IMG/VR virus record: IMGVR_UViG_2778261676_000005
DNA from: a virus
Taxonomy: Duplodnaviria > Heunggongvirae > Uroviricota > Caudoviricetes
Strand: one strand, 5' to 3'
Length of the DNA stretch: 11,071 nt
Shown one piece after another: positions 1 through 11,071 of the stretch. The notes beneath the pieces are model-generated. The model had not been told where the DNA came from and made no database searches. It saw nothing but the letters and a program-made list of their open reading frames with translations. Numbering within the stretch: position 1 is the first letter of the stretch; each line of letters starts with the position of its first letter. The position numbers and the translations under genes were made by a program.

Positions 1-1053
1 TTACGGGGTAATGCCAACCGCTGCCGCCACTTTGTCGCCACTTGGCAGCGTTGCCAGAGGATTGAAACGGAGCGCCGTTTCCAGATGATCCGGTGCCAGA
101 TGAGCGTAACGCATAGTCATTTTTATATCGTGATGTCCGAGGATTTTTTGCAAAGCAAGGATATTTCCACCCGACATCATGAAATGCGCCGCAAACGTAT
201 GGCGCAGAACGTGTGTCAGTTGACCGCGAGGGAGCACGATTGACGTTTTTTCCATCACGGATAAAAATTGAAAATAGCAGTCTGTGAAGAAATTGAACCC
301 ATCAAGCGCCATGATCTCTTCATAAAGCTCTTTACTGATAGGGATGCTTCTGTTTTTCTTCCCCTTCGTTCTTACAAAGGTAATTCGGTATTTAGTCACC
401 TGTGATCGGGTAAGGTTTATTGCTTCTCGCCAGCGTGCGCCTGTGCTTAAGCATATCTTGACTACCAGTGCCAGAATTGGGTCCTGACGTTTGCAATCAG
501 CCAGCAGTTCAACAATCTGCTCATGGGTAAGCCATGCCATCTCTTTTTCTGCGATGGTGAATTTTCGCATGTTCTCCAGTGGGTTTGGATACGACCATTC
601 GCCCAGGCGGGATAGTTCGCTAAAAACACTACTTAGATAGCTTTGCTCCAGGTTAATGGTGACCGGGCTTGCTCCTTTCTTCCATTTCTCGCTGAAGTAG
701 ATCTCACCTGTCAGGCGTTTATCTCGATAGTGGGCAAACATTTTAGAGGTGAGATCGGTTGCAAGGGGATTGCCCAGAGCGTCAACCATCAACAGCAATT
801 TATCATAGACATGCTGCCCAGCGGTTAGAGATTTACCATGTAGTTTGAACCATAGCTCAACCACGTCTTTCAGTGTTCGACGATCCACTGATTCTCCCAG
901 CCAGGGCTTTGCTTCGGTTTCTTCCATCGTATGGCGCTCAAAAGCCAGAGCTTCGCCTTTGGTGGCGAATTGTTTACGCACACGACGCCCACTACGTCCG
1001 GCGGGGTAACATTCGCAAAGCCATTTTCCTGTGGTGAGTTTTCGTACTGCCAT
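1..1053 (-). CDS. int: Tyrosine recombinase / phage integrase, P2-186 family
   Basis: The 376-aa ORF resembles P2 integrase along its length, including the C-terminal catalytic region (..HVLRHTFAAHFMMSGGNILALQKILGH..MTMRYAHL). Start placed at ATG 1053 (MAVRKLTTGKW) because GGAGGG lies 7 nt upstream; the ORF-track start at 1131 is probably an upstream extension. Stop is at 1-3. Confidence 0.9.
   Translation of the reverse strand: MAVRKLTTGKWLCECYPAGRSGRRVRKQFATKGEALAFERHTMEETEAKPWLGESVDRRTLKDVVELWFKLHGKSLTAGQHVYDKLLLMVDALGNPLATDLTSKMFAHYRDKRLTGEIYFSEKWKKGASPVTINLEQSYLSSVFSELSRLGEWSYPNPLENMRKFTIAEKEMAWLTHEQIVELLADCKRQDPILALVVKICLSTGARWREAINLTRSQVTKYRITFVRTKGKKNRSIPISKELYEEIMALDGFNFFTDCYFQFLSVMEKTSIVLPRGQLTHVLRHTFAAHFMMSGGNILALQKILGHHDIKMTMRYAHLAPDHLETALRFNPLATLPSGDKVAAAVGITP
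19..40. repeat. Left copy of 22-bp direct repeat cgctgccgccaYtttgtcgcca; candidate attL core
   Basis: Matches 8217-8238 at 21 of 22 positions (c versus t at position 12). It lies in the last codons of int; the other copy abuts the ogr stop, where P2-type attP is expected. Confidence 0.6.
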
Positions 1054-1239
1054 AAAAAATGCCCTCCAATAGAGAGCATTTTTACTGTATGTATAACCAG
1101 TGTCAATGTATGAAATCCTGCGACCATACATCTCACTGAAGCCATAATGAAGTTGGCTATTTTTTGCTATGTGAGTATGTGACTTTTGCGGTTAGCCTGC
1201 GGCTCATTGTTATATTAGGCGTAGATATAAAAGCAAAAT

Positions 1240-1431
1240 TTATCGCGAGTTTTTAGTACAGATTTTTTTTGATTTACTAATAGTTCCATCATTGCAAACG
1301 AACTTTCCATCGGAGGTACAGTGAGAGACACCTCCCTTTTTCCCAGAACAAGGGTAATTTTTAGCATAGGTAGTTAGTGGGTTTAATAACAAAGAGCATG
1401 ATAAAACCACAAAAAATACCTTACCAAGCAT
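1240..1431 (-). CDS. Small secreted cysteine- and lysine-rich protein (63 aa), function unknown
   Basis: Hydrophobic N-terminus with a likely signal-peptidase site after ..TYA; mature part ~40 aa with 4 Cys. Strong SD (GGGAGGAAA) directly after the cI stop, so probably co-translated with cI. Region is visibly AT-rich. Confidence 0.55.
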
Positions 1432-1446
1432 AGTTTCCTCCCGGTA

Positions 1447-2016
1447 TTACCTAACGTACTTAATTGTTAAACTTATAATTTTCCCAATTATTTCAACATC
1501 TTCTATCTTGCACTCGAAGGCTCTGTTTCCACCTTCAACGAAGATTCTTCCACCGGGTAAACGAGTAATGTCGCGGATTGTTATTTCGCCATCAATACTT
1601 ATTACCCATTTACCGTCACGTATATCATCAAATTCTTTATCACAAATAAATTCAGAATTGTTATCTGTGATGACAAAAGGTTTTTTAAACGTAGAGGGTA
1701 GAAATCCCTTATCAAAAATATAAAAACCGTCTTCACGCAAGGCACCATCAGATAATACATATTTAGCAACTTCCATAGTATTTGTATTACCTGAAGTTTG
1801 CTTTGAACCATGTCCGGTTGTGAGCCAATTAAGCGAGGTGCCCGTTTCAAGGGCGCACTGGATTACCCATTCTGCTGGGAATGAGTCACGCATGTAGCGT
1901 GTGGCGAGTGTACTTTTAGAGATTCCTAAATGATCGCACAACGCCTGTCGAGTTTTGAATCCATAAGCTTCTACCATGCGCTCTATAGCGCCTCGTCCGC
2001 CTTTCTCCAAATTCAT
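1447..2016 (-). CDS. cI: CI-type prophage repressor (phage 186 CI family: N-terminal HTH plus C-terminal domain)
   Basis: N-terminus AIERMVEAYGFKTRQALCDHLGISKSTLATRYMRDSFP is typical of the 186 CI HTH domain; ~190 aa as in 186 CI. Divergent from the early operon. ATG 2016 preferred (GGAG 5 nt upstream) over the GTG at 2022 used by the track. Confidence 0.8.
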   Translation of the reverse strand: MNLEKGGRGAIERMVEAYGFKTRQALCDHLGISKSTLATRYMRDSFPAEWVIQCALETGTSLNWLTTGHGSKQTSGNTNTMEVAKYVLSDGALREDGFYIFDKGFLPSTFKKPFVITDNNSEFICDKEFDDIRDGKWVISIDGEITIRDITRLPGGRIFVEGGNRAFECKIEDVEIIGKIISLTIKYVR

Positions 2017-2040
2017 GGTCACTCCAAGTGAACTTTTATC

Positions 2041-2069
2041 TTGACGATTTCACTGTGCGATCGTATGTT
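2041..2069 (+). promoter_or_regulatory. Candidate sigma70 early lytic promoter (pR-like): TTGACG-N17-TATGTT
   Basis: -35 TTGACG at 2041-2046, 17-nt spacer, -10 TATGTT at 2064-2069, pointing at apl/cII. Flanked by inverted hexamers GTGAAC (2030-2035) and GTTCAC (2086-2091) and by two GATC sites. Confidence 0.4.
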
Positions 2070-2141
2070 TATGGTGTTCACAAAATACAAACGATCCGTA
2101 TTCGTCCTGATTAATCATCATTAAACGAGGAATGTTGCATC

Positions 2142-2363
2142 ATGAGACCTAACATTTCAATCACTCTTACCACGCCTCATGTGACTATTGAACGCTATAG
2201 CGAGCTGACAGGGCTGTCCATCGATACCATCAATGACATGTTGGCTGACGGACGCCTTATCCGTCACCGTCTGCGCAAAGATAAAAAACGTGAAAAAGTG
2301 ATGATCAACATAGCAGCCATGACCGTTGATGCGCTTTCAGAATGCAATCTAAACCTTAATTAG
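2142..2363 (+). CDS. apl: Apl/Cox-like small DNA-binding protein (excision control / repressor of lysogenic promoter), assigned by position
   Basis: First gene of the rightward operon opposite cI, 73 aa, basic C-terminus, GAGGAA upstream. Assignment rests on position in the 186-type switch and size, not on recognised sequence motifs. Confidence 0.5.
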
Positions 2364-2395
2364 TTCGATTCTGAAATACATCAGAGGCATTGACC

Positions 2396-2905
2396 ATGTT
2401 TGATTACCAAGTTTCCAAACATCCACATTTTGATGAAGCCTGTCGTGCATTCGCATTGCGCCACAACCTAGTGCAACTGGCAGAACGTGCAGGCATGAAT
2501 GTGCAGATTCTGCGGAACAAGCTGAACCCAGCTCAACCTCATTTATTAACCGCACCAGAAATCTGGTTGCTTACCGATCTGACTGAAGATTCAACGCTGG
2601 TAGATGGCTTTCTGGCACAGATTCACTGCCTGCCATGTGTACCGATTAATGAGGTGGCAAAAGAGAAACTGCCGCATTACGTCATGAGTGCAACTGCAGA
2701 GATAGGGCGTGTCGCGGCAGGTGCGGTTTCTGGCGATGTAAAAACCAGTGCAGGCCGTCGTGATGCGATCAGCAGCATTAACTCTGTTACACGACTGATG
2801 GCGCTGGCTGCTGTTTCATTGCAGGCCCGTTTACAGGCTAATCCTGCGATGGCGAGTGCAGTTGATACCGTGACTGGCCTCGGTGCTTCATTCGGTTTGC
2901 TGTGA
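2396..2905 (+). CDS. cII: CII-like lysogeny establishment regulator (phage 186 CII family)
   Basis: Resembles 186 CII from the second Met ([20 protein letters not shown]..), and is 169 aa from that Met, the same length as 186 CII. AGAGG lies 8 nt upstream of ATG 2396. Confidence 0.8.
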
Positions 2906-2912
2906 GGTGCTT

Positions 2913-3113
2913 ATGCTGACGAAAGAACCATCATTTGCATCGCTGCTGGTAAAACAAAGTCCGGCAATGCACTACGGTCACGGCTGGATCATGGGTGAGG
3001 ATGGTAAACGCTGGCATCCGTGCCGTTCACAAGATGAATTGCTGGCAGAACTATCTACGAAAAAACGGGGGAACAAATGGCTATTGAAGGCGCTGCGGCG
3101 ACTGTTCCATTAA
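2913..3113 (+). CDS. Small early protein, unknown function (positional equivalent of 186 fil)
   Basis: ATG 2913 preceded by GTGAGGTG; 66 aa; follows cII in the same operon. No motif recognised. Confidence 0.45.
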   Translation: MLTKEPSFASLLVKQSPAMHYGHGWIMGEDGKRWHPCRSQDELLAELSTKKRGNKWLLKALRRLFH

Positions 3114-3418
3114 GACCCGGTGAACGCCTGAATGGACTTAATCATATTGCGGAGTTAAGGGCGAAAGTTTTTGGTTTGAATATTGAGTCAGAGCTTGAGC
3201 GGTTTATTAAAGATATGCGTGATCCTCGGGATATCAATAATGAACAAAATAAACGGGCACTGGCTGCCATATTCTTTATGGCAAAAATTCCAGCTGAACG
3301 TCATAGCATCAGCATTAATGAGCTGACCACTGACGAAAAGCGGGAGTTGATTAAAGCAATGAATCATTTTCGTGCAGTGGTGAGCTTATTTCCCAGACGG
3401 CTAACCATGCCGAATTAA
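3077..3418 (+). CDS. Early protein, unknown function (113 aa)
   Basis: ATG 3077 preceded by GGGGGAA; overlaps the upstream ORF by 37 nt in another frame. No motif recognised. Confidence 0.45.
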   Translation: MAIEGAAATVPLRPGERLNGLNHIAELRAKVFGLNIESELERFIKDMRDPRDINNEQNKRALAAIFFMAKIPAERHSISINELTTDEKRELIKAMNHFRAVVSLFPRRLTMPN

Positions 3419-3485
3419 CCAACTAATGAAATTAATGGCGTAAACCCGCCGGGCATCCCTTTATCTAAATTCAGGAGAATTGCTT

Positions 3486-3719
3486 ATGCGTAATATTGAA
3501 ACCCTCACGACCAAAACCGGACCGGATGATGCAGGTCTTAATCTTTTACTGACAGAAGCTCGTCTGGAAGAACGCCGGGCAAGGGCTGAAGCAATGGCTG
3601 CTCGCCTCGATAGCCTGGCGTGTCATATCACCTCCCGCCAGCTAAACCACGTCGAAGCGGCAGAACTGCTGCGTGTGACTGCTGAAGCAATCCAGAACGA
3701 AGCGCAGGAGATCCACTGA
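3486..3719 (+). CDS. Small early protein, unknown function (77 aa)
   Basis: ATG 3486 with AGGAG 8 nt upstream (the track start at 3480 is a TTG). Its stop overlaps the next start (TGATG). Confidence 0.5.
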   Translation: MRNIETLTTKTGPDDAGLNLLLTEARLEERRARAEAMAARLDSLACHITSRQLNHVEAAELLRVTAEAIQNEAQEIH

Positions 3720-3946
3720 TGGCTGATGCAATGGATCTCGTACAGCAGCGCGTTGAAGAAGAACGCCAACGCCATATCCGTGCTGCCCGTGCCAAAACGC
3801 CGGGCGTGTCCCGCGTGCTTTGCGTTGAGTGTGAAGCGCCAATTCCGCCAGCACGCCGCCGTGCCATTCCGGGTGTGCAGCTTTGCATTACCTGTCAGGA
3901 AATCGCAGAGCTGAAAGGCAAACATTACAACGGAGGTGCTGTATGA
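3719..3946 (+). CDS. TraR/DksA-family C4 zinc-finger protein (P2 orf82-like)
   Basis: CVECEAPIPPARRRAIPGVQLCITCQ is a CxxC...CxxC finger with the basic spacer typical of phage TraR-like proteins. Stop overlaps the dam start (ATGA). Confidence 0.75.
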   Translation: MADAMDLVQQRVEEERQRHIRAARAKTPGVSRVLCVECEAPIPPARRRAIPGVQLCITCQEIAELKGKHYNGGAV

Positions 3947-4800
3947 GCACCATCCTGAAATGGGCAGGAAATAAAACCGCCATAATGTCCGAACTGAAAA
4001 AGCATCTTCCTGCTGGCCCGCGACTGGTTGAACCTTTCGCGGGTTCCTGTGCAGTGATGATGGAGACGGATTATCCCAGCTATCTTGTTGCGGATATTAA
4101 TCCTGATTTAATCAACCTCTATAAAAAGGTTGCTGCTGATTGTGAGGCGTTTATATCTCGTGCCAGAGCTTTATTTGAGGAAGCAAACAGGGAGGTGGCT
4201 TATTACAACATAAGGCAGGAGTTTAATTACTCCACTGAAATTACTGATTTCATGAAAGCGGTATATTTCCTGTATCTCAATCGTCACGGTTACCGTGGTT
4301 TATGTCGCTATAACAAGAGCGGGAATTTCAACATTCCCTACGGTAATTATAAAAATCCGTATTTCCCTGAAAAAGAAATTCGCGCATTTGCAGAAAAAGC
4401 CCAGCGAGCAACGTTTATCTGCGCCAGCTTTGATGAAACGCTGGCGATGTTGAAGGCGGGGGATGTGGTGTATTGCGATCCGCCGTATGACGGTACGTTT
4501 TCCGGCTATCACACTGATGGTTTCACTGAAGATGACCAGTATCACCTGGCATCCGTTCTTGAACATCGGTCATCAGAAGGACATCCGGTCATTGTTTCTA
4601 ACAGTGACACATCCCTGATCCGTTCGTTGTATCGCAATTTCACCCACCACTACATCAAAGCAAAACGCAGCATCGGTGTGGCAGCTGGCGAGGGTAAATC
4701 AGCAACAGAAATCATTGCTGTTTCCGGGCCGCGCTGCTGGGTGGGATTTGATTATTCGCGTGGCGTGGACAGTTCTGCCGTGTACGGAGTACGTGCATGA
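3943..4800 (+). CDS. dam: DNA adenine methyltransferase, Dam-like (N6-adenine class)
   Basis: N-terminus [11 protein letters not shown] and motif FAGSCAV, plus the catalytic DPPY motif ([11 protein letters not shown]). ATG 3943 follows GGAGG; the longer track ORF from 3883 is an upstream extension. Confidence 0.85.
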
Positions 4801-6359
4801 GTCATGCCGATATGAACAACTGCTGCGGCTTTAACGAGTCTGCCGCAGCATTCTCATGGAACAGCCCGAAAAAGGCCATTAACCCTTATCTGGACCCGGC
4901 GGAAGTTGCGCCGGTTTCTGCGCTTTCAAACCTGATCACTCTGTACGCTGCCGATAACGAGCAGGAACAACTGCGCCGCGAGGCACTGAGTGATCAGGTC
5001 TGGGAGCGTTATTTCTTTAATGAATCCCGTGATCCTGTCCAGCGCGAAATGGAGCAGGATAAGCTAATTAGCCGGGCAAAGCTGGCGCATGAGCAGCAGC
5101 GTTTTAATCCGGACATGGTCATTCTGGCGGATGTCAACGCCCAGCCTTCCCATATCAGCAAGCCGCTGATGCAACGTATTGAATACTTCAGCAGCCTGGG
5201 CAGGCCAAAGGCTTATTCCCGCTATTTACGTGAGACGATTAAGCCATGTCTGGAACGACTGGAGCATGTACGCGACAGTCAGCTATCTGCATCTTTTCGC
5301 TTTATGGCAAGCCATGAAGGGCTGGACGGCCTGCTGATCTTGCCTGAAATGAGTCAGGATCAGGTGAAACGCCTGTCCACCCTGGTAGCTGCGCATATGA
5401 GTATGTGCCTTGATGCAGCTTGTGGTGATTTGTATGCCACCGATGACGTTAAGCCAGAAGAAATCCGCAAGACATGGGAAAGGGTGGCAGCAGAAACCCT
5501 GCGACTGGATGTCATCCCACCTGCGTTTGAGCAACTCCGCCGGAAAAGAAACCGCCGTAAACCCGTGCCCTATGAACTCATTCCGGGTTCGCTGGCGCGT
5601 ATGTTGTGCGCCGACTGGTGGTATCGGAAATTATGGAAGATGCGTTGCGAATGGCGGGAAGAGCAGTTGCGCGCTGTCTGCCTGGTCAGCAAAAAAGCAT
5701 CTCCCTATGTCAGCTATGAAGCTGTGATGCATAAACGTGAGCAGCGCCGTAAGTCGCTGGAGTTTTTTCGTTCTCATGAACTGGTGAACGAAGATGGCGA
5801 CACGCTGGATATGGAAGACGTGGTAAACGCCAGCAGCAGCAACCCTGCGCATCGCCGCAATGAGATGATGGCCTGTGTTAAAGGTCTGGAGCTTATCGCG
5901 GAAATGCGCGGTGACTGCGCCGTTTTCTACACCATCACCTGTCCGTCACGTTTCCATTCCACGCTAAATAACGGCAGGCCCAACCCGACTTGGACAAATG
6001 CGACGGTAAGACAAAGCAGTGATTATCTGGTCGGCATGTTTGCTGCATTTCGTAAGGCGATGTACAAAGCCGGATTGCGCTGGTATGGCGTGCGGGTGGC
6101 TGAGCCGCATCATGACGGTACAGTTCACTGGCACCTGTTGTGTTTTATGCGCAAAAAAGATCGCCGCGCCATTACTGCTTTGTTGCGTAAGTTTGCCATT
6201 CGTGAAGACCGTGAGGAGCTGGGTAATAACACAGGACCACGCTTTAAGTCTGAGCTGATACCGGGGAAGTGCAGGCCGTGGAGCTTGTGGTGCGTGGACG
6301 TCACAAAGAAGTGGATTCCGGCGAGTGGAAGACGGGCGAAAGCAACACCACCAAAGTGA
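4797..6359 (+). pseudogene. A: Replication initiation protein gpA (rolling-circle HUH endonuclease), 3'-truncated
   Basis: Resembles P2 gpA through the HUH motif ([16 protein letters not shown]). The ORF then ends after a short tail that is the out-of-frame reading of the tail-tube-like fragment. At 520 aa it is short of the ~760 aa I recall for P2 gpA. Confidence 0.7.
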
Positions 6360-6490
6360 CCAGTACCAACAGCTACGCGAAGCTGACCATCAATGGTGAG
6401 GTGCTCTATGAACTGGACCTTATCAACATGGTGGAAATTGTGGACGGTGTGGACCTGATGGAAGCGCACCGCAACGCCCTCGGCCTCTGA
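6263..6490 (+). pseudogene. C-terminal fragment of a tail tube (gpFII-like) gene lacking its 5' part
   Basis: Frame-2 translation ..[69 protein letters not shown] resembles tail-tube C-termini and sits directly upstream of E, where FII lies in P2. No plausible start or N-terminal region. Confidence 0.45.
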
Positions 6491-6544
6491 TGTATCTGAA
6501 CGGCGCGGGATACCGCGCCAGAACCCAATTTACAGGACAACAAA

Positions 6545-6847
6545 ATGAGCGATAAGCAGACTGAAAAGACCATTCAACTGGATACCCCCATCATGCGCGG
6601 TAAAACAGAAATTACCGAAATTGTGTTGCGTAAACCGCAGTCTGGTGCGCTGCGCGGCACACGCCTGCAGGCCATTATGGATATGGATGTGAACGCGATG
6701 ATGACCGTGATCCCCCGCATCTCCAGTCCGGCACTGACTGCACAGGAAATCGCAGAGATGGACCCGGCAGATCTCACCGCTATGTCGGTTGAGGTTGTCA
6801 CTTTTTTGTTGAAGAAGTCGGTGCTTGCCGGTTTACCGACAGCCTGA
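6545..6847 (+). CDS. E: Tail assembly chaperone gpE
   Basis: 100-aa protein with gpE-like sequence (TIQLDTPIMRGKTEITEIVLRKPQSGALRG); slippery heptamer TTTTTTG near the 3' end; immediately upstream of the tape-measure start. Confidence 0.75.
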   Translation: MSDKQTEKTIQLDTPIMRGKTEITEIVLRKPQSGALRGTRLQAIMDMDVNAMMTVIPRISSPALTAQEIAEMDPADLTAMSVEVVTFLLKKSVLAGLPTA

Positions 6848-6981
6848 CGGTTGACGATCTGGTGGCAGATATCGCCACCATTTTTCACTGGCCGCCATCC
6901 GTTACTGACGTTATGCCGCTGACCGAAGTGCTGGAATGGCGGTATAAAGCGATTCAGAGATGCGGGGCCAACGATGAGTGA
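6545..6981 (+). CDS. gpE+E' frameshift fusion (programmed -1 frameshift, P2 E/E' and lambda G/GT type)
   Basis: From T TTT TTG at 6802-6808 the -1 frame is open to TGA at 6979-6981, reading ..GACRFTDSLTVDDLVADIATIFHWPPSVTDVMPLTEVLEWRYKAIQRCGANDE. It ends overlapping the T start at 6974, as in P2. Confidence 0.6.
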
Positions 6982-7549
6982 TAACAACCTGCGCCTGCAG
7001 GTCATTCTTAATGCGGTTGACAAACTCACCCGCCCATTCCGTGCTGCACAGGCCAGTTCGAAAGAGCTGGCTGGCGCAATCAGAAACTCCCGTGACGCAT
7101 TAAAGCAACTCAATCAGGCGGGTAACAGCCTGGAAAAATTTCGCAAGCTGCAGGCTGATAACAAGAAGTTAGGCGACAGGCTGAACTATGCCAGACAGAA
7201 GGCTAATTTGCTTAGCTCTGAGCTGGAGGCGATGGAGCAACCATCACAAAGGCATTTTGTGGCTTTAGGTCGGCAAACGCTGGCAGTCCAACGCCTGGAA
7301 GAACAACAAAAATATTTGCAGAAGCAAACGGCGCTTGTGCGTGCTGAACTGTACCGGGCGGGAATTTCTGCGAAAGATGATGCGGGAGCAACTGCCCGTT
7401 TAGCCCGTGAAACATCACGTTATAACCAGGAACTTTCGAAACAGGAGGCGCGGCTGAAGCGACTGGGGGAAGCTCAGCGCAGGATGAATGCAGCGCGTGC
7501 CAGTTACCCGCGAACCCGCGAAGAAAGAAAGCACTACGGTGAAGCGTAA
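6974..7549 (+). pseudogene. T: Tail tape measure protein gpT, N-terminal fragment (~170 aa of an expected ~800)
   Basis: N-terminus MSDNNLRLQVILNAVDKLTRPF with coiled-coil sequence is typical of P2-family tape measure proteins. The ORF ends after 191 aa and overlaps the gpD-fragment frame. Confidence 0.7.
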
Positions 7550-7907
7550 GCGCAGGACTAAGAAGCAGAAGAAAGAGCCGGAAGCGAAGCAGGGCGATTA
7601 CCTGGTGGGGACGGATGAAAACGTGCTGGTACTTAATCGCACTTATGCCAACCGGAGCAACGCCGAACGAGCGGCAAAAATGCAGTGGGAACGCCTGCAA
7701 CGCGGCGTTGCGTCATTCTCGCTACAACTGGCGGAAGGGCGGGCAGATCTCTACACGGAAATGCCAGTGAAAGTCAGTGGCTTTAAACAGCCGATAGATG
7801 ATGCGGAATGGACCATTACGACTCTGACACATACTGTCAGCCCGGATAACGGTTTTACAACCAGTATTGAACTCGAAGTGAAGATTGATGATTTCGAAAT
7901 GGAATGA
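7488..7907 (+). pseudogene. D: Tail protein gpD, C-terminal fragment
   Basis: ..YANRSNAERAAKMQWERLQRGVASFSLQLAEGRADLYTEMPVKVSGFKQPIDDAEWTITTLTHTVSPDNGFTTSIELEVK matches the C-terminal ~120 aa of P2 gpD. No N-terminal two thirds and no gpU gene. Sits directly upstream of ogr as in P2. Confidence 0.8.
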
Positions 7908-7997
7908 TTCTTCGCAATGGAGAACTTTTAAGTTTGCAAAATGGAATAATAAGGTATCATTATTGTGAATTTAGCAAAAATGGGGAGAACTCGAAAA

Positions 7998-8216
7998 ATG
8001 ATGATTTGCCCACTGTGTGGAAGTGCCGCCCATACTCGCAGCAGTTTTCAGGTATCTTCATTGACCAAAGAGCGTTACAACCAGTGCCAGAACATTAACT
8101 GCAGCCATACTTTTGTTACCCATGAAACTTTTGTTCGTTCGATTGCAACGCCAAAAGAGTCAAATCCGGTTCAGCCGCATCCAATGAAATCAGGACAGGT
8201 GGCGCTCTCTCTTTGA
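7998..8216 (+). CDS. ogr: Late gene transcription activator Ogr (zinc finger)
   Basis: MMICPLCGSAAHTRSS...ERYNQCQNINCSHTF...PHPMKSGQ resembles P2 Ogr (Cys4 finger); 72 aa from ATG 7998, as in P2. GGGGAGAA upstream. Confidence 0.9.
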   Translation: MMICPLCGSAAHTRSSFQVSSLTKERYNQCQNINCSHTFVTHETFVRSIATPKESNPVQPHPMKSGQVALSL

Positions 8217-8238
8217 CGCTGCCGCCATTTTGTCGCCA
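8217..8238. repeat. Right copy of the 22-bp direct repeat; candidate attR core
   Basis: cgctgccgccattttgtcgcca starts on the nucleotide after the ogr stop and matches 19-40 with one mismatch. Confidence 0.6.
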
Positions 8239-8296
8239 TCGTTAAAAAGCAGTGCTTCTAACATCATGATTTTAAAAGGCATAAATTTCAGACAAC

Positions 8297-8339
8297 AAAA
8301 AACCCATCAACCTTGAACCGAAATGGCGGGGTTGATGGG
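8297..8339 (-). terminator. Candidate intrinsic terminator for ybjL (read on the minus strand)
   Basis: Perfect 10-bp arms CCCATCAACC (8303-8312) and GGTTGATGGG (8330-8339), with an inner CCG/CGG pair, followed on the minus strand by a U-run (plus-strand A-run 8297-8302). About 110 nt downstream of the ybjL stop, and the loop is large, so confidence is modest. Confidence 0.35.
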
Positions 8340-8451
8340 CTCCACAAAATGGGGACATCAAAGAAAAGCAGTGGCACTAATTAAGACTGATGCCCTGCGG
8401 AAAAGTTCTGCGGTTGTGCAAAAAAATTTCATTTTCAGGGCAACTTCAGTT

Positions 8452-10137
8452 TTATCCTAATCCTGGCCATACCATGACGATGATTGTCCCTGCCAGCGTC
8501 AGCAGGACGTTGGCGATTGCATAGGTGCCCGCATAGCCCAGCGCCGGGATGTTACTGCGAGCTGTATCACTGATGATCTCCATTGCCGGCGCGCAGGTAC
8601 GTGCGCCCATCATTGCGCCGAACAACAGCGCGCGGTTCATTCGCAATACATAAGCACCGAACAAGAAACAGATAACCACGGGCACCAGACTGACAATCAA
8701 TCCGGCAATCAACATCTGACCGCCAATCGCGCCCAGGCCGTTATTAATACCGCTACCGGCGCTCAGACCAACGCCTGCCATAAACACCATCAAGCCGAAC
8801 TCTTTCACCATGCTTAATGCACCCTGCGGAATGTAACCGAAGGTCGGGTGGTTAGCACGCATAAAGCCCAGCATAATTCCGGCGAATAACAACCCGGCAG
8901 CGTTCCCCATGCCGAAACTGAATGTGCTGAACTGGAAGGTGATCATCCCGATCATCAGCCCAATAACAAAGAAGGCGCAGAATGCCAGCAGGTCAGTGAC
9001 CTGGCTGTGAATCGAGATAAAGCCGATGCGATCGGCGATGGTTTTTACGCGGCGGGCATCGCCGCTGACTTGTAAAACGTCACCTTTGTTAAGCACGACG
9101 TTGTCATCTATCGGCATCTCAATCTGGCTACGAATGACGCGGTTAAGGAAGCAACCGTGATCGGTCAACTTCAGTTGTGCGAGACGTTTACCTACAGCGT
9201 TATGGTTTTTAACGACCACTTCTTCAGTGACGATACGCATGTCGAGAAGGTCACGATCGAAAACTTCTTTACCGTTACGGAAGCTGGGATCGAGTCGGGC
9301 ATGGGCGTCGGGATAGCCTACCAACGCTATTTCATCGCCCATTTGTAGCACGGCATCACCGTCTGGATTTGCCAGAATCCCGTTACGTCGAATACGTTCA
9401 ATGTAGCAGCCGGTTTGTCGATAAATACCCAGTTCACGCAGATTTTTGCCGTCGGTCCAGGCCACCAGTTCCGGGCCGACGCGATAGGCGCGGATCACCG
9501 GTAAATAAACCTTACGGTTGGCATCAGTGTCCAGGCCACGTTCGCGGGCGATTTGCTGGGCGCTGGTCTGTAAGTCCTGATGCTGCAATTTCGGCAAGTA
9601 ACGCGCACCAACAATCAAACTCACCAGACCGATTAAATAGGTTAAGGCATACCCGAGGCTCAGATTATCCAGTGCCAGTGAGAGCTGCCTGCTTTCCATG
9701 CCGGAATGACGCAGTGTATCGCCAGCACCGACCAGAACCGGTGTCGACGTCATAGAGCCTGCTAACATACCGGCCGTCAGGCCAATATCCCAGCCAAACA
9801 GCTTACCTAACCCTAAGGCGATCACCAGCGCACTGCCAACCATCACCAGTGCTAACATTAGGTAATTTTTCCCATCGCGAAAAAAAATGGAAAAAAAGTT
9901 CGGTCCGGCTTCGACCCCGACGCAGAAAATAAACAGCATAAAGCCAAGATTAAGCGCATCGGTGTTAATGCTGAAATGTTGTTGGCCTAATAACAGCGAT
10001 ACGACTAAAACGCCAATGGAATTACCCAGTTGGATCGAACCAAGTCGTAACTTTCCGAGACATAGCCCAAGCGCGAGGACCACAAATAATAACAGAATGT
10101 AATTCCCATTTAACAATTCGGCGACGTTTATATTCAC
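8452..10137 (-). CDS. ybjL: Putative transport protein YbjL (AAE family)
   Basis: 561-aa polytopic membrane protein; N-terminus [33 protein letters not shown] and length match E. coli YbjL as I recall it. Confidence 0.9.
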
Positions 10138-10406
10138 GGAGGCTAACTTCTTGTTTACTAGTAAGCTGTTGAAAGAAATGGTAATTTACGATAATGTTTT
10201 TTACCAGAATTCAGGGCGCAGATTCATTCAGCGCACCTAAACGATAGTAAAGTAACAATATATTTTACTAGTGTAATCACATTAGGTATCAACGGCTATA
10301 TGAATTGCGTTGGCCTATATTAGCATGGAATGCGAAGCGGCTTTATCTTACTGAACGCCACACTGGCGAAAAATGTGTTCGATAGACGCAGTGTCAGGAG
10401 GAACGA

Positions 10407-10784
10407 GTGAAACATAAACAACGTTGGGCGGGGGCAATCTGCTGTTTTGTCCTCTTCATTGTGGTGTGCCTTTTTCTGGCGACGCACATGAAAGGCGCTT
10501 TTCGGGCTGCCGGGCATCCTGAAATCGGCTTGCTATTTTTCATTCTTCCTGGAGCAGTCGCCAGCTTCTTTTCACAGCGTAGAGAAGTCCTGAAACCTCT
10601 GTTTGGCGCAATGCTGGCGGCACCCTGTTCGATGCTCATTATGCGGCTGTTTTTTTCACCGACGCGCTCATTCTGGCAAGAGCTGGCATGGTTACTAAGC
10701 GCGGTGTTCTGGTGTGCGCTGGGGGCACTGTGTTTCTTATTTATCAGTAGTTTGTTTAAACCACAGCACAGAAAAAATCAGTAA
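10407..10784 (+). CDS. ybjM: Inner membrane protein YbjM
   Basis: 125-aa hydrophobic protein divergent from ybjL and convergent with grxA, as in the E. coli K-12 ybjL-ybjM-grxA locus. Confidence 0.8.
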   Translation: MKHKQRWAGAICCFVLFIVVCLFLATHMKGAFRAAGHPEIGLLFFILPGAVASFFSQRREVLKPLFGAMLAAPCSMLIMRLFFSPTRSFWQELAWLLSAVFWCALGALCFLFISSLFKPQHRKNQ

Positions 10785-10804
10785 AGCCCTCAACGCGAGG
10801 GCTT
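10771..10804. terminator. Hairpin between convergent ybjM and grxA; likely grxA intrinsic terminator
   Basis: 8-bp stem AAGCCCTC / GAGGGCTT with loop aacgc at 10784-10804, 10 nt after the grxA stop. A T-rich run follows on the minus strand; no T-run on the plus strand. Confidence 0.5.
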
Positions 10805-10813
10805 GTCAGACGA

Positions 10814-11071
10814 TCAGGCGTCCAGATTTTCTTTCACCCATGCAGCAAAATCGGTATAGCCGCCGATATGTTGCTGATCGACAAAAATCTGCGGCACGGT
10901 TTCTACGGGTTTACCTGCCTTTTGTTGTAGATCTTCTTTAGTGATCCCTTCCGCACGAATATCTACATACTGATACTGAAAATCATCGCGTTCATTGCTC
11001 AATTTCTCAGCCAGATCTTTTGCACGCACACAGTAAGGGCAACCCGAACGACCAAAAATAACGGTTTGCAT
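10814..11071 (-). CDS. grxA: Glutaredoxin 1
   Basis: 85 aa with CPYC active site (MQTVIFGRSGCPYCVRAKDLAEKL...); matches E. coli GrxA as I recall it. Start codon is at the window edge (11069-11071). Confidence 0.9.
   Translation of the reverse strand: MQTVIFGRSGCPYCVRAKDLAEKLSNERDDFQYQYVDIRAEGITKEDLQQKAGKPVETVPQIFVDQQHIGGYTDFAAWVKENLDA

Follow-up and report, generated by a model that had tools for sequence, protein, structure and literature searches.

The P2/186-family prophage remnant of about 8.4 kb that lies in the window (the whole stretch of 11,071 nt analysed here) ends at a 27-bp core, ATAARTTTYAGRYAACAAAAAACCCAT, and not at the pair of 22-bp direct repeats found near its extremities. 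Comparison of sequences makes it very probable that these 22-mers are tandem pairs of arm-type sites for the N-terminal domain of the integrase, located inside the element, with the P pair after ogr and the P' pair in the last codons of int. The element, a cryptic prophage with internal deletions, belongs to the phage-186 branch of the P2 family and is situated between rcdA and ybjL; ORFs, Pfam matches and alignment to phage 4LV2017 bear out the earlier, sequence-only reading of a compact P2/186-family remnant adjoining ybjL.

The repeat CGCTGCCGCCAYTTTGTCGCCA has two exact same-strand matches in the window, at 19-40 (C at the Y position) and at 8217-8238 (T), and these copies are 21/22 identical, in direct orientation and 8.2 kb apart. 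No third copy was detected in the window at up to three mismatches, and none of 200 dinucleotide-preserving shuffles contained two matches, which places the pair far above chance. As the sequence-only reading had proposed, and as ORFs and coordinates confirm, copy 1 lies within the final codons of int, a minus-strand gene that has its stop codon at positions 1-3 and whose reverse translation ends in LPSGDKVAAAVGITP followed by the stop, while copy 2 starts at the first base past the ogr stop codon. Each 22-mer can be read as a tandem pair of 11-bp units, TGCCGCCAYTT and TGTCGCCAYnn. In the P2/186 family, attP lies between ogr and int, and the attachment region does include the repeats.

The sequence-only reading went further and took the 22-mers as attL and attR, with a core overlapping the int 3' end, strand exchange by Int within them and a single copy left at the empty site. 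Direct repeats far beyond chance at the int and ogr extremities, where P2-type att sites are expected, speak for this interpretation, but it is almost certainly wrong. The empty site that it predicts, assembled in silico from positions 1-18, one 22-mer and 8239-8450, is spanned by none of 5426 complete Escherichia coli genomes, and the good matches to this query all start at its base 19 and come from lysogens only. The alternative empty site, reconstructed on the 27-bp core, is matched in 4227 of the same 5426 genomes, in several of them at 100% over 304 nt. In the unoccupied E. coli EC958, rcdA is joined to the ybjL side at ATAAATTTCAGGCAACAAAAAACCCAT, the site reading rcdA-stop, tag, ATAAATTTCAGGCAACAAAAAACCCAT, rybB, without a copy of the 22-mer; in the empty-site locus (L001), the 22-mer has no match at up to three mismatches. 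Nor do the repeats mark the switch between host and element on the two sides, given that host-derived sequence, seen in five genera, reaches the rybB core about 100 bp beyond the int-side 22-mer, and that element DNA extends 42 bp past the ogr-side copy. The two observations that the sequence-only reading had named in advance as counting against it were both made: the boundaries lie elsewhere, and the repeat is present at many loci in many genera, its 19-mer occurring in prophages of Vibrio, Serratia, Photorhabdus and others.

The attR core, ATAAATTTCAGACAACAAAAAACCCAT, was placed at 8281-8307 (plus strand) by comparison of attB, attL, attR and attP, together with junctions from multiple genera, the empty-site match and the att annotation of 4LV2017; strand exchange probably takes place within 8294-8307. 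The attL core falls outside the window, 75-101 nt upstream of its position 1 in the nearest relatives, and in the lysogen strain L9 the host sequence extends as far as the core, some 100 nt short of the int stop codon. The depositors of the close relative 4LV2017 also placed attL and attR at this core, outside the 22-mers. In phage-form attP, represented by KP12 and two IMG/VR contigs (L131 and L132), the order is ogr, 22-mer, spacer, core, about 100 nt and the 22-mer in int. [quoted passage not shown]

The final 14 bp of the core coincide with the 3' end of the small RNA gene rybB. Rfam places this gene at 8294-8372 (minus strand), with a match over the full length of model RF00110 at 105.3 bits (gathering score 40; E 2e-21), and the right half of the core comprises the rybB terminator half-stem and U-tract. 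The core therefore overlaps the rybB 3' end, and rybB is regenerated at attR, as is characteristic of rybB-integrating prophages. A terminator scan of 7900-8500 returned nothing, probably because the loop of the rybB terminator exceeds the 8-nt limit of the scanner. Integration of P2-family phages into rybB has already been published (PMC10121019, PMC4048246), with hotspot #29 of the E. coli pan-genome described as 'Felsduovirus within rybB' (PMC10121019) and a rybB island, Kpn38RybB, reported in Klebsiella (PMC4048246). An ogr-type right end was found at the rybB site in about 1105 of the 5426 complete E. coli genomes, the site being occupied by a prophage or a remnant in about 20% of them. 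The prophage in the window is an ordinary, documented occupant of a documented hotspot, and to this extent it was already known. The rybB-integrating prophages 4LV2017, KP12 and the defective P2-like prophage of E. coli B share its attachment core, and their flanking genes, rcdA, rybB and ybjL, are common to the window. The int genes of the Klebsiella phages 4LV2017 and KP12 are 95-97% identical to that of the window at the nucleotide level. What sets the window copy apart from these prophages is the loss of about 23 kb through two internal deletions. Beyond rybB, the window contains the host genes ybjL (8452-10137, minus strand), ybjM (10407-10784, plus strand) and grxA (10814-11071, minus strand).

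The predicted P' sites span 19-43 (plus strand), with TGCCGCCACTT at 22-32 and TGTCGCCACTT at 33-43, and the predicted P sites span 8217-8241 (plus strand), with TGCCGCCATTT at 8220-8230 and TGTCGCCATCG at 8231-8241, the latter being off consensus at its last two positions. In the relatives, about 100 bp separate the P' pair from the attL core, on the prophage side of it. [quoted passage not shown] The pattern YRYCGCCAYTY occurs four times in the window, against 0.26 expected. One occurrence, at 6934-6944 (minus strand), is isolated within the tail genes and has no partner, and it was treated as chance. A possible third site, inverted and containing CGCCAC, was observed at 8197-8207 in the ogr 3' end. 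Between the P sites and the core, an IHF-like site, AATCATGATGTTA, lies at 8259-8271 (minus strand) and is identified by consensus match only, with one mismatch to WATCAANNNNTTR. By eye, the alignment of the diverged P arms of relatives contains a comparable IHF-like site at an equivalent relative place.

The integrase itself is of the corresponding type. The int gene (1-1053, minus strand) is apparently intact and encodes a 350-aa tyrosine integrase of the 186 type with Pfam Int_N and Phage_integrase matches, 56% identical to the Int of phage 186 over 334 aa and conserved in the N-terminal arm-binding region. Three N-terminal positions are reported to separate arm recognition in this family, with W/E/Y in 186-type and Y/D/R in P2-type integrases (PMC3448106). 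Residues 1-39 of the window integrase align closely with 186 Int and present W11, E14 and Y16 at these positions, so that alignment assigns a 186-type arm-binding domain to the cognate integrase. The N-terminal domain of this heterobivalent integrase would bind the arm pairs, P after ogr and P' in the final codons of int; on the circular phage genome, IHF would bend the arms and arm-bound Int would bridge to the core sites, and the resulting intasome would recombine attP with the rybB 3' end. Binding of Int and IHF to the sites of the window is what we infer from their sequences. Integration would then put the P arm at attR and the P' arm at attL, and it is because of this placement that the 22-mers would mimic terminal repeats.

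The proposed layout resembles that of phage 186 (Eganvirus ev186, NC_001317), in which attP is likewise found between int and the ogr/B gene, direct tandem 11-bp arm units flank the core, IHF-type sites occur between arms and core (with IHF footprints on both arms in 186), and integration targets a small RNA gene at its 3' end, which the phage core regenerates. The left arm of 186 has an extra inverted unit besides two direct sites, an arrangement similar to that of the window if the possible inverted site is counted. The two systems differ in target (rybB in the window, tRNA-Ile, ileY, in 186) and in core, in arm units (TGYCGCCAYTT against YAYCGCCAYTY) and in the distance between arm pairs (183 bp in the system of the window, 229 bp in 186); moreover, the P' pair of the window falls within the coding part of int, whereas in 186 orf69 separates int from attP. 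The attP of P2, whose arm sites are of the P2 type (tgTGGaCa), follows a common logic, in that it too lies between ogr and int, its Int is heterobivalent and two or more direct arm repeats stand on either side of its core (PMC3448106), but it differs from the window in the class of arm sequence and in the three N-terminal Int residues. The immunity region of the window (CI, Apl and CII) is also of the 186 type, unlike that of P2.

A 19-mer of the motif was found at more than 120 loci in many gammaproteobacterial genera. Among 122 matches, 12 closely followed an ogr homologue and 37 lay at the 3' end of an int homologue (median identity 55%), while for 66 no int or ogr homologue was detected nearby, 22 of these being near a locus edge; a rough calculation gives about a dozen matches expected by chance in 596 Gb. 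The loci of this multi-genus scan were chosen by exact 19-mer match, and conservation of the motif in the set is therefore by construction; only the divergence of its flanks and its occurrence beside int and ogr are informative. At the multi-genus junctions, the spacers between 22-mer and core have diverged while the 22-mer and the core have been kept. The P' pair is in coding sequence, and part of its conservation could therefore be protein-driven, but the P copy is non-coding and equally conserved. In EcPF15, a different prophage at the same core, identified independently of the motif, carries a tandem pair of its own, TGTGTCGCCACTT-CGCCGCCAC, at a distance of about 65 nt from that core.

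These data also bear on the possibility that the 22-mers are sites for a protein other than Int (Apl/Cox, CI or Ogr) or non-functional remnants of an old duplication of the att region, which we regard as very unlikely. Phage 186 does have CI and Apl sites in or near its att and B regions, but its Apl (21075-21121) and CI (20548-20596) sites are apart from the YAYCGCCAYTY units. Furthermore, the 22-mer is unchanged among elements that differ in cI and apl (the window cannot be aligned with 4LV2017 over 1112-2127 and is 88% identical to it over 2128-3079), and it accompanies int homologues down to about 45% identity. Identity that persists while the adjacent spacers diverge is not expected of a neutral remnant. 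Still less probable, to an extreme degree, is that RecA-dependent or slipped deletion uses the repeats as its substrates and so removes the prophage without Int. Two direct copies 21/22 identical and 8.2 kb apart would suit such an event, but the junction that it would leave, with the int tail connected through one 22-mer to the P arm and rybB, is present in 0 of 5426 complete genomes. For homologous recombination, 22 bp is a very short substrate.

Assuming that the 22-mers are arm sites, two additional roles were considered, both highly improbable. One is that the arm sites also regulate read-through or termination of int and ogr, an idea based on the P' pair in the int end and the possible inverted site in the ogr 3' end. 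The other, separate from it, is that a degenerate look-alike of the P-arm 22-mer in the rcdA 3' end, TGACGCTG and CATTTTGTCACC separated by a four-position gap, acts as a host-supplied pseudo-arm of attL. In a post hoc comparison, local alignment gave the look-alike a score of 24, where shuffles averaged 14.2 and 2 of 2000 attained that value, but it is without the CGCCA core and is 84 bp from the core rather than 64 bp. This similarity between rcdA and the P arm is unexplained and possibly due to chance.

The placement of the ends corrects a general expectation, as the att core need not be the direct repeat that is found at the int and ogr ends of a P2/186-type prophage. A boundary caller guided by the outermost direct repeats would misplace the ends by 40-100 bp and miss the rybB target.

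The membership of the remnant in the P2/186 family (Peduoviridae) is supported by its gene order, int-cI / apl-cII-fil ... A ... tail genes-D-ogr, and by its Pfam domains (Int_N, Phage_CI_repr, Phage_CI_C, Phage_CP76, Phage_GPA, Phage_TAC_7 and Ogr_Delta). As reference, vB_EcoM-813R9 was dropped because it is a prophage with deletions of its own, flanked by host sequence, and 4LV2017, with which the window is collinear at 88-97% identity, was therefore used. Two deletion junctions were located with blastn. At the first (6257-6259), 4LV2017 position 8300 is joined to 27667 with a 3-nt overlap of the pieces, and about 19.4 kb is lost, comprising the 3' part of A, all head, lysis, baseplate, fibre and sheath genes and most of the tube gene. 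At the second (7505-7506), 28916 is joined to 32638, with the loss of about 3.7 kb that held most of T, the whole of U and the 5' part of D. The virion, lysis and replication modules are incomplete, A, FII, T and D being truncated, and the element is a remnant that is not viable. Both junctions together occur in none of the 5426 complete E. coli genomes and in none of the scanned loci; the best complete-genome match covers 89% of the window.

On the plus strand, replication gene A (4797-6259, Phage_GPA) retains the 5' 1.46 kb of about 2.4 kb and is collinear with 4LV2017 up to its position 8300. It is followed by tail-gene fragments (6260-7506, Phage_TAC_7), which comprise the FII 3' end, the E chaperone gene (6545-6847) and the 5' part of the tape-measure gene T (6974-7506), by a 3' fragment of D (7507-7907), recognized from its ORF, the annotation of relatives and the 4LV2017 alignment, and by ogr (7998-8216), an intact zinc-finger activator of late genes that matches Ogr_Delta and is annotated as ogr/Delta in relatives. 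The early genes (2396-4800, plus strand), assigned from ORFs, the annotation of relatives and Pfam, are cII (2396-2905), fil (about 2913-3113), a DUF5347 gene (3077-3418), a DUF2732 gene (about 3486-3719), a TraR/DksA zinc-finger gene (3719-3946) and a Dam methylase gene (3943-4800). Upstream of these, an apl/cox-like gene of 73 aa (2142-2363, plus strand) is a candidate for the excisionase and switch protein: it has the position of the Cox gene in vB_EcoM-813R9, and its Apl assignment draws on this position and on the annotation of that relative, the product showing a weak similarity to 186 Apl (8/20 residues, E 1e-4) and no Pfam match. The cI immunity repressor gene (1447-2016, minus strand) is of the 186 type, with Phage_CI_repr and Phage_CI_C domains, and is annotated as CI in relatives. 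The variable gap between int and cI is occupied by a 63-aa ORF (1240-1431, minus strand), annotated as a hypothetical protein in strain L9 and without a Pfam match; relatives carry genes of 1.6-1.7 kb at this position.

A 22-bp direct repeat, CGCTGCCGCCAYTTTGTCGCCA, had been proposed in the sequence-only reading as the attL and attR sites of a decayed P2/186-family prophage. Scanning the window, we recovered two plus-strand copies at 19-40 and 8217-8238, exactly where that reading had placed them, and no third copy in the window with up to 3 mismatches allowed. Two matches to the 22-mer were seen in 0 of 200 dinucleotide-preserving shuffles. The minus-strand integrase gene (int) has its stop codon at window positions 1-3, and therefore the first copy lies within the last int codons, ...LPSGDKVAAAVGITP*; the second starts at the first base past the ogr stop codon. 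The repeats are real and look functional.

The ends of the element, however, are not at the repeats. In genomes without the island, homology on the ybjL side begins at window position ~8281, rather than at 8217 or 8239. The empty site of EC958 reads rcdA stop, tag, ATAAATTTCAGGCAACAAAAAACCCAT, caaccttgaacc..., and the 22-mer is absent from it. In the lysogen L9, the rcdA side reads ...gggtagtag, ATAAGTTTTAGATAACAAAAAACCCAT, ttatgtaaacggg...; 75 nt past the end of the core comes the int stop codon, which corresponds to window position 1. When attB, attL, attR and attP are aligned, an abrupt switch is seen right after ...CCCAT, with a 27-bp core common to all four, whose attR copy is at window 8281-8307. 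Likewise, differing host flanks in Klebsiella, Silvania, Enterobacter, Serratia and another Escherichia species converge on CAGGCAACAAAAAACCC, followed by phage DNA, and the attL and attR annotated by the depositors of the Klebsiella phage 4LV2017 are exactly this core sequence, outside the 22-mers. In several empty-site genomes (100% matches), the left part of the core reads ATAAGTTTTAGAT; in L9, attL keeps this version and attR has the phage-type TAAATTTCAGGC. Given that the core polymorphisms are split between attL and attR in L9, strand exchange can be assigned to the invariant AACAAAAAACCCAT, at window 8294-8307. The corrected right end of the element is 8307 and its left end is ~75-101 nt before the window, a position taken from relatives, as the attL of the source genome lies outside the window. 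Both 22-mers are thus inside the element, and their proposed role as attL and attR has to be abandoned.

A reconstructed empty site of 304 nt, consisting of the rcdA 3' end, the core and the right flank, was matched at ≥80% coverage in 4227 of 5426 complete E. coli genomes; among the matches, the 12 listed were all 100% identical over their full length. The empty site put forward in the sequence-only reading (1-18, one 22-mer and 8239-8450) was spanned by none of the 5426 genomes; its good matches all begin at query base 19 and come from ~1112 prophage-carrying genomes. An ogr-type right end beside ybjL was detected in ~1105 of the complete genomes, and these two counts therefore indicate that the site is occupied in ~20% of them, E. 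coli B included.

The target is the rybB sRNA gene, located between rcdA and ybjL. Rfam identifies RybB on the minus strand (8294-8372), between the prophage and ybjL, with a match to the full model that scores 105.3 bits (gathering score, 40). The 3' end of RybB, AUGGGUUUUUUGUU, is complementary to the exchange segment AACAAAAAACCCAT and comprises one half of the terminator stem together with the U-tract; the phage core regenerates this 3' end at attR. On the attL side of L9, our own reading of the sequence found a phage-supplied hairpin (ACCCATTTA-TG-TAAACGGGT) with a T-run after it on the minus strand, at which transcription of int would end. That P2-family phages integrate into rybB has already been published, with the island Kpn38RybB in Klebsiella among the descriptions (PMC4048246); a further paper mentions a prophage located between ybjL and rcdA in strain NC101 (PMC12803456). 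A segment of the rcdA 3' end, TGACGCTG----CATTTTGTCACC (positions 2417-2437 of the empty-site locus L001; identical in L004, 2817-2837), resembles the 22-mer that follows ogr together with its preceding TGA, with a local alignment score of 24 (shuffle mean 14.2; reached in 2 of 2000 shuffles). Located 84 bp from the core and without the CGCCA motif, it could be a chance resemblance or an old relic.

The 22-mers are best read as arm-type integrase sites, lying inside, and not at the ends of, a common 186-type prophage remnant integrated in rybB. In phage-form attP, found in the record of Klebsiella phage KP12 and in the IMG/VR contigs L131 and L132, the ogr stop is followed by the 22-mer, 42 nt, the core, ~100 nt and a second 22-mer inside int, the two copies being 183 bp apart, start to start. 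Each 22-mer is made of two tandem 11-bp units, TGCCGCCACTT and TGTCGCCACTT at 22-43 for copy 1 (the P' arm) and TGCCGCCATTT and TGTCGCCATCG at 8220-8241 for copy 2 (the P arm). The first unit, TGCCGCCACTT, is identical to the 186-type arm consensus tgccGCCActt (PMC3448106), and the relaxed motif YRYCGCCAYTY occurs 4 times in the window, against 0.26 expected. The window integrase shares 56% identity with 186 Int, with the N-terminus MAVRKLTTGKWLCECYP compared with MTVRKNPAGGWICELYP in 186. Three N-terminal positions have been proposed to separate 186-type from P2-type arm recognition (PMC3448106), and at these the window integrase has W, E and Y. Junction positions, attP arrangement, arm-consensus identity, conserved integrase N-terminus and rybB overlap were all shown computationally. 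All the components had already been described, and what proves useful here is that the boundary is corrected and the target identified as rybB.

In the GenBank record of phage 186, attP is flanked by predicted Int arm-type sequences (YAYCGCCAYTY), with three on its left side and two on its right. In the 186 sequence, tandem 11-bp pairs are present at 20897-20918 and 21126-21147, and an inverted unit at 20879-20889. The window shares this pattern of tandem pairs, and a weak inverted CGCCAC-containing arm-like unit, GAGCGCCACCT, found at 8197-8207 on the minus strand in the ogr 3' end, 12 bp upstream of the P arm pair, is the candidate counterpart of the third, inverted site that 186 has to the left of its core. 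Phage 186 has IHF footprints on both arms; the window has an IHF-like consensus match on the P arm, between the arm pair and the core (8259-8271, minus strand, one mismatch); by eye, the IHF consensus is at the same relative place in the diverged P arms of relatives. Beyond the window but close to it, in the P' arm, AAAACAAYAAGTT(A/G) occurs as two direct copies between the core and the int stop (L004 2945-2985; L007 4583-4620), each with one mismatch to the IHF consensus and with 'atcaataagtta' conserved even in Serratia relatives; they could be IHF or Apl sites. In strain 730V1 (L005 3001-3761), the P' arm pair is directly followed by an insertion of ~712 bp, placed between the equivalents of window positions 49 and 50 and carrying the annotation of a 756-nt hypothetical gene. 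The insertion replaces the int C-terminal tail, while the last 49 nt and the arm sites are preserved.

By analogy with what is established for heterobivalent tyrosine integrases such as those of lambda, P2 and 186, the Int N-terminal domains would bind the four or five arm units and IHF would bend the arms, with the catalytic and core-binding domains acting at the core, where strands would be exchanged within AACAAAAAACCCAT. After integration, attR would keep the P arm and attL the P' arm; for excision, the Apl/Cox-like protein would be required in addition.

An exact scan for the 19-mer TGCCGCCAHTTTGTCGCCA in one genome per species (596 Gb) detected at least 120 loci in Escherichia, Klebsiella, Serratia, Pantoea, Photorhabdus, Vibrio, Photobacterium, Shewanella and other genera, with ~12 chance matches expected from a rough calculation; such a wide distribution also runs against the att role first proposed for the repeat. 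Among the 122 matches listed, 37 mapped to the 3' ends of int homologues, always with the same relative orientation (median identity 55%), 12 just downstream of an ogr homologue and 7 near an int homologue in another arrangement, while 66 had no detected neighbour, 22 of those being near a locus edge. Considering that these loci were picked by exact 19-mer match, the motif's own conservation in this set is circular, but its association with 186-type int and ogr genes, the conservation of the core in relatives and the divergence of the 22-mer-to-core spacers (L032, L117, L127 and L132) are not. Conservation across elements of Vibrio and Serratia would not be expected of an att core copied from a host site, but would be of an arm site that a conserved N-terminal domain recognizes.

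In strain EcPF15 (L133 25543-43800), a different, degraded 186-type prophage, found via the ybjL flank and thus independently of the motif, occupies the same rybB core. A tandem arm-like pair of its own, TGTGTCGCCACTT-CGCCGCCAC, lies at a distance of ~65 nt from the core; its ogr is beside the portal gene instead of at the right end, and genes of no assigned function adjoin the P arm. The vB_EcoM-813R9 record (L009, ON470620.1), although labelled as a phage, is a chromosomal segment and not a packaged genome; the prophage in it is truncated at gene H, fused to ybjT and bordered by host genes on both sides.

Regarding gene content, ORF and Pfam searches gave int (1-1053) and a 186-type CI repressor gene (1447-2016), both on the minus strand, followed by an apl/cox-like gene, cII, fil, DUF5347, DUF2732 and TraR/DksA zinc-finger genes, a Dam methylase gene, replication gene A in truncated form, pieces of the tail genes FII, E, T and D, and an intact ogr (7998-8216), beyond which, to the right of the prophage, are the host genes ybjL, ybjM and grxA. 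The window is collinear with the full-length phage 4LV2017 (33.5 kb) at 88-97% identity, except for 1112-2127 (int-cI gap and cI), which gave no alignment, and for two internal deletions. The first (window ~6257-6259) joins 4LV2017 position 8300 to 27667, with alignment pieces overlapping by 3 nt, and the second (~7505-7506) joins 28916 to 32638, with a 2-nt overlap. With ~23 kb lost relative to 4LV2017, the prophage is therefore a non-viable remnant, and the sequence-only reading was right in calling it a compact P2/186-like prophage remnant. No damage is apparent in int, cI, the apl-like gene, ogr, the P arm or attR; gene A is truncated and virion genes are absent, and at most the remnant could excise, with subsequent loss of the element.

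The truncated A runs across the first junction out of frame into the FII fragment, generating a 520-aa chimeric ORF (4797-6359). The sole content of the int-cI gap (1054-1446) is a 63-aa ORF (1240-1431, minus strand) without a Pfam match, and in the same gap KP12 and 813R9 have a 1677-nt 'chromosome segregation ATPase' gene and EcPF15 a 1587-nt TPR-protein gene; the gap appears to be a slot for variable cargo. A retron (St85-family effector plus reverse transcriptase) is located beside the portal gene in E. coli B (L003 1354-3402) and 4LV2017 (L010 10905-12888), relatives at the same att site, and the region holding this slot is deleted in the window.

Follow-up and report, generated by a model that had tools for sequence, protein, structure and literature searches.

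A short phage-derived element in Escherichia coli raises the question of why a prophage that has lost genes for replication and virion production should still carry its regulators. A sequence-only reading of the window (11,071 nucleotides of the viral record IMGVR_UViG_2778261676_000005) had proposed that int, cI, apl, cII and ogr make up a full regulatory and recombination toolkit, kept despite these losses. Here, we identify the element, which is inserted at rybB, as a recently decayed, ordinary remnant of a common P2/186-family prophage. We consider it very probable that the whole is an 8.4-kb Fels-2-group remnant with two deletions, whose regulators are intact through their position at the ends and the youth of the deletions. 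The anatomy first described stands in its main lines, with intact regulators and broken A, T and D genes, while its interpretation is only partly supported.

We propose that the parent would have been a Fels-2-group (Peduoviridae) prophage of roughly 35 kb with a 186-type CI/Apl/CII switch, reduced to the present structure by two illegitimate-recombination deletions. Colinear mapping onto PhiECO2, the complete prophage of E. coli ATCC 8739, with which every segment is colinear, defines the exact breakpoints and their microhomologies. Deletion 1 (22,007 bp; junction at 6257-6259, 3-nt microhomology GAT) begins at codon 488 of the replication gene A and ends within FII, having taken out the LexA-controlled antirepressor operon, cos, and the genes for head, lysis, baseplate, fibre and sheath. 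Deletion 2 (3,721 bp; junction at 7505-7506, 2-nt microhomology TA) runs from codon 178 of T to codon 233 of D. Four truncated genes border these junctions: A' (4797..6359, + strand), a replication endonuclease gene with homology to 6259 and then a 33-codon out-of-frame tail; 'FII (6260..6490, + strand), the C-terminal part of the gene for the tail tube (positions 95-165 of the 165 in Pfam Phage_tube), whose placement is supported by mapping to Cartapus and 8739; T' (6974..7549, + strand), the tape measure gene cut back to the first 177 of its 1025 codons and followed by an out-of-frame tail; and 'D (7507..7907, + strand), codons 234-366 of 366 of the baseplate hub/late control gene. A, T and D are all cut, as the earlier list had it, and the truncation of FII, which that list missed, must be added.

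The product of A' keeps its HUH motif (H444-W-H) and has lost the catalytic Y498-IAK-Y502; the origin, which in the 186 record lies at codon 611 of A, is presumably missing as well. A functional A replicase with ori, cos and the late operons are not present, making this a remnant and not a viable phage; the deletions removed cos together with the promoter regions of all four late operons. Replication, virion genes and the SOS trigger are the functions that are gone. The loss of virion genes is nonetheless less complete than had been stated: the tail assembly chaperone genes E (6545..6847, + strand; Pfam Phage_TAC_7; 99% identity to Cartapus E) and E' (6862..6981, + strand; PF06528) are intact, without their late promoter, and so are the early genes fil, DUF5347, DUF2732, TraR-like and dam. 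In a PADLOC search, no known defence gene other than cI was left in the remnant. The cargo hotspots of rybB prophages are deleted.

Immunity switch, early operon and late activator

All five regulators are uninterrupted and of full length against homologues in complete phages and prophages, and each start codon is preceded, 5-12 nt upstream, by a GGAG/GAGG-type Shine-Dalgarno sequence, confirming the ribosome-binding sites noted earlier. The immunity repressor gene cI (1447..2016, - strand) encodes 189 residues that match Pfam Phage_CI_repr (the HTH domain; E = 3e-33) and Phage_CI_C (E = 2e-28) in full, with one residue different from PhiECO2 CI, N119K in the C-terminal domain. It lies divergent from apl and cII across a short spacer of 125 nt (2017..2141), the 186-type layout, for which spacers range from 88 to 125 nt. 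Within the spacer, a promoter scan predicts pR (TTGACG-17-TATGTT, 2041..2069), and a 38-bp imperfect palindrome (2059..2096) covers the -10/+1 region of pR; promoter and repeat scans of the switch region gave no confident assignment of pL or of CI operators. The Cox-like excisionase and lytic repressor Apl (2142..2363, + strand; 73 residues, intact) matches phrog_575 over residues 1-69 (E = 6e-31), has no match in Pfam or NCBIfam, and is identical to the 8739 protein. The intact cII gene (2396..2905, + strand; 169 residues; Pfam Phage_CP76, PF06892, E = 3e-42) encodes a protein 69% identical to 186 CII, and its first 30 nt (2396-2425) contain the half-sites ATGTTTG-N16-CAAACAT, which are identical to those of the annotated CII site of 186.

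The specificity of this switch is another matter. The earlier proposal of immunity to 186-type phages is not borne out, as the remnant's CI is only 32% identical to 186 CI and its pR region bears no relation to that of 186. With PhiECO2, which is apparently complete, it instead shares 100% identity in the cI-apl spacer, in apl and at the apl-cII junction. Members of the PhiECO1/PhiECO2/PhiSEN1 immunity class share CI proteins that are >96% identical and 125-nt spacers that are 98-100% identical (PMC3448106); with one CI substitution and a spacer identical to that of PhiECO2, the remnant belongs to this class. Judged by its sequence, it is therefore of an already published type, the Fels-2-group prophages of that class found at the 3' end of rybB. 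The repressor of P2 is unrelated to the CI-type repressor of the remnant. Since the specificity is not that of 186 and the P2 repressor is unrelated, plating 186 or P2, as had been suggested, would be uninformative on CI immunity. The immunity region is absent from all 50,697 phage records searched, and the cI region is found in 513 of 5,426 genomes.

CI made from the lysogenic promoter would repress pR, keeping apl, cII, fil and dam silent, and should confer immunity against phages of the PhiECO1/PhiECO2/PhiSEN1 class; from these sequence features, CI-conferred immunity of the host cell is plausible. The early operon under this putative control comprises fil (2913..3113), a DUF5347 gene (3077..3418), a DUF2732 gene (3486..3719), a TraR/DksA-like gene (3719..3946) and dam (3943..4800), all on the + strand, all intact by Pfam and PHROGs matches, and all full length against KP12 and Cartapus.

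At the other end of the element, the late-gene activator gene ogr (7998..8216, + strand) encodes an intact C4 zinc-finger protein of 72 residues (Pfam Ogr_Delta; Cys 4, 7, 30 and 35) that does not differ from the KP12 and 8739 proteins and shares 51% identity with P2 Ogr and 54% with 186 B. A promoter scan predicts a sigma-70-like promoter upstream (TTTGCA-16-TATCAT, 7933..7960, + strand), with the -10 hexamer of 186 pB and one spacer substitution relative to 8739. The annotation of the 186 record has CI repressing B (at pB), the homologue of ogr, and places Apl sites at attP and the origin inside A. No late promoter remains in the remnant, where Ogr would be an orphan activator lacking a target. 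That Ogr might activate late promoters of incoming P2-like phages, as previously proposed, is only a possibility suggested by its sequence; incoming P2-like phages carry an ogr of their own.

Integration, excision and SOS control

The P2/186-type tyrosine integrase (int, 1..1053, - strand; 350 residues, intact; Pfam Int_N and Phage_integrase) retains the catalytic residues R207, H281, R284, H307/308 and Y316, is 99.7% identical to KP12 Int and is identical to ACN002 Int. Two tandem 186-type arm repeats (TGCCGCCACTT and TGTCGCCACTT; 22..43, + strand) lie within the 3' end of int, the equivalent position to the P2 arm site, and two more (TGCCGCCATTT and TGTCGCCATCG; 8220..8241, + strand) lie on the ogr side, so that arm repeats flank the core on both sides; they fit the consensus tgccGCCActt published for 186-type integrases (Nilsson 2011, PMC3448106). 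The element does not end at 8238, as the sequence-only reading had it, and extends to the attR core (ATAAATTTCAGACAACAAAAAACCCAT, 8281..8307), where phage homology stops at 8307. Its left end is the attL core, an imperfect 27-bp repeat of the attR core that lies in the source contig, ~100 bp beyond the left edge of the window. The element, flanked by this core repeat, is inserted at the 3' end of the host sRNA gene rybB (8294..8372, - strand; Rfam RF00110, 105 bits, model positions 1-79 of 79), between rcdA and ybjL, and the last 14 nt of rybB, comprising the 3' stem and U tail of the terminator, overlap the att core, which restores them. Integration of Felsduovirus prophages into rybB has been described (PMC10121019, PMC4048246). 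When the outer flanks of attL and attR are joined, they match the empty site of other genomes with 100% identity, and 4,227 of 5,426 genomes have this reconstructed attB as their natural empty site. Between int and cI lies a cargo gene (1240..1431, - strand) for a small, secreted-type, 63-residue protein of the YdcA family (NF007463, phrog_6000, PF27300); KP12 carries different cargo at this position.

Whether the element can still excise had been left open, with SOS induction suggested as the way to detect it. Excision is better supported than that: with Int, Apl, attL, attR and the Int arm repeats all retained, precise excision appears genetically possible. It would need Apl and therefore derepression of pR, and the excised circle, incapable of replication or packaging, would be lost, leaving the rybB site intact. 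SOS induction, in contrast, is expected to fail. In 8739, LexA boxes stand upstream of a split tum-like operon (a 62-aa gene plus DinI) at positions that fall within deletion 1; Tum is an antirepressor under LexA control that is divided between two genes in Fels-2 and PSP3 (PMC3121763). The window holds no LexA-controlled antirepressor, and the int-proximal box is the sole LexA box left there; the loss of the operon is secondary, through deletion 1. The LexA node at the int promoter survives in the remnant and the SOS antirepressor does not. CI proteins of the 186 type are not cleaved by RecA. With the antirepressor operon deleted and a CI of this type, SOS should not induce excision, and DNA damage would at most raise Int through the LexA box at its promoter. 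An antirepressor co-resident in the source genome could restore inducibility in trans.

That promoter-like site (TTGACA-17-AAAAAT, 1078..1106, - strand), found by promoter scan upstream of int, has a LexA box (1083..1102) between its hexamers, which scores 23.4 bits on a matrix built from E. coli SOS boxes, where the maxima of shuffled sequence have their 95th percentile at 14.0. Hexamers and box are unchanged in the five relatives examined, among them the 8739, ACN002, L9 and BL21 prophages, of which L9 and BL21 differ by a single substitution immediately 5' of the int ribosome-binding site. The strong SOS box between a perfect -35 and a -10 raises the doubtful idea that int of this phage group has its own LexA-repressed promoter, apart from the cI operon, from which DNA damage yields Int without Apl. 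If so, integrative recombination would be favoured over excisive recombination, for example where attL or attR captures an incoming relative, and the stub would be held at its site as an immunity cassette that cannot be induced.

Retention of the regulators

Under a geometric null that places internal deletions uniformly, both prophage ends escape a pair of random deletions as large as those observed in about 40% of cases (P = 0.40). The word “despite” in the earlier claim is thus unwarranted. The regulators are intact because they are located at the two prophage ends and the deletions are young; their retention gives no evidence of selection and needs no special explanation. The architecture is private to a single isolate: neither junction occurs in 5,426 complete genomes, and the exact A' and T' fusion proteins are found in 2 contigs among ~15 billion proteins.

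Selection could nevertheless have kept cI, and perhaps int, apl and ogr, in a domesticated immunity island, an alternative that we consider unlikely. Its appeal is that cI would protect against a phage family occupying rybB in ~1/5 of E. coli genomes (the cI region is in 513 of 5,426 and the site is occupied in ~1,200), or else that, with cI lost, toxic early genes would be set free, among them fil, whose product belongs to a cell-division inhibitor family. All retained early genes are intact, and the differently deleted remnants in L9, ACN002 and BL21 likewise retain int, cI, apl and ogr; these, however, were found with the window as query, which biases them towards the same genes. Moreover, int, cI, apl, cII, fil and the DUF5347 and TraR-like genes are 100% identical to those of the ACN002 remnant, and this near absence of point changes from int to the TraR-like gene leaves no time for selection to have acted or to have become visible. 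The low pN/pS (0.04-0.07) stems from the divergence of live phages from one another and not from decay in place. An architecture restricted to one isolate and the ~40% chance of sparing both ends also speak against domestication.

It is very improbable that a short-read assembler collapsed a full prophage into this structure. The source is a draft assembly, and many E. coli genomes carry repeated P2-like sequences, but the 188-kb source contig continues on either side of the element into normal host sequence. With just 3 and 2 nt in common, the breakpoints fall far short of any assembler k-mer, and both fusion proteins are recorded in NCBI and in a second collection, Logan; on these two grounds we take the structure as real. 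Least probable of all, to the point of being hardly credible, is a helper-dependent, satellite-like mobile element that excises and that a superinfecting P2-like helper packages or replicates, with Ogr and the switch genes serving this way of life. Int, Apl and both att sites are intact and an Ogr/Delta-family activator is present, as in P4. Against it, deletion 1 took the cos region close to the portal gene, A is catalytically dead with no primase or other replication function and the presumed ori gone, Pfam and PHROGs searches of the window found no sid/psu-like or other satellite genes, nor the replication and helper-manipulating genes of P4-like satellites or phage-inducible islands, and each segment is colinear with an ordinary prophage.

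Comparison with known prophages

As a young remnant of an ordinary prophage, the element is closest to PhiECO2 of ATCC 8739, whose rybB locus and immunity class, shared with PhiECO1 of E. coli HS and PhiSEN1 of S. Typhi CT18, were described by Nilsson et al. 2011 (PMC3448106). The two have the same insertion site, immunity class, gene order and Ogr protein, and are 96-99% identical in DNA over every retained segment. PhiECO2 is complete at 35 kb, whereas the remnant lacks 25.7 kb of it; its int allele is a mosaic variant 96.7% identical to that of the remnant, and the dam-A junction is also mosaic, with an extra 273-aa gene in 8739. Felsduovirus prophages show the same Fels-2-like integration at the 3' end of rybB, which is defence hotspot #29 of Hochhauser et al. 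2023 (PMC10121019) and the site of Kpn38RybB of Hudson et al. 2014 (PMC4048246); these prophages are described as whole and carrying defence systems, in contrast to the remnant with its deleted cargo hotspots.

The defective P2-like prophage of E. coli B/BL21(DE3) sits at the same locus, with a cI region 97% identical to that of the remnant, an identical Ogr protein and ogr DNA 99.5% identical. Like the remnant, it has kept int, the 63-aa gene, cI, apl and ogr and has lost replication and several virion genes, yet through different deletions (cII' to 'A, scaffold' to 'lysozyme, and invertase' to 'D), and at ~21 kb it still holds a retron and many tail genes. Coliphage 186 (Eganvirus ev186) shares the arrangement of cI facing apl-cII, CII with its binding site, the Fil, DUF2732 and DksA-like genes, the Int arm-repeat consensus, and B/Ogr beside attP. 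In 186, as in intact relatives of the remnant, SOS induction acts through a LexA-controlled antirepressor. The two are heteroimmune, given CI proteins of only 32% identity and Apl proteins that can hardly be aligned; moreover, 186 integrates in a tRNA-Ile gene and has int directly after cI, whereas the remnant lies in rybB and has a cargo gene and a separate LexA-box promoter before int.

A further parallel lies in the cryptic P2 remnants with ogr that Slettan et al. reportedly described in E. coli K-12 and B in 1992, in which a functional late activator within a prophage stub is said to complement ogr-defective P2. Their ogr is reportedly near-identical to that of P2, whereas the Ogr of the rybB remnant is 51% identical to P2 Ogr; like them, the rybB remnant is a prophage stub that has kept its late activator gene.

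Anatomy of a decayed Fels-2-like prophage

The window is identical to a stretch of the E. coli draft contig NONG01000007.1 (GCA_002518955.1) and holds, from the int stop codon at position 1, a remnant of a Fels-2-like prophage of the P2/186 family, followed on its right by the host genes ybjL, ybjM and grxA; rcdA lies to its left, outside the window. An ORF listing combined with Pfam, PHROGs and NCBIfam scans gives the order int (1-1053, minus strand), a 63-aa YdcA-family cargo gene (1240-1431, minus), cI (1447-2016, minus), apl (2142-2363), cII (2396-2905), and then fil, DUF5347, DUF2732, a TraR/DksA-like gene and dam. Next in order are A, which is truncated, the tail tube gene FII, of which a C-terminal fragment remains, E and E', T with only its first 177 codons, D with only its last 133, and finally ogr (7998-8216). 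No tRNA genes were found in the window. The sequence-only reading held that int, cI, apl, cII and ogr are intact and that A, T and D are broken, and our data bear this out: in BLASTP against Klebsiella phage KP12, Escherichia phage Cartapus and phage 186, all early genes and ogr align end to end, whereas A, T and D align only partially to full-length proteins. A recognizable Shine-Dalgarno sequence precedes each intact gene, and the catalytic residues of Int and the four cysteines of Ogr are present. Both lists were nonetheless incomplete, as FII is also broken, and fil, DUF5347, DUF2732, the TraR/DksA-like gene, dam, E and E' are intact as well.

At the same locus, E. coli ATCC 8739 has a prophage of 35 kb that appears to be complete, the PhiECO2 of Nilsson et al. 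2011 (PMC3448106), and the window matches it in four colinear blocks of 96-99% identity with two clean deletions. The first (22,007 bp) runs from A codon 488 into FII, and the second (3,721 bp) starts at T codon 178 and ends at D codon 233. Microhomologies of GAT and TA at the junctions are the signature of illegitimate recombination. Through the larger deletion A has lost its catalytic YIAKY tyrosines but not its HUH motif, and the region corresponding to the position of the 186 ori is gone too. The same deletion takes out a LexA-box promoter with a 62-aa gene and a DinI-like gene, which correspond to the split tum antirepressor of Fels-2 and PSP3 (PMC3121763), and likewise cos, every gene for head, lysis, baseplate, fibre and sheath, and the late promoters of these genes. 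Neither junction is present in 5,426 complete E. coli genomes, and the exact fusion proteins occur in only two contigs among about 15 billion proteins.

Several features of the element touch on exchange and cargo. Against the ATCC 8739 prophage, the dam-A junction (4719-4913) is mosaic, and ATCC 8739 and ACN002 have an additional 273-aa gene between dam and A, which is absent from the window, KP12 and Cartapus. The histories of the int allele and the D fragment likewise differ from that of the cI-to-TraR block (96-97% versus about 100% identity). The YdcA-family protein has a signal-like N terminus, and in KP12 a 558-aa ATPase takes its place, which makes the gap between int and cI a cargo slot of this phage group. 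In the interval from A to the portal gene, where the window is deleted, ACN002 carries a TIR-domain protein and BL21(DE3) a retron reverse transcriptase with its effector, while ATCC 8739 has a Sll1717-family P-loop ATPase between its tail-completion and baseplate genes. The cargo of relatives in the region deleted here is of defence type and differs among them; in the window, we found no defence systems beyond orphan-methylase models that match Dam. A terminator scan flagged a hairpin with a T run behind it (6860-6890, plus strand) at the E/E' boundary, the place of the programmed tail-chaperone frameshift in P2-like phages.

Survival of the regulatory ends

Retention of a regulatory toolkit "despite" the loss of replication and virion genes had been singled out as remarkable, a view that the position of these genes and the age of the remnant do not support. 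The regulators lie within 3.0 kb of one end of the prophage and 0.4 kb of the other, and in 40% of simulations both ends escape two randomly placed internal deletions of the sizes observed. Moreover, the differently deleted ACN002 remnant shares int, cI, apl, cII, fil, DUF5347 and the TraR-like gene at 100% identity, leaving almost no time for point mutations to build up. The low pN/pS (0.04-0.07) measured against more distant relatives stems from evolution as a live phage, and is uninformative as a test of selection on the remnant because the differences are older than the deletions. Both prophage ends are usually kept at the approximately 1,200 occupied sites, and L9, ACN002 and its relatives, and BL21(DE3) all carry differently deleted remnants at rybB. 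The anatomy first described is accurate and the biology ordinary: the element is a decay product, young and private, from a well-documented prophage family at an equally well-documented hotspot, and a clean example of why regulatory ends outlive the middle of a decaying P2-like prophage.

Immunity class and predicted control of int and ogr

The remnant's CI shares only 32% identity with 186 CI, 41% with that of Cartapus and 54% with that of KP12, yet only one residue (N119K) sets it apart from PhiECO2 CI, and PhiECO2 has an identical 125-nt spacer, apl and apl-cII junction. The element thus belongs to the PhiECO1/PhiECO2/PhiSEN1 immunity class defined by Nilsson et al. (PMC3448106), and 186 and P2 are the wrong phages for the immunity test proposed earlier. 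The same cI region is found in 513 of the 5,426 genomes and in none of 50,697 phage records.

By analogy with the 186 paradigm (annotated 186 record; PMC8538670; PMC3121763), CI would shut the promoter pR, predicted at 2041-2069, silencing apl, cII, fil and dam and blocking homoimmune phages. Excision would require both Int and Apl, and hence derepression of pR. The C-terminal domain of CI scores 16.7 bits against the S24 peptidase model, below the cut-off of 23.3, and so does not qualify as an S24 peptidase; since the antirepressor operon is also deleted, DNA damage should not derepress pR. Just upstream of int, a promoter-like site (1078-1106, minus strand) with a perfect -35 holds a LexA box in its spacer (1083-1102), which scores 23.4 bits against a 95th-percentile shuffle maximum of 14.0, using a matrix built from E. 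coli SOS boxes. A plain search for CTGT-N8-ACAG gave results that looked like chance, whereas the matrix gave this one strong site, and four other prophages at this locus (8739, ACN002, L9 and BL21) have the box and both hexamers unchanged. These observations suggest an SOS-controlled int promoter distinct from the cI operon, of which we found no description in the literature. With this box retained and pR not derepressed, SOS may raise Int alone. Any excised circle, having no ori, active A or cos, would be expected to be lost.

The ogr gene and a sigma-70-like promoter (7933-7960) are intact, and the protein shares 51-54% identity with P2 Ogr and 186 B; no late promoters are left in the remnant. 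Functional cryptic ogr genes were reportedly described by Slettan in 1992. The 9-mer GAACTTTTA occurs only twice in the window (2030-2038 and 7922-7930) and may be a common operator or an UP-like element; the first copy lies 2 nt ahead of the predicted -35 of pR, and the second 2 nt ahead of that of the ogr promoter. GTGAAY-type half-sites resembling 186 CI sites also lie near both promoters. In 186, pB is repressed by CI (annotated 186 record), and the shared 9-mer hints at similar CI control of ogr here. KP12, however, has virtually the same ogr promoter with a CI only 54% identical and an unrelated pR region, so GAACTTTTA does not track the repressor.

With an active CI, the stub would amount to an immunity cassette, minimal and non-inducible, directed at a family of prophages found in about one-fifth of E. 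coli genomes. Tests would be informative with a phage of the PhiECO2 class in place of 186 or P2, and with Tum or Apl supplied instead of reliance on SOS.

Attachment sites and the rybB gene

An imperfect 27-bp core repeat lies 100 bp left of int in the source contig and again at 8281-8307. Phage homology ends precisely at 8307, which moves the right end of the element from the 8238 given previously. The joined outer flanks of the two cores are 100% identical to contiguous, unoccupied rcdA-ybjL intervals, and 4,227 of the 5,426 complete genomes have such empty sites. Junctions of the rcdA-attL-int type occur in 1,062 genomes and of the ogr-attR-ybjL type in 1,105 (about 20%). Between the attL core and int, just outside the window (L005 5130-5204), AAAACAATAAGTTAG occurs as two direct repeats in the position that the Apl sites have in 186. 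A hairpin in the same interval, with the core T tract, likely terminates the int transcript.

A full-length RybB sRNA gene lies at 8294-8372 on the minus strand (Rfam, 105 bits). The att core covers its last 14 nt and rebuilds its terminator, with the 3' stem and U tail as the insertion point. A hairpin at 8300-8340, considered as a ybjL terminator, is by the Rfam match the RybB terminator. Beyond annotation the finding carries little weight; its gain is that a common E. coli hotspot occupant is correctly named, with exact boundaries that include the rybB overlap.

Tandem repeats (22-43, inside the int 3' end, and 8220-8241) match the published consensus for 186-type Int arm sites (PMC3448106), and in P2 an arm site likewise lies inside the int 3' end. 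The use of rybB by Fels-2-like phages (Felsduovirus) has already been published (PMC10121019, PMC4048246), and the site is an integration site in an sRNA gene, analogous to those in tRNA genes or ssrA.

Follow-up and report, generated by a model that had tools for sequence, protein, structure and literature searches.

The prophage locus

The window analysed here, 11,071 nucleotides of virus record IMGVR_UViG_2778261676_000005, carries the left end of a 186-like (Peduoviridae) Escherichia coli prophage, read from the attachment-site side. It includes the following features around the ORF at 1240-1431 that is the subject of this work.

1..1053, minus strand: int, tyrosine integrase (Int_N, 3.2e-32; Phage_integrase, 1.2e-21; 1053 nt in RefSeq), the next gene downstream of the ORF
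1055..1083, minus strand: 13-bp hairpin with a U-run, directly before the int ATG (RNA fold, -17.5 kcal/mol)
1240..1431, minus strand: ydcA-like gene (ORF list; NF007463; phrog_6000; RefSeq; substitution pattern between alleles)
1243..1362, minus strand: mature YdcA domain, 40 aa, pI 9.6, four conserved cysteines (alignments, AlphaFold, alleles)
1363..1431, minus strand: predicted signal-peptide coding part, residues 1-23 (hydropathy, AlphaFold helix, comparison of homologues)
1437..1442, minus strand: Shine-Dalgarno sequence GGGAGG, read from the sequence, 5 nt upstream of the ORF ATG and inside the 15-nt gap that separates it from cI
1447..2022, minus strand: cI repressor, 186 type (Phage_CI_repr, 2.8e-33; Phage_CI_C, 2e-28; RefSeq annotation)
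2041..2069, plus strand: pR-like sigma-70 promoter, TTGACG-17-TATGTT (consensus scan; analogy with pR/pL/pE of phage 186)
2142-2363, plus strand: apl/cox-like gene (RefSeq annotation; gene order as in phage 186)
2396-2905, plus strand: cII (Phage_CP76, 3.4e-42; RefSeq annotation; order as in phage 186)

In RefSeq, cI starts at the ATG at 2016, giving a repressor of 189 aa. The apl/cox-like gene and cII (2142..2905, plus strand) constitute a divergent, 186-like early lytic operon, and the rightward genes beyond cII are fil, DUF5347, DUF2732, a TraR/DksA zinc-finger gene and dam. The window prophage is a defective remnant, i.e., a cryptic element, in which replication gene A is truncated (4797-6359) and is followed only by fragments of a tail chaperone gene and of gene D, and then by ogr (7965-8216); the chromosomal genes ybjL, ybjM and grxA start at about 8450.

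A small selected gene of the YdcA family

The ORF lies on the minus strand, with its ATG at 1431, its TAA stop at 1242-1240 and 63 codons. The original prediction, made from the sequence alone, described a small Cys/Lys-rich product of 63 aa with a predicted signal peptide and a mature part of about 40 aa carrying four cysteines, and the coordinates, hydropathy and composition all agree with that description. In one respect the prediction was too cautious: it saw only a faint resemblance to other proteins, whereas the HMM search that it had proposed places the ORF clearly in the YdcA family (PF27300), with 116.1 bits over residues 5-63 against the NCBIfam model NF007463, above the curated cut-off of 93. 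The second model of the family, NF007462, gives 68 bits, below its cut-off of 118, and by its sequence the ORF belongs to a subfamily distinct from the NF007462 group. Furthermore, phrog_6000 matches the ORF (E=4.6e-34), RefSeq holds an identical protein named 'YdcA family protein' (WP_001321204.1), and the Pfam assignment PF27300 'YdcA' is precomputed for the cluster identical to the ORF; a Pfam-A copy older than PF27300 returned only a sub-threshold chance match. The product shares 57% identity over 53 aa with YdcA of E. coli K-12 and has 64 homologous clusters. Given that both gene and family are already in the databases, the entity itself is not new. No paper that we found mentions WP_001321204, and in the literature on E. 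coli YdcA, including PMC7642389, we found no function or mechanism.

Between two E. coli alleles with about 8% DNA divergence, there are 12 synonymous and 2 non-synonymous changes, a pattern indicating that the ORF is under purifying selection. Both non-synonymous changes fall in the signal peptide, whereas the mature part has none despite about 10 synonymous ones. The ORF region is present in 632 of the 5426 complete E. coli genomes, including ATCC 8739 and an NEB Express strain (which we take to be of B/BL21 type), where the copy likewise lies in a prophage remnant, between rcdA and the remaining chromosome. Among isolated phages, megablast matched the int module alone, in Klebsiella phages, and a scan of viral contigs yielded near-identical E. 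coli loci only; an Rfam scan of positions 900-2500 gave no match. The ORF is a real, selected gene for a tiny YdcA-family protein that is predicted to be exported.

Predicted export and fold of the product

Residues 1-23 are built like a Sec type I signal peptide: the charged K4 precedes a hydrophobic core at residues 5-16 (Kyte-Doolittle 9-mer means reaching 2.7), followed by the helix breaker N-P and by T-Y-A ahead of the predicted cut. Type I signal peptidase would be expected to cut after T-Y-A, at Ala23; this S/A-x-A context is kept in homologues, although their signal sequences diverge to 15-38% identity. The product is thereby predicted to reach the periplasm. Its mature part, of 4.26 kDa, contains 8 lysines, 1 arginine and 4 cysteines (C28, C38, C46 and C58), which probably form two disulfides; a fifth cysteine, C12, lies inside the signal peptide. 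All invariant or near-invariant columns of the family alignments (36 and 20 sequences) are present in the ORF, which carries the family motif PCSG-KGG-x-HC ... F-(V/I)-C-N-D-G-x-x-S-x-S-K ... C with its four conserved cysteines. The AlphaFold models (pLDDT 79 overall, 89-91 in the core) consist of a signal helix at residues 3-15 and a small domain with a beta-hairpin at residues 35-38 and 44-46.

Placement behind cI and expression signals

The ORF sits between cI and int, as originally noted: it occupies 1240-1431, between the int start at 1053 and the cI stop at 1449-1447. The TAA of cI is followed by TACCGGGAGGAAACT and then by the ATG of the ORF, a gap of 15 nt in which the strong Shine-Dalgarno sequence that had been described directly after the cI stop is indeed found (GGGAGG, 1442-1437). 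At the same place, the Klebsiella, Hafnia and second E. coli alleles have sites of the AAGGAG or AAGGAA type. The prediction had further called the ORF translationally coupled to cI; given that the two genes do not overlap and that the ORF has a strong Shine-Dalgarno sequence of its own, this is an over-reading here. An overlap with the cI stop (TAATG) does exist for the homologue in Haemophilus phage HP2.

Several signals bear on transcription. A sequence scan predicts no terminator between cI and the ORF, and promoter-like sites that could serve the ORF alone do not exceed chance (3 found, 4.1 expected). The pR-like promoter points away from cI and marks the lysis/lysogeny switch where the leftward lysogenic transcript must begin; the leftward pL was not located in the window. 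By its placement, the ORF must be included in any leftward transcript that runs through cI, and co-transcription of the two genes is likely on these grounds. The hairpin at 1055..1083 is more stable than any of 200 shuffled sequences (z = -6.3), and its 3' arm holds the int Shine-Dalgarno sequence GGAGGG. It is conserved in the E. coli alleles and in Klebsiella phage 4LV2017, including a U-to-C change that turns a G-U pair into a G-C pair. The hairpin might act as a terminator or sequester the Shine-Dalgarno sequence, and would make cI-ydcA the main lysogenic transcript. Thus, of the earlier proposal that the ORF is expressed with the repressor in the lysogen, the joint transcript is compatible with the missing terminator signal between the genes, whereas the 'lysogen' in this case is cryptic, the window prophage being a defective remnant.

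The cI-int interval in related phages

In phage 186, cI and int overlap with nothing between them, and the record annotates a cI-int-orf69 lysogenic operon transcribed from pL and pE; relative to 186, the ORF is therefore an addition. The comparison with 186-like prophages that had been suggested at the outset reveals a gene, in low-GC sequence (0.355), that is absent from 186 and present after cI in many relatives. In other 186-like Escherichia and Klebsiella prophages, a ydcA allele directly follows cI and is itself followed by a PDC-S20 KAP NTPase gene. In a Hafnia prophage, ydcA again comes directly after cI and precedes a gene for a 347-aa protein; a Yersinia prophage likewise has ydcA directly after cI. 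Haemophilus phage HP2 carries an unannotated 60-codon ydcA ORF that overlaps the cI stop (TAATG), as it does in HP2 relatives, and that is followed in HP2 by a second gene for a secreted protein and then by int. Across these prophages, the mature YdcA parts are 70-89% identical, compared with 34-70% for the linked cI proteins and 15-38% for the signal peptides.

Relatives that lack ydcA have other genes in the interval: PD-Lambda-1 in vB_EcoM-813R9 and KP12, a gene for a 349-aa protein in Klebsiella phage 4LV2017, and orf2 and glo, the latter annotated as encoding a periplasmic exclusion protein, in Vibrio phage K139. When the slot proteins of the sibling phages were searched with PADLOC, PD-Lambda-1 (3e-120) and PDC-S20 (1e-171) were recovered, whereas the ORF matched no PADLOC-DB v2 family at E<=0.01. 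The view that the cI-int slot is a cargo position thus stands, since it is empty in 186 and holds PD-Lambda-1, PDC-S20 or the K139 glo in relatives. A cI-int defence hotspot in K139-like phages has been described by Rousset et al. 2022 (PMC9122126), and according to a 2026 survey, 8% of the defence systems in P2-like elements lie between integrase and primase (PMC13586616). Within the interval, ydcA stays next to cI, and the inserted defence genes come after it. Rather than a unique insertion, ydcA is stably associated with cI in many Peduoviridae prophages. Because it is fixed behind cI while the true defence cargo varies downstream, ydcA is unlike the interchangeable defence genes.

The wider family: loci, fusions and nucleases

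A profile search of 1.84 billion representatives recovered about 332 clusters of the family. Most members are 60-130 aa long and some have two or three tandem domains. Longer ones join a signal peptide, the YdcA domain and a linker in frame to a nuclease, with three nuclease superfamilies represented, SNase (two), Endonuclease_NS (two) and the PLD type (one); these fusions are rare, each being found on 1-3 contigs. One further member is fused to a T6SS VasL domain.

Gene neighbourhoods were compared in a sample of 80 loci, one genome per species. A Peduoviridae cI lies just upstream of ydcA in 9 of the 80, and another 8, all betaproteobacterial, cluster with an upstream HTH-S24 repressor, which was checked with Pfam in Comamonas alone; there, the order is repressor, 166-aa ORF and ydcA, with an ogr-like gene nearby. 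About 80% of the species-level loci, including ydcA of K-12, are not beside a repressor and lie on chromosomes or other elements. In Moraxella and Acinetobacter phages, ydcA occurs as a moron in tail-gene regions, and the gene is also found on Acinetobacter and Rhizobium plasmids. In 7 of the 80 loci, a secreted SNase gene adjoins ydcA as an operonic pair; the co-directional arrangement is seen in Brucella/Ochrobactrum, Microvirga and other Rhizobiales, for example in Brucella pecoris, where ydcA at 2932-3117 is followed by the nuclease gene. A link to conjugation, suggested by the UniRef name 'Conjugal transfer protein', was rejected: an Acinetobacter plasmid and a Citrobacter plasmid carrying a T6SS cluster were inspected, and in neither does the gene lie among tra genes.

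A probable relationship to Legionella Dis2

Dis2 (Lpg0823), a component of the Legionella Dot/Icm system, is the only sequence match in the PDB (phmmer, E=3e-5), and both of its lobes align to the YdcA motif. The structure search that had been suggested along with the HMM search pointed to the same protein, Dis2 being the top Foldseek match (probability 0.95, E=0.11); against viral structures, Foldseek found nothing below E=0.8. Given that the signal peptide supplied part of the first Dis2 score, the mature lobe was tested alone: it scores 20-26 bits against YdcA proteins, compared with a maximum of 14.5 bits for 100 shuffled sequences. A profile search of the PDB, in turn, weakened the match (E=0.07). 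We consider homology between the YdcA domain and the Dis2 lobes probable, albeit not proven.

Dis2 is located under the outer membrane in the Dot/Icm cap, where it contacts DotC, DotD and DotK (PMC8486379, PMC12716638). It has five disulfides, is without known structural relatives and is dispensable (PMC8486379; PMC12716638). In the papers on Dis2, the protein counts as specific to Legionellales (PMC12716638); the connection to YdcA is thus an inference of the present analysis.

Possible functions

Positioned behind the repressor, as in many related prophages, the ORF is a good candidate, though an unproven one, for an envelope or exclusion factor that the lysogen expresses. The explanation that we tentatively favour, while regarding it as far from secure, is that the lysogenic operon includes the ORF as a working accessory ('moron') gene, the product of which binds polyanions or the envelope in the periplasm and excludes incoming phage or foreign DNA. 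Under this scenario, the lysogenic promoters would drive a leftward transcript of cI and the ORF, and translation of the ORF would start at its own strong ribosome-binding site. After export of the 63-aa precursor by the Sec pathway and cleavage by signal peptidase I behind Ala23, the 40-residue mature domain would oxidise in the periplasm and adopt a compact mini-fold built on a beta-hairpin, with two disulfides and a net charge of about +7. The YdcA domain may serve as a binding module for a polyanionic or envelope target. The nuclease fusions suggest that this target could be DNA; Dis2 and the T6SS-linked members suggest that it could be the outer membrane, at its inner face, with the lipoprotein complexes there. 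As a free domain produced continuously in the lysogen, it would most likely hinder superinfecting phage or foreign DNA from entering at the envelope stage, a job that it would share with the unrelated periplasmic Glo in the same slot of K139. We rank envelope-stage exclusion first because slot and compartment match K139 Glo and the neighbouring defence cargo.

Several considerations temper this preference, among them that the ORF has no PADLOC match and that its fixed place behind cI sets it apart from the interchangeable defence genes. The fact that some 80% of the loci are not beside a repressor argues for a general cellular role that phages borrow instead of one dedicated to opposing phages. 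In addition, the passage of phage DNA through the periplasm is normally enclosed by a conduit derived from the tail, and a soluble DNA binder in that compartment might therefore never encounter it. The nuclease associations amount to a small number of cases, and an anchoring role explains them as well as DNA binding does.

A bolder form of the exclusion hypothesis, which we regard as doubtful, holds that the YdcA mini-domain is a periplasmic binder of polyanions (DNA) or of the outer membrane that at least three temperate-phage lineages have wired directly behind their repressors as a constitutive, soluble barrier against foreign DNA and incoming phages, which would constitute a new class of superinfection exclusion. 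The lineages with ydcA behind the repressor are the 186-like phages, the HP2-like phages and betaproteobacterial P2-like phages with S24 repressors.

Among the alternatives, the most serious, although we consider it somewhat improbable, is that the ORF is a factor of host fitness, i.e., of lysogenic conversion: the prophage copy would act as the chromosomal YdcA does, in the periplasm, adding to envelope robustness under acid or organic-acid stress to the benefit of the carrier cell. The 57% identity of the ORF product to K-12 YdcA and the predominance of non-phage chromosomal contexts in the family fit such a role. So does the preservation of an intact gene under purifying selection in cryptic remnants that cannot make phage, both in the window and in NEB Express; given that the window prophage is a remnant, retention of the ORF here may reflect a benefit to the host. 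Moreover, expression of ydcA has been reported to be under YdcI and higher at pH 5, and deletion of ydcA to render E. coli W sensitive to 300 mM 3-hydroxypropionate (PMC7642389). However, this phenotype is a single observation without a mechanism and was overridden by deletion of yieP (PMC7642389). Carriers of the prophage copy already have a chromosomal ydcA, which leaves the added value of a second copy unclear, and the repeated siting of the gene behind phage repressors, in three lineages and in a slot used for defence and exclusion, points to a phage-related benefit.

A further, rather unlikely possibility is a periplasmic factor related to DNA or nucleases but with no part in exclusion, which would bind DNA or partner a nuclease and thereby modulate extracellular DNA, the biofilm matrix or DNA uptake in the lysogen. 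The fusions of YdcA to SNase, Endonuclease_NS and PLD-type domains behind a signal peptide speak for it, as do the co-directional ydcA-SNase pairs of Rhizobiales and the strongly basic mature peptide with its conserved lysines. Phage-borne copies occur in phages of Haemophilus, Moraxella and Acinetobacter, which are naturally transformable genera. Yet, no nuclease gene lies beside the ORF in the window or beside ydcA in the other Peduoviridae loci, the fusions are rare, and Dis2 and the VasL/T6SS-linked members, which are not nucleases, better fit a general anchoring module.

Lysogen-expressed receptor blockers are a known class, and the product could in principle be an outer-membrane lipoprotein that masks a phage receptor in the manner of Cor (phi80/N15) or Llp (T5), a reading to which we assign a very low probability. 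V-L-S before Cys12 loosely resembles a lipobox, and an automatic UniRef name of one Yersinia homologue is 'Lipoprotein'. However, the cysteine at position 12 comes after only about 6 hydrophobic residues, and the hydrophobic stretch runs on past it; homologues have I/V at -1 or no cysteine there, as in K-12 YdcA and the HP2 and Yersinia alleles; and in all homologues an A-x-A-type cut is conserved some 11 residues downstream, ahead of the invariant PCSG. With V-L-S-C12 inside the hydrophobic core and the lipobox L-(A/S)-(G/A)-C not conserved, we rejected the lipoprotein reading. Finally, that the ORF is no gene at all but arose by chance in AT-rich spacer DNA, or else is a passenger in decay, as its shortness, its low-GC sequence (0.355), the several records that say just 'hypothetical protein' and the HP2 and Acinetobacter phage records that leave it unannotated might suggest, has a negligible probability, being already refuted by the substitution pattern (12 synonymous, 2 non-synonymous) and further contradicted by the 70-89% conservation of the mature domain across genera where the adjoining cI keeps 34-70%, by the roughly 332 clusters, at 50% identity, across Proteobacteria and by the strong ribosome-binding site.

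Implications

Roughly every eighth complete E. coli genome has this gene, with the widely used laboratory strains ATCC 8739 and NEB Express among the carriers, and the protein is presumably made whenever the prophage repressor is. The gene product is unusually tractable because the mature form, of just 40 residues, can be made synthetically. Interest in the gene rests mainly on its being common, tiny and easily tested. Should the product indeed exclude phage or foreign DNA, a field in which cytoplasmic defence systems predominate would gain a soluble mechanism acting in the periplasm, and the finding would be relevant to phage therapy and to the transformation and transduction efficiency of the carrier strains. 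If, instead, it is an envelope-stress factor, it would be a clean case of lysogenic conversion kept in cryptic prophages. Either way, the links to secreted nucleases and to Dis2 yield initial hypotheses that extend to all YdcA proteins, that of K-12 among them; and a barrier built from a binding module, if such it is, would open a first route to the function of E. coli YdcA and of a T4SS subunit that has been called species-specific. In the literature, we found no account of the fixed position of ydcA behind the repressors of several temperate-phage lineages, upstream of a variable defence slot, of the association of ydcA with secreted nucleases or of the probable relationship of YdcA to the Dis2 lobes.

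Comparison with known systems

Among the closest known proteins is YdcA of E. coli K-12 (b1419; PF27300, NF007462/NF007463, PRK10040), with the same predicted architecture of a signal peptide and one four-Cys domain of about 35 aa. The two differ in setting: ydcA of K-12 is chromosomal, between rydC and hokB, whereas the ORF is borne by a prophage, behind cI.

With Dis2, the ORF product shares the pattern C-x-K-x-GG-(I/V)-x-x-C ... (L/F)-VCN-(D/N)-G-x-x-S, present in each Dis2 lobe; Dis2 is exported and disulfide-rich, and the ORF product is predicted to be likewise. By contrast, Dis2 consists of two lobes with five disulfides and extra cysteines, has a less basic composition and belongs to a T4SS as a stoichiometric component (PMC8486379), whereas the ORF encodes a single domain and, unlike Dis2, has only cI and int as neighbours and no secretion-system genes. 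Given this single domain and these neighbours, the ORF is not an orthologue of Dis2 but, at most, a domain-sharing relative.

In K139, the operon PL - cI - orf2 - glo - int places Glo in the same slot as the ORF, between cI and int. Glo, with its signal peptide, is annotated as a protein of phage exclusion in the periplasm, a compartment that the ORF product would be predicted to share; a passage of PMC3952083, citing Nesper et al. 1999, describes it as a soluble periplasmic exclusion protein. Unlike the ORF product, Glo has 137 aa and is not Cys/Lys-rich, and homology between the two was rejected (BLASTP E=0.17, 7/30 identities). The likeness would thus be a functional analogy, by position and compartment alone. 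The PD-Lambda-1 and PDC-S20 cargo occupies the same interval of the lysogenic operon as ydcA and is presumably, like it, expressed constitutively in the lysogen; it is, however, large, cytoplasmic, of the NTPase type and variable from phage to phage, whereas ydcA is tiny, encodes a product predicted to be exported and is fixed beside cI.

State of the prophage and possible recombination at its left end

The prophage is a cryptic remnant: at window 4797-8300 the tail chaperone gene E and gene D are present as fragments and one replication gene is shortened:

within window 4797-8300, replication gene A, truncated, 520 aa

Still intact in the remnant are int, ydcA, cI, apl and cII, as well as ogr, after which come the chromosomal genes ybjL/ybjM/grxA. 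The ydcA-like gene, its downstream spacer and the C-terminal half of cI form a block of low GC content (0.32-0.37 across window 1100-1800), as against 0.47-0.51 over int and towards the N-terminus of cI. The match to the Klebsiella int module ends at approximately 1112 of the window, and residues 1-62 of the window cI are identical to those of another cI, the remainder being 71% identical. Together, the GC shift, the end of the Klebsiella match and the 62-residue identity hint that the block is bounded on either side by a recombination joint.

Known or candidate defence genes occupy the same cI-int interval in other 186-like prophages, with matches to PD-Lambda-1 (3e-120), annotated in its records as a 'chromosome segregation ATPase', and to the PDC-S20 KAP NTPase (1e-171), at the following comparison loci:

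L005 3091-4767; L006 3085-4761; L016/L019 4198-5529, cI-int defence genes, PD-Lambda-1 / PDC-S20 matches

A putative regulatory hairpin before int

Two elements overlap at the start of int:

window 1055-1083, minus strand, 13-bp hairpin with U-run, immediately 5' of the int ATG (RNA fold -17.5 kcal/mol, z = -6.3)
window 1078-1106, minus strand, sigma-70-like TTGACA-17-AAAAAT, promoter-like by sequence scan, -10 element within the hairpin 5' arm

The 3' arm of the hairpin is the int Shine-Dalgarno sequence. Read-through RNA from cI would either end at the hairpin or have this sequence masked; an RNA initiating at the promoter-like site would be missing the 5' arm, leaving the Shine-Dalgarno sequence exposed. 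The hairpin is kept in the E. coli alleles and, with a pair-improving change, in Klebsiella phage 4LV2017; no such hairpin is present at loci with a KAP NTPase gene 5' of int.

Other contexts of the YdcA domain

Unannotated copies of ydcA occur in Acinetobacter Vieuvirus phages and in Haemophilus phage HP2:

HP2 (NC_003315, L001) 2920-3102, YdcA-family ORF, 60 codons, unannotated, overlapping the cI stop (TAATG)

The HP2 order is cI, YdcA-family ORF, orf1, int, with the orf1 N-terminus also signal-peptide-like, and this arrangement recurs in phage S2 and in Haemophilus and Pasteurellaceae genomes.

In Rhizobiales, the YdcA domain gene is operonic with genes for secreted SNase-type nucleases, and metagenomic proteins combine the domain in one chain with a nuclease of the SNase, Endonuclease_NS or PLD type:

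L122 2932-3616; L186/L187 1915-3110, ydcA with secreted SNase-type nuclease, Rhizobiales
P0140, P0205, P0211, P0199, nuclease-fused YdcA proteins, metagenomic

The Enterobacter protein P0101 is a fusion of the YdcA domain with a VasL (T6SS) domain, and the gene of a further member adjoins a T6SS gene:

L015 3926-4327, 133-aa YdcA-domain protein, Citrobacter plasmid, directly after tssE in a T6SS cluster

Both lobes of Legionella Dis2 (Lpg0823; PDB 7MUC/7MUD chain AN) contain the YdcA motif, and YdcA goes unmentioned in two papers on Dis2 (PMC8486379, PMC12716638). Dis2 is a T4SS subunit supposed to be specific to Legionellales (PMC12716638).

Follow-up and report, generated by a model that had tools for sequence, protein, structure and literature searches.

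The locus described here raises the question whether the AT-rich stretch around a phage repressor gene marks an immunity module that differs in origin from its neighbours, and where such a module begins and ends. The analyzed window comprises 11,071 nt of an E. coli chromosome with a deleted prophage between rcdA and ybjL. This prophage is 186-like (Peduoviridae) and the copy in the window is a deletion remnant. A first-pass annotation had noticed by eye that cI, the small ORF behind it and the switch region (1240-2141) are more AT-rich than int, the early operon and the tail fragments, and had proposed a module of different origin that was acquired by exchange. Our analysis indicates that the AT-rich stretch is very probably the variable immunity-plus-cargo region of the 186-like prophage, which is replaced by recombination among related prophages.

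On the left, the cassette is flanked by the conserved integrase gene int (1-1053, minus strand; Pfam Int_N and Phage_integrase). Its ATG at 1053 corresponds to the start annotated in ATCC 8739 (PGAP CDS, 1053 nt). The conserved segment upstream of int (1054-1113, minus strand) ends at a recurrent left joint (~1111-1113) and contains a sigma-70-like site (TTGACA-17-AAAAAT at 1106 to 1078), which is a match to the consensus only. It is followed by an AT-rich spacer (1114-1239, ~38% GC), which belongs to the variable cargo slot separating int from cI and is unalignable to phages with other cassettes. The next gene, orf63 (1240-1431, minus strand), encodes a small YdcA-family protein of 63 aa (NCBIfam NF007463, phrog_6000). 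The cI gene (1447-2022, minus strand) consists of a C-terminal oligomerisation domain (1447-1791, aa 76-189, Pfam PF16452) and an N-terminal helix-turn-helix (HTH) domain (1792-2022, Pfam PF07022); the annotated ATG is located at 2016, and the ORF reaches a GTG at 2022. The switch region (2023-2141), which harbors candidates for pR and pL, separates cI from an apl/cox-like gene (2142-2363, plus strand) assigned to phrog_575 (Cox-like excisionase and repressor, E = 6e-31). Pfam showed no match for apl or orf63, and the assignments were given by NCBIfam and PHROGs. The apl-cII spacer (2364-2395) ends at a recurrent right joint (2393-2395), directly before the ATG of cII at 2396. The cII gene (2396-2905, plus strand; Pfam PF06892) opens the conserved early operon and flanks the cassette on its right side.

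This order matches that of coliphage 186 (Eganvirus ev186), in which int and cI are transcribed leftward and apl-cII-fil and the rest rightward; the correspondence of the divergent cI(-int) and apl-cII operons is based on the ORF map and on family matches compared with annotated 186. In both elements CI carries both Pfam domains, and CII (PF06892), Fil, DUF2732 and a TraR-type protein follow. The CI protein of the window matches the HTH profile (Phage_CI_repr) over its full length at residues 11-74 (E = 2.8e-33) and the C-terminal profile (Phage_CI_C) with E = 2e-28, and comparison with the structures of 186 CI gave E = 3e-31 for PDB 2FJR (residues 10-183) and E = 3e-14 for 2FKD. Judged from these matches, the cI product is a 186-type CI repressor with putative roles in repression of pR, immunity and wheel assembly. 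A pR-like site (TTGACG-17-TATGTT, plus strand) was found at 2041-2069 with 9 of 12 matches, which is similarity at consensus level only. On the minus strand, TTGAAA (2160-2155) and CAACAT (2136-2131) with a spacing of 17, picked by eye as a consensus match, may represent pL; the offset of this candidate from the apl ATG equals that of pL in 186. A repeat search over 1000-2500 yielded only short two-copy matches, none of them readable as operators. The differences from 186 are nevertheless considerable, with identities of only 32% for CI, 54% for Int and 69% for CII. In 186, cI abuts int without cargo, whereas the 63-aa ORF and AT-rich spacers lie between them here. The GC dip of 186 is mild (cI 44.9%, C-terminal part 43.1%) compared with 33.9% in the C-terminal domain here, and 186 is integrated at ileY instead of rcdA-ybjL.

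The compositional shift is clearly measurable. The interval 1240-2141 has a GC content of 38.9% against a mean of 48.7% for the window and ranks 320th lowest among 10,170 windows of the same length; the lowest of all these windows (37.8%) begins at 1023. Recursive segmentation divided the sequence into 1-1051 (48.4% GC), 1052-2437 (39.3%) and 2438-11071 (50.2%), with 1052-2437 as the single low-GC block. The best low-GC interval inside the prophage is 1051-1810 with 35.5% GC. Its likelihood-ratio score of 56.8 was reached by none of 200 first-order Markov simulations (mean 9.4, maximum 23.2). The GC content is 35.4% in orf63 (GC3 31%), 40.1% in cI (GC3 34%) and 37.0% in the switch region, compared with 47.5% in int, 50.6% in cII, 53.2% in replication gene A, 52-53% in the tail fragments and 51.5% in the host gene ybjL. 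For cI and orf63 together, GC3 is 33%, whereas the remaining ORFs of the prophage have 51% (Fisher p = 5e-8). GC, GC3 and segmentation thus agree with the contrast seen by eye, and the GC profile shows a significant shift. Part of the low GC content is trivial, as the switch region and the spacers are intergenic.

The trough is shifted to the left of the first-pass coordinates, since it starts at ~1052, upstream of the int ATG, and not at 1240. It also does not comprise cI as a whole. The N-terminal HTH third of the gene (~1792-2016) has a normal composition with 48.9% GC and a GC3 of 45%, whereas the C-terminal domain, with 33.9% GC and a GC3 of 25.2%, is the core of the AT-rich trough. The description as AT-rich therefore holds for the C-terminal domain and the YdcA-family ORF, but not for the HTH domain.

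Low GC content is not restricted to this allele. Alternative cassettes in the same slot are also AT-rich (34-42% GC, flanks 47-50%), and low GC was likewise found in cI homologues of Klebsiella, Enterobacter, Ewingella and Rahnella. In the closest cI subfamily, which occurs in several Enterobacterales genera, the C-terminal domain has 32-35% GC at amino acid identities of 49-94%. Because this composition is kept over such a range of identities and genera, it is an old and stable property of the domain. Since all alternative cassettes are AT-rich and the cI relatives found all belong to Enterobacterales, low GC marks the slot and points to no identifiable foreign donor.

Evidence for exchange comes from the comparison with related phages. 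The flanks 1-1113 (int; 95-97% nt identity) and 2393-6259 (94-96% nt identity) are shared with the Klebsiella phages 4LV2017 and KP12, the E. coli phage 813R9 and others. In the same phages, the region from 1114 to ~1797 has no alignable DNA, and 1797-2392 shows only 57-75% identity (57-62% nt for the switch region in KP12 and 813R9). At the protein level, Int, CII, Fil, DUF5347, DUF2732, TraR and Dam are 95-100% identical to 4LV2017, KP12 and 813R9 (Int 99-100%; CII 95-100%, also in ST11-VIM1phi8.4 and RE2010), but CI only 47-56% and Apl 85%. The nearest relatives of backbone and repressor are thus discordant, as expected by the first-pass annotation. The apl gene is ~75% identical at the nucleotide level to that of phages whose cII is 96-100% identical, and by its sequence it is a divergent allele inside the exchanged immunity module and not part of the conserved backbone. 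Within CI, the HTH domain is 67-75% identical to other cassettes, compared with 34-48% for the C-terminal domain. No close copy of the cassette was found among 50,697 phage records by megablast or by blastn with word size 11; the best similarity was ~70% identity over 110-200 nt, in the cI HTH region only.

The borders of the variable region are sharp and recur in independent comparisons. On the left, homology to six different loci ends at 1111-1113. On the right, many phages and E. coli genomes begin to match with high identity at 2393-2395, where the identity rises from ~75% to ~96%. A further recurrent joint is located at 1797-1844, and weak homology starts from 2128. The edges in composition coincide with these independently determined joints (1113, ~1800-1850 and 2393). 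The interval 1240-2141 contains the dip, but the exchanged module is larger, since it extends from ~1113 to 2395 and includes apl. Joints and discordant identities support the proposed exchange, while low GC alone is no proof of origin.

Some elements recombine the two halves of the cassette in opposite ways. L013 keeps 1100-1900 at 85-99% nt identity but shows only ~72% over 1900-2400; here the cI N-terminal domain is replaced by an allele of ~72% nt identity and the AT-rich block is retained. Conversely, L014 and L016 show backbone-level identity from 1825/1844 onward, and 1113-1824 is unalignable; their CI is 86-92% identical to this CI in the N-domain and 37-39% in the C-domain. In comparison with L008/L009, dS was 0.40 for the cI C-domain and 0.35 for orf63, against 0.06 for the cI N-domain, 0.08-0.13 for apl and 0.17 for cII, with dN/dS values of 0.04-0.12. 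Such a contrast suggests that the parts coalesce at different times while under purifying selection. The raised dS of the AT-rich block need not stem from an older allele alone, as locally more frequent mutation could account for part of it.

The int type of this prophage was detected in 1133 of 5426 E. coli genomes; roughly one in five complete genomes of the species carries the prophage family. The cassette is present in 649-658 genomes; 595 of the 658 hold at least 80% of it, and at least 80% of positions 1-3100 of the window is covered in 622. Five alternative cassettes behind this int type were fetched. Three of them come from E. coli chromosomes, where they lie next to rcdA or occupy the same locus (E2348/69, 98234 and VTB97432v), and two from phage records (4LV2017 and KP12/813R9, the latter also flanked by rcdA). 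For genomes with this int type and without this cassette, inspection covered the fetched elements only, all of which hold other cassettes with the same joints. In E. coli, the cassette is nearly always tied to one int type, and the pattern is mainly one backbone with many cassettes, far more than one cassette on many backbones. Partial cases of the cassette on another background are E2348/69, which keeps cI and apl with different cargo, GPEC1292, in which the cassette lies beside an int with 87.6% nt identity, and L013, which keeps only the AT-rich half.

In other elements at the same chromosomal site, the int-cI slot is occupied by PD-Lambda-1, a KAP NTPase (PDC-S20) or a double-HTH cI, and the neighbouring attL-int slot by DUF4917 (PDC-S21) or a Panacea-domain gene. 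Matches of this sister-cassette cargo to PADLOC models were strong for PD-Lambda-1 (7e-120), PDC-S20 (5e-78) and PDC-S21 (1e-121). In contrast, no PADLOC defence model matched orf63 at E ≤ 1e-3. The orf63 product scored 116.1 bits against the equivalog model NF007463 (YdcA family, PRK10040; cut-off 93), and the identical ORF was named "YdcA family protein" by PGAP in several genomes. It has an N-terminal hydrophobic leader and 4 Cys. The gene is absent from 4LV2017, KP12 and 813R9 and is missing from E2348/69, whose cI is the same. It is a cargo gene (moron) and not an immunity gene. A constant linkage of YdcA-like ORFs to repressor genes was also considered and is ruled out by one Moraxella and one Acinetobacter phage, the only two checked, in which such an ORF is located among structural genes. 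In a literature search for ydcA, none of the titles and abstracts listed dealt with the function of YdcA.

From these data the following model can be proposed. CI, with its HTH and oligomerisation domains, would be transcribed leftward together with the small cargo ORF, as in the 186 switch, and Apl and the CII-led early operon would be transcribed rightward from the promoter region in between. The backbone, with int to the left of the cassette and the genes from cII to gene A to the right, is highly conserved, and the part from ~1113 to 2395 would be swapped among related prophages. Two sub-modules probably recombine independently at the interdomain linker of cI (~1800-1900). The first one would consist of the cI HTH domain, the operators and promoters, and apl. 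It would act as the specificity unit, through which the cassette may define a distinct immunity specificity, and would be of normal GC except for the intergenic switch. The second, with the cI C-terminal domain and the downstream cargo, would correspond to the AT-rich trough from 1052 to ~1810. Low GC would then be a long-standing trait of the slot occupants (repressor C-terminal domains, morons and defence genes), which share one mobile gene pool. It does not signal that the block was imported recently from any AT-rich donor that can be identified.

Alternative explanations have to be weighed against this exchange. The window also has shorter and shallower AT-rich dips of 39-43% GC, at 3100-3500, 4100-4400, 7700-8300 and 9900-10400, which would fit ordinary compositional noise of the prophage. 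Noise has a negligible probability, as the dip is the longest and deepest one, exceeds the maximum of the simulations more than twofold in score, shows the significant GC3 shift and has edges at the homology joints. Another alternative is rapid divergence in place, driven by diversifying selection for immunity specificities and AT-biased mutation without any exchange. The graded homologous alleles found here (Apl, CI N-domain and C-domain with successively lower identity) look like a co-adapted region that diverges fast, as argued by Nilsson et al. (2011; PMC3448106). Nevertheless, we regard this explanation as very unlikely. At joints that recur in unrelated comparisons, sequences go from ~96% identity to unalignable over a stretch of a few bases, gene content varies between cassettes, the reciprocal mosaics of L013 and L014 are impossible by uniform divergence, and the dN/dS values indicate purifying and not diversifying selection.

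A recent, unameliorated import of the AT-rich block from a low-GC donor outside Enterobacterales, e.g., a Pasteurellaceae or Moraxellaceae phage, appears improbable, too. It would agree with the mature part of the orf63 product, which is 74-80% identical to ORFs in Moraxella, Acinetobacter and Haemophilus phages, and with the Haemophilus phage HP2, whose record has ~38% GC in its first 5 kb and which carries an intact, unannotated orf63 homologue directly after cI, i.e., in the same position. However, the CI of HP2 is only 32% identical, the YdcA-like ORF behaves as a free-moving moron in the two phages with structural-gene placement rather than as a component of an imported cI cassette, and the composition of the cI subfamily is old and stable across genera. 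All 19 cI relatives in GTDB contigs (one genome per species) are from Enterobacterales or from contigs that look mis-binned. Among these contigs no low-GC cI donor was found, and low-GC hosts harbor relatives of the small cargo ORF only. Two matches in Bacillota MAGs were rejected as donors, since they are short contigs collinear with enterobacterial 186-like prophages. A further possibility, compatible with exchange, is that low GC is kept by functional selection (H-NS-type silencing or insulation, distal CI operators or looping within cI, or codons for low expression), and composition would then be mute on origin. All slot occupants are AT-rich regardless of gene content, different genera have kept the pattern, CI of 186 binds at a site (FL) within its own gene, and the shift is strongest at synonymous sites (GC3 25%). 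On the other hand, the mild dip of 186 does not fit well, and AT-rich accessory genes are also a generic expectation for a promiscuous mobile gene pool. Overall, we consider such selection conceivable but rather unlikely. Similarly tentative is the idea that 186-type repressors evolve by domain shuffling at the linker and that the AT-richness of the unit of C-domain and cargo (GC3 ~25%) might be actively maintained, e.g., by xenogeneic silencing or distal operator/looping sites, instead of being a relic of origin.

Phage mosaicism of this kind is ordinary and already documented. As in other temperate phages that exchange imm cassettes, a conserved backbone surrounds a sharply bounded, swapped set of repressor, operators and anti-repressor/excisionase with many alternatives. 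Nilsson et al. (2011; PMC3448106) regarded int, repressor and cox/apl as a unit of co-adapted parts, and none of their 31 P2-like phages had a chimeric regulatory region. In contrast, int is uncoupled from cI/apl here, and cI is chimeric at the domain boundary. Now that genomes can be compared in the thousands, such an extension was to be expected and is not surprising. Swapped cargo in the int-cI and attL-int intervals is also in agreement with the accessory and defence hotspots of P2-like prophages (Rousset et al., 2022, PMC9122126; NAR 2026, PMC13586616), of which the minor ones at integrase-att and integrase-primase hold 3% and 8% of systems, respectively (NAR 2026, PMC13586616). Different from these hotspots, the slot here contains only the 63-aa YdcA-family ORF, and the AT-rich block is not all cargo, since it also covers one half of the repressor gene. 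The dip noticed by eye correctly flagged a swappable immunity and cargo slot, which has little import beyond annotation. The module boundaries (~1113, ~1800-1900 and 2395) are useful for immunity-group typing of 186-like prophages and for finding the cargo/defence slot, and the step in composition within cI neatly illustrates how a repressor recombines at the level of its domains, as expected for mosaic phages.

A similar arrangement is present in the Haemophilus phages HP1/HP2 (Hpunavirus), where a 186-type CI of 191 aa is followed by a YdcA-like secreted ORF of ~60 aa, with int further downstream. Apart from its low CI identity, HP2 differs by an extra gene (orf1S) before int, and its fetched region is low in GC throughout, so that the HP2 cassette is not compositionally distinct. 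As a side possibility, the YdcA-like secreted peptide directly after cI in E. coli and Haemophilus P2-like phages may be predicted to be a conserved conversion or exclusion factor that is expressed in the lysogen.

The window from position 1 to about 8280 is a phage 186-type prophage. Its gene order starts with int (1-1053), the 63-aa ORF orf63 (1240-1431) and cI (1447-2016/2022; PF07022 and PF16452), all on the minus strand, followed by an Apl/Cox-like gene (2142-2363; phrog_575) and cII (2396-2905; PF06892). Downstream of cII, fil, the DUF5347, DUF2732 and TraR-type zinc finger genes and dam were found, and beyond dam a truncated replication gene A, tail-gene fragments (6545-7907) and ogr (7965-8216).

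The first-pass annotation had described cI, the small ORF after it and the switch region (together 1240-2141) as an AT-rich immunity cassette, and this was confirmed for each part. The GC content is 35.4% in orf63, 40.1% in cI and 37.0% in the switch (2023-2141), compared to 47.5% in int, 45-57% in the early genes (gene A 53.2%) and 52-53% in the tail fragments. Over 1240-2141 it is 38.9%, against 48.7% window-wide. Unsupervised segmentation revealed a single internal low-GC block (1052-2437, 39.3%), and the best low-GC interval, 1051-1810 with 35.5% GC, reached a likelihood-ratio score of 56.8, whereas 200 Markov-1 simulations gave a mean of 9.4 and a maximum of 23.2. The remaining ORFs of the prophage have a GC3 of 51%, and cI plus orf63 one of 33% (p = 5e-8). 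The shift is most pronounced at third codon positions and so cannot be due to amino-acid composition alone. The boundaries of the interval did not hold: the trough starts at about 1052, upstream of the int ATG, and ends at about 1810 inside cI, where the C-terminal domain (33.9% GC, GC3 25.2%) differs from the N-terminal HTH domain (48.9% GC, GC3 45.3%). Shorter AT-rich dips of 38-44% GC also occur at 3100-3500 (DUF5347), 4100-4400 (inside dam), 7700-8300 (end of gpD, ogr, att) and 9900-10400 (host ybjL-ybjM intergenic region).

The suggested exchange of the cassette is supported by discordant nearest relatives. In a comparison with 50,697 phage records, the int region (1-1111/1113) shows 95-97% identity to the phages 4LV2017, KP12 (Klebsiella) and vB_EcoM-813R9 (E. 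coli), and the region 2128/2393-6259 shows 94-96% identity to the same three and to many other Klebsiella, Salmonella and Escherichia phages. For 1132-2141 no close match was found among these records, the best being stretches of 110-200 nt in the cI HTH region with about 70% identity. Local blastn placed the left joint at 1111-1113; on the right side weak homology (about 75%) starts at 2128 and high identity at 2393-2395, directly before the cII ATG. Int, CII, Fil, DUF5347, DUF2732, TraR and Dam are 95-100% identical at the amino acid level to their counterparts in the three phages, but CI only 47-56% (N-domain 67-75%, C-domain 34-48%), and orf63 is absent from all three at the protein level. 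Apl reaches only 85%, therefore apl belongs to the exchanged module, beyond the right end first proposed. This is in line with phage 186, in which Apl has its binding site in the pR-pL interval.

Two nested units can be distinguished. In an Escherichia sp. locus (L013) the AT-rich block 1100-1900 is retained with 85-99% nucleotide identity (cI C-domain 92% and orf63 98% at the amino acid level), but identity drops to about 72% over 1900-2400 (cI N-domain 81%) and is again 94-99% from cII onward. The converse was observed in uniformly diverged relatives from Klebsiella sp. and Ewingella, which align at 50-1112 and from 1825/1844 on, with no alignment between; their CI is 86-92% identical in the N-domain but 37-39% in the C-domain. 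Compared with two E. coli prophages carrying nominally the same cassette (L008 and L009), synonymous divergence reaches 0.40 for the cI C-domain and 0.35 for orf63; the values for the cI N-domain (0.06), apl (0.08-0.13) and cII (0.17) are lower, and dN/dS is 0.12 or less. These reciprocal mosaics and the contrast in synonymous divergence place a recombination joint at the repressor interdomain linker, where the GC step (about 1800) also lies. The AT-rich trough is thus one exchange unit, comprising the cI C-domain and the downstream cargo, and a second is made up of the HTH domain, switch and apl.

Other E. coli strains share int and the early operon at the same chromosomal site, but differ in the contents between them. 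E2348/69 carries a KAP-family NTPase and a second, double-HTH cI; strain 98234 a 329-aa protein and a 312-aa cI, resembling 4LV2017; and VTB97432v an IS5-disrupted cargo and another cI. Phages KP12 and 813R9 have a PD-Lambda-1 homologue in the int-cI slot. The long CI proteins (307-313 aa) of some sister cassettes (L002:2903-3844, L007:2568-3491) contain two PF07022 HTH domains and one C-terminal domain; in E2348/69 the long cI stands in tandem with a normal 189-aa cI, 90% identical to that of the window. Defence-type cargo in sister int-cI and attL-int slots (L003:5774-7450, L007:1025-2542, L008:1636-2619, L009:1541-2769) includes a PD-Lambda-1 homologue (E = 7e-120), a KAP NTPase (PDC-S20, E = 5e-78), DUF4917 (PDC-S21, E = 1e-121) and a Panacea-domain gene with its partner. 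Among 5426 complete E. coli genomes, 1133 contain this int type and 649-658 the cassette of the window.

The low GC content itself had been read as a sign of different origin. All alternative occupants of the slot are AT-rich (34-42% GC versus 47-50% in the flanks), and cI homologues in one-genome-per-species contigs all belong to Enterobacterales (Escherichia, Klebsiella, Enterobacter, Ewingella, Rahnella, Citrobacter, Tatumella and others). Thus, low GC is a stable property of a flexible slot in this lineage, and it is not traceable to an identifiable donor; composition marks the slot, not a donor. In the subfamily nearest to the cI of the window, a C-domain GC of 32-35% is retained across 49-94% amino acid identity. 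Phage 186, in contrast, has only a mild GC dip and no cargo in its cI-int interval. Of two short GTDB contigs labelled "MAG: Bacillota bacterium", one (L012) has a near-identical copy of this region of the E. coli prophage (about 96% nt) and the other (L018) an enterobacterial-type 186-like prophage with backbone proteins 80-89% identical at the amino acid level; both are most likely mis-binned enterobacterial contigs.

Within the cassette, only orf63 has relatives in low-GC hosts. It encodes a small protein of the YdcA family (NF007463 above cut-off; phrog_6000), and the mature part of this protein shares 74-80% identity with ORFs of Moraxella, Acinetobacter and Haemophilus phages. Haemophilus phage HP2 encodes an intact 60-aa homologue with a signal-peptide-like N-terminus directly after cI (L031:2486-2668, minus strand), which is missing from the RefSeq annotation. 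In the single Moraxella phage and the single Acinetobacter phage checked, the YdcA-like ORF lies amid structural genes. Because of these differing positions, orf63 behaves as a mobile moron. It had no PADLOC match, and a search of the literature found no study of its function.

By homology with phage 186, CI would bind operators at a rightward promoter, for which TTGACG-17-TATGTT (2041-2069) is the best candidate, and would thereby silence the Apl-CII early operon. Transcription of cI, orf63 and perhaps int would come from a leftward promoter that overlaps the start of apl. The candidate for it, TTGAAA-17-CAACAT (minus strand, 2160-2131), lies as far from the apl ATG as pL does in 186. A strong sigma-70-like site, TTGACA-17-AAAAAT (minus strand, 1106-1078; 10/12 matches), lies just upstream of int within the conserved int block, i.e., on the conserved side of the left joint, which suggests that it is retained irrespective of upstream cargo. 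Such a putative promoter could free int expression from dependence on inserted cargo.

Nilsson et al. (2011; PMC3448106) regarded the int-repressor-cox/apl region of P2-like phages as co-adapted; among the 31 phages that they compared, regulatory regions were never chimeric, and recombination was limited to close relatives. Minor defence hotspots in the att-int and int-primase intervals emerged from a 2026 survey covering thousands of P2-like prophages (PMC13586616). Both descriptions fit the present locus, whose mosaicism is of an ordinary and already documented type, in a prophage that is very widespread in E. coli. Two features go beyond the 2011 account, namely that int is uncoupled from cI/apl and that cI is chimeric at the domain level, but both are to be expected when genomes are compared by the thousand.

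E. coli ATCC 8739 carries an intact version at the same rcdA/ybjL site with 98.4% identity to window 1-4718; therefore, the prophage of the window is an internally deleted copy. Gene A homology to related phages ends at 6259/6260, and coverage of the window reaches 80% or more in only 25 of the 5426 genomes. A deletion remnant was noted over 4797-8280. The right end (8281-11071) is the host ybjL-ybjM-grxA region, present with 98-100% identity in essentially all E. coli genomes. A 22-nt direct repeat (21/22 matches; CGCTGCCGCCAYTTTGTCGCCA) occurs within the 3' end of int (19-40) and directly after ogr (8217-8238), and is probably the att core or an Int-binding sequence. Window 1-45 is also matched in the prophage-free E. 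coli genome H253, and the K-12 match begins only at 8281. In the backbone, fil occurs in two variants (201 and 297 nt) diverging at about 3077 (joint about 3077-3079). Dam is only 91% identical at the amino acid level to that of ATCC 8739, compared to 98-100% for neighbouring genes, and ATCC 8739 has an additional 822-nt gene between dam and gene A. The fil break and the dam region (window 3947-4914) are further mosaic joints of the backbone.

Follow-up and report, generated by a model that had tools for sequence, protein, structure and literature searches.

The window, a stretch of 11,071 nucleotides of viral DNA (IMGVR_UViG_2778261676_000005), carries a defective 186-type P2-like prophage of E. 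coli, of which the interval at positions 2017 to 2141 is the cI-apl intergenic region. Based on the ORFs and their Pfam matches, int (1-1053), an ORF of 63 aa and cI (1447-2016) are located on the minus strand. The rightward genes are, in this order, a gene of 73 aa, cII, fil, genes for a DUF5347, a DUF2732 and a TraR-like protein, dam and a truncated gene A. To the 3' side are fragments of tail genes, an ogr-like gene and then host ybjL.

The cI gene encodes an immunity repressor of 189 aa (Pfam Phage_CI_repr, 2.8e-33; Phage_CI_C, 2e-28), 32% identical to 186 CI over 175 aa and similar to the PDB entries 2FJR (E 3e-31) and 2FKD (E 3e-14). Its start is the same in the RefSeq annotation of E. 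coli ATCC 8739. The gene of 73 aa (2142-2363, plus strand) is the first of the lytic operon and was assigned to PHROG 575 (E 6e-31), a family of Cox-like excisionases and repressors. No Pfam match was found for this apl-like product, and its similarity with 186 Apl is local only, with an alignment of 20 aa. The cII product (2396-2905, plus strand; Pfam Phage_CP76, 3e-42) is 69% identical to 186 CII. The element had been described as Dam-encoding and the gene is indeed present: dam (3943-4800, plus strand), in the pR operon, specifies a D12-class N6-adenine methyltransferase (Pfam MethyltransfD12, E 4e-78), and its homologue in ATCC 8739 is annotated as DNA adenine methylase.

At the right end of the prophage, the RybB sRNA gene (Rfam RF00110, 105 bits) was found at 8294-8372 on the minus strand; it is the sole Rfam match in the window, with none in the switch. 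The 3' end of rybB overlaps with the att core TAAATTTYAGAYAACAAAAAACCCAT (8281-8306), of which ATCC 8739 has a second copy at attL (L001, 7003-7028). This indicates that the phage integrates in this end of the gene, between rcdA and ybjL. Paired repeats CTGCCGCCAYTTTGTCGCCA are present at 20-43, inside the end of int, and at 8219-8241, just after ogr, and match the Int arm-site consensus YAYCGCCAYTY of the 186 record. The ORF of 63 aa between int and cI (1240-1431, minus strand) has a signal-peptide-like N-terminus, is a member of PHROG 6000 (E 5e-34; function unknown) and has a promoter-like site at 1427-1398. It may be a moron, i.e. an accessory cargo gene.

The segment from 1900 to 2400 is 100% identical to that of a full-length prophage beside rcdA in ATCC 8739, and was found with at least 80% identity in 539 of 5426 complete E. 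coli genomes (about 10%). The ATCC 8739 prophage is PhiECO2 (Nilsson et al. 2011, PMC3448106), which together with PhiECO1 and PhiSEN1 constitutes a probable CI immunity class with a cI-apl spacer of 125 nt (PMC3448106). This spacer corresponds exactly to 2017-2141 here. On the sequence evidence, the prophage switch is a heteroimmune relative of the phage 186 switch, in a class catalogued before at the level of CI identity.

The copy in the window has internal deletions at about 6257 and about 7488-7549. Gene A is joined to the gpE/tail region and the N-terminus of the tape measure protein runs into the C-terminus of gpD, leaving about 8 kb of a prophage of roughly 35 kb at full length. None of the complete E. 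coli genomes of the collection spanned the first deletion junction (about 6257). Since this copy is internally deleted, its switch may no longer control a lytic programme, and the truncation of gene A, its fusion to tail genes and the amount of DNA lost would all suit a decaying relic whose motifs have no present function. We consider this unlikely: the reading frames of cI, apl and cII are intact, the switch is 100% identical to the one in the full-length prophage, 56 haplotypes of this sequence type show strong constraint, and the retained cI would still confer immunity.

The rightward lytic promoter pR is formed by a −35 box TTGACG (2041-2046) and a −10 box TATGTT (2064-2069), separated by 17 nt, with a predicted start at about 2076. 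The preliminary description, which called the region a 186-type lysis-lysogeny switch with a lytic promoter at 2041-2069 feeding apl-cII, was correct in this main call, and TTGACG-N17-TATGTT is exact and points at apl-cII. In the consensus scan the promoter matched 9 of 12 positions and was the sole promoter-like site on the plus strand between 1100 and 3200. By consensus alone this is not above chance, with two promoter-like sites against 4.9±2.1 in shuffled sequences. Switch regions of relatives were compared, taken from species-representative genomes, IMG/VR contigs and GenBank phages. In the first 19 relatives examined, TTGAC[GA]-N17-TAnnnT was located just 5' of the apl homologue without exception, and the same holds for most of a set of 161 distinct switch sequences. 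Across 21 mutually diverged types the information content was 1.75 bits per position for the −35 box and 1.29 for the −10 box, compared to 0.27-0.38 for flanking DNA. The promoter call is thus well supported by the conservation of its position and hexamers. As the promoter, hexamer and GATC matches are individually ordinary by statistics, the case for function is one of position and comparison throughout.

The heptamers ATGTTTA (2065-2071) and CAAACGA (2088-2094), over the −10 box of pR and the downstream operator described below, resemble the CII half-sites ATGTTTG/CAAACAT. Their spacing is 23 bp centre to centre and the resemblance is probably coincidental.

Two hexamers near pR, GTGAAC and GTTCAC, had been put forward as operator half-sites bracketing the promoter, at 2030-2035 and 2086-2091. 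They are found at 2028-2033 and 2076-2081 instead. As half-sites for CI they are plausible, but they do not make up one pair around pR, for each has its own partner at a distance of 5 bp: GGTCAC (2017-2022) for GTGAAC and ACAAAC (2087-2092) for GTTCAC. Each hexamer is the promoter-proximal half of a separate 17-bp dyad, and the two dyads are centred 59 bp apart. The upstream dyad, putative operator O1 (GGTCAC-TCCAA-GTGAAC, 2017-2033), overlaps the Shine-Dalgarno sequence of cI (CTCC, 2022-2025). It is the sole match to GTTCAC-N5-GTGAAC with two or fewer mismatches in the 11-kb window and the sole exact TCAC-N5-GTGA. The downstream dyad, putative operator O3 (GTTCAC-AAAAT-ACAAAC, 2076-2092), covers positions +1 to +17 of pR and has three mismatches to the dyad pattern, its distal half matching at 3/6 positions only. 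The palindrome ACGATttCACtGTGcgATCGT in the pR spacer (2044-2064), halfway from O1 (centre 2025) to O3 (centre 2084), is a putative, weak middle site, O2, with a half-site TTTCAC (2048-2053) that matches GTTCAC at 5/6 positions. It is the sole match to ACGAT-N11-ATCGT without mismatches in the window, and its register as a CI site is ambiguous.

O1 and O3 share the 17-bp format ATTCAC-N5-GTGAAT of the CI sites annotated in 186 at pB, FL and FR (ATTCAC-AAAAA-GTGAAT, ATTCAC-GAATT-GAGAAT, CTTCAC-TTAAT-GTGAAT and ATTCAC-TTTAT-GTGAAT). The operators are spaced 31 and 28 bp apart, unlike the two-turn spacing of the three pR operators of 186. A spacing of three turns has a precedent in the two sites at 186 pB, which bind CI tightly at a distance of 32 bp from each other (PMC3675496). 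No distal sites like FL or FR were found in the window at two or fewer mismatches, nor was a CI dyad at the ogr promoter at the same threshold, where a lone GTGAAT is present near 7966.

Counted from the start of the −35 box, the dyads occupy −24 to −8 and +35 to +51, and type-specific dyads are found at these offsets in four heteroimmune types. In L008 they are GATCAC-ACCAT-GTATAC upstream and GTCTAC-AAAAC-GTGAAC downstream; in 813R9 they are TGATCTCACTTGGGTAC and TGTACCCAATTGGGTAC, respectively, and the L264 type has GTACCCAAGTATGAAC at the O3 offset. The right half-site at the O1 position is exactly 7 nt 5' of the −35 box in the L264 and 813R9 types too. In the L264 and L262 types (IMG/VR), GTACCCAnnTGTGAAC occurs as three direct copies at intervals of 29-30 bp, upstream of pR, in its spacer and downstream, so that the L264 type has a third operator copy at the position of O2. 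In the Fels-2 group, a downstream dyad AGGTTTG-N5-CAAACCT is located at about the same place as O3, and its version in L012, GGGTTTG..CAAACCC, is changed on both arms. In L006 and L007, which have the same CI N-terminal domain as the window, the half-sites of O1 and the left halves of O2 and O3 are kept, and the centre of O2 is replaced.

The hexamers are exact reverse complements flanking the core promoter and could belong to a single long-range inverted repeat as its two halves, one operator pair serving one repressor unit. Their distance of 42 bp edge to edge, the partner that each has in the 17-bp format of 186, the complete dyads (not one split dyad) at each position in relatives and the lack of enrichment of the hexamer (8 copies in the window, 5.2 expected) make this highly improbable, even more so than a relic. 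CI binding at O1, O2 and O3 is the preferred reading of these sequences. RNA structure was rejected as the cause of the palindromes, with z = −1.36 for the cI leader (2125-2005, minus strand) and z = −0.33 for the apl leader.

The helix-turn-helix region of CI, assigned from the Pfam domain and the alignment and not from a structure, is almost invariant across types with differing dyads, and variation is found in the N-terminal arm and the first helix. Either CI specificity would reside elsewhere, for example in this variable arm, or the dyads would include some that CI does not bind.

Two further features of the relatives were observed around the operators. The GTACCCAnnTGTGAAC unit merges the half-site of this window (GTGAAC) with that of 813R9 (GTACCC), and L264 and L262, which carry it, are without a GATC in pR and without dam. 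Between the downstream operator and apl, L005, L009, L015 and L002 have about 28 additional nt, including a small hairpin (GGCTCGCCACAAGCC), which are absent from the window and from L006-L008.

A leftward promoter facing pR, left unplaced in the preliminary description, could be located by positional homology with the annotated pL of 186. In 186, pL (TTGCGA-N17-CATGAT, minus strand) has its −10 box 10-5 nt upstream of the apl ATG and its −35 box 13-18 nt downstream of the A of this codon. The same offsets, to the base, are occupied in the window by TTGAAA (2160-2155) and CAACAT (2137-2132), with a 17-nt spacer and a predicted start at about 2125. TTGAAA and CA(A/G)(C/T)AT are found at the same place in 813R9, Fels-2, SEN8 and Cartapus, and the stretch from the apl Shine-Dalgarno sequence to the ATG is conserved across types, though free of coding constraint. 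The match to the consensus is 8/12, below the threshold of the scan, which therefore missed it; matches of 8/12, and of 9/12 as for pR, are common by chance. Such a match would fit a pL that is weak, as it is in 186. By prediction, pR and pL converge, with starts about 50 bp apart.

Between O3 and pL, the direct repeats ATTAATC and ATTAAAC (2110-2126, plus strand), 10 bp apart, are candidate sites for the Cox-like Apl. A TAATCA core is present at the equivalent place in types with the same Apl family, and 186 has direct repeats at 10-11 bp spacing in this region (PMC7498355). The assignment of these repeats to Apl is weak. In 186-type switches, tandem Apl sites are present at att as well. A TTAATGA element occurs once in attL of ATCC 8739; the window does not contain the Apl arm of attL.

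The half-sites ATGTTTG (2396-2402) and CAAACAT (2416-2422), where cII starts, are predicted to serve CII at a leftward establishment promoter, pE. The CII site at the cII start of 186 (L003, 2936-2962) consists of identical 7-mers with the same centre-to-centre spacing of 20 bp. A perfect 9-nt inverted repeat TTTCAGAAT / ATTCTGAAA (2335-2343 / 2368-2376, 24 nt between the arms) lies across the apl stop, where 186 has the FR site and the −10 box of pE. It was rejected as an equivalent of FR, as it is not conserved in 813R9.

The preliminary description had also listed two GATC sites, one in the −10 region of pR and one near the downstream hexamer, and had set both aside because of their unexceptional density. 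The density is indeed unremarkable, with 43 sites in the window compared to 39.7 in shuffled sequences, and the positions, 2059-2062 and 2093-2096, are near those claimed. The first is located in the spacer, one base upstream of the −10 box, and not in the box. For the second site, which abuts O3, conservation is limited to close relatives: it is kept in L006 and L007, which are of the same immunity, but not across types, and it is lost in one close variant. The first, at −17 to −14 of pR, is nearly as conserved as the −10 hexamer across heteroimmune relatives.

This first GATC is at the same spacer position in 19/19 relatives, in about 15 of the 21 diverged pR types and in 81 of 82 contigs of the same type. 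Its information content is 1.12 bits per position versus 0.45 for the other 13 spacer positions. In ten spacer types it is invariant at −17 to −14, with the other 12 spacer bases unrelated between them. The bases at −18 and −19 vary within types, so that the conserved unit is the tetranucleotide GATC. The rare losses are AATC, GACC and GATG, as well as GATT in SopEPhi. Among the types without this GATC, L344-L359 and L262/L264 have no detectable dam, and L342, L281 and ESSI-2 have one; 186, YpM, YenM_56.17, EtG and YenM_324 lack both the GATC and dam. Members with dam were found in all ten GATC-bearing spacer types, versus 6 of the 12 types without GATC. Counted by locus, where lineages are not independent, 149 had both, 34 had GATC without dam, 21 had neither and 16 had dam without GATC. 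Because of shared ancestry and uncertain promoter calls in the GATC-less types, these counts are no test of association, and the association that they suggest across loci is confounded by ancestry.

The sigma-70 extended −10 motif is TGn. GATC is not of this form, which makes an intrinsic preference of the promoter a less likely reason for its conservation. A Dam-dependent effect on RNA polymerase or on the binding of CI is one possible alternative, and membership in a CI half-site another. As a working Dam target, methylated by host Dam and by the phage Dam expressed from pR itself, the GATC at 2059-2062 could alter pR strength or CI occupancy of the middle site, and would couple the switch to replication or infection history. 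Its fixed position amid unrelated spacer bases, its retention beside a hypervariable pentamer (see below), its dissimilarity to TGn, the presence of dam+ members in every GATC-bearing type and the lack of both in two types of the clade and in 186, YpM, YenM_56.17, EtG and YenM_324 are consistent with such a role. Against it, the loci with only one of the two (ESSI-2 among them) make the association with dam imperfect as well as confounded, and the hosts have their own Dam, so that a phage dam is not needed. SopEPhi is dam+ and reportedly Dam-responsive, yet has GATT at the site. In one register, moreover, GCGATC (GTGATC in L006, L007 and L008) resembles the half-site GTGAAC, and the upstream operator of L008 uses GATCAC as a half-site, so that the conservation could reflect CI binding. 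A role as Dam target is kept as a tentative possibility. No paper was found that addresses a GATC in this promoter.

Other explanations of the site were tried and rejected. A link to the Dam effect reported for SopEPhi excision was weakened by the GATT of this phage. An imperfect palindrome of 38 bp with a GATC at both ends (2059-2096) scores 78% here and 13/18 in L006, with no compensatory changes, and is best taken for a side effect of O3 and of the GATCs at its flanks. Matches to a LexA box or an IHF site over the GATC were poor, as judged by eye.

Two bases from this GATC, at the centre of the putative middle operator, a hypervariable pentanucleotide was found (2053-2057, CTGTG here; −23 to −19 of pR). 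Among 56 haplotypes with CI at least 95% identical, all five positions vary, three of them with three or four alleles, at a mean entropy of 0.51 bits. The intergenic entropy outside 2053-2057 is 0.015-0.031 bits, compared to 0.08-0.10 at third codon positions, so that the remainder of the region appears to be under purifying selection. Twelve alleles of the pentamer were counted in 82 contigs with identical 42 flanking bases, and other 5-nt windows in 1791-2363, away from the patch, had at most four each. The changes recur, since up to four alleles are found on identical 350-bp backgrounds. A comparable patch was not seen in other switch types. The pentamer may be a mutational hotspot or may be under diversifying selection.

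A more elaborate proposal joins both features. The GATC would be selected as a Dam site, its methylation would be read by pR or by CI at the middle operator, phage Dam would feed back on the switch, and diversifying selection or local hypermutation of the pentamer would tune repression or immunity. The states read would be full methylation, hemimethylation after replication and no methylation under bound CI. We regard this combination as doubtful, more so than the Dam target on its own. If true, it would add an epigenetic layer not described for 186-type switches.

Taken together, the interval is most probably (about 80%) the immunity and switch region of a 186-type (CI/Apl/CII) P2-like prophage in which CI represses pR through three sites. 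From pR, transcription would run rightward through apl, cII and fil and on to dam. A weak convergent pL, starting about 50 bp downstream of the pR start, would transcribe leftward into cI and int. CI, a homologue of the wheel-forming 186 repressor, most likely represses pR via O1, O2 and O3, at intervals of about three helical turns. O1 is a strong dyad 5' of the −35 box, O2 a degenerate site in the spacer, and O3 would cover the transcription start. As in 186, pL would be freed from transcriptional interference once pR is repressed. The probable targets of Apl, which represses both promoters in 186-type switches, are the AT-rich repeats between O3 and pL, and CII would activate pE from ATGTTTG/CAAACAT (2396-2422). 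The sequences themselves show the gene homologies, the motif positions and the conservation; operator, promoter and Dam assignments, protein-DNA contacts and transcription starts are inferred from them, and the regulatory logic is carried over from 186.

The analysis mainly confirms the annotation, and provides a testable map of promoters and operators for an immunity class present in about 10% of complete E. coli genomes. What goes beyond annotation is a Dam site at a fixed position in pR across many immunity types, with a hypervariable patch of 5 bp beside it. If either is functional, it would show epigenetic tuning or natural diversification of a well-understood bistable switch, and the pentamer variants would be a natural series of promoter alleles.

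Compared to known systems, the switch is not of the P2 type (C/Cox), in which a C repressor of about 99 aa acts on direct repeats and cII is lacking, since a 186-family CI of 189 aa and cII are found here. Dam-sensitive promoters are known from IS10 (pIN), Tn5, dnaA (P2) and phage P1 (cre), where GATC overlaps the −10 or −35 hexamer. The prophage promoter resembles these in that its core contains a GATC and that it belongs to a mobile element which may be replicated and become hemimethylated. It differs in the position of the GATC, −17 to −14, for which conservation is shown.

With the class of PhiECO1, PhiECO2 and PhiSEN1 (PMC3448106), the window shares the 125-nt spacer, and its switch is 100% identical to that of PhiECO2, of which it holds a deleted derivative. 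In that paper the class was defined by the identity of CI and spacer only, with no promoters, operators or GATC. The CI N-terminal domains of Fels-2, SopEPhi, SEN8 and Cartapus (Felsduovirus, Elveevirus) belong to the same clade as that of the prophage, and these phages share its pL template, the pR template TTGAC[GA]-N12-GATC-N-TAnnnT and a dam in the early operon. Their Apl is of a different family (MSTDISIRV...) and the dyads around pR differ, for example AGGTTTG-N5-CAAACCT, so that they are presumably heteroimmune.

Several differences from the switch of 186 (NC_001317; PMC3675496, PMC7498355) are evident. The identity of CI is no more than 32%, and Apl can barely be aligned. At pR, the putative operators flank and overlap the promoter at a spacing of about 28-31 bp, where 186 has three sites 21 bp apart, and FL and FR, about 300 bp away in 186, have no counterpart here at two or fewer mismatches. 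The Apl region, with 2 candidate repeats versus 7, is far shorter, and the conserved GATC in pR and the Dam of the operon are both absent from 186. Between the predicted starts of pR and pL there are about 50 bp, compared to 62 bp in 186; the convergent promoters of 186-type switches are 40-62 bp apart. Gene order and protein families are the same in both, and the predicted pR and pL would face each other as in 186. The leftward lysogenic operon starts with a 186-family CI (HTH and CI_C) with int downstream, and the C-terminal domain of this CI is homologous to the 14-mer wheel domain (PDB 2FKD). The putative CI dyads share the core TCAC-N5-GTGA with the pB, FL and FR sites of 186, and the offsets of the predicted pL from the apl ATG and the CII half-sites at the cII start are identical.

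Follow-up and report, generated by a model that had tools for sequence, protein, structure and literature searches.

What do the three small open reading frames (ORF1, ORF2 and ORF3) that follow the cII gene of a decayed prophage encode, and is the out-of-frame overlap of the first two read in both frames? These ORFs are located in a stretch of 11,071 nt (the whole of it is called the window here), which is a segment of the Escherichia coli chromosome carrying a decayed prophage of the 186/P2 family. An earlier note had described them as genes of unknown function, without recognizable motifs, at the place where 186 has host-takeover genes. According to our analysis, ORF1–ORF3 are catalogued, common prophage genes, and as a genome-scan finding they are mostly ordinary; roughly one complete E. 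coli genome in four has them. Modestly new is the evidence that the DUF5347 protein encoded by ORF2 represents a domain of the type found in the P2 replication protein B (gpB), which turns a domain of unknown function into a testable hypothesis of DnaB binding. What was established concerns the identity of the genes, the families to which they belong, their conservation and synteny, the constraint on both frames and a remote homology to P2 B. The whole explanation, namely, an early-lytic module of a 186-type (P2-family) prophage composed of fil, a gpB-like gene (DUF5347), the terminator tR1 and an orf79/80-like gene (DUF2732), together with the roles proposed below, is held with slightly more than even confidence.

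The integrase and CI repressor genes are oriented opposite to the rightward early operon, in which cox/apl, cII, ORF1–ORF3, a TraR/DksA zinc-finger gene, dam and a truncated replication gene A follow one another (Table 1). Tail-gene fragments and ogr are found 3′ of the truncated gene A, followed by the host genes rybB, ybjL and grxA. The cII product shows 69% identity with 186 CII, and the product of the zinc-finger gene shows 68% identity with 186 CP80; the PGAP CDS 9007-9516 in locus L002 corresponds to the position of cII in the window. Comparison with the intact prophage at the same chromosomal site of strain 95-3322 showed that positions 1-4718 of the window are colinear with it (99.2% identity), so the early region including ORF1–ORF3 is intact; the proteins of the three ORFs are 100% identical to their counterparts in that prophage. 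Beyond position 4718, the window has a 196-nt stretch in place of ~1 kb, and its gene A is truncated, ending after position 6259. Of 5426 complete E. coli genomes, 1325 contain the 1.6-kb stretch that runs from cII to the beginning of dam; 108 phage records (Klebsiella, Yersinia, Salmonella, Escherichia, Erwinia) contain it as well. Transcription of the module would proceed from the early promoter after CI repression lifts. The Rfam search found no family in the ORF1–ORF3 region, and NCBIfam gave no model for ORF1, ORF2 or ORF3.

Table 1. Features of the prophage early region, with positions in the window.
Feature	Position	Strand	Details
Integrase	1-1131	minus	
CI repressor	1447-2022	minus	
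cII, CII/CP76-family lysogeny activator	2396..2905	+	PF06892, 144 bits; directly 5′ of ORF1
ORF1, fil homologue, 66 aa	2913..3113	+	ATG 2913, TAA 3113
Dual-coding overlap, 37 nt	3077..3113	+	Fil tail W-L-L-K-A-L-R-R-L-F-H; DUF5347 N-terminus M-A-I-E-G-A-A-A-T-V-P-L
ORF2, DUF5347 protein, 113 aa	3077..3418	+	ATG 3077, TAA 3418
186 tR1 terminator homologue	3437..3466	+	Hairpin GGCG-TAAACC-CGCC, then GGGCATCCCTTTATCT; in the 67-nt ORF2-ORF3 spacer
ORF3, DUF2732 protein, 77 aa	3486..3719	+	ATG 3486, TGA 3719
TraR/DksA-type C4 zinc-finger gene	3719..3946	+	PF01258, TIGR02419

The three ORFs are present in the DNA as the earlier note had described them, each with a Shine–Dalgarno (SD) sequence. The SD of ORF1 (GAGGTG, 2904-2909) overlaps the stop codon of cII (TGA, 2903-2905), that of ORF2 (GGGGGAA, 3067-3073) lies within fil, and ORF3 is preceded by AGGAGA (3473-3478). 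In the intact prophage of strain 95-3322, RefSeq/PGAP annotates the identical three CDSs, the 37-nt overlap included, under the names 'phage filamentation protein Fil family protein', 'DUF5347 domain-containing protein' and 'DUF2732 family protein'. Chance ORFs are ruled out by this annotation, by Pfam scores far over the gathering thresholds (GA) and by the pN/pS values given below. The family scores, pN/pS and the 99.2% colinearity of positions 1-4718 agree with the proposal that these are real early-lytic genes after cII that survived decay. The statement that no motif could be recognized was not borne out, as ORF1 belongs to PF10893, ORF2 to PF17282 and ORF3 to PF10809. The reading of them as unknown, motif-less host-takeover genes is right only in part; the genes are real and early, but all three are members of curated families. 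The homology check that the note had suggested placed each ORF in a family, although a described phenotype exists only for Fil.

The ORF1 protein shows similarity with PF10893 (Phage_186_Fil; 85.8 bits, GA 25, residues 5-58) and with phrog_816, 'cell division inhibitor' (E 1.4e-38). It resembles the founder of the family, 186 Fil (CP77), with 82% identity over residues 1-50, beyond which the two sequences are unrelated. As in 186, the gene lies directly 3′ of cII (cII stop at 2905, ATG at 2913) and overlaps the next gene, in 186 by 14 nt. The assignment of these ORFs to the location of 186 fil and dhr was thus right as to position, but ORF1 is fil itself. In the annotated frame, the Fil core has a pN/pS of 0.16 with a pS of 0.51 (20 loci). 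The phenotype is taken from the GenBank entry of 186 alone, in which fil is annotated 'overexpression blocks cell division'; the literature search retrieved no paper on fil or dhr. By orthology with 186 Fil, ORF1 would block host cell division. P2 Orf78 was also considered as a Fil relative and was rejected, having no PF10893 match.

The tail of ORF1 (residues 51-66) is unrelated to that of 186 Fil (residues 51-75) and is encoded in the 37-nt overlap with a downstream gene different from that of 186. It is basic and amphipathic, with a helical hydrophobic moment of 0.80 and a net charge of +4. The unrelated tail of 186 Fil and the tails of distant homologues are likewise basic and hydrophobic, which hints, speculatively, at membrane binding or partner binding. 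Residues 1-50 represent the conserved part of Fil, and the tail is a variable appendage whose sequence depends on which gene follows; this dependence marks the 3′ end of fil as a mosaic joint.

The overlap of ORF1 and ORF2 at 3077-3113 is out of frame and 37 nt long, as first described, but its description as unusual does not apply to this gene pair, in which the length is fixed. The overlap is exactly 37 nt in 35 of the 43 loci with both fil and DUF5347, a set made up of the window, phage loci and those of 46 species-representative genomes in which fil is present. These loci belong to Escherichia, Citrobacter, Klebsiella, Raoultella, Enterobacter, Pantoea, Erwinia and Tatumella, and to Yersinia phages, and the length is kept at Fil identities down to 69% and DUF5347 identities down to 52%. 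The exceptions are seven loci with at least one extra ORF inserted between fil and DUF5347, and PSP3, in which the DUF5347 gene is disrupted. In the more distant prophages of Brenneria and Symbiopectobacterium, the two genes abut with no overlap, and the upstream ORFs are still of the Fil family (41.5 and 24.6 bits). A deeply conserved dual-coding overlap is thus documented.

Substitution patterns in 20 loci indicate that both frames are constrained. Outside the overlap, DUF5347 in its annotated frame has a pN/pS of 0.17 and a pS of 0.45, and off-frame controls for the Fil core and for DUF5347 outside the overlap give pN/pS of 1.6-3.5 and pS of 0.05-0.11. Within the overlap, pN/pS is 0.43 in the Fil frame (pS 0.25) and 0.35 in the DUF5347 frame (pS 0.29). 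The pS is approximately halved compared with the sequence outside, while pN/pS amounts to 0.35-0.43, which is the pattern expected if both frames are read. The overlap encodes only the Fil tail and the disordered N-terminus of ORF2. It seems quite unlikely that only one frame is translated across 3077-3113, with Fil functionally ending near residue 50 or ORF2 starting downstream and the overlap being an annotation by-product of the mosaic joint. Such a reading could draw on the Fil tail, which is wholly different among 186-type, DUF5347-type and insertion-type loci, on one locus (L034) with a stop four codons early in the Fil tail, on the predicted disorder of ORF2 residues 1-13, and on one phage annotation that places the DUF5347 start at an internal ATG. 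It is opposed by the halved synonymous divergence with pN/pS below 0.45 in both frames and by the conservation of the MAI/MAN start together with its SD. In addition, the first in-frame start codon after M1 in ORF2 of the window is M47, which means that its translation must begin within fil.

The ORF2 protein belongs to PF17282 (DUF5347; 113 bits, GA 25, residues 11-110 of 113) and to phrog_602 (E 1.8e-55). The DUF5347 family is small; in a set of 1.84 billion representative proteins, its members form 57 clusters at 50% identity, essentially all from Enterobacterales; the literature search found no paper on its function. The AF2 model (pLDDT 86.6) shows disordered residues 1-13 followed by four helices. 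Fold searches of solved structures and of predicted viral ones gave no informative neighbour for this model, and the sequence profile searched against the PDB gave nothing below E 0.7.

In the window, the gene order is cox-cII-fil-DUF5347-spacer-DUF2732, in 186 apl-cII-fil-dhr-tR1-CP79(DUF2732), in P2 cox-orf78-B-terminator-orf80(DUF2732), and in Yersinia phages fil-RepB-DUF2732. ORF2 is the last gene before the tR1-like element that precedes the DUF2732 gene, just as gene B of P2 is the last before the terminator preceding its DUF2732 gene. That DUF5347 occupies the slot of dhr in 186 and of gene B in P2 is new here. The slot after fil is mosaic, containing B, dhr, DUF5347 or a short RepB, with extra ORFs in some loci. 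Among the phage records, dhr is rare (10), while DUF5347 and P2-type B were found in 83 and 82, respectively; no phage record among the matches listed had both P2 B and DUF5347.

The dhr gene of 186 also overlaps the 3′ end of fil and lies upstream of tR1, and the 186 record states that it 'inhibits host DNA replication'. However, Dhr has only 66 aa and no detectable sequence relationship with ORF2, and it was rejected as a relative (BLASTP E 0.84; hhalign probability <1%).

The connection with P2 B was found through an intermediate family. A TBLASTN search with P2 B in 50,697 phage records (2.3 Gb) detected near-identical B genes and also a 103-aa gene directly 3′ of fil in Yersinia enterocolitica phages, which shows 49-51% identity with residues 44-80 of P2 B (E 2e-3 to 5e-3). 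The 103-aa proteins match the Pfam DUF5347 model at or near its threshold (25.8 and 17 bits), and their homologues carry precomputed PF26815 (Phage_RepB) matches and a faint PF17282 match. According to hhalign, with profile-profile E-values that are pairwise and without database correction, DUF5347 matches this RepB-type family with a probability of 95.4% (E 1.6e-8) over 80 columns, essentially the full length, and the RepB-type family matches P2 B with 97.4-97.7% (E 1.5e-11 to 2.2e-12). A merged profile of DUF5347 and the RepB-type family matches P2 B with 84.7% (pairwise E 6.7e-6). The direct match of the DUF5347 profile with P2 B is weak (9-16%, pairwise E ~2e-3), and the Pfam DUF5347 model gave no match with P2 B at E<=1. 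The alignments share a common register, in which R75-H76, E82-L83 and A94-M95-N96 of ORF2 correspond to R56-H57, E64-M65 and A76-I77-D78 of B. The motif common to both proteins is F-x-A-x-[IL]-x(2,3)-R-H-x(4)-[FI]-x-E-[LM]-x(3)-E-[KR]-x(2)-[LV]-[IV]-x-A-[MLI]-[ND]. On the basis of these profile comparisons, we regard ORF2 as a remote relative of P2 gpB with a single domain, linked to it via one intermediate family.

ORF2 is nevertheless no certified member of Phage_RepB, as its close homologues are labelled DUF5347 only and its architecture differs. The precomputed domains of the 120 closest ORF2 homologues include only PF17282 and none PF26815. P2 B is longer (166 aa) and probably contains a second, degenerate repeat, whereas ORF2 has 113 aa and one four-helix domain. 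This repeat, at residues 106-158 in the second half of the protein, matches the RepB-type profile with a probability of 58.6% (E 9.5e-5), and among natural DUF5347 proteins there is one, of 213 aa, with a tandem arrangement; P2 B is thus plausibly a duplicated form of a DUF5347-type domain. To our knowledge, no structure of P2 B has been solved, and none was found by sequence-profile or fold searches. DUF5347 is labelled 'P2 B homolog' in Yersinia phage records; the paper presumed to accompany these records used automated BLASTP-based annotation, and the label is not discussed there.

The position of DUF5347 and the chain of profiles to P2 B lead us to read ORF2 as a gpB-like replication accessory protein. 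All biochemical activities of ORF1–ORF3 are what we infer from relatives and position, and it is in this sense that ORF2 probably binds DnaB. In 2000, Odegrip et al. reportedly observed that B binds DnaB and acts like lambda P, which is said to load and inactivate the helicase. In one published source, a passage on helicase loaders lists P2 B beside lambda P, citing Odegrip et al. 2000 for the B-DnaB interaction. By analogy, ORF2 may assist the loading of DnaB where protein A nicks the phage origin, may draw DnaB away from the replication fork of the host, or both. In either case it would fill a 'replication takeover' slot, as B does in P2 and dhr in 186, and the depressed host replication from which dhr takes its name could be either a by-product or the purpose of DnaB capture. 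Lambda P is a functional analogy only, since no sequence or fold similarity between it and ORF2 was found; DnaB capture of this kind could both serve phage replication and depress that of the host, and such a dual action would reconcile the 'B-like' with the 'dhr-like' role. In the remnant studied here, the replication role cannot be exercised because gene A is truncated.

Host DnaC is said to have been reported by Hooper and Egan in 1981 as needed by 186 and not by P2. If so, phages with DUF5347 would be predicted to behave like P2, and the presence of dhr in place of DUF5347 suggests why 186 may differ from P2 in its dependence on host replication. The DnaB-binding hypothesis concerns a gene that most 186-type phages infecting Escherichia, Salmonella, Klebsiella and Yersinia carry. 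A single 'DnaB-capture' gene in each phage would fit both the lack of a record with B and DUF5347 among the matches listed and the rarity of dhr. A further-reaching version is offered tentatively, with confidence well short of even. In it, DUF5347 would be the minimal single-domain DnaB-binding module of gpB, and P2 B its tandem duplication; most 186-type phages, though not 186, would carry DUF5347 in the place of dhr; the slot after fil would be a 'DnaB-capture' slot whose occupant sets DnaC dependence and host replication shutdown; and the 37-nt overlap would couple production of a division inhibitor with that of a replication factor.

ORF2 could instead be a functional analogue of 186 Dhr only, that is, an inhibitor of host replication with a target other than DnaB, the likeness to P2 B being too remote to indicate function. 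Its location exactly at the dhr position, overlapping the end of fil and upstream of tR1, is compatible with this, as is the weakness of the direct DUF5347-B profile match. We regard it as unlikely, however, considering that no sequence similarity to Dhr appeared at any sensitivity tried and that the best-conserved motif of ORF2 is the one common to the RepB family. It is very unlikely that ORF2 regulates the early operon as a small DNA-binding protein resembling helix-turn-helix proteins and is not a helicase-binding factor. The scores that would support a regulator do not rise above the noise for a four-helix bundle, with helical subdomains of ABC ATPases scoring equally; moreover, the homology chain ends at P2 B, for which no role as a DNA-binding regulator is known, and the operon already contains Cox/Apl and CII.

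Anti-defence genes are frequent among uncharacterized early genes of phages, and the mosaic nature of the slot after fil (B, dhr, DUF5347, short RepB, inserted ORFs) might likewise suggest a site for counter-defence or accessory cassettes, with ORF2 and/or ORF3 as anti-defence proteins and not replication factors. DUF5347 and DUF2732 are, however, conserved and syntenic rather than hypervariable, and the homology leads to a replication protein. PADLOC, whose library covers defence genes and not anti-defence genes, gave no match except for a coiled-coil artefact in ORF3 (JetC, E 0.023). The anti-defence explanation is therefore considered highly improbable, the least probable of the alternatives discussed here. 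The reading of ORF2 as a gpB-like accessory protein is retained.

The spacer between ORF2 and ORF3, 67 nt long in most loci, contains an element matching the tR1 terminator that is annotated in 186 (24384-24412 in that genome). It was not flagged by a simple terminator scan, which missed it because its stem is only 4 bp, and was found instead by comparison. The core of the terminator, TGGCGTAAACCCGCCGGGC, is invariant in 19 of 20 loci, with one substitution in the remaining locus (L043), while synonymous sites of the flanking coding sequences differ by ~45-50% in those 20 loci; the element is thus more conserved than the genes around it. In P2, the stem is kept by compensatory changes (CGCAC/GTGCG), and in Yersinia phages the hairpin is also kept in the spacer. 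The position of tR1 places ORF1 and ORF2 in a promoter-proximal unit, with ORF3 and the genes beyond it behind the terminator. A tR1-type terminator would accordingly gate transcription into ORF3.

The ORF3 protein shows similarity over its full length with PF10809 (DUF2732; 101 bits, GA 25) and also matches phrog_128. Its identity with 186 CP79 is 46%, and P2 Orf80 belongs to PF10809 as well; ORF3 shows nothing distinctive in comparison with either. The 186 record describes CP79 as 'not essential', and the literature search found no paper on the function of DUF2732. As a low-confidence guess, ORF3 may have an accessory role, either in replication or together with the TraR/DksA-like protein to which it is translationally coupled. 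Like the CP79 gene of 186, ORF3 follows tR1 and is coupled to a TraR/DksA zinc-finger gene, its stop codon sharing 1 nt with the ATG of that gene (TGATG, 3717-3721). The AF2 model of ORF3, built from a shallow alignment, has a single long helix at residues 13-76 (pLDDT 75, pTM 0.37), which suggests that the protein may form a coiled-coil oligomer.

The DUF5347/RepB-type domain, which links the product of the second small ORF (ORF2, the DUF5347 gene) to the replication protein B of phage P2, was compared with P2 B itself (L007, 1959-2459). A strong match was found at residues ~39-84 of P2 B and a weak one at residues ~106-158. This sequence comparison suggests that the domain occurs twice in P2 B. 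A clear tandem duplication is present in a natural DUF5347 protein, P0125 (213 aa). In GenBank, the DUF5347 gene of Yersinia pestis 186-type phages is named "replication protein; P2 B homolog" (e.g., vB_YpM_MHG51, L006, 2501-2839). The paper to which these records presumably belong does not discuss this label; the annotation that it describes was automated and based on BLASTP. In the PSP3 record (L005, 2500-2850), the DUF5347 gene carries no annotation and is disrupted, owing to a frameshift or to an error in sequencing.

The junction between fil (ORF1) and the DUF5347 gene behaves as a small insertion hotspot. Additional ORFs are located between the two genes in seven of the compared loci (L010-L012, L018, L019, L036, and L042), and the C-terminal tail of Fil is different again in the loci with inserted ORFs. 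The inserted ORF of L010 has no match in Pfam. In a Citrobacter pasteurii prophage (L034), the Fil tail ends with a stop four codons early.

Across genera, the spacer between ORF2 and ORF3 (the DUF2732 gene) is more conserved than the coding sequence on either side. The stem of its tR1-like hairpin comprises only 4 bp; in P2, a hairpin is retained at the tR1 position through compensatory changes.

Features identified in the window and in the compared locus L010
Feature	Location	Strand	Remarks
63-aa Cys-rich ORF	window 1240-1431	-	between int and cI; hypothetical in RefSeq
ORF2-ORF3 spacer	window 3419-3485 (core 3437-3466)		67 nt; counterpart of annotated phage 186 tR1 terminator
ogr	window 7965-8216		
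RybB sRNA gene	window 8294-8372	-	Rfam RF00110, 105 bits
74-aa inserted ORF	L010 2754-2978		between fil and DUF5347

The remnant ends on the right with ogr and, just past it, rybB; the prophage attachment site is probably at or adjoining rybB. Relative to the prophage of strain 95-3322, which is intact and occupies the same chromosomal site, the window contains 196 nt (4719-4913) in place of ~1 kb, namely, the hypothetical gene located between dam and A. Gene A is truncated at 6259-6359 and continues into tail-gene fragments. The whole window is contiguous in no complete E. coli genome of the collection, the top coverage being 89%.

As for the small ORF between int and cI, its product has no match in Pfam or PADLOC, and its N-terminus resembles a signal peptide; the gene is possibly a lysogenic-conversion moron.

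Follow-up and report, generated by a model that had tools for sequence, protein, structure and literature searches.

Does an intact DNA methyltransferase gene lying directly upstream of a broken phage replication gene owe its preservation to a benefit for the bacterial host? This question is raised by the window, a stretch of 11,071 nucleotides from a tailed-phage record (IMG/VR IMGVR_UViG_2778261676_000005), in which genes for a TraR-like zinc-finger protein, a Dam-like methyltransferase and replication protein A follow each other with overlapping stop and start codons. A preliminary description of the DNA had proposed that the methyltransferase gene may be retained for epigenetic regulation of the host or for anti-restriction.

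Approximately the first 8400 positions of the window very probably represent a decayed 186-related prophage (Peduoviridae, 'retron-Ec67-type'), inserted at rybB between rcdA and ybjL, of which the flagged genes form the normal early-lytic block (Table 1). The window is 100% identical to contig NONG01000007.1 of GCA_002518955.1. Homology to phage 4LV2017 ends at position 8407, and the attR of this phage maps to ~8289–8307. Of 5426 complete E. coli genomes, 1241 contain the DUF2732–TraR–Dam–A block. An identical gene order with the same overlaps is found in Klebsiella phages KP12 and 4LV2017, in Escherichia phage 813R9, in Yersinia phage MLG42 and in a prophage of E. coli 210221272, and the window block shows 96–99% DNA identity with intact phages and prophages. 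Judged by gene order and sequence similarity, the block is a standard early-lytic cassette and not unusual. The prophage type, which is common in E. coli, Klebsiella and Salmonella, has been known since 1990, when its Dam was described, and the cassette is routinely annotated. The cassette as such is of little import, being a standard part of this type.

Table 1. Features of the prophage part of the window (positions 1 to about 8400).
Feature	Position	Strand	Basis or remark
Prophage integrase, 350 aa, intact	1..1053	-	Pfam Int_N and Phage_integrase; gene call in identical contig
186-type CI repressor, 189 aa, intact	1447..2016	-	Pfam Phage_CI_repr (2.8e-33) and Phage_CI_C (2e-28); gene call in identical contig
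pR-like early lytic promoter (predicted), TTGACG-N17-TATGTT	2041..2069	+	Promoter scan; position matches pR of phage 186
Apl/Cox-like excisionase-repressor	2142..2363	+	phrog_575 'Cox-like excisionase and repressor' (6.1e-31)
CII	2396..2905	+	Pfam Phage_CP76 (3.4e-42)
Fil, cell-division inhibitor	2913..3113	+	Pfam Phage_186_Fil (2.5e-24); phrog_816
DUF5347 protein	3077..3418	+	Pfam DUF5347 (8.7e-33)
Sequence homologous to 186 terminator tR1 (GGCGTAAACCCGCCGGGCAT...)	3433..3465	+	Comparison with 186 tR1
DUF2732 protein (186 Orf79 / P2 Orf80)	3486..3719	+	Pfam DUF2732 (4.1e-29)
TraR/DksA-family C4 zinc-finger protein, 75 aa	3719..3946	+	Pfam and TIGR02419
Orphan Dam-family N6-adenine DNA methyltransferase, 285 aa, predicted GATC-specific	3943..4800	+	Profile and homology searches
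Predicted RNA hairpin in 3' end of dam, 8-bp stem, 5-nt loop, pairing the A start codon	4779..4799	+	Folding prediction
Truncated replication gene A	4797..6359	+	Pfam Phage_GPA; authentic A to 6259, then 32 out-of-frame codons
Deletion junction 1	6257..6259	.	A codon ~487 joined to 3' end of tail tube gene FII; ~19.4 kb lost (4LV2017 8300 -> 27667)
Tail gene E, intact	6545..6847	+	phrog_103; gene calls in identical contig
E'	6862-6981		After tail gene E; gene calls in identical contig
5' fragment of tape-measure gene T	6974..7506	+	phrog_28; mapping
Deletion junction 2	7505..7506	.	T joined to 3' part of D; ~3.7 kb lost (4LV2017 28916 -> 32638)
3' fragment of late control gene D	7507..7907	+	phrog_12925 / phrog_52
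Ogr/B-type late activator, 72 aa	7998..8216	+	phrog_603; PF04606 in identical contig
Host sRNA gene rybB at right prophage end (attR)	8294..8372	-	Rfam RF00110 (105.3 bits)

The overlapping gene block and its expression

Direct reading of the sequence places the TraR-like ORF between an ATG at 3719 and a TGA at 3944–3946, dam between an ATG at 3943 and a TGA at 4798–4800, and the start of gene A at an ATG at 4797, with ATGA stop/start overlaps at 3943–3946 (TraR/dam) and 4797–4800 (dam/A). The upstream DUF2732 protein, which forms one family with 186 Orf79 and P2 Orf80, is joined by a 1-nt overlap, the A of its TGA being shared with the ATG of TraR. Each start is preceded by a Shine-Dalgarno sequence (AGGAG at 3706–3710 for TraR, GGAGG at 3932–3936 for dam, and GGAG at 4786–4789 for A). 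The overlaps are real, yet they are no statistical oddity, since four-base overlaps are frequent in this 186-related phage type; at least six such junctions are annotated in 4LV2017. Among 80 close relatives in IMG/VR, 79–80 have ATGA at both junctions.

No restriction gene adjoins dam, as its neighbours are TraR and A by Pfam, and the antisense and alternative-frame ORFs gave no Pfam match. The best PADLOC model is 'oMTase' (orphan methyltransferase, 1e-111), and the adjacent cognate endonuclease that characterizes a Type II restriction-modification system is absent here. A hidden restriction partner was also considered and rejected after inspection of both strands, where antisense ORFs lacked any family match, and of a sibling prophage. 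In this sibling, from APEC O78, an additional ORF of 273 residues lies between dam and A; it has no Pfam, PADLOC or PDB match, but it does match phrog_887 'queuine tRNA-ribosyltransferase' and is therefore a DNA-modification gene rather than a nuclease. The descriptive part of the preliminary account is thus borne out: the two overlaps lie exactly where it had placed them, Pfam and TIGR profiles agree with its naming of the three genes, and the methyltransferase stands without an adjacent endonuclease. As described below, the same applies to its view that the methyltransferase is intact at the sequence level and gene A broken.

The promoter scan revealed no plus-strand promoter-like site after pR and before position 7933, and hence none between pR and dam. 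From this arrangement, dam is placed in a CI-repressed operon, downstream of a pR-like promoter and beside an intact CI gene. According to its GenBank record, pR of phage 186 is repressed by CI and the terminators are anti-terminated. At the tR1-like site, between the DUF5347 and DUF2732 genes, only a weak hairpin is predicted (z = +0.2).

Co-translation of the three genes, as suggested in the preliminary description, is plausible for the step from dam to A, on the basis of RNA folding and of analogy with phage 186. Besides the conserved overlaps, the A start codon lies in a predicted hairpin, and its probability of being paired (0.97–1.0) ranks first among 30 gene starts of phage 4LV2017; the folds at the TraR and dam starts are not significant (z = -0.73 and -1.87, respectively). 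The GenBank record of phage 186 states that 'translation to end of orf84 appears necessary for translation of A protein'. Orf84 occupies the same slot directly upstream of A and shares the 4-nt overlap, and folding prediction pairs the region around the A start in either phage, but Orf84 is a PAPS-reductase-domain protein whereas its counterpart in the window is a methylase. In more distant relatives other junctions are found, with 1-nt or 20-nt overlaps and GTG starts. Some relatives carry an extra gene between dam and A, which indicates that dam itself does not depend on coupling. The hairpin is a thermodynamic prediction, the close relatives being too uniform for covariation.

Predicted properties of the methyltransferase and the TraR-like protein

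The dam product matches the complete Pfam profile MethyltransfD12 (PF02086; positions 1–253 of 253, 4.1e-78, 263 bits, cutoff 22) and also TIGR00571 (dam; 324 bits, cutoff 114.85), while its score of 291 bits with NF008152, the NCBIfam equivalog of host Dam, is below the cutoff of 441. It is intact at 285 residues, with ATGA at the stop codon, in all 80 close IMG/VR relatives. Residues 4–263 align with E. coli Dam (EcoDam; PDB 2G1P, 4GOL and others), a member of the same D12 fold family (E 4e-74, 47.7% identity). Motif IV, (D/N)PP(Y/F), is conserved as DPPY (D179-P-P-Y182, aligned to EcoDam D181–Y184), whereas the AdoMet motif I, FxGxG, reads F32-A-G34-S-C36 with its last glycine changed to cysteine (EcoDam G39 to C36). 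Six of the seven EcoDam residues that contact GATC (roles from PMC4417163) are identical, i.e. K9, Y119, L122, R124, P134 and Y138, the seventh being changed (N120 to R118). All residues reading base pairs 1, 3 and 4 are kept, as is the intercalating tyrosine. Other differences from EcoDam are a change of R137 to N135, a deletion of five residues after DPPY, a C-terminal tail of 22 residues, and the location of the gene on a phage, in a repressed lytic operon.

The enzyme looks catalytically intact. The preliminary description had suggested searching the catalytic region for target specificity; since DPPY and six of the seven contact residues are kept, the enzyme most likely duplicates the GATC methylation of the host. 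The substitutions at R118, N135 and C36 may modify the preference for flanking bases or alter processivity. It could be argued that a specificity other or broader than GATC would protect DNA where host Dam cannot, in view of the modest identity to EcoDam, the N120R and R137N substitutions and the score under the equivalog cutoff. We regard this as improbable, as the residues reading base pairs 1, 3 and 4 are retained together with the intercalating tyrosine, the orthologue is called a Dam methylase in the Ec67 literature, and the window enzyme is of the alpha/D12 class, outside the beta class of the non-specific M.EcoGII. A kinship to this prophage methylase, a class beta enzyme according to PMC7544214, was considered separately and rejected because of the difference in class. 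The GATC O/E in phage 4LV2017 is 0.75, which is mid-range among four-base palindromes, and this mild under-representation argues neither for nor against an anti-restriction role.

The TraR-like protein matches Pfam zf-dskA_traR (PF01258; 4.4e-11, 43 bits, cutoff 24.9) and TIGR02419 (67.1 bits, cutoff 59.7), and is 68% identical to 186 Orf80 and 46% to P2 Orf82. It resembles the RNA polymerase secondary-channel regulators F-plasmid TraR, λ Orf73 and P2 Orf82 in length, in the C4 zinc finger (C35, C38, C56, C59; CxxC-N17-CxxC) and in residues D3 and D6. In contrast, A8 is replaced by valine, and the N-terminal DxxDxA motif, which reaches the RNA polymerase active site in such regulators, reads DxxDxV. 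In P2 Orf82, incomplete conservation of this motif has been linked to lower activity (PMC9239242).

The broken gene A and the question of host benefit

The product of gene A has 520 residues, compared to 804 in intact relatives. It still matches Pfam Phage_GPA (4.3e-113, profile positions 1–299 of 321) and has the HUH-type H-W-H at residues 444–446, but it diverges after residue ~487–488. The YIAKY active-site motif, which would follow ten residues on (450–454 in P2 A, 498–502 in KP12 A), is missing. The active-site tyrosines of P2 A are reportedly Y450 and Y454 (YxxxY; Odegrip & Haggard-Ljungquist 2001). Initiators of the P2/186 gpA type combine HUH with two tyrosines, and the window protein lacks the latter. 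Judged by this truncation, gene A of the window is a pseudogene; it is full length in 75 of 80 close IMG/VR relatives. By analogy with P2 and 186, the 19.4-kb deletion would also have removed the origin of replication internal to A.

Alignment to phage 4LV2017 maps both deletions as clean microhomology deletions. The first junction was found in none of the 5426 complete E. coli genomes, and three contigs carry the truncated A. Over its remaining 1461 nt, A does not differ at all from the intact gene in the full-length prophage of E. coli 210221272, which argues that the truncating deletion is recent.

These findings bear directly on the suggestion that dam has been domesticated and is under selection in a dead prophage for host epigenetic regulation or anti-restriction. 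Its basis was that dam is full length beside a truncated A, and a dN/dS of 0.10–0.17 for dam against relatives could be read in the same direction. However, A has a dN/dS of 0.04–0.05, and A, TraR and DUF2732 are all as constrained as dam or more; low values for dam are no sign of selection in the remnant since they reflect the history of the phage lineage. As the ratio does not separate the hypotheses, it was dropped as a test. The dead A fragment, identical to intact A, is too young for decay to be visible, and int, cI, apl, cII, fil, DUF5347, DUF2732 and TraR are full length as well. Moreover, the exact remnant is rare, as seen from the contig and genome counts above, and in another strain a different remnant at the same rybB locus has destroyed dam by truncating it at codon 245 and joining it to gpD. 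Finally, dam has no separate promoter-like site while CI is intact, and its predicted specificity is that of host Dam. On these sequence data, retention of dam for the benefit of the host is not supported, and we consider it very improbable. An intact gene beside a broken one in a young prophage remnant is no evidence of domestication.

Possible functions and comparison with known systems

For the intact phage we propose that derepression of CI would allow transcription from pR to read through the tR1-like site into the block. [quoted passage not shown] Ribosomes ending dam would melt the hairpin at the A start codon and then start at the overlapping AUG, and since initiation of A would depend on them, the initiator would be made only together with the methylase. 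Dam would then fully methylate GATC on rapidly produced rolling-circle phage DNA, outpacing scarce host Dam, which would protect progeny DNA from GATC-cutting restriction in the next host, and it may also hold phage GATC sites in a defined state. In the literature, phage Dam is described as anti-restriction and host Dam as limiting for high-copy DNA. In the present strain the cassette would be a silent leftover, CI-repressed and duplicating the activity of host Dam, and it would owe its intact state solely to the recency of the deletions.

A regulatory role is suggested by a GATC at 2059–2062 that abuts the 5' side of the -10 hexamer of pR. The pattern TTGAC[AG]-N12-GATC-N-TAnnnT occurs at 102 of the 108 186-like loci that carry dam and at 15 of the 21 that lack it. 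It recurs amid many operator and spacer sequences that are unrelated to each other, and its GATC positions are the most informative of the spacer (1.25–1.57 bits, against 0.08–1.1 bits elsewhere). Phage Dam could thus methylate this site, and possibly others, and modulate the choice between lysis and lysogeny epigenetically, which could accompany protection. A further hint comes from the P2-like SopEΦ. Its excision is favoured by Dam methylation according to a review, by a mechanism given as unknown. On the other hand, the loci are homologous and hence not independent, phage 186 itself has a pR without the GATC, and many prophages that have no dam of their own also bear the motif, so that host Dam would suffice. 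We therefore consider such control rather unlikely, albeit less so than the two alternatives discussed above. The same reserve applies to a feedback loop on the switch, which could close because Dam, tied to the replication initiator, would be transcribed from the very promoter that bears the conserved GATC. If true, the site might separate freshly replicated phage genomes, still hemimethylated, from those that are fully methylated, and a P2/186-type genetic switch would then be under a Dam-dependent control not described before, to which the conserved GATC provides a lead.

The closest known system is the retron-Ec67 element, which like the prophage of the window is 186-related and carries a Dam ORF (Hsu, Inouye & Inouye 1990 PNAS 87:9454; Dodd & Egan 1996 Virology 219:115). 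The Dam of the window (285 aa) shares 97% identity with a protein that bears the name 'retron EC67 DNA adenine methylase', and is thereby tied indirectly to the original enzyme. Relatives such as 4LV2017 keep the reverse transcriptase downstream of A, whereas the window copy is without the retron region, the 3' third of A, the head and lysis genes and most tail genes. The Ec67 element reportedly maps to 19 min in E. coli, which fits the rcdA–ybjL–grxA location of the window prophage. The element has been reported to encode a functional Dam methylase.

The Dam methylases of phages P1 and T4, which have been described as serving anti-restriction self-protection, are likewise orphan GATC methylases made in lytic growth, the specificity of the window enzyme being predicted. 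Matches were obtained to T4 Dam in the PDB and to P1 Dmt by tblastn, but both are distant (identity of 35% or less) and differ in genomic context and regulation. Within the P2/186-like phages, the position between TraR and A appears to be a slot for DNA-modification cargo translated with the replication initiator, as it holds Dam, a DpdA-like transglycosylase or a PAPS-reductase-like protein in different relatives.

A defective 186-type prophage and its early genes

The window is 100% identical to contig NONG01000007.1 of assembly GCA_002518955.1, and the identical Dam protein is carried in NCBI records as E. coli. Judged by its sequence, the stretch from position 1 to about 8400 is a 186-type (Peduoviridae) prophage. 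The genes int, a small YdcA-like ORF and cI lie on the minus strand, and the plus strand carries, after a pR-like promoter, apl/cox, cII, fil, DUF5347, DUF2732, TraR, dam, A', E, E', T', D' and ogr, in which A', T' and D' are truncated by deletion. The right flank consists of the host genes ybjL, ybjM and grxA. The sRNA gene rybB sits precisely at the right-hand end of the prophage, so that in this prophage family the attachment site overlaps the rybB 3' end.

Mapping against the complete 33.5-kb Klebsiella phage 4LV2017 identified two clean deletions, each with 2-3 nt of microhomology. The first (phage 4LV2017 8301-27666) took away the final third of A together with the retron/moron region, the head and lysis genes and most tail genes; the second (28917-32637) took most of T, the whole of U and the 5' part of D. 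A search of 5426 complete E. coli genomes gave no copy of the first junction, and the truncated A protein was seen in three contigs only. The moron region 3' of A bears defence-type cargo in relatives; that of the sibling prophage integrated at this same site in E. coli APEC O78 encodes a ThsB-like TIR protein (L002 10189-10806), and in 4LV2017 a retron-type reverse transcriptase gene lies downstream of A (L003 11959-12888). The small ORF between int and cI is probably a lysogeny-expressed moron; in E. coli 210221272 its place is taken by a DUF4041/T5orf172 protein, and in the GCA_009790025.1 remnant by an AAA ATPase together with DUF4276. The hairpin following gene E may be part of the E/E' frameshift region, or else a terminator.

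Features of the cassette and its surroundings (window coordinates)
Feature	Coordinates	Strand	Description
Small ORF between int and cI	1240-1431	-	63 aa; hydrophobic N-terminus; PF27300 YdcA and phrog_6000
pR-like promoter	2041-2069	+	
GATC in pR-like promoter	2059-2062		one base 5' of -10 hexamer
DUF2732 ORF	3486-3719		
Shine-Dalgarno, TraR	3706-3710		AGGAG
Inverted repeat flanking TraR start codon	3708-3738		8 bp; GAGATCCA...TGGATCTC; GATC in both arms
TraR-like ORF	3719-3946	+	75 codons; zf-dskA_traR 4.4e-11; TIGR02419 above cutoff
Shine-Dalgarno, dam	3932-3936		GGAGG
TraR/dam overlap	3943-3946		ATGA
dam	3943-4800	+	285 codons; MethyltransfD12 4.1e-78 over whole profile; TIGR00571 'dam' 324 bits
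Predicted hairpin at A start	4779-4799		8 bp
Shine-Dalgarno, A	4786-4789		GGAG
dam/A overlap	4797-4800		ATGA
Truncated A	4797-6359	+	520 codons; Phage_GPA 4.3e-113, profile match cut off at C-terminal end
Hairpin, then T-run	6860-6890	+	strong; TGGTGGCAGATATCGCCACCA TTTTTCAC; directly after tail gene E, at start of E' frame (6862-6981)
sRNA gene rybB	8294-8372	-	Rfam 105 bits

The preliminary description linked a TraR-like ORF, a Dam-like methyltransferase gene and a broken A by two ATGA overlaps. Both overlaps are read directly in the sequence exactly where it placed them, profile searches agree with the TraR-like and Dam-like identities, and A is indeed broken, its homology ending at about residue 487 of a protein that has 804 aa in an intact relative. 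The chain is one gene longer upstream, as the last base of the DUF2732 TGA is the first base of the TraR start codon, and the TraR, dam and A starts each have their own Shine-Dalgarno sequence. Antisense and alternative-frame ORFs of the TraR–dam–A interval gave no matches in a family search. At the TraR start the inverted repeat is the sole element kept in the centroid fold, the overall fold being not significant (z = -0.73). Truncated A keeps the H-W-H motif and its homology stops ten residues short of YIAKY. In P2 A this motif is found at 450-454, in agreement with the active-site tyrosines published as Y450 and Y454. The ori nick site of P2 and 186 is within A, farther downstream than the point where homology stops here, suggesting by analogy that ori would have been deleted too.

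The methyltransferase and its predicted target

Residues 4-263 of Dam align with chromosomal E. coli Dam (EcoDam; E 4e-74, 47.7% identity), and the catalytic DPPY is found at 179-182. EcoDam reads GATC through R124, which contacts Gua4, L122 and P134 at base pair 3, the intercalating Y119, K9 and Y138 at base pair 1, and N120, which gives a base hydrogen bond (PMC4417163). Six of these seven residues are identical in the window protein, the exception being N120, which is replaced by R. Further departures from EcoDam include R137→N and, within motif I, G39→C; the window protein also lacks five residues after DPPY and ends in a C-terminal tail of 22 residues. With the host-Dam equivalog model the protein scores 291, below the cutoff of 441, and is therefore a phage paralogue rather than a duplicated host gene.

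The full profile match and the DPPY motif agree with the earlier view of an apparently intact enzyme, and its orphan status is borne out by the best PADLOC model ('orphan methyltransferase') and by the lack of a nuclease partner among the adjoining genes. As to target specificity, DPPY and the six retained readers favour GATC, whereas the replacement of N120 does not. We infer that Dam would be an active GATC methylase with the specificity of the host enzyme, a prediction with support from the Ec67 literature.

Retention of dam and distribution of the cassette

The apparently intact dam beside a broken A had been read as possible retention for the host's benefit. This proposal is unsupported, and six points argue against it. 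First, the A fragment shows 0 differences over 1461 nt from intact A of E. coli 210221272 (dam differs at 8 positions), implying that the deletion is very recent and that an intact dam is uninformative on selection. Secondly, all other early genes are full length as well. Thirdly, dN/dS of dam (0.10-0.17) is not below that of A, TraR or DUF2732. Fourthly, an independent remnant at the same locus in GCA_009790025.1 (L010 8001-9491) has lost about 25.6 kb in a single deletion that starts at dam codon 245 and ends within D, leaving a 496-aa ORF in which the first 245 residues of Dam are joined to the C-terminal part of gpD. This ORF is annotated as a Dam-family methyltransferase, and comparable Dam–gpD fusion proteins occur in further records (P0052, P0137). 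Fifthly, the sole plus-strand promoter-like site upstream of dam in a promoter scan is the pR-like one, beside an intact cI; 186 pR is repressed by CI (phage 186 GenBank record). Finally, redundancy with host Dam is predicted.

The TraR–dam–A cassette is a standard one, known before and annotated as a matter of routine. Of the 5426 complete E. coli genomes, 1241 contain TraR–dam DNA, and the Dam protein is 97% identical to one named 'retron EC67 DNA adenine methylase'. Identical order and overlaps were found in the intact Klebsiella phages KP12 and 4LV2017, in Escherichia phage vB_EcoM-813R9, and in a full-length prophage with an 804-aa A at the same rcdA/ybjL site of E. coli 210221272. Among 80 close IMG/VR relatives, dam always encodes 285 aa, ATGA is found at its start in 79 and at its stop in all 80, and 75 have a full-length A of 795-806 aa. 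Farther relatives keep the order but differ in the overlap (1 nt in Yersinia phage MLG42, 20 nt in ST13-OXA48phi12.1).

Proposed coupling, early promoter and cargo in relatives

According to the GenBank record of phage 186, 'translation to end of orf84 appears necessary for translation of A protein', and a terminator, tM1, works 'in absence of translation of A gene'; 186 orf84 sits where dam does in the window and overlaps A by the same 4 nt. In RNA folding the A start codon is predicted to be paired within a hairpin (P(paired) 0.97-1.0; z -2.4 in a 121-nt context), and among 30 gene starts of 4LV2017 that of A ranks first for pairing probability and second for stability of the local fold. In close relatives, changes in the hairpin are limited to the loop or to one G-U-compatible stem change; distant relatives, 186 and P2 have other sequences, yet the Shine-Dalgarno or start codon is also predicted to be paired. 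Structure-mediated coupling into A is plausible and supported by these models, short of proof. The coupling partner would be whichever gene adjoins A upstream: a 273-aa ORF separates dam and A in APEC O78, and the PAPS-reductase gene orf84 directly follows dam in 32 IMG/VR loci (from L097-L166). The co-translation proposed earlier is thus plausible as coupling into A, but not as a tie specific to dam.

In the intact phage, dam would be expressed with the replication initiator, and its product would methylate GATC on the fast-replicating phage DNA. Host Dam has been described as rate-limiting for high-copy DNA, and orphan methylases of phages and plasmids as anti-restriction, shielding DNA bound for export. 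GATC occurs in the phage at an unremarkable frequency (O/E 0.75).

Among 186-like loci (L001-L007 and L010-L171), 102 of the 108 with dam and 15 of the 21 without it have the pattern TTGAC[AG]-N12-GATC-N-TAnnnT, combined with many unrelated spacers and operators; these counts are not independent events, as the loci are related by descent. When 72 distinct promoter sequences are compared, the information content is 1.25-1.57 bits at the GATC and 0.08-1.1 bits elsewhere in the spacer. The pR of 186 is without that GATC, and P2 Pe has one elsewhere in the spacer. SopEΦ is a P2-like phage. Its excision, according to a review, is favoured by Dam methylation through an unknown mechanism. The pR-like promoter may be a Dam-sensitive lytic promoter, which we regard as a lead and not a result.

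The TraR-like protein shares 68% identity with 186 Orf80, 46% with P2 Orf82 and 39% with F TraR, and retains D3, D6 and the four cysteines. Orf73 of λ binds RNA polymerase and inhibits the promoters of rRNA and ribosomal-protein genes, P2 Orf82 does so more weakly, and the DxxDxA motif matters (PMC9239242); in the window this motif reads DxxDxV.

The TraR–A slot is filled in relatives by DNA-modification or DNA-processing cargo. The 273-aa APEC O78 ORF (L002 5303-6124) matches phrog_887 'queuine tRNA-ribosyltransferase' (7.5e-96), with no match in Pfam, PADLOC or PDB; it probably codes for a DpdA-like DNA transglycosylase and would then be the second gene for DNA modification in the slot. The phage 186 record labels the ORFs between TraR (Orf80) and A as of 'unknown function' despite recognisable domains. 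In 186 the slot (L009 4891-6748) encodes an RNase_T exonuclease (Orf81), a DUF5405 protein (Orf83) and a protein with a PAPS-reductase domain (Orf84).

Follow-up and report, generated by a model that had tools for sequence, protein, structure and literature searches.

The 11,071-nucleotide stretch analysed here (hereafter, the window) is, in all probability, a segment of the Escherichia coli chromosome that carries a defective (cryptic) 186/Fels-2-like prophage of the P2 family (Peduoviridae) with two internal deletions. The remnant of 8.4 kb is located between rcdA and ybjL and has lost ~24 kb in total across the two deletions. The object is of an already known kind, a decayed prophage of the P2/186 type, and this one is one more example of ordinary prophage decay. 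The features of the window are as follows.

1-1053, minus strand: integrase, full length, 350 aa (PF00589; positions 5205-6257 of locus L008; same length in the intact PA45B prophage)
1447-2016, minus strand: CI-type immunity repressor, full length, 189 aa (PF07022, PF16452; same length in APEC O78)
2142-4800, plus strand: early lytic operon, intact (gene calls and Pfam; lengths match intact relatives), with apl/cox-like gene 2142-2363, cII 2396-2905, fil 2913-3113, DUF5347 3077-3418, DUF2732 3486-3719, TraR/DksA 3719-3946 and Dam methylase 3943-4800
4797-6260, plus strand: A', codons 1-488 of gene A, which encodes the replication endonuclease (match to PF05840 positions 1-299 of 321)
6256-6260: junction 1, microhomology (T)GATA common to A and FII; 20,383 bp missing compared with PA45B (10662-31044 of the PA45B locus, L009)
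6257-6490, plus strand: 'FII, tail-tube fragment, residues 95-171 of 171, without native start codon or promoter
6261-6359, plus strand: end of the A' ORF, 32 codons and a stop, FII read out of frame
6545-6981, plus strand: E (6545-6847) and E' (6862-6981), both full length, encoding tail assembly chaperones (PF10109, PF06528)
6974-7549, plus strand: T', tape-measure gene (1,025 codons) up to codon 178, followed by 13 out-of-frame D codons
7505-7506: junction 2, TA overlap of T and D; 3,723 bp missing (32292-36014 of the PA45B locus)
7505-7907, plus strand: 'D, fragment of the tail/late-control gene D, residues 234-366 of 366
7998-8216, plus strand: ogr/B-type late-gene activator, full length, 72 aa (PF04606)
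8290-8307: attR core AGACAACAAAAAACCCAT, an imperfect direct repeat of AGATAACAAAAAACCCAT adjoining rcdA
8452-11071: host genes ybjL (8452-10137, minus), ybjM (10407-10784, plus) and grxA (10814-11071, minus)

The arrangement is that of a cryptic prophage: an att core repeat flanks the int to ogr block, and essential modules are missing. The same site is occupied by an intact relative in strain PA45B. Phage similarity stops at 8307; at the other end, the stop codon of the integrase gene is the first position of the window, and the attL core lies ~75-90 nt beyond the window edge. All 11 phage genes that are not interrupted by a junction are full length, and the phage gene content consists entirely of 186-like early genes and tail fragments. 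The modules required of an intact (inducible, particle-forming) Peduoviridae prophage, from cos, portal, terminase, scaffold and capsid to the lysis cassette, baseplate, fibres, sheath and tube, map to positions 10662-31044 and 32292-36014 of the PA45B locus and are missing from the window. Judging from gene content, the element does not qualify as a P4-like satellite or a phage-inducible island either, there being no cos, functional replicase or sid/psu.

In a megablast search against phage records, full-length replication genes (2,415 nt, 804 aa) match the segment 4797-6259/6260 at 96-97%, after which the similarity breaks off; none of the phage records spans the whole query. The ORF that contains A' (4797-6359, 520 aa) has the usual start of A, which overlaps the stop codon of dam. 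The natural length of A homologues is ~795-806 aa (the 90%-identity cluster includes 1,816 members, mostly of that size), and the proteins of the individual systems range from 804 aa in RE-2010 and PA45B to 761 aa in P2 and 694 aa in 186. By length and domain content, the 520-aa product falls short of a functional initiator, with the match to the GPA family of Pfam ending at position 299 of 321 and the Rep match stopping before the tyrosine region. The HUH motif is retained (HWH at residues 444-446, window positions 6126-6134), and the similarity to A ends at residue 488, in line with the first-pass annotation, which described gpA-like sequence that runs through HUH and then changes character. 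A' matches P2 A up to residue 442 and 186 A up to residue 432. The catalytic motif YIAKY of the intact relatives is located at residues 498-502, and its tyrosines Y498 and Y502 align with Y450/Y454 of P2 A and Y442/Y446 of 186 A; the break after residue 488 is 10 codons short of this motif. The 32-codon tail of the A' ORF contains no YxxxY, and the two catalytic tyrosines, which the same annotation proposed to look for downstream of HUH, are absent. Residues 450 and 454 of P2 A are reportedly the active-site tyrosines (Odegrip & Haggard-Ljungquist 2001).

The ori nick site of P2 and 186 sits inside the 3' third of A. It is annotated at 29892 in the P2 record (A codon 620) and at 28576 in the 186 record (codon 611), and in the intact relatives both nick positions map to codon ~675, within the deleted block, where the sequence around the P2 nick matches a conserved segment. 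No ori-like or cos-like sequence remains in the window, so that the fragment has no cognate ori. To judge from the sequence, the A'-'FII product is a pseudogene that encompasses the N-terminal region and the HUH metal-binding motif, lacks the catalytic tyrosines and ends with 32 nonsense codons.

Junction 1 is clean. Breakpoints were placed by comparison with four phage records and with the intact PA45B prophage. The similarity to A stops at 6259/6260 and that to FII begins at 6256/6257, an overlap of 4-5 bp with no filler, and the matches on both sides have E-values of 0 and are not due to chance. These alignments place the junction at 6257-6260, within the interval 6230-6275 that had been predicted for it, and the (T)GATA overlap supplies the microhomology that had been suggested as a check. 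The parental microhomology is likely to have been 5 bp, TGATA, to judge from the intact FII alleles noted below. Between 6256/6257 and 7506, the alignment (97-98%) runs from the 3' part of the tail-tube gene through E and E' into the 5' end of the tape-measure gene. A search with the frame 6269-6490 against the Pfam family Phage_tube (PF04985) covers positions 95-165 of 165 with an E-value of 4e-26, and 'FII is 98.7% identical to residues 95-171 of intact FII; the tube domain is incomplete, the N-terminal half of FII being deleted together with the pF promoter region. A and FII are read in different frames (4797, 0 mod 3, for A; 6269, 2 mod 3, for FII), so the last 32 codons of the ORF are out-of-frame FII, which bears out the earlier interpretation of the ORF tail. 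A scan of viral contigs for the FII right end in other remnants found only intact FII alleles, which read GATGATACC.

The block that corresponds to deletion 1 in intact relatives contains the rest of A with ori, dinI/tum, cos (a cos-like GGCGTGGCGGGGATACGAG is present at 12406-12424 of the PA45B locus), the cargo (defence) hotspot, and the portal, terminase, capsid, lysis, baseplate, fibre and sheath genes. This agrees with the proposal that the rest of A, cos, the capsid, lysis and tail genes and the accessory region have been deleted, and the prophage of PA45B, which occupies the same site and is 20,383 bp longer at junction 1, represents the longer version that was to be sought in related strains. 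The more general statement that the structural and lysis genes had been removed is correct for the head, the lysis and most of the tail genes but does not extend to E, E' and 178 codons of T, which survive. Deletion 1 would have joined A codon 488 to FII codon 95 at the TGATA microhomology of 4-5 bp, presumably through RecA-independent illegitimate recombination (strand slippage or microhomology-mediated end joining).

Judging from what has been retained, the element would be unable to replicate or form particles on its own, or to lyse the cell. The absence of ori would render rolling-circle initiation impossible even with A supplied in trans, and the absence of cos would preclude packaging by a helper. 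Both att cores have been preserved, and the genes int, CI, apl, cII, fil, dam and ogr are all of full length; the element probably still confers immunity to homoimmune phages and may still be excised, as a dead-end circle.

The T'-'D deletion is separate from the A-FII deletion and was absent from the first-pass annotation. T' is genuine up to 7506, and the right end of the junction is the recurrent site GCATA-CCCGCGAACC (here and below, a hyphen within a sequence marks the end point); in this event, T codon 178 would have been joined out of frame to D codon 234. The 1,025-aa protein P0008, a member of the gpA cluster, was considered as a possible A-T fusion and is instead a tape-measure protein.

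Contigs from NCBI GCA_002518955.1 and from Logan, 2-3 in all, encode the fusion protein, and the GCA_002518955.1 contig agrees with the window at every position; the source is a draft assembly, and the Logan copy may derive from the same reads, which limits its independence. Junction 1 occurs in none of 5,426 complete E. coli genomes and 185,579 species representatives and thus is rare; junction 2 occurs in none of the complete E. coli genomes. Literature searches identified no account of the remnant or of a deletion hotspot. It is conceivable, if very improbable, that the assembly created the junction (a chimeric short-read contig) and that the strain in fact carries an intact prophage, as the draft source and the absence from complete E. 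coli genomes might suggest. However, the contig is 188 kb long and has normal host sequence to either side of the remnant, Logan as a second assembly source contains the same protein, both junctions are clean microhomology joints without any duplicated sequence, unlike repeat-collapse errors, and analogous deletions at the same locus are present in complete genomes. Even less credible is the possibility that the 520-aa protein is a natural short replication initiator with a chance likeness to the tail tube downstream, a reading under which the first-pass annotation would have been wrong. Although the ORF is open and begins over the dam stop codon as A normally does, this reading is rejected on the length of the homologues (~800 aa, typically 795-806), the truncated GPA match, the missing YIAKY, and the 98.7% identity of the downstream frame to FII residues 95-171. 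A domesticated module under selection, comprising CI immunity, Dam, Ogr and perhaps an A' that is HUH-only and dominant-negative, is an unlikely but less remote alternative to neutral debris. It is compatible with the full length of all 11 non-junction phage genes and with the maintenance of the same int-to-dam arm and ogr in many independent remnants. Such retention fits equally well with a recent deletion, considering that the right arm shows 0 differences in 800 positions from strain 730V1; furthermore, prophage ends outlast any internal deletion by geometry, and A', 'FII, T' and 'D are out-of-frame junk. Prophage decay by two internal deletions remains the preferred reading.

At least ten other strains, E. 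coli B/BL21 among them, carry independent and different deletions at the rcdA-ybjL site, so that the prophage at this site decays repeatedly. The left ends of these deletions all differ, and the right ends repeat to the nucleotide at ATA-CCSGSS sites. In 7 of the 14 catalogued junctions, the right end is at one of three ATA-CC(C/G)G(C/G)(C/G) sites, namely D36013 (four times, with different left partners), D35659 (twice) and FII31044 (once, in this window); the sites read ATA-CCCGCG and ATA-CCCGCC in D and ATA-CCGGGG in FII. Plain random microhomology leaves the recurrence of related right-end sites in other strains unaccounted for. Deletion 1 might therefore belong to a sequence-directed class, with its right end set at this motif by a nuclease, a recombinase or replication pausing, a tentative interpretation that we consider possible but not the favoured one. 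Besides the repeated use of the sites with varying left partners, it draws on the occurrence of the motif on the plus strand of the 34-kb prophage at three positions only, exactly the three used sites, on the probability of ~9e-7 of finding at least 4 of 14 junctions at one TA site, and on the context similarity of the three sites, which is equalled in 62 of 300,000 random triples. Right-arm haplotypes do not group by junction type, and shared right-arm ancestry as the source of the recurrent D end is not supported, the right arm here being the same as that of 730V1, in which D is intact. Against a directed process, the motif was defined after the sites had been seen, the FII site represents a single event, the motif is unused in the seven other junctions, and no candidate enzyme was found. 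The sites contain no unusual single-stranded DNA structure (fold z-scores of -0.5 to +1.2 for hairpins or palindromes), no CRISPR PAM at a constant distance (a GAG PAM suitable for type I-E self-targeting is located 32 nt upstream of one site and missing at the other two), and no mobile element or intron inserted at the D site (16 pattern matches are unrelated chance hits). Inspection reveals no convincing likeness to the att core, the P2 ori nick, cos or an invertase crossover. A Chi-like GCTGGTTG is located 4 nt to the left of the D site, on the deleted side, and its polarity would appear to be wrong for RecBCD protection. Taken together, the fixed right-hand and variable left-hand ends in 186-like prophages could perhaps reflect a directional, sequence-recognising inactivation, of which A'-'FII would be one product.

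Taken alone, the finding is of little weight, and its use is to flag a pseudogenised replication gene: a single deletion removes the catalytic tyrosines, ori, cos and all head and lysis genes and leaves the immunity and regulatory genes. The prophage is presumably dead, and counts of inducible prophages or of P2 defence hotspot carriers should not include it. The rcdA-ybjL site, with an intact prophage in some strains and at least eleven differing remnants elsewhere, offers a natural series for the study of prophage decay. Should a large survey uphold the exact reuse of a few right-hand ends, it would suggest that prophages are inactivated by a non-random mechanism; if real, such a directed process (nuclease, recombinase or replication-linked template switch) would repeatedly 'ground' 186-like prophages in E. 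coli.

The closest known systems are the intact 186/Fels-2-like prophages and phages, namely Salmonella phage RE-2010, Escherichia phage Cartapus, Klebsiella phage KP12 and the prophage of E. coli PA45B, to which all retained segments are 96-98% identical at the nucleotide level, with the same gene order; the PA45B prophage also shares the rcdA-ybjL integration site and the att core. These relatives measure 33-35 kb; their A is complete (804 aa), and cos and the genes for head, lysis and tail are present, whereas the remnant is 8.4 kb with two deletions. P2 gpA and 186 A are HUH-superfamily rolling-circle initiators with two active-site tyrosines that act in cis on an ori inside their own gene. 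A' belongs to the same Pfam family, PF05840, and has the conserved EPHHDGTxHWH motif but lacks YxxxY (P2 Y450/Y454) and everything downstream, including the ori nick.

The defective P2-like prophage of E. coli B/BL21 and E. coli C uses the same rcdA-ybjL attachment site and has the same 'D-ogr-attR right arm, with D cut at the junction-2 nucleotide, GCATA-CCCGCGAACC. The left partner there is the invertase gene, not T, and the E. coli B remnant retains baseplate and fibre genes and lacks the int-to-A arm found in the window. The K-12 cryptic prophage PR-X (ogrK-yegZ) is likewise a P2-family remnant with a C-terminal D fragment and an ogr-type activator, but it occupies a different locus and derives from P2 proper (97% identity). 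PR-X was rejected as a user of the ATA-CCSGSS sites: its 219-nt D fragment abuts sequence resembling the P2 att core, a junction more suggestive of aberrant recombination by Int than of joining at a microhomology.

All 11,071 bp of the window occur without a difference in contig NONG01000007.1 of a draft E. coli assembly (NCBI GCA_002518955.1; locus L008 5205-16275), from the stop codon of a phage int gene at one end to the start of grxA at the other. The window carries a defective P2-family prophage of 8.4 kb, bounded by an imperfect 18-bp direct repeat:

1-8307, phage DNA, 96-98% identity to 186/Fels-2-like Peduoviridae
just beyond the window, repeat copy adjoining rcdA, AGATAACAAAAAACCCAT
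8290-8307, repeat copy at the ybjL side, AGACAACAAAAAACCCAT
8452-11071, host genes ybjL, ybjM and grxA

The element is ordinary, another instance of a well-known kind, and by every test applied it is neither an intact prophage nor a satellite. Relatives of the phage part within this identity range include Salmonella phage RE-2010, Escherichia phage Cartapus and Klebsiella phage KP12, among others. Apart from the genes at the junctions, the phage genes are full-length, namely int, a small YdcA-like ORF, CI, apl, cII, fil, DUF5347, DUF2732, TraR, dam, the tail assembly chaperone genes E and E', and ogr. The YdcA-family ORF (63 aa; 1240-1431, minus strand) lies between int and CI, a position that in relatives contains larger cargo genes (DUF4041 in PA45B, a P-loop NTPase in PSJ-29) and resembles a second slot for variable cargo.

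The ORF at 4797-6359 encodes 520 aa. By nucleotide similarity, full-length replication genes A (2,415 nt) match the window from 4797 to 6259/6260, ending there in 58 of 58 phage records. The match to the tail-tube gene FII begins at 6256/6257 and extends to 7506, taking in E, E' and the 5' portion of T, the tape-measure gene. A three-way alignment reveals a clean junction with no filler (the A side reads ...GAGCTGATA/AACCCG and the FII side ...GTGA(C/T)GATA/CCGGGG, with the slash at the breakpoint), the overlap being 4 bp (GATA), or 5 bp (TGATA) where FII has the common GAT-GAT allele. The frame ending at 6490 corresponds to residues 95-171 of the 171 residues of FII, with 98.7% identity, and matches positions 95-165 of 165 in Pfam PF04985 (E 4e-26). 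Since the frame of A differs from that of FII, the final 32 codons of the 520-aa ORF are out-of-frame FII. The first-pass annotation had read the ORF tail in this way and had correctly placed the junction within 6230-6275; the microhomology that it proposed to look for is present, and alignment to P2 and 186 places both breakpoints on each genome (A at nt ~29357 and FII at nt ~19140 in P2; ~28037 and ~15662, respectively, in 186).

Homologues of A are ~800 aa long (804 in both RE-2010 and PA45B), and the 90%-identity cluster of 1,816 members consists mostly of proteins of 795-806 aa. The truncated protein, A', retains the HUH motif (residues 444-446), through which the gpA-like sequence had been said to run before changing character, and breaks after residue 488. 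The catalytic tyrosine motif to be sought after HUH is missing: in intact relatives SYIAKYISKNIDG, with tyrosines 498 and 502, lies 10 residues past the break, and it is absent from the window protein. These tyrosines align to residues 450 and 454 of P2 A and 442 and 446 of 186 A; Y450 and Y454 of P2 A are the published active-site residues. The origin nick is annotated within the 3' third of A (codon 620 in the P2 record, codon 611 in the 186 record), and in intact relatives the nick sequence of P2 aligns with a conserved segment at codon ~675, well within the deleted block; nothing similar is left in the window. Of the four features that define a functional gpA, A' lacks three, and the FII fragment fails the tube-protein test. 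A naturally ~520-aa A is ruled out by the ~800-aa homologues, the loss of the tyrosine motif and the FII homology of the frame ending at 6490.

The survey of related strains suggested in the first-pass annotation yields a longer version of the prophage: E. coli PA45B contains an apparently complete 34-kb prophage of the same type at exactly the same site (rcdA to ybjL; locus L009). Compared with PA45B, 20,383 bp (L009 10662-31044) are gone at the first junction:

the remainder of A, one small ORF and dinI
cos-like sequence, GGCGTGGCGGGGATACGAG
three cargo genes
portal, terminase, scaffold, capsid, head completion, holin, endolysin and spanins
tail completion, baseplate, fibres, invertase, sheath and FII codons 1-94

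The deleted-gene list proposed earlier holds for the rest of A, cos, capsid, lysis and most tail genes, but some tail-gene fragments survive. The first 13 nt of GGCGTGGCGGGGATACGAG (L009 12406-12424) are the same as the 186 cohesive end, and no cos-like sequence is found in the window. This sequence is located between dinI and the cargo genes, with the similarity of relatives stopping ~5 nt beyond, so that the variable cargo of this lineage lies between cos and the portal gene. A defence hotspot has been reported between gpA and portal in P2-like phages (bioRxiv 10.64898/2026.02.27.708500); the position of the PA45B-type cargo matches it, and the cargo of relatives there encodes an AIPR protein or TIR-domain proteins.

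The fusion noted in the first-pass annotation is confirmed, and its reading as a deletion is supported; a second deletion adds to the single one described there. Similarity to T stops at 7506 and similarity to the tail/late-control gene D starts at 7505, the two overlapping by 2 bp (TA); compared with PA45B, 3,723 bp are gone, namely the greater part of T, the whole of U and 233 D codons, and T codon 178 is fused out of frame to D codon 234 (T' 6974-7506; 'D 7505-7907). In form, both junctions are what RecA-independent illegitimate recombination between short homologies would be expected to leave.

Judging by gene content, rolling-circle replication would be unable to start, given the loss of both the catalytic tyrosines and ori, and A supplied in trans would not be expected to rescue it. 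Packaging, even with a helper, is predicted to be impossible because cos is missing; the element is also predicted to be unable to lyse the host. Since CI, int and apl are intact, as are both att cores, the element is probably still able to confer immunity against homoimmune phages and may yet excise. In the 186 record, tum is located at the dinI/tum position, and by this analogy the loss of the dinI/tum region suggests that the element is no longer SOS-inducible.

Each junction is absent from 5,426 complete E. coli genomes, the first one also from 185,579 species-representative genomes, and the A'-'FII fusion ORF is on record in only 2-3 contigs. Between rcdA and ybjL, at least ten further strains (E. 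coli B/BL21 and C among them) have remnants of this prophage type whose deletions differ and arose independently:

APEC O78, portal to T
L9, A' (1,212 nt) to D
730V1, A' to J and H to T, plus IS insertions
TUM12357, A' (~1,187 nt) to D
2017-03-3CC, portal to D
2017.11.01CC, terminase to D
S43, terminase to E'
PSJ-29, terminase to D
KL53, scaffold to D
E. coli B/BL21 and C, invertase to D
IMG/VR contig (L017), portal to D

Four truncation points of A occur at this locus (1,187, 1,212, 1,463 and 2,108 nt). The 'D-ogr-attR arm of the window (7507-8307) shows 0 differences in 800 nt from that of 730V1, yet D is intact in 730V1 and its deletions are different; hence the two closely related prophages decayed separately, which implies that both decays are very recent.

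Among 14 junctions at the locus, all 14 left ends differ, whereas right ends repeat to the nucleotide (L009 coordinates):

36013, GCATA/CCCGCGAACC, the T'-'D junction here, E. coli B, 2017-03-3CC and L017, four different left partners
35659, GAATA/CCCGCCGTG, L9 and 2017.11.01CC
31044, TGATA/CCGGGGAAG, FII, the A'-'FII junction here

Recurrent ends were noted at 7505-7520 of the window and at L010 ~6004, L011 ~9007, L017 ~9822, L005 7760 and L055 12478. The motif ATACC[CG]G[CG][CG] has three occurrences on the plus strand of the 34-kb prophage, exactly at 36013, 35659 and 31044. The probability of four of 14 ends at one site is ~9e-7 for random ends on the 1,044 available TA dinucleotides; of 300,000 random triples, 62 are as similar in sequence as these three sites, a generous figure in view of the post hoc definition of the motif. 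Neither unusual single-strand structure, nor an inserted element, nor a consistent CRISPR PAM was found at these sites, which on inspection do not convincingly resemble att, ori, cos or invertase sites. The motif-associated recurrent right end is the one feature of possible specialist interest; the pattern is not yet to be believed, pending a large phylogeny-aware survey.

The 8-mer AACCCGCG directly follows the A breakpoint (L009 10663-10670; window 6126-6260), and is also found 10 nt past the L017 portal breakpoint (L009 15487-15494) and within the tandem repeat CCCGCGAA-CCCGCGAA immediately to the right of the D hotspot (L009 36021-36028); it may add GC-rich pairing to junction choice. Unlike the recurrent ends, PR-X of E. 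coli K-12 (ogrK-yegZ; L014 6603-6850) has a D fragment joined to a match to the P2 att core, AAAAAATAAGCCCGTGTA, which suggests aberrant Int-mediated recombination as another route to a 'D-ogr remnant.

What the first reader, a model, noticed from the sequence alone, without database searches (positions are those of the whole stretch)
6545..6981. Programmed -1 frameshift module of gpE/E' is intact inside a decayed tail operon
The slippery heptamer T TTT TTG (6802-6808) and an open -1 frame ending 5 nt after the T start are both preserved, although the flanking tail-tube and tape-measure genes are fragments. This may just be recent decay, but it is worth noting that one small tail gene kept its coding and recoding signals.
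Basis: partly seen in the sequence, partly recalled or inferred. Interest (0 to 1): 0.4.

Follow-up and report, generated by a model that had tools for sequence, protein, structure and literature searches.

The report
P2-type tail chaperone frameshift, orphaned
This is the well-known gpE/gpE+E' tail-chaperone gene pair of a P2-like phage, with its programmed -1 ribosomal frameshift signal; it is still intact in an E. coli prophage remnant only because two very recent large deletions happened to miss it, so the finding is real but ordinary.

Summary
E runs 6545-6847. The heptamer T TTT TTG (6802-6808) is in the X XXY YYZ phase of E. The -1 frame is open to TGA 6979-6981 and overlaps the T start (6974) by 8 nt. 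The predicted 145-aa fusion matches Pfam Phage_TAC_7 and Phage_P2_GpE, and the heptamer aligns on P2's annotated frameshift site.

The module lies on a 1250-bp island (6257-7506) between two deletions: 20.3 kb (gene A into FII) and 3.7 kb (T into D). The host element is a P2/186-like prophage at the rybB/ybjL site of E. coli.

Intactness is not remarkable:
- The island has no indels against an intact prophage at the same site.
- It has two private substitutions, and neither is in E/E'.
- Every other surviving gene or fragment is also free of point damage.
- The exact remnant occurs in only three contigs.
- The late promoter and all partner genes are gone.
- Of about 20 other remnant types examined, only two keep E+E' whole.

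So this is recent deletion-only decay, not retention by selection.

One side observation is unexplained. Deletion endpoints recur to the nucleotide in independent remnants. This includes both ends of this window's T|D junction and a site inside E' (window 6920).

The parts
6545..6847 (+). gene E, the tail assembly chaperone (100 aa, zero frame)
   Evidence: ORF. Pfam PF10109 Phage_TAC_7, E = 2.4e-18, 66 bits against a cutoff of 25. 43% identical to P2 gpE. Family-wide pN/pS is 0.04.
6802..6808 (+). slippery heptamer T TTT TTG, the -1 frameshift site
   Evidence: The phase was read from the sequence. It aligns with the P2 heptamer next to the annotated frameshift site. It is present in every related locus examined; one locus has the variant TTTTTTA.
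6808..6981 (+). E' extension in the -1 frame (57 codons plus TGA). Fused to E residues 1-88 it gives a 145-aa gpE+E'.
   Evidence: Translation. The fusion hits PF06528 Phage_P2_GpE at 2e-17. By my residue count, about 54% identical to the P2 E' extension and the same 57-codon length. pN/pS is 0.24 in the -1 frame.
6791..6794 (+). Shine-Dalgarno-like GAGG, 7 nt upstream of the heptamer; a possible stimulator (inferred only)
   Evidence: P2 has AAGG at the aligned position. Not tested.
6502..6519 (+). GC-rich hairpin (GGCGCGG-GATA-CCGCGCC) in the FII-E spacer
   Evidence: -16.6 kcal/mol, z = -3.7. P2 has a different-sequence hairpin in the same spacer, z = -2.5.
6257..6490 (+). 3' fragment of tail tube gene FII (last 77 codons plus stop)
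   Evidence: blastn against the intact prophage. PF04985 positions 95-165 of 165.
6257..6260 (.). Deletion junction 1: gene A joined to FII, about 20.3 kb lost, microhomology GATA
6974..7506 (+). 5' fragment of tape-measure gene T (177 of 1026 codons). The ORF runs on out of frame to 7549.
7505..7506 (.). Deletion junction 2: T joined to D, about 3.7 kb lost (rest of T, U and the 5' part of D), microhomology TA
   Evidence: Both endpoints recur in independent remnants.
7505..7907 (+). 3' fragment of gene D (baseplate hub)
   Evidence: PF05954 positions 214-302 of 305. Mapping.
4797..6260 (+). Truncated replication gene A. It is now the gene directly upstream of the island, and its ORF runs out of frame into 'FII up to 6359.
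   Evidence: PF05840 at 4e-113. Mapping.
7998..8216 (+). ogr, the late-gene activator; intact, with a promoter-like site at 7933-7960
   Evidence: PF04606 at 5e-22. Promoter scan. P2 has the equivalent arrangement.

Best explanation
Segment 6545-6981 is the gpE / gpE+E' tail-assembly-chaperone pair of a P2/186-like myovirus.

How it works in a live phage:
- Most ribosomes translate E to its stop at 6845-6847 and make a 100-aa protein.
- A minority slip back one base on U UUU UUG (6802-6808). The tRNA-Phe and tRNA-Leu re-pair on UUU UUU.
- Those ribosomes read 57 more codons and make the 145-aa gpE+E'. Its stop overlaps the start of the tape-measure gene T.
- By analogy with lambda gpG/gpGT, the two proteins in a fixed ratio chaperone the tape measure and recruit tube subunits.

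What happened in this window:
- The module is an orphan. One 20.3-kb deletion runs from replication gene A into tube gene FII. A second 3.7-kb deletion runs from T into D.
- Together they removed the late promoter, sheath, most of tube, most of T, U, half of D and all head and lysis genes.
- E/E' is intact because both deletions missed it and too little time has passed for point mutations. It is not being maintained.

Shown here: sequence identity, frame geometry, homology, deletion map, and the absence of private changes.

Inferred: that frameshifting occurs on this mRNA at all. Any transcription would now have to be read-through from the early operon.
For: Geometry:
- ORF, heptamer phase, the -1 frame and the 8-nt overlap with T.

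Homology and conservation:
- Pfam PF10109 on E and PF06528 on the -1 extension, both far above gathering scores.
- The heptamer aligns with P2's, next to the frameshift site annotated in NC_001895.
- PMC3091744 states that P2 shifts -1 at TTTTTTG to give E (91 aa) and E+E' (142 aa), with no downstream structure.
- 84 of 89 module copies found in the window and related loci share the 88 / 12 / 57-codon geometry and the ATGAGTGA overlap.
- Family-wide pN/pS is 0.04 for E and 0.24 for the -1 frame.

Decay by deletion only:
- The deletion map against the intact SCU-306 prophage at the same site shows the island 6257-7506 at 99.36% identity with 0 gaps.
- Against 60 relatives there are only 2 private substitutions, at 6413 and 7256. 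Both lie in truncated genes and none lies in E/E'.
- All other surviving genes are called full length, and the fragments are open up to their junctions.

Rarity:
- The exact remnant is on 3 contigs only.
- None of the best-matching complete E. coli genomes aligned across its junctions.

No retention elsewhere:
- In other remnants at this site E is absent, or E' is cut, in most cases.
Against: - No expression or frameshifting data exist for this locus.
- With only 2 private substitutions on the island, the absence of any in E/E' cannot exclude weak selection. Zero of two falling in 35% of the island has probability about 0.42 by chance.
- Read-through transcription from the early promoter through truncated A is possible and untested.
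Confidence: 0.9

Rival explanations
1. E/E' has been kept by selection (domestication). The host, or a satellite or helper interaction, benefits from a free-standing tail chaperone, which would explain why it alone is whole.
For: E/E' is the only complete tail gene left. Both private substitutions on the island fall outside it.
Against: - Zero of two substitutions is expected by chance (p about 0.42).
- Its clients (T, tube) are destroyed, and its promoter is deleted.
- Only 2 of about 20 other remnant types keep E+E' whole. Most lack E, and five are cut inside E'.
- The remnant is on 3 contigs only.
Confidence: 0.03
2. What survived was set by where breaks occur, not by chance placement or selection. 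The island's borders lie at recurrent, nucleotide-precise deletion hot spots of P2-like prophages, and E/E' sits between two of them. This complements the main explanation rather than excluding it.
For: - The T-side endpoint of junction 2 (window 7506) is also used in strain AREA_497 with a different partner.
- The D-side endpoint is used with three different partners: this window, E. coli B, and locus L103.
- A neighbouring D site is used with four partners.
- A site inside E' (window 6920) is used in five events, on either side.
- Flank SNP distances show that the events are independent: 18 of 658 and 10 of 658.
- Microhomology is only 0-5 nt.
Against: - No mechanism was identified. The phage att core, the gpA origin nick site and Chi do not fit.
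- The third ATACCCG copy showed no junction in one scan.
- The sample is about 27 junctions, partly found by searching at the hot spots themselves.
- Junction 1 (window 6257-6260) was not seen to recur.
Confidence: 0.6
3. There is no frameshift. The -1 ORF is an independent small gene starting at GTG 6862, as automatic annotation calls it ('GpE family phage tail protein', 39 aa), and the heptamer is incidental.
For: RefSeq and PGAP annotate a separate 39-aa CDS in relatives. The heptamer by itself is common.
Against: - P2's record annotates E+E' as a joined -1 frameshift product.
- PMC3091744 reports the same for P2.
- The -1 frame opens only 3 codons before the heptamer.
- The stretch 6808-6861, upstream of the GTG, is conserved as protein with P2.
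- The heptamer is invariant apart from a still-slippery TTTTTTA.
Confidence: 0.03
4. The longer product arises by transcriptional slippage of RNA polymerase on the T6 run rather than by ribosomal slippage.
For: A homopolymeric T6 run is present.
Against: - From general knowledge, productive transcriptional slippage in bacteria usually needs runs of about 9 or more.
- The conserved seventh base (G or A, giving a Leu codon that can re-pair) and the strict X XXY YYZ phase are ribosomal signatures.
Confidence: 0.02

Closest known systems
Bacteriophage P2 gpE / gpE+E' (FETUD operon; Christie et al. 2002, J Bacteriol 184:6522, cited through PMC3091744 and PMC5009743)
   Same: - Same gene order: FII, E, E', T.
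- Same heptamer TTTTTTG at the aligned position.
- Same 57-codon -1 extension, ending in an overlap with the T start.
- Same Pfam families.
- No downstream stimulatory structure.
   Different: - 43% (E) and about 54% (E') amino-acid identity.
- E is 100 aa here against 91 aa in P2, because the zero-frame tail is 12 codons rather than 6.
- The fusion is 145 aa against 142 aa.
- Here the operon around it is destroyed and its late promoter is gone.
Lambda gpG / gpGT tail assembly chaperones (Levin 1993; Xu, Hendrix and Duda 2004, 2013, 2014; summarised in PMC5009743)
   Same: - Two proteins from one start by a low-frequency -1 shift.
- Encoded between the major tail/tube gene and the tape-measure gene.
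- The inferred role is to coat the tape measure and recruit tube subunits.
   Different: - No detectable sequence relation was tested or expected.
- Lambda slips on G GGA AAG.
- Lambda is a siphovirus, whereas this is a contractile-tail phage.
Intact P2/186-like prophage at the same rybB/ybjL site (E. coli SCU-306, NZ_CP053231.1)
   Same: 99.36% identity without gaps over 6257-7506. It has the same att site and the same E/E' module.
   Different: It has all 33 kb of phage genes. The window lacks 24 kb in two blocks.

Membership tests
P2-type gpE / gpE+E' frameshifted tail assembly chaperone | The zero-frame product belongs to the tail assembly chaperone family (Pfam PF10109 Phage_TAC_7) | tested here: met
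   E = 2.4e-18, 66.4 bits against a cutoff of 25, covering profile positions 1-78 of 79
P2-type gpE / gpE+E' frameshifted tail assembly chaperone | The -1 frame extension belongs to Pfam PF06528 Phage_P2_GpE | tested here: met
   E = 2e-17, 62.8 bits against a cutoff of 23, covering profile positions 1-37 of 37 on residues 107-143 of the fusion
P2-type gpE / gpE+E' frameshifted tail assembly chaperone | An X XXY YYZ slippery heptamer in phase near the 3' end of E, homologous to the P2 site | tested here: met
   T TTT TTG at 6802-6808 in phase. It aligns with the P2 heptamer at the annotated site and is conserved in the relatives.
P2-type gpE / gpE+E' frameshifted tail assembly chaperone | Located between the tail tube gene and the tape-measure gene, with the E' stop overlapping the T start | tested here: met
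   'FII 6257-6490, E/E' 6545-6981, T' from 6974, with the ATGAGTGA overlap
P2-type gpE / gpE+E' frameshifted tail assembly chaperone | Both products are actually made, in a fixed ratio, by ribosomal slippage | not testable with these tools
   Needs a reporter assay or mass spectrometry. Known for P2 only from the literature.
Functional FETUD tail operon | Complete FI, FII, T, U and D genes, plus an Ogr-dependent late promoter upstream | tested here: not met
   FI and U are absent, and FII, T and D are truncated. There is no TGT-N12-ACA element anywhere upstream of E in the window.
Domesticated (host-selected) prophage gene | Retained intact across independent remnants while its neighbours decay | tested here: not met
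   E+E' is whole in only 2 of about 20 other remnant types. It is absent or cut in the rest.
Domesticated (host-selected) prophage gene | Purifying selection measurable after the element became defective | tested here: inconclusive
   Only 2 private substitutions on the whole island and none in E/E', which is too few to test.

The most novel reading that the evidence does not exclude
The survival of this island, and the recurrent destruction of E' elsewhere, may reflect a site-directed breakage-and-joining process acting on P2-like prophages.

- Independent remnants reuse the same nucleotides as deletion endpoints with different partners: window 6920 inside E', window 7506 in T, and two sites in D.
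- Microhomology at the joins is only 0-5 nt.
- The retained right-hand sides often begin T(G)A|CC(C)G.

This would point to an unrecognised nuclease, nickase or fork-arrest activity that shapes how these prophages decay.
Probability: 0.3. Interest if true: 0.55.

Novelty: already known. Interest (0 to 1): 0.15.

Why it matters
As a recoding element it adds nothing new. The P2 E/E+E' frameshift is a textbook case, and automatic pipelines already annotate both pieces.

Its modest value is as a clean example of how prophages decay in E. coli: by a few large deletions rather than by point mutation. A gene that 'kept its signals' in a young remnant therefore carries no functional message.

The by-product may matter more. 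Remnants at this one chromosomal site form a natural series of independent deletions whose endpoints repeat to the nucleotide. If that is confirmed on an unbiased sample, it would give a handle on the mechanism of illegitimate recombination that grounds prophages.

Tried and rejected
Source of the window:
- An exact scan of the species-representative genome collection for junction 1 found nothing. The source was then located through the T'-'D fusion protein instead.

Recoding signals:
- Rfam at gathering thresholds reports only RybB, and no recoding element.
- Downstream stimulatory structure: the 50 nt after the heptamer fold no better than shuffles (z = -0.98 here, -0.31 in P2). The 99-nt fold has z = -1.8. 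The hairpin plus T-run at 6860-6885 lies 52 nt downstream and is not conserved in P2, so I rejected it as a stimulator.
- Ogr-type late promoter motif near E: none.
- The Christie 2002 paper is not held in the library, so it is cited through secondary sources.

Explanations tried for the deletion hot spots:
- The phage att core AACAAAAAACCCAT is unrelated.
- The gpA origin nick, GCGCCTCG|GAGTCC in P2, lies elsewhere and is unrelated.
- Extended hidden homology between partner sites: none.
- Chi-like octamers lie near several sites, but I judged their orientation wrong for half of them. This was inspection only.
- Invertase crossover-site, integron and IS target consensus sequences, recalled from memory, do not fit.
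- The prediction that the third ATACCCG copy is also an endpoint gave no hit in one scan.
- Three contigs hit by the E' pattern (L105, L108, L109) are unrelated sequences sharing a 20-mer, and L104 is a divergent phage. None of them is a junction.

Full report
**1. What is in the sequence**

An ATG ORF runs from 6545 to 6847 (100 aa) behind an AGGA at 6534-6537.

The run TTTTTTG occupies 6802-6808. Counting from 6545, base 6802 is the third base of a codon. The zero frame therefore reads ACT TTT TTG, and the heptamer is in the X XXY YYZ phase that lets the P-site and A-site tRNAs re-pair one base back.

The -1 frame has a stop at 6790-6792 and is then open to TGA at 6979-6981. The next gene starts at ATG 6974, so the two overlap by the 8 nt ATGAGTGA.

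**2. Identity**

- The zero-frame product matches Pfam PF10109 (Phage_TAC_7, 'tail assembly chaperone proteins E...') at 2.4e-18.
- I built the fusion by switching frames after the TTG codon. It is 145 aa and additionally matches PF06528 (Phage_P2_GpE) at 2e-17 over the whole 37-position profile.
- In the P2 reference record, E+E' is annotated as a joined CDS with a '-1 translational frameshift' site.
- In a nucleotide alignment the P2 heptamer and this one occupy the same columns.
- E is 43% identical to P2 gpE. The -1 extensions are both 57 codons and about 54% identical.
- PMC3091744 summarises the experimental work on P2: the -1 shift occurs at TTTTTTG, giving E (91 aa) and E+E' (142 aa), without a downstream stimulatory structure. 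PMC5009743 gives the lambda G/GT paradigm for what such pairs do.
- Consistent with that, the 50 nt after the heptamer fold no better than shuffled sequence, here or in P2.

Among the 89 module copies found in the window and the related loci held at that point, 84 have exactly the same geometry: 88 codons to the slip, a 12-codon zero-frame tail, a 57-codon extension and the ATGAGTGA overlap. The exceptions are P2 itself, two remnants in which the extension is cut by a deletion, and one copy for which no start codon was found. A further locus, L074, carries the still-slippery TTTTTTA and so was not picked up by the heptamer search.

Across 55 distinct haplotypes, pN/pS is 0.04 for E and 0.24 for the extension read in the -1 frame. 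Both frames are therefore coding in the living phage population.

The heptamer alone would not be significant, with 9 copies in the window against 4.3 expected. The phase, position, homology and conservation are what make it so.

**3. Context**

The window is a P2/186-like prophage remnant in E. coli, between rcdA and the rybB/ybjL locus.

I mapped it on an intact prophage at the same site (strain SCU-306). It is colinear except for two deletions:

- Junction 1 at 6257-6260 joins replication gene A to the last 77 codons of tail tube gene FII. About 20.3 kb is lost: the cargo, portal, terminase, capsid, lysis, baseplate, fibre and sheath genes, and with them all late promoters.
- Junction 2 at 7505/7506 joins codon 177 of tape-measure gene T to the last third of D. 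About 3.7 kb is lost.

Between them lies a 1250-bp island, 6257-7506, containing 'FII, E, E' and T'. Downstream, ogr is intact with its own promoter-like site. No Ogr-type TGT-N12-ACA element lies anywhere upstream of E. Any transcription of E would now have to be read-through from the early operon through truncated A. That last point is an inference.

**4. Is the intactness meaningful?**

It is not, for five reasons.

- The island is 99.36% identical to the intact prophage, with 8 mismatches and no gap.
- Against 60 ungapped relatives, only two bases are private to the window: 6413 (Leu for Val in 'FII) and 7256 (in T'). Neither is in E/E'. E/E' makes up 35% of the island, so zero of two has probability about 0.42 by chance.
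- Every other surviving gene is called full length: int, CI, CII, fil, dam, ogr and others. The truncated A, FII, T and D pieces are open right up to their junctions. The element has decayed only by deletion, so a 437-bp module that both deletions missed is expected to be perfect.
- The exact remnant, traced through its unique T'-'D fusion protein, is on 3 contigs of the large assembly collection, one being NCBI GCA_002518955.1. None of the best-matching complete E. coli genomes aligned across the junctions. That fits a recent event.
About 20 other remnant types of this phage family, most of them at this site, were examined. E+E' is whole in only two of them (AREA_497, W13-16). E is whole but E' is cut in two (ECCWS199, ETEC4068). 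Only the 3' end of E' is left in three (AST205, L106, L107). Both are absent from the rest, including E. coli B. There is no preferential retention.

**5. Mechanism, with status**

- Shown here: the sequence signals for a tandem -1 slip on U UUU UUG, the homology of both reading frames to the P2 proteins, and the canonical position between tube and tape measure.
- Taken from the literature: P2 really makes both products at this heptamer, and such pairs act as tape-measure chaperones.
- Inferred: this copy would still frameshift if it were translated.
- Probably false for this copy: any function, because its clients are gone.

A Shine-Dalgarno-like GAGG lies 7 nt upstream of the heptamer, with AAGG at the same place in P2. 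This is noted as a possible stimulator but was not tested.

**6. What turned up on the way**

I mapped about 27 deletion junctions from 22 remnants onto the intact prophage. The endpoints repeat to within 0-2 nt in remnants whose other endpoint differs.

- Inside E', at the equivalent of window 6920 (GCCGCT|GACCG), the site is a left endpoint twice and a right endpoint three times.
- The T endpoint of this window's junction 2 (window 7506) is reused in AREA_497.
- The D endpoint of junction 2 is shared with E. coli B (partner: the invertase gene) and with L103 (partner: the portal gene).
- A second D site has four different partners.

SNP distances in the shared right flank indicate independent events rather than descent: window against E. 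coli B is 18 of 658, and AREA_497 against the others is 10 of 658. One pair is different. ETEC4068 is identical in that flank to W13-16 (0 of 658) and looks like a nested second deletion of the same lineage.

Partner sites share only 0-5 nt and no hidden homology. The retained right sides often begin T(G)A|CC(C)G. ATACCCG occurs three times on that strand in the 32.7-kb prophage, and two of those copies are the D hot spots.

The att core, the gpA origin nick and Chi do not explain this. A scan at the third ATACCCG copy found no junction.

The sample is small, and part of it was collected by searching at the hot spots themselves. I therefore regard the recurrence as well supported and the motif and mechanism as open.

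**7. Verdict**

The finding is a correct identification of an already known recoding module. Its preservation is explained by very recent, deletion-only decay, so interest is low. The recurrent deletion endpoints, one of them inside the finding's own coordinates, are the only part that might repay further work.

Noticed in passing
window 6920/6921, 7505/7506; loci L002-L005, L090-L103, L106, L107: Deletion endpoints recur to the nucleotide in independent P2-like remnants that have different partner endpoints. The E' site (window 6920) is used in 5 events, the T site (window 7506) in 2, and two D sites have 3 and 4 different partners. Microhomology is only 0-5 nt, and the retained right sides often start T(G)A|CC(C)G. 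The mechanism is unknown.
   Followed up: partly
window 8294-8372 (-) and 8294-8307: The host sRNA gene RybB (Rfam RF00110, 105 bits) lies between ogr and ybjL. The 14-nt att core repeat AACAAAAAACCCAT, shared by attL and attR in L008, coincides with its 3' end. The phage therefore appears to integrate into, and rebuild, the rybB terminator.
   Followed up: partly
window 6502-6519; P2 locus L009 375-430: A stable GC-rich hairpin without a T-run lies in the FII-E spacer (z = -3.7). P2 has a hairpin of different sequence in the same spacer (z = -2.5). It may be a conserved mRNA element that sets the tube-to-chaperone expression ratio.
   Followed up: partly
window 6791-6794: A Shine-Dalgarno-like GAGG lies 7 nt upstream of the slippery heptamer, and P2 has AAGG at the aligned position. 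It could be a frameshift modulator. Not tested.
   Followed up: no
window 6860-6885: A terminator-like hairpin (TGGTGGC...GCCACCA) followed by TTTTT lies inside the E' coding region, 52 nt after the slip site. It is not conserved in P2.
   Followed up: partly
loci L001, L002, L093-L098: Most other remnants at this site keep the variable cargo block next to the portal gene while losing tail and head genes. The cargo includes TIR-domain, AIPR, PIN, P-loop NTPase, TIGR02391 and DUF6236 proteins. This window's remnant has lost that block. A 2026 preprint on P2 defence hot spots (10.64898/2026.02.27.708500) reports defective P2 elements with conserved defence genes.
   Followed up: partly
locus L074 1732-1738: One relative carries TTTTTTA instead of TTTTTTG. 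The change is synonymous (Leu) in the zero frame and Val to Ile in the -1 frame, so it is a natural variant of the slippery site that should still slip.
   Followed up: partly
window 6413 and 7256: The only two substitutions private to the island are both first-codon-position, amino-acid-changing changes in the truncated FII and T fragments. That fits relaxed constraint, but two is too few to test.
   Followed up: yes

Follow-up and report, generated by a model that had tools for sequence, protein, structure and literature searches.

A very probable deletion scar joins the start of T to the end of D in a defective P2/186-like prophage of Escherichia coli

Phage P2 carries its tail genes in an operon ordered FI-FII-E-E′-T-U-D-ogr (AF063097), with a T6G frameshift cassette in E/E′. 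A small part of such an operon survives in the cryptic prophage PR-X of E. coli K-12 (the pseudogene yegZ and ogrK, b2083/b2082), a 629-bp end-stage remnant near cyaR/yegR in which a C-terminal gpD fragment lies directly upstream of an intact ogr and all else has been lost. For a P2-like prophage at ybjL our literature search found no paper. Five other genomes, FORC_082, S43, ACN002/APEC O78, L9 and 730V1, carry remnants at the same site as the element described here. They share its gene order (int-CI-Apl-CII-Fil-...-Dam-A...D-ogr) and are 99.2–100% identical to it from D′ through grxA. A′, FII′, T′ and D′ denote the truncated genes in the following.

The window, by which we mean the whole stretch of 11,071 bp that was analysed, is identical to positions 3028–14098 of contig NONG01000007.1 (L006) from the draft E. 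coli assembly GCA_002518955.1. Its left edge is the stop codon of a phage integrase gene and its right edge lies inside grxA. Gene calls and Pfam matches give the prophage order as int, a small YdcA-family ORF, a 186-type CI repressor, an Apl/Cox-sized ORF, CII (Phage_CP76), Fil, DUF5347, DUF2732, a TraR/DksA zinc-finger protein, Dam methylase, a truncated gpA, a tail-tube fragment, gpE, E′, the ORFs 6974–7549 and 7488–7907, and ogr. The host genes ybjL, ybjM and grxA follow to the right of ogr. The features that mark the ends of the element are:

1–1053, minus strand: integrase gene int
7998–8216, plus strand: ogr, the late-gene activator, intact, 72 aa (PF04606, E 7e-22)
8294–8307, no strand: attR core AACAAAAAACCCAT, the longest word common to the rcdA-int and ogr-ybjL spacers of L006

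The attL copy of this 14-bp direct repeat is found at 2940–2953 of L006, 75–88 bp beyond the left end of the window. The two att copies bound the element, with int at one end and ogr at the other; prophage-only genes are absent beyond them, and chromosomal synteny from rcdA-int through ogr-ybjL-ybjM-grxA is undisturbed. The element is a P2/186-like prophage remnant integrated between rcdA and ybjL.

Two further observations concern the site and the left part of the element. On the ybjL strand, a strong hairpin (8294–8344, minus strand; −23.3 kcal/mol, z = −3.1) shares its U-tract and the base of its stem with the attR core. This hairpin looks like the intrinsic terminator of ybjL, and the phage attachment site appears to sit on a host terminator that is rebuilt by the att repeat. 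Between int and the CI repressor lies a 63-aa ORF of the YdcA family (1240–1431, minus strand; PF27300) in a low-GC patch (35–37% versus about 50% elsewhere). The encoded protein contains several cysteines and is hydrophobic at its N-terminus. The ORF may be moron-type cargo; S43 has another, larger gene in this slot.

The window is collinear with the P2 tail operon, and the E/E′ T6G cassette is present in both. The retained pieces are 52% (FII, P2 residues 96–172), 43% (E), 31% (T), 56% (D) and 51% (Ogr, P2 residues 1–72) identical to their P2 counterparts. Compared with P2, the window has lost FI and U entirely and FII, T and D for the most part. Its early region is 186-like and not P2-like, as judged by the CI repressor (PF07022/PF16452), CII (PF06892) and Fil, and T is 1025 aa long in the window's lineage versus 815 aa in P2. 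The integrase, the CI/Apl/CII immunity region, Dam, E/E′ and ogr are retained. Truncation has affected A, FII, T and D, U is missing, and genes for portal, terminase, capsid, lysis, baseplate, fibre or sheath do not appear in the ORF and Pfam lists of the window. The element cannot build a virion and presumably cannot replicate.

Among the known cases PR-X is the closest, and the right end of the window element resembles its own. YegZ aligns to window 7707–7904 with 61% amino-acid identity and OgrK to 7998–8213 with 51%. The window element is considerably larger (about 8.3 kb) and, unlike PR-X, keeps int, CI, the Apl-like ORF, CII, Fil, Dam, A′, FII′, E/E′ and T′; its D stub is 133 aa versus 72 aa in K-12. 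It represents an earlier stage of PR-X-type decay, at a different site.

In the initial annotation the region 6974–7907 was described as a tape-measure-like N-terminus of ~170 aa that runs into a gpD-like C-terminus in a different frame, with a junction near 7490–7560. The features that we find in this region are:

6974–7506, plus strand: 5′ fragment of the tape-measure gene T, codons 1–178 of 1025; 99.66% identical to FORC_082 T
7505–7506, no strand: junction 2 (T′/D′), with 2-bp microhomology TA and 3,723 bp deleted, from alignments against L001 and L005
7506–7907, plus strand: 3′ fragment of the tail/baseplate-hub gene D, codons 234–366 plus stop
7507–7549, plus strand: end of the T′ ORF, which runs out of frame through 13 codons of D and meets TAA at 7547–7549

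Searches with tblastn agree with that description. The FORC_082 tape-measure protein (1025 aa) matched through residues 1–185 only, at window 6974–7528 (96.8%, E 3e-113), and FORC_082 gpD (366 aa) through residues 234–366 only, at 7506–7904 (98.5%, E 2e-89). The proposed alignment to P2 T, U and D likewise identified T and D homologues: P2 T residues 3–182 match 6983–7522 (E 2e-17) and P2 D residues 275–382 match 7578–7904 (E 2e-38), at the identities given above. Chance similarity would fall far short of these values. The junction, at 7505/7506, falls inside the predicted bracket; the T stub is real, although its native part is 178 residues long and not ~170. The gpU proteins of P2 and FORC_082 gave no match in window 6200–8300 at E ≤ 1e-3. 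The loss of gpU thus holds as annotated, and the deletion extends further, taking also 83% of T (847 codons) and 64% of D.

T′ is homologous to P2-family gpT and correctly placed after E/E′, but D′ follows it instead of U, and it is far from a full-length gene (815–1025 aa, before U). Pfam gave no significant match on the T′ stub; a sub-threshold hit to CagE_TrbE_VirB (16.6 bits versus a 21-bit cut-off) was treated as a chance match. D′ is homologous to gpD (PF05954, late control protein D, VgrG-like). Its Phage_GPD score lies just under the gathering score (30.0 versus 30.1 bits, E 3.9e-7) because only profile positions 214–302 of 305 remain. It is not a complete gpD domain with its own start codon, as the first 233 of 366 codons are gone.

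The two ORFs, 6974–7549 (191 aa) and 7488–7907 (139 aa), do not share a reading frame: position 6974, where T starts, leaves 2 on division by 3, and position 7506, from which the D fragment is read, leaves 0. In the intact operon of P2-like phages the D frame is +1 relative to T, which is why the join is out of frame despite the deletion being a multiple of three. Codon 178 of T, which is split by the junction, stays Tyr by coincidence. The only in-frame starts for D′ are the ATG at 7488 and the GTG at 7497, both in T-derived sequence, and these are the starts that gene callers use. T′ and D′ are pseudogene fragments without tail-building capacity.

The best reference for the deleted segment is FORC_082, whose remnant at the same chromosomal site has T, U and D intact and thereby displays the ancestral arrangement. 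Window 6918–7506 corresponds to 19613–20201 of the FORC_082 locus (L005) with 99.66% nucleotide identity, and window 7505–11071 to 23923–27489 with 99.33%. The 3,723 bp missing in between comprise T codons 179–1025, all of U and D codons 1–233. With three independent references the T-side nucleotide alignment stops at 7506 and the D-side alignment begins at 7505; the P2-like element of CP019275.1 (L001) gives these same endpoints. Over its last 201 bp, T′ matches the intact T of many E. coli genomes at 100% identity. On the other side, the segment of 730V1 with intact U and D agrees with the window at 100% identity over its last 956 bp, from the D 3′ end through ogr and past it.

CP019275.1 was deposited as a 37-kb "plasmid" and is included in a phage collection (positions 14688–19250 are concerned here). 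It carries the chromosomal genes ssrA, smpB, bamE and recN beside the end of the P2-like prophage and gives the impression of a piece of chromosome, or of a prophage excised together with some flank, rather than of a genuine plasmid.

We conclude with high confidence that window 6974–7907 is a deletion scar in a defective P2/186-like prophage, with the start of T joined to the end of D and U lost. No observation speaks against a deletion. A single illegitimate (homology-independent) recombination event, of unspecified type, would have cut 3,723 bp from the tail operon and joined T codon 178 to D codon 233/234. The T stub ends after 13 foreign codons and the D stub is left without its own start. 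Short direct repeats, which the initial annotation suggested looking for at the junction, did not turn up: only TA is common to both parental sequences. By our own calculation, P(m)=(m+1)(1/4)^m(3/4)^2, microhomology of at least 2 bp is expected in about 16% of random joins and of at least 3 bp, as at junction 1 described below, in about 5%. The 2-bp TA is within chance, so it gives no evidence of a repeat-mediated mechanism or of slippage.

A second scar of this kind, to which the initial annotation had also pointed as another internal deletion, lies 1.25 kb upstream of the T′/D′ scar. The features around it are:

4797–6259, plus strand: 5′ fragment of the replication endonuclease gene A, codons 1–488 of about 804
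6257–6259, no strand: junction 1 (A′/FII′), with 3-bp microhomology GAT, from a three-way alignment
6257–6490, plus strand: 3′ fragment of the tail tube gene FII, codons 95–171 plus stop
6545–6981, plus strand: tail assembly chaperone genes, E (6545–6847) and E+E′ (PF10109, E 2e-18; PF06528 Phage_P2_GpE on E′)

A′ matches PF05840 Phage_GPA over profile positions 1–299 of 321 (E 4e-113). Homology to the intact gpA of FORC_082 stops at window 6259, which equals L005 7973 and codon 488, and the ORF continues out of frame into FII sequence up to a stop at 6359. FII′ matches PF04985 Phage_tube over profile positions 95–165 of 165 (E 4e-26), and its region is 97.7% identical in nucleotides to CP019275.1 from position 9001. 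Thus, codon 488 of 804 in A is joined out of frame to codon 95 of 171 in FII, and the deletion is real. The late promoter upstream of FI has been deleted in the window. The T6G slippery site of E/E′ is at 6802–6808, both frames are open in translation, and the −1 frame remains open to 6981. E and E+E′ look intact yet orphaned, as every gene they could serve is broken or gone.

The two scars had been taken to mean stepwise, independent deletions. Both scars are there and both are out of frame. No genome with one deletion was found when each junction was probed separately in 5,426 complete E. coli genomes, and the reading as two separate events therefore rests on parsimony. That the deletions were stepwise and independent is an inference, as regards both their order and their separateness in time. 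The undeleted ancestor would be a composite, because FORC_082 lacks FII/E, 730V1 lacks the T 5′ end, and no single reference genome has all the parts.

The rcdA/ybjL site holds six different deletion architectures of one prophage, that of the window and the following five:

ACN002/APEC O78: a portal fragment runs into the T 3′ end; complete U and D
L9: gpA′ fused directly to a longer D′ stub
S43: a terminase fragment runs into E′; complete T-U-D
FORC_082: sheath fragment, then intact T-U-D
730V1: IS5 and IS1 insertions; gpA′ joined to baseplate J; tail-fibre fragment joined to the T 3′ end; U and D intact

Neither junction of the window is found in any of these five. The six architectures argue for decay rather than a purpose-built minimal element, as the initial annotation had held. 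They point to a single prophage family that has eroded at this site lineage by lineage, and not to a minimal element kept by conservation.

The same-site remnants also differ in their accessory genes. Between dam and A, ACN002 has an extra 822-bp hypothetical gene that is absent from the window (window 4718–4914 versus L002 5718–6699). Between gpA and the portal gene the other remnants hold varied apparent anti-phage cargo (L002 9958–11306; L004 9707–11968; L005 9989–13238 and 15021–15821), a variable slot that has been removed in the window by the A′/FII′ deletion. The cargo of FORC_082 includes a retron-type reverse transcriptase, an AAA ATPase and a PtuB HNH nuclease. TIR-domain proteins occur in the cargo of ACN002, S43 and FORC_082, and feature names indicate KAP NTPase and PIN proteins in that of further genomes.

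At the right end of the element, ogr is nearly invariant among the same-site remnants. Over the compared region (window 7505–8460), the window and L002–L005 differ at 0–1 positions in the 219 bp of ogr and at 2–6 of 244 bp in the ogr-ybjL spacer. In the D stub 12–21 of 403 bp differ, mostly synonymously, with 2–3 amino-acid changes. The invariance of ogr as against the divergence of D′ may stem from a mosaic recombination boundary, or ogr may be under stronger constraint. A promoter scan found a promoter-like site upstream of ogr at 7933–7960, and the P2 ogr promoter sits in the equivalent D-ogr spacer. A gpD 3′ stub followed by an intact ogr is seen in the window, in L9 and in PR-X of K-12, and together with the invariance of ogr this pattern could be read as host selection for a domesticated Ogr and its promoter context at the D end, instead of neutral decay bounded by a host gene. 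We consider such selection improbable.

An assembly or sequencing artefact, in which T, U and D would really be intact and the contig would have collapsed 3.7 kb or contain a frameshift error, is very unlikely. In favour of an artefact, the source is a draft assembly, and none of the 5,426 complete E. coli genomes spans a 400-bp probe centred on junction 2; the same holds for junction 1. Each half of the junction 2 probe is 100% identical in many genomes, never contiguously and always ending exactly at the junction positions, and comparison of the halves with intact T or D reveals no mutation that postdates the deletion within 200 bp of the scar. An exact 42-mer across junction 2 has no match in the GTDB species-representative genomes, where E. 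coli has one representative only, so that this absence says little. The exact chimeric 191-aa T′ ORF does occur on 3 contigs, and only these, of a very large assembly collection, and the contig shown is listed with 2 samples; such recurrence speaks against an isolated assembly error. Moreover, the breakpoints have only 2 bp in common, so there is no repeat to drive a collapse, and the same contig has the similar scar at junction 1. A sequencing frameshift in one intact gene, which the initial annotation named as a way in which its reading could fail, was rejected since 3,723 bp are missing relative to the same-site T-U-D and no frameshift error can remove them; nor is its other such way borne out, the fragments being clear T and D homologues.

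The join could also have arisen by illegitimate recombination between two P2-like prophages, with T from one and D from the other. The two sides of the junction are indeed unequally similar to some relatives: CP019275.1 matches the T side at 97.7% and the D side at 85.6%, S43 the T side at 86.7% and the D side at 99.5%. These values show mosaicism of the T and D alleles across P2-like phages. Such a chimera was rejected once FORC_082 showed both alleles, at the identities given above, within one normal T-U-D block at the same site, so that a simple internal deletion suffices to explain the join. The undisturbed synteny from rcdA to grxA, which such an exchange would normally break, likewise makes this origin of the join hardly credible.

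That T′/D′ is instead retained and functional, as a +1 frameshift fusion or as an expressed gpD C-terminal domain selected alongside ogr, is extremely unlikely: the gpD stub with intact ogr recurs independently in the window, in L9 (gpA′-D′) and in K-12 (yegZ-ogrK), and the ATG at 7488 opens the 139-aa ORF, but the 5′ ends of the stubs differ (D residue 234 in the window, about 116 in L9, the last 72 aa in K-12), which fits random deletion endpoints bounded on the right and not a conserved domain boundary, the late promoter upstream of FI is gone, no slippery motif was identified between 7506 and 7549, and the D′ differences from other alleles are mostly synonymous. These differences predate the deletion, because D′ is identical to the intact D of 730V1. 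Nothing supports a functional D′ product.

Taken together, the deletion scar at 6974–7907 is a case of ordinary prophage decay, and deletion-driven decay is already well documented. The finding matters little beyond annotation: the ORFs 6974–7549 and 7488–7907 should be annotated as pseudogene fragments of T and D, not as hypothetical or VgrG-like proteins, and for the element as a whole the appropriate class is that of a non-inducible remnant. At rcdA/ybjL there is a small natural series of independently eroded copies of one prophage, which could be used as a worked example of deletion-driven decay.
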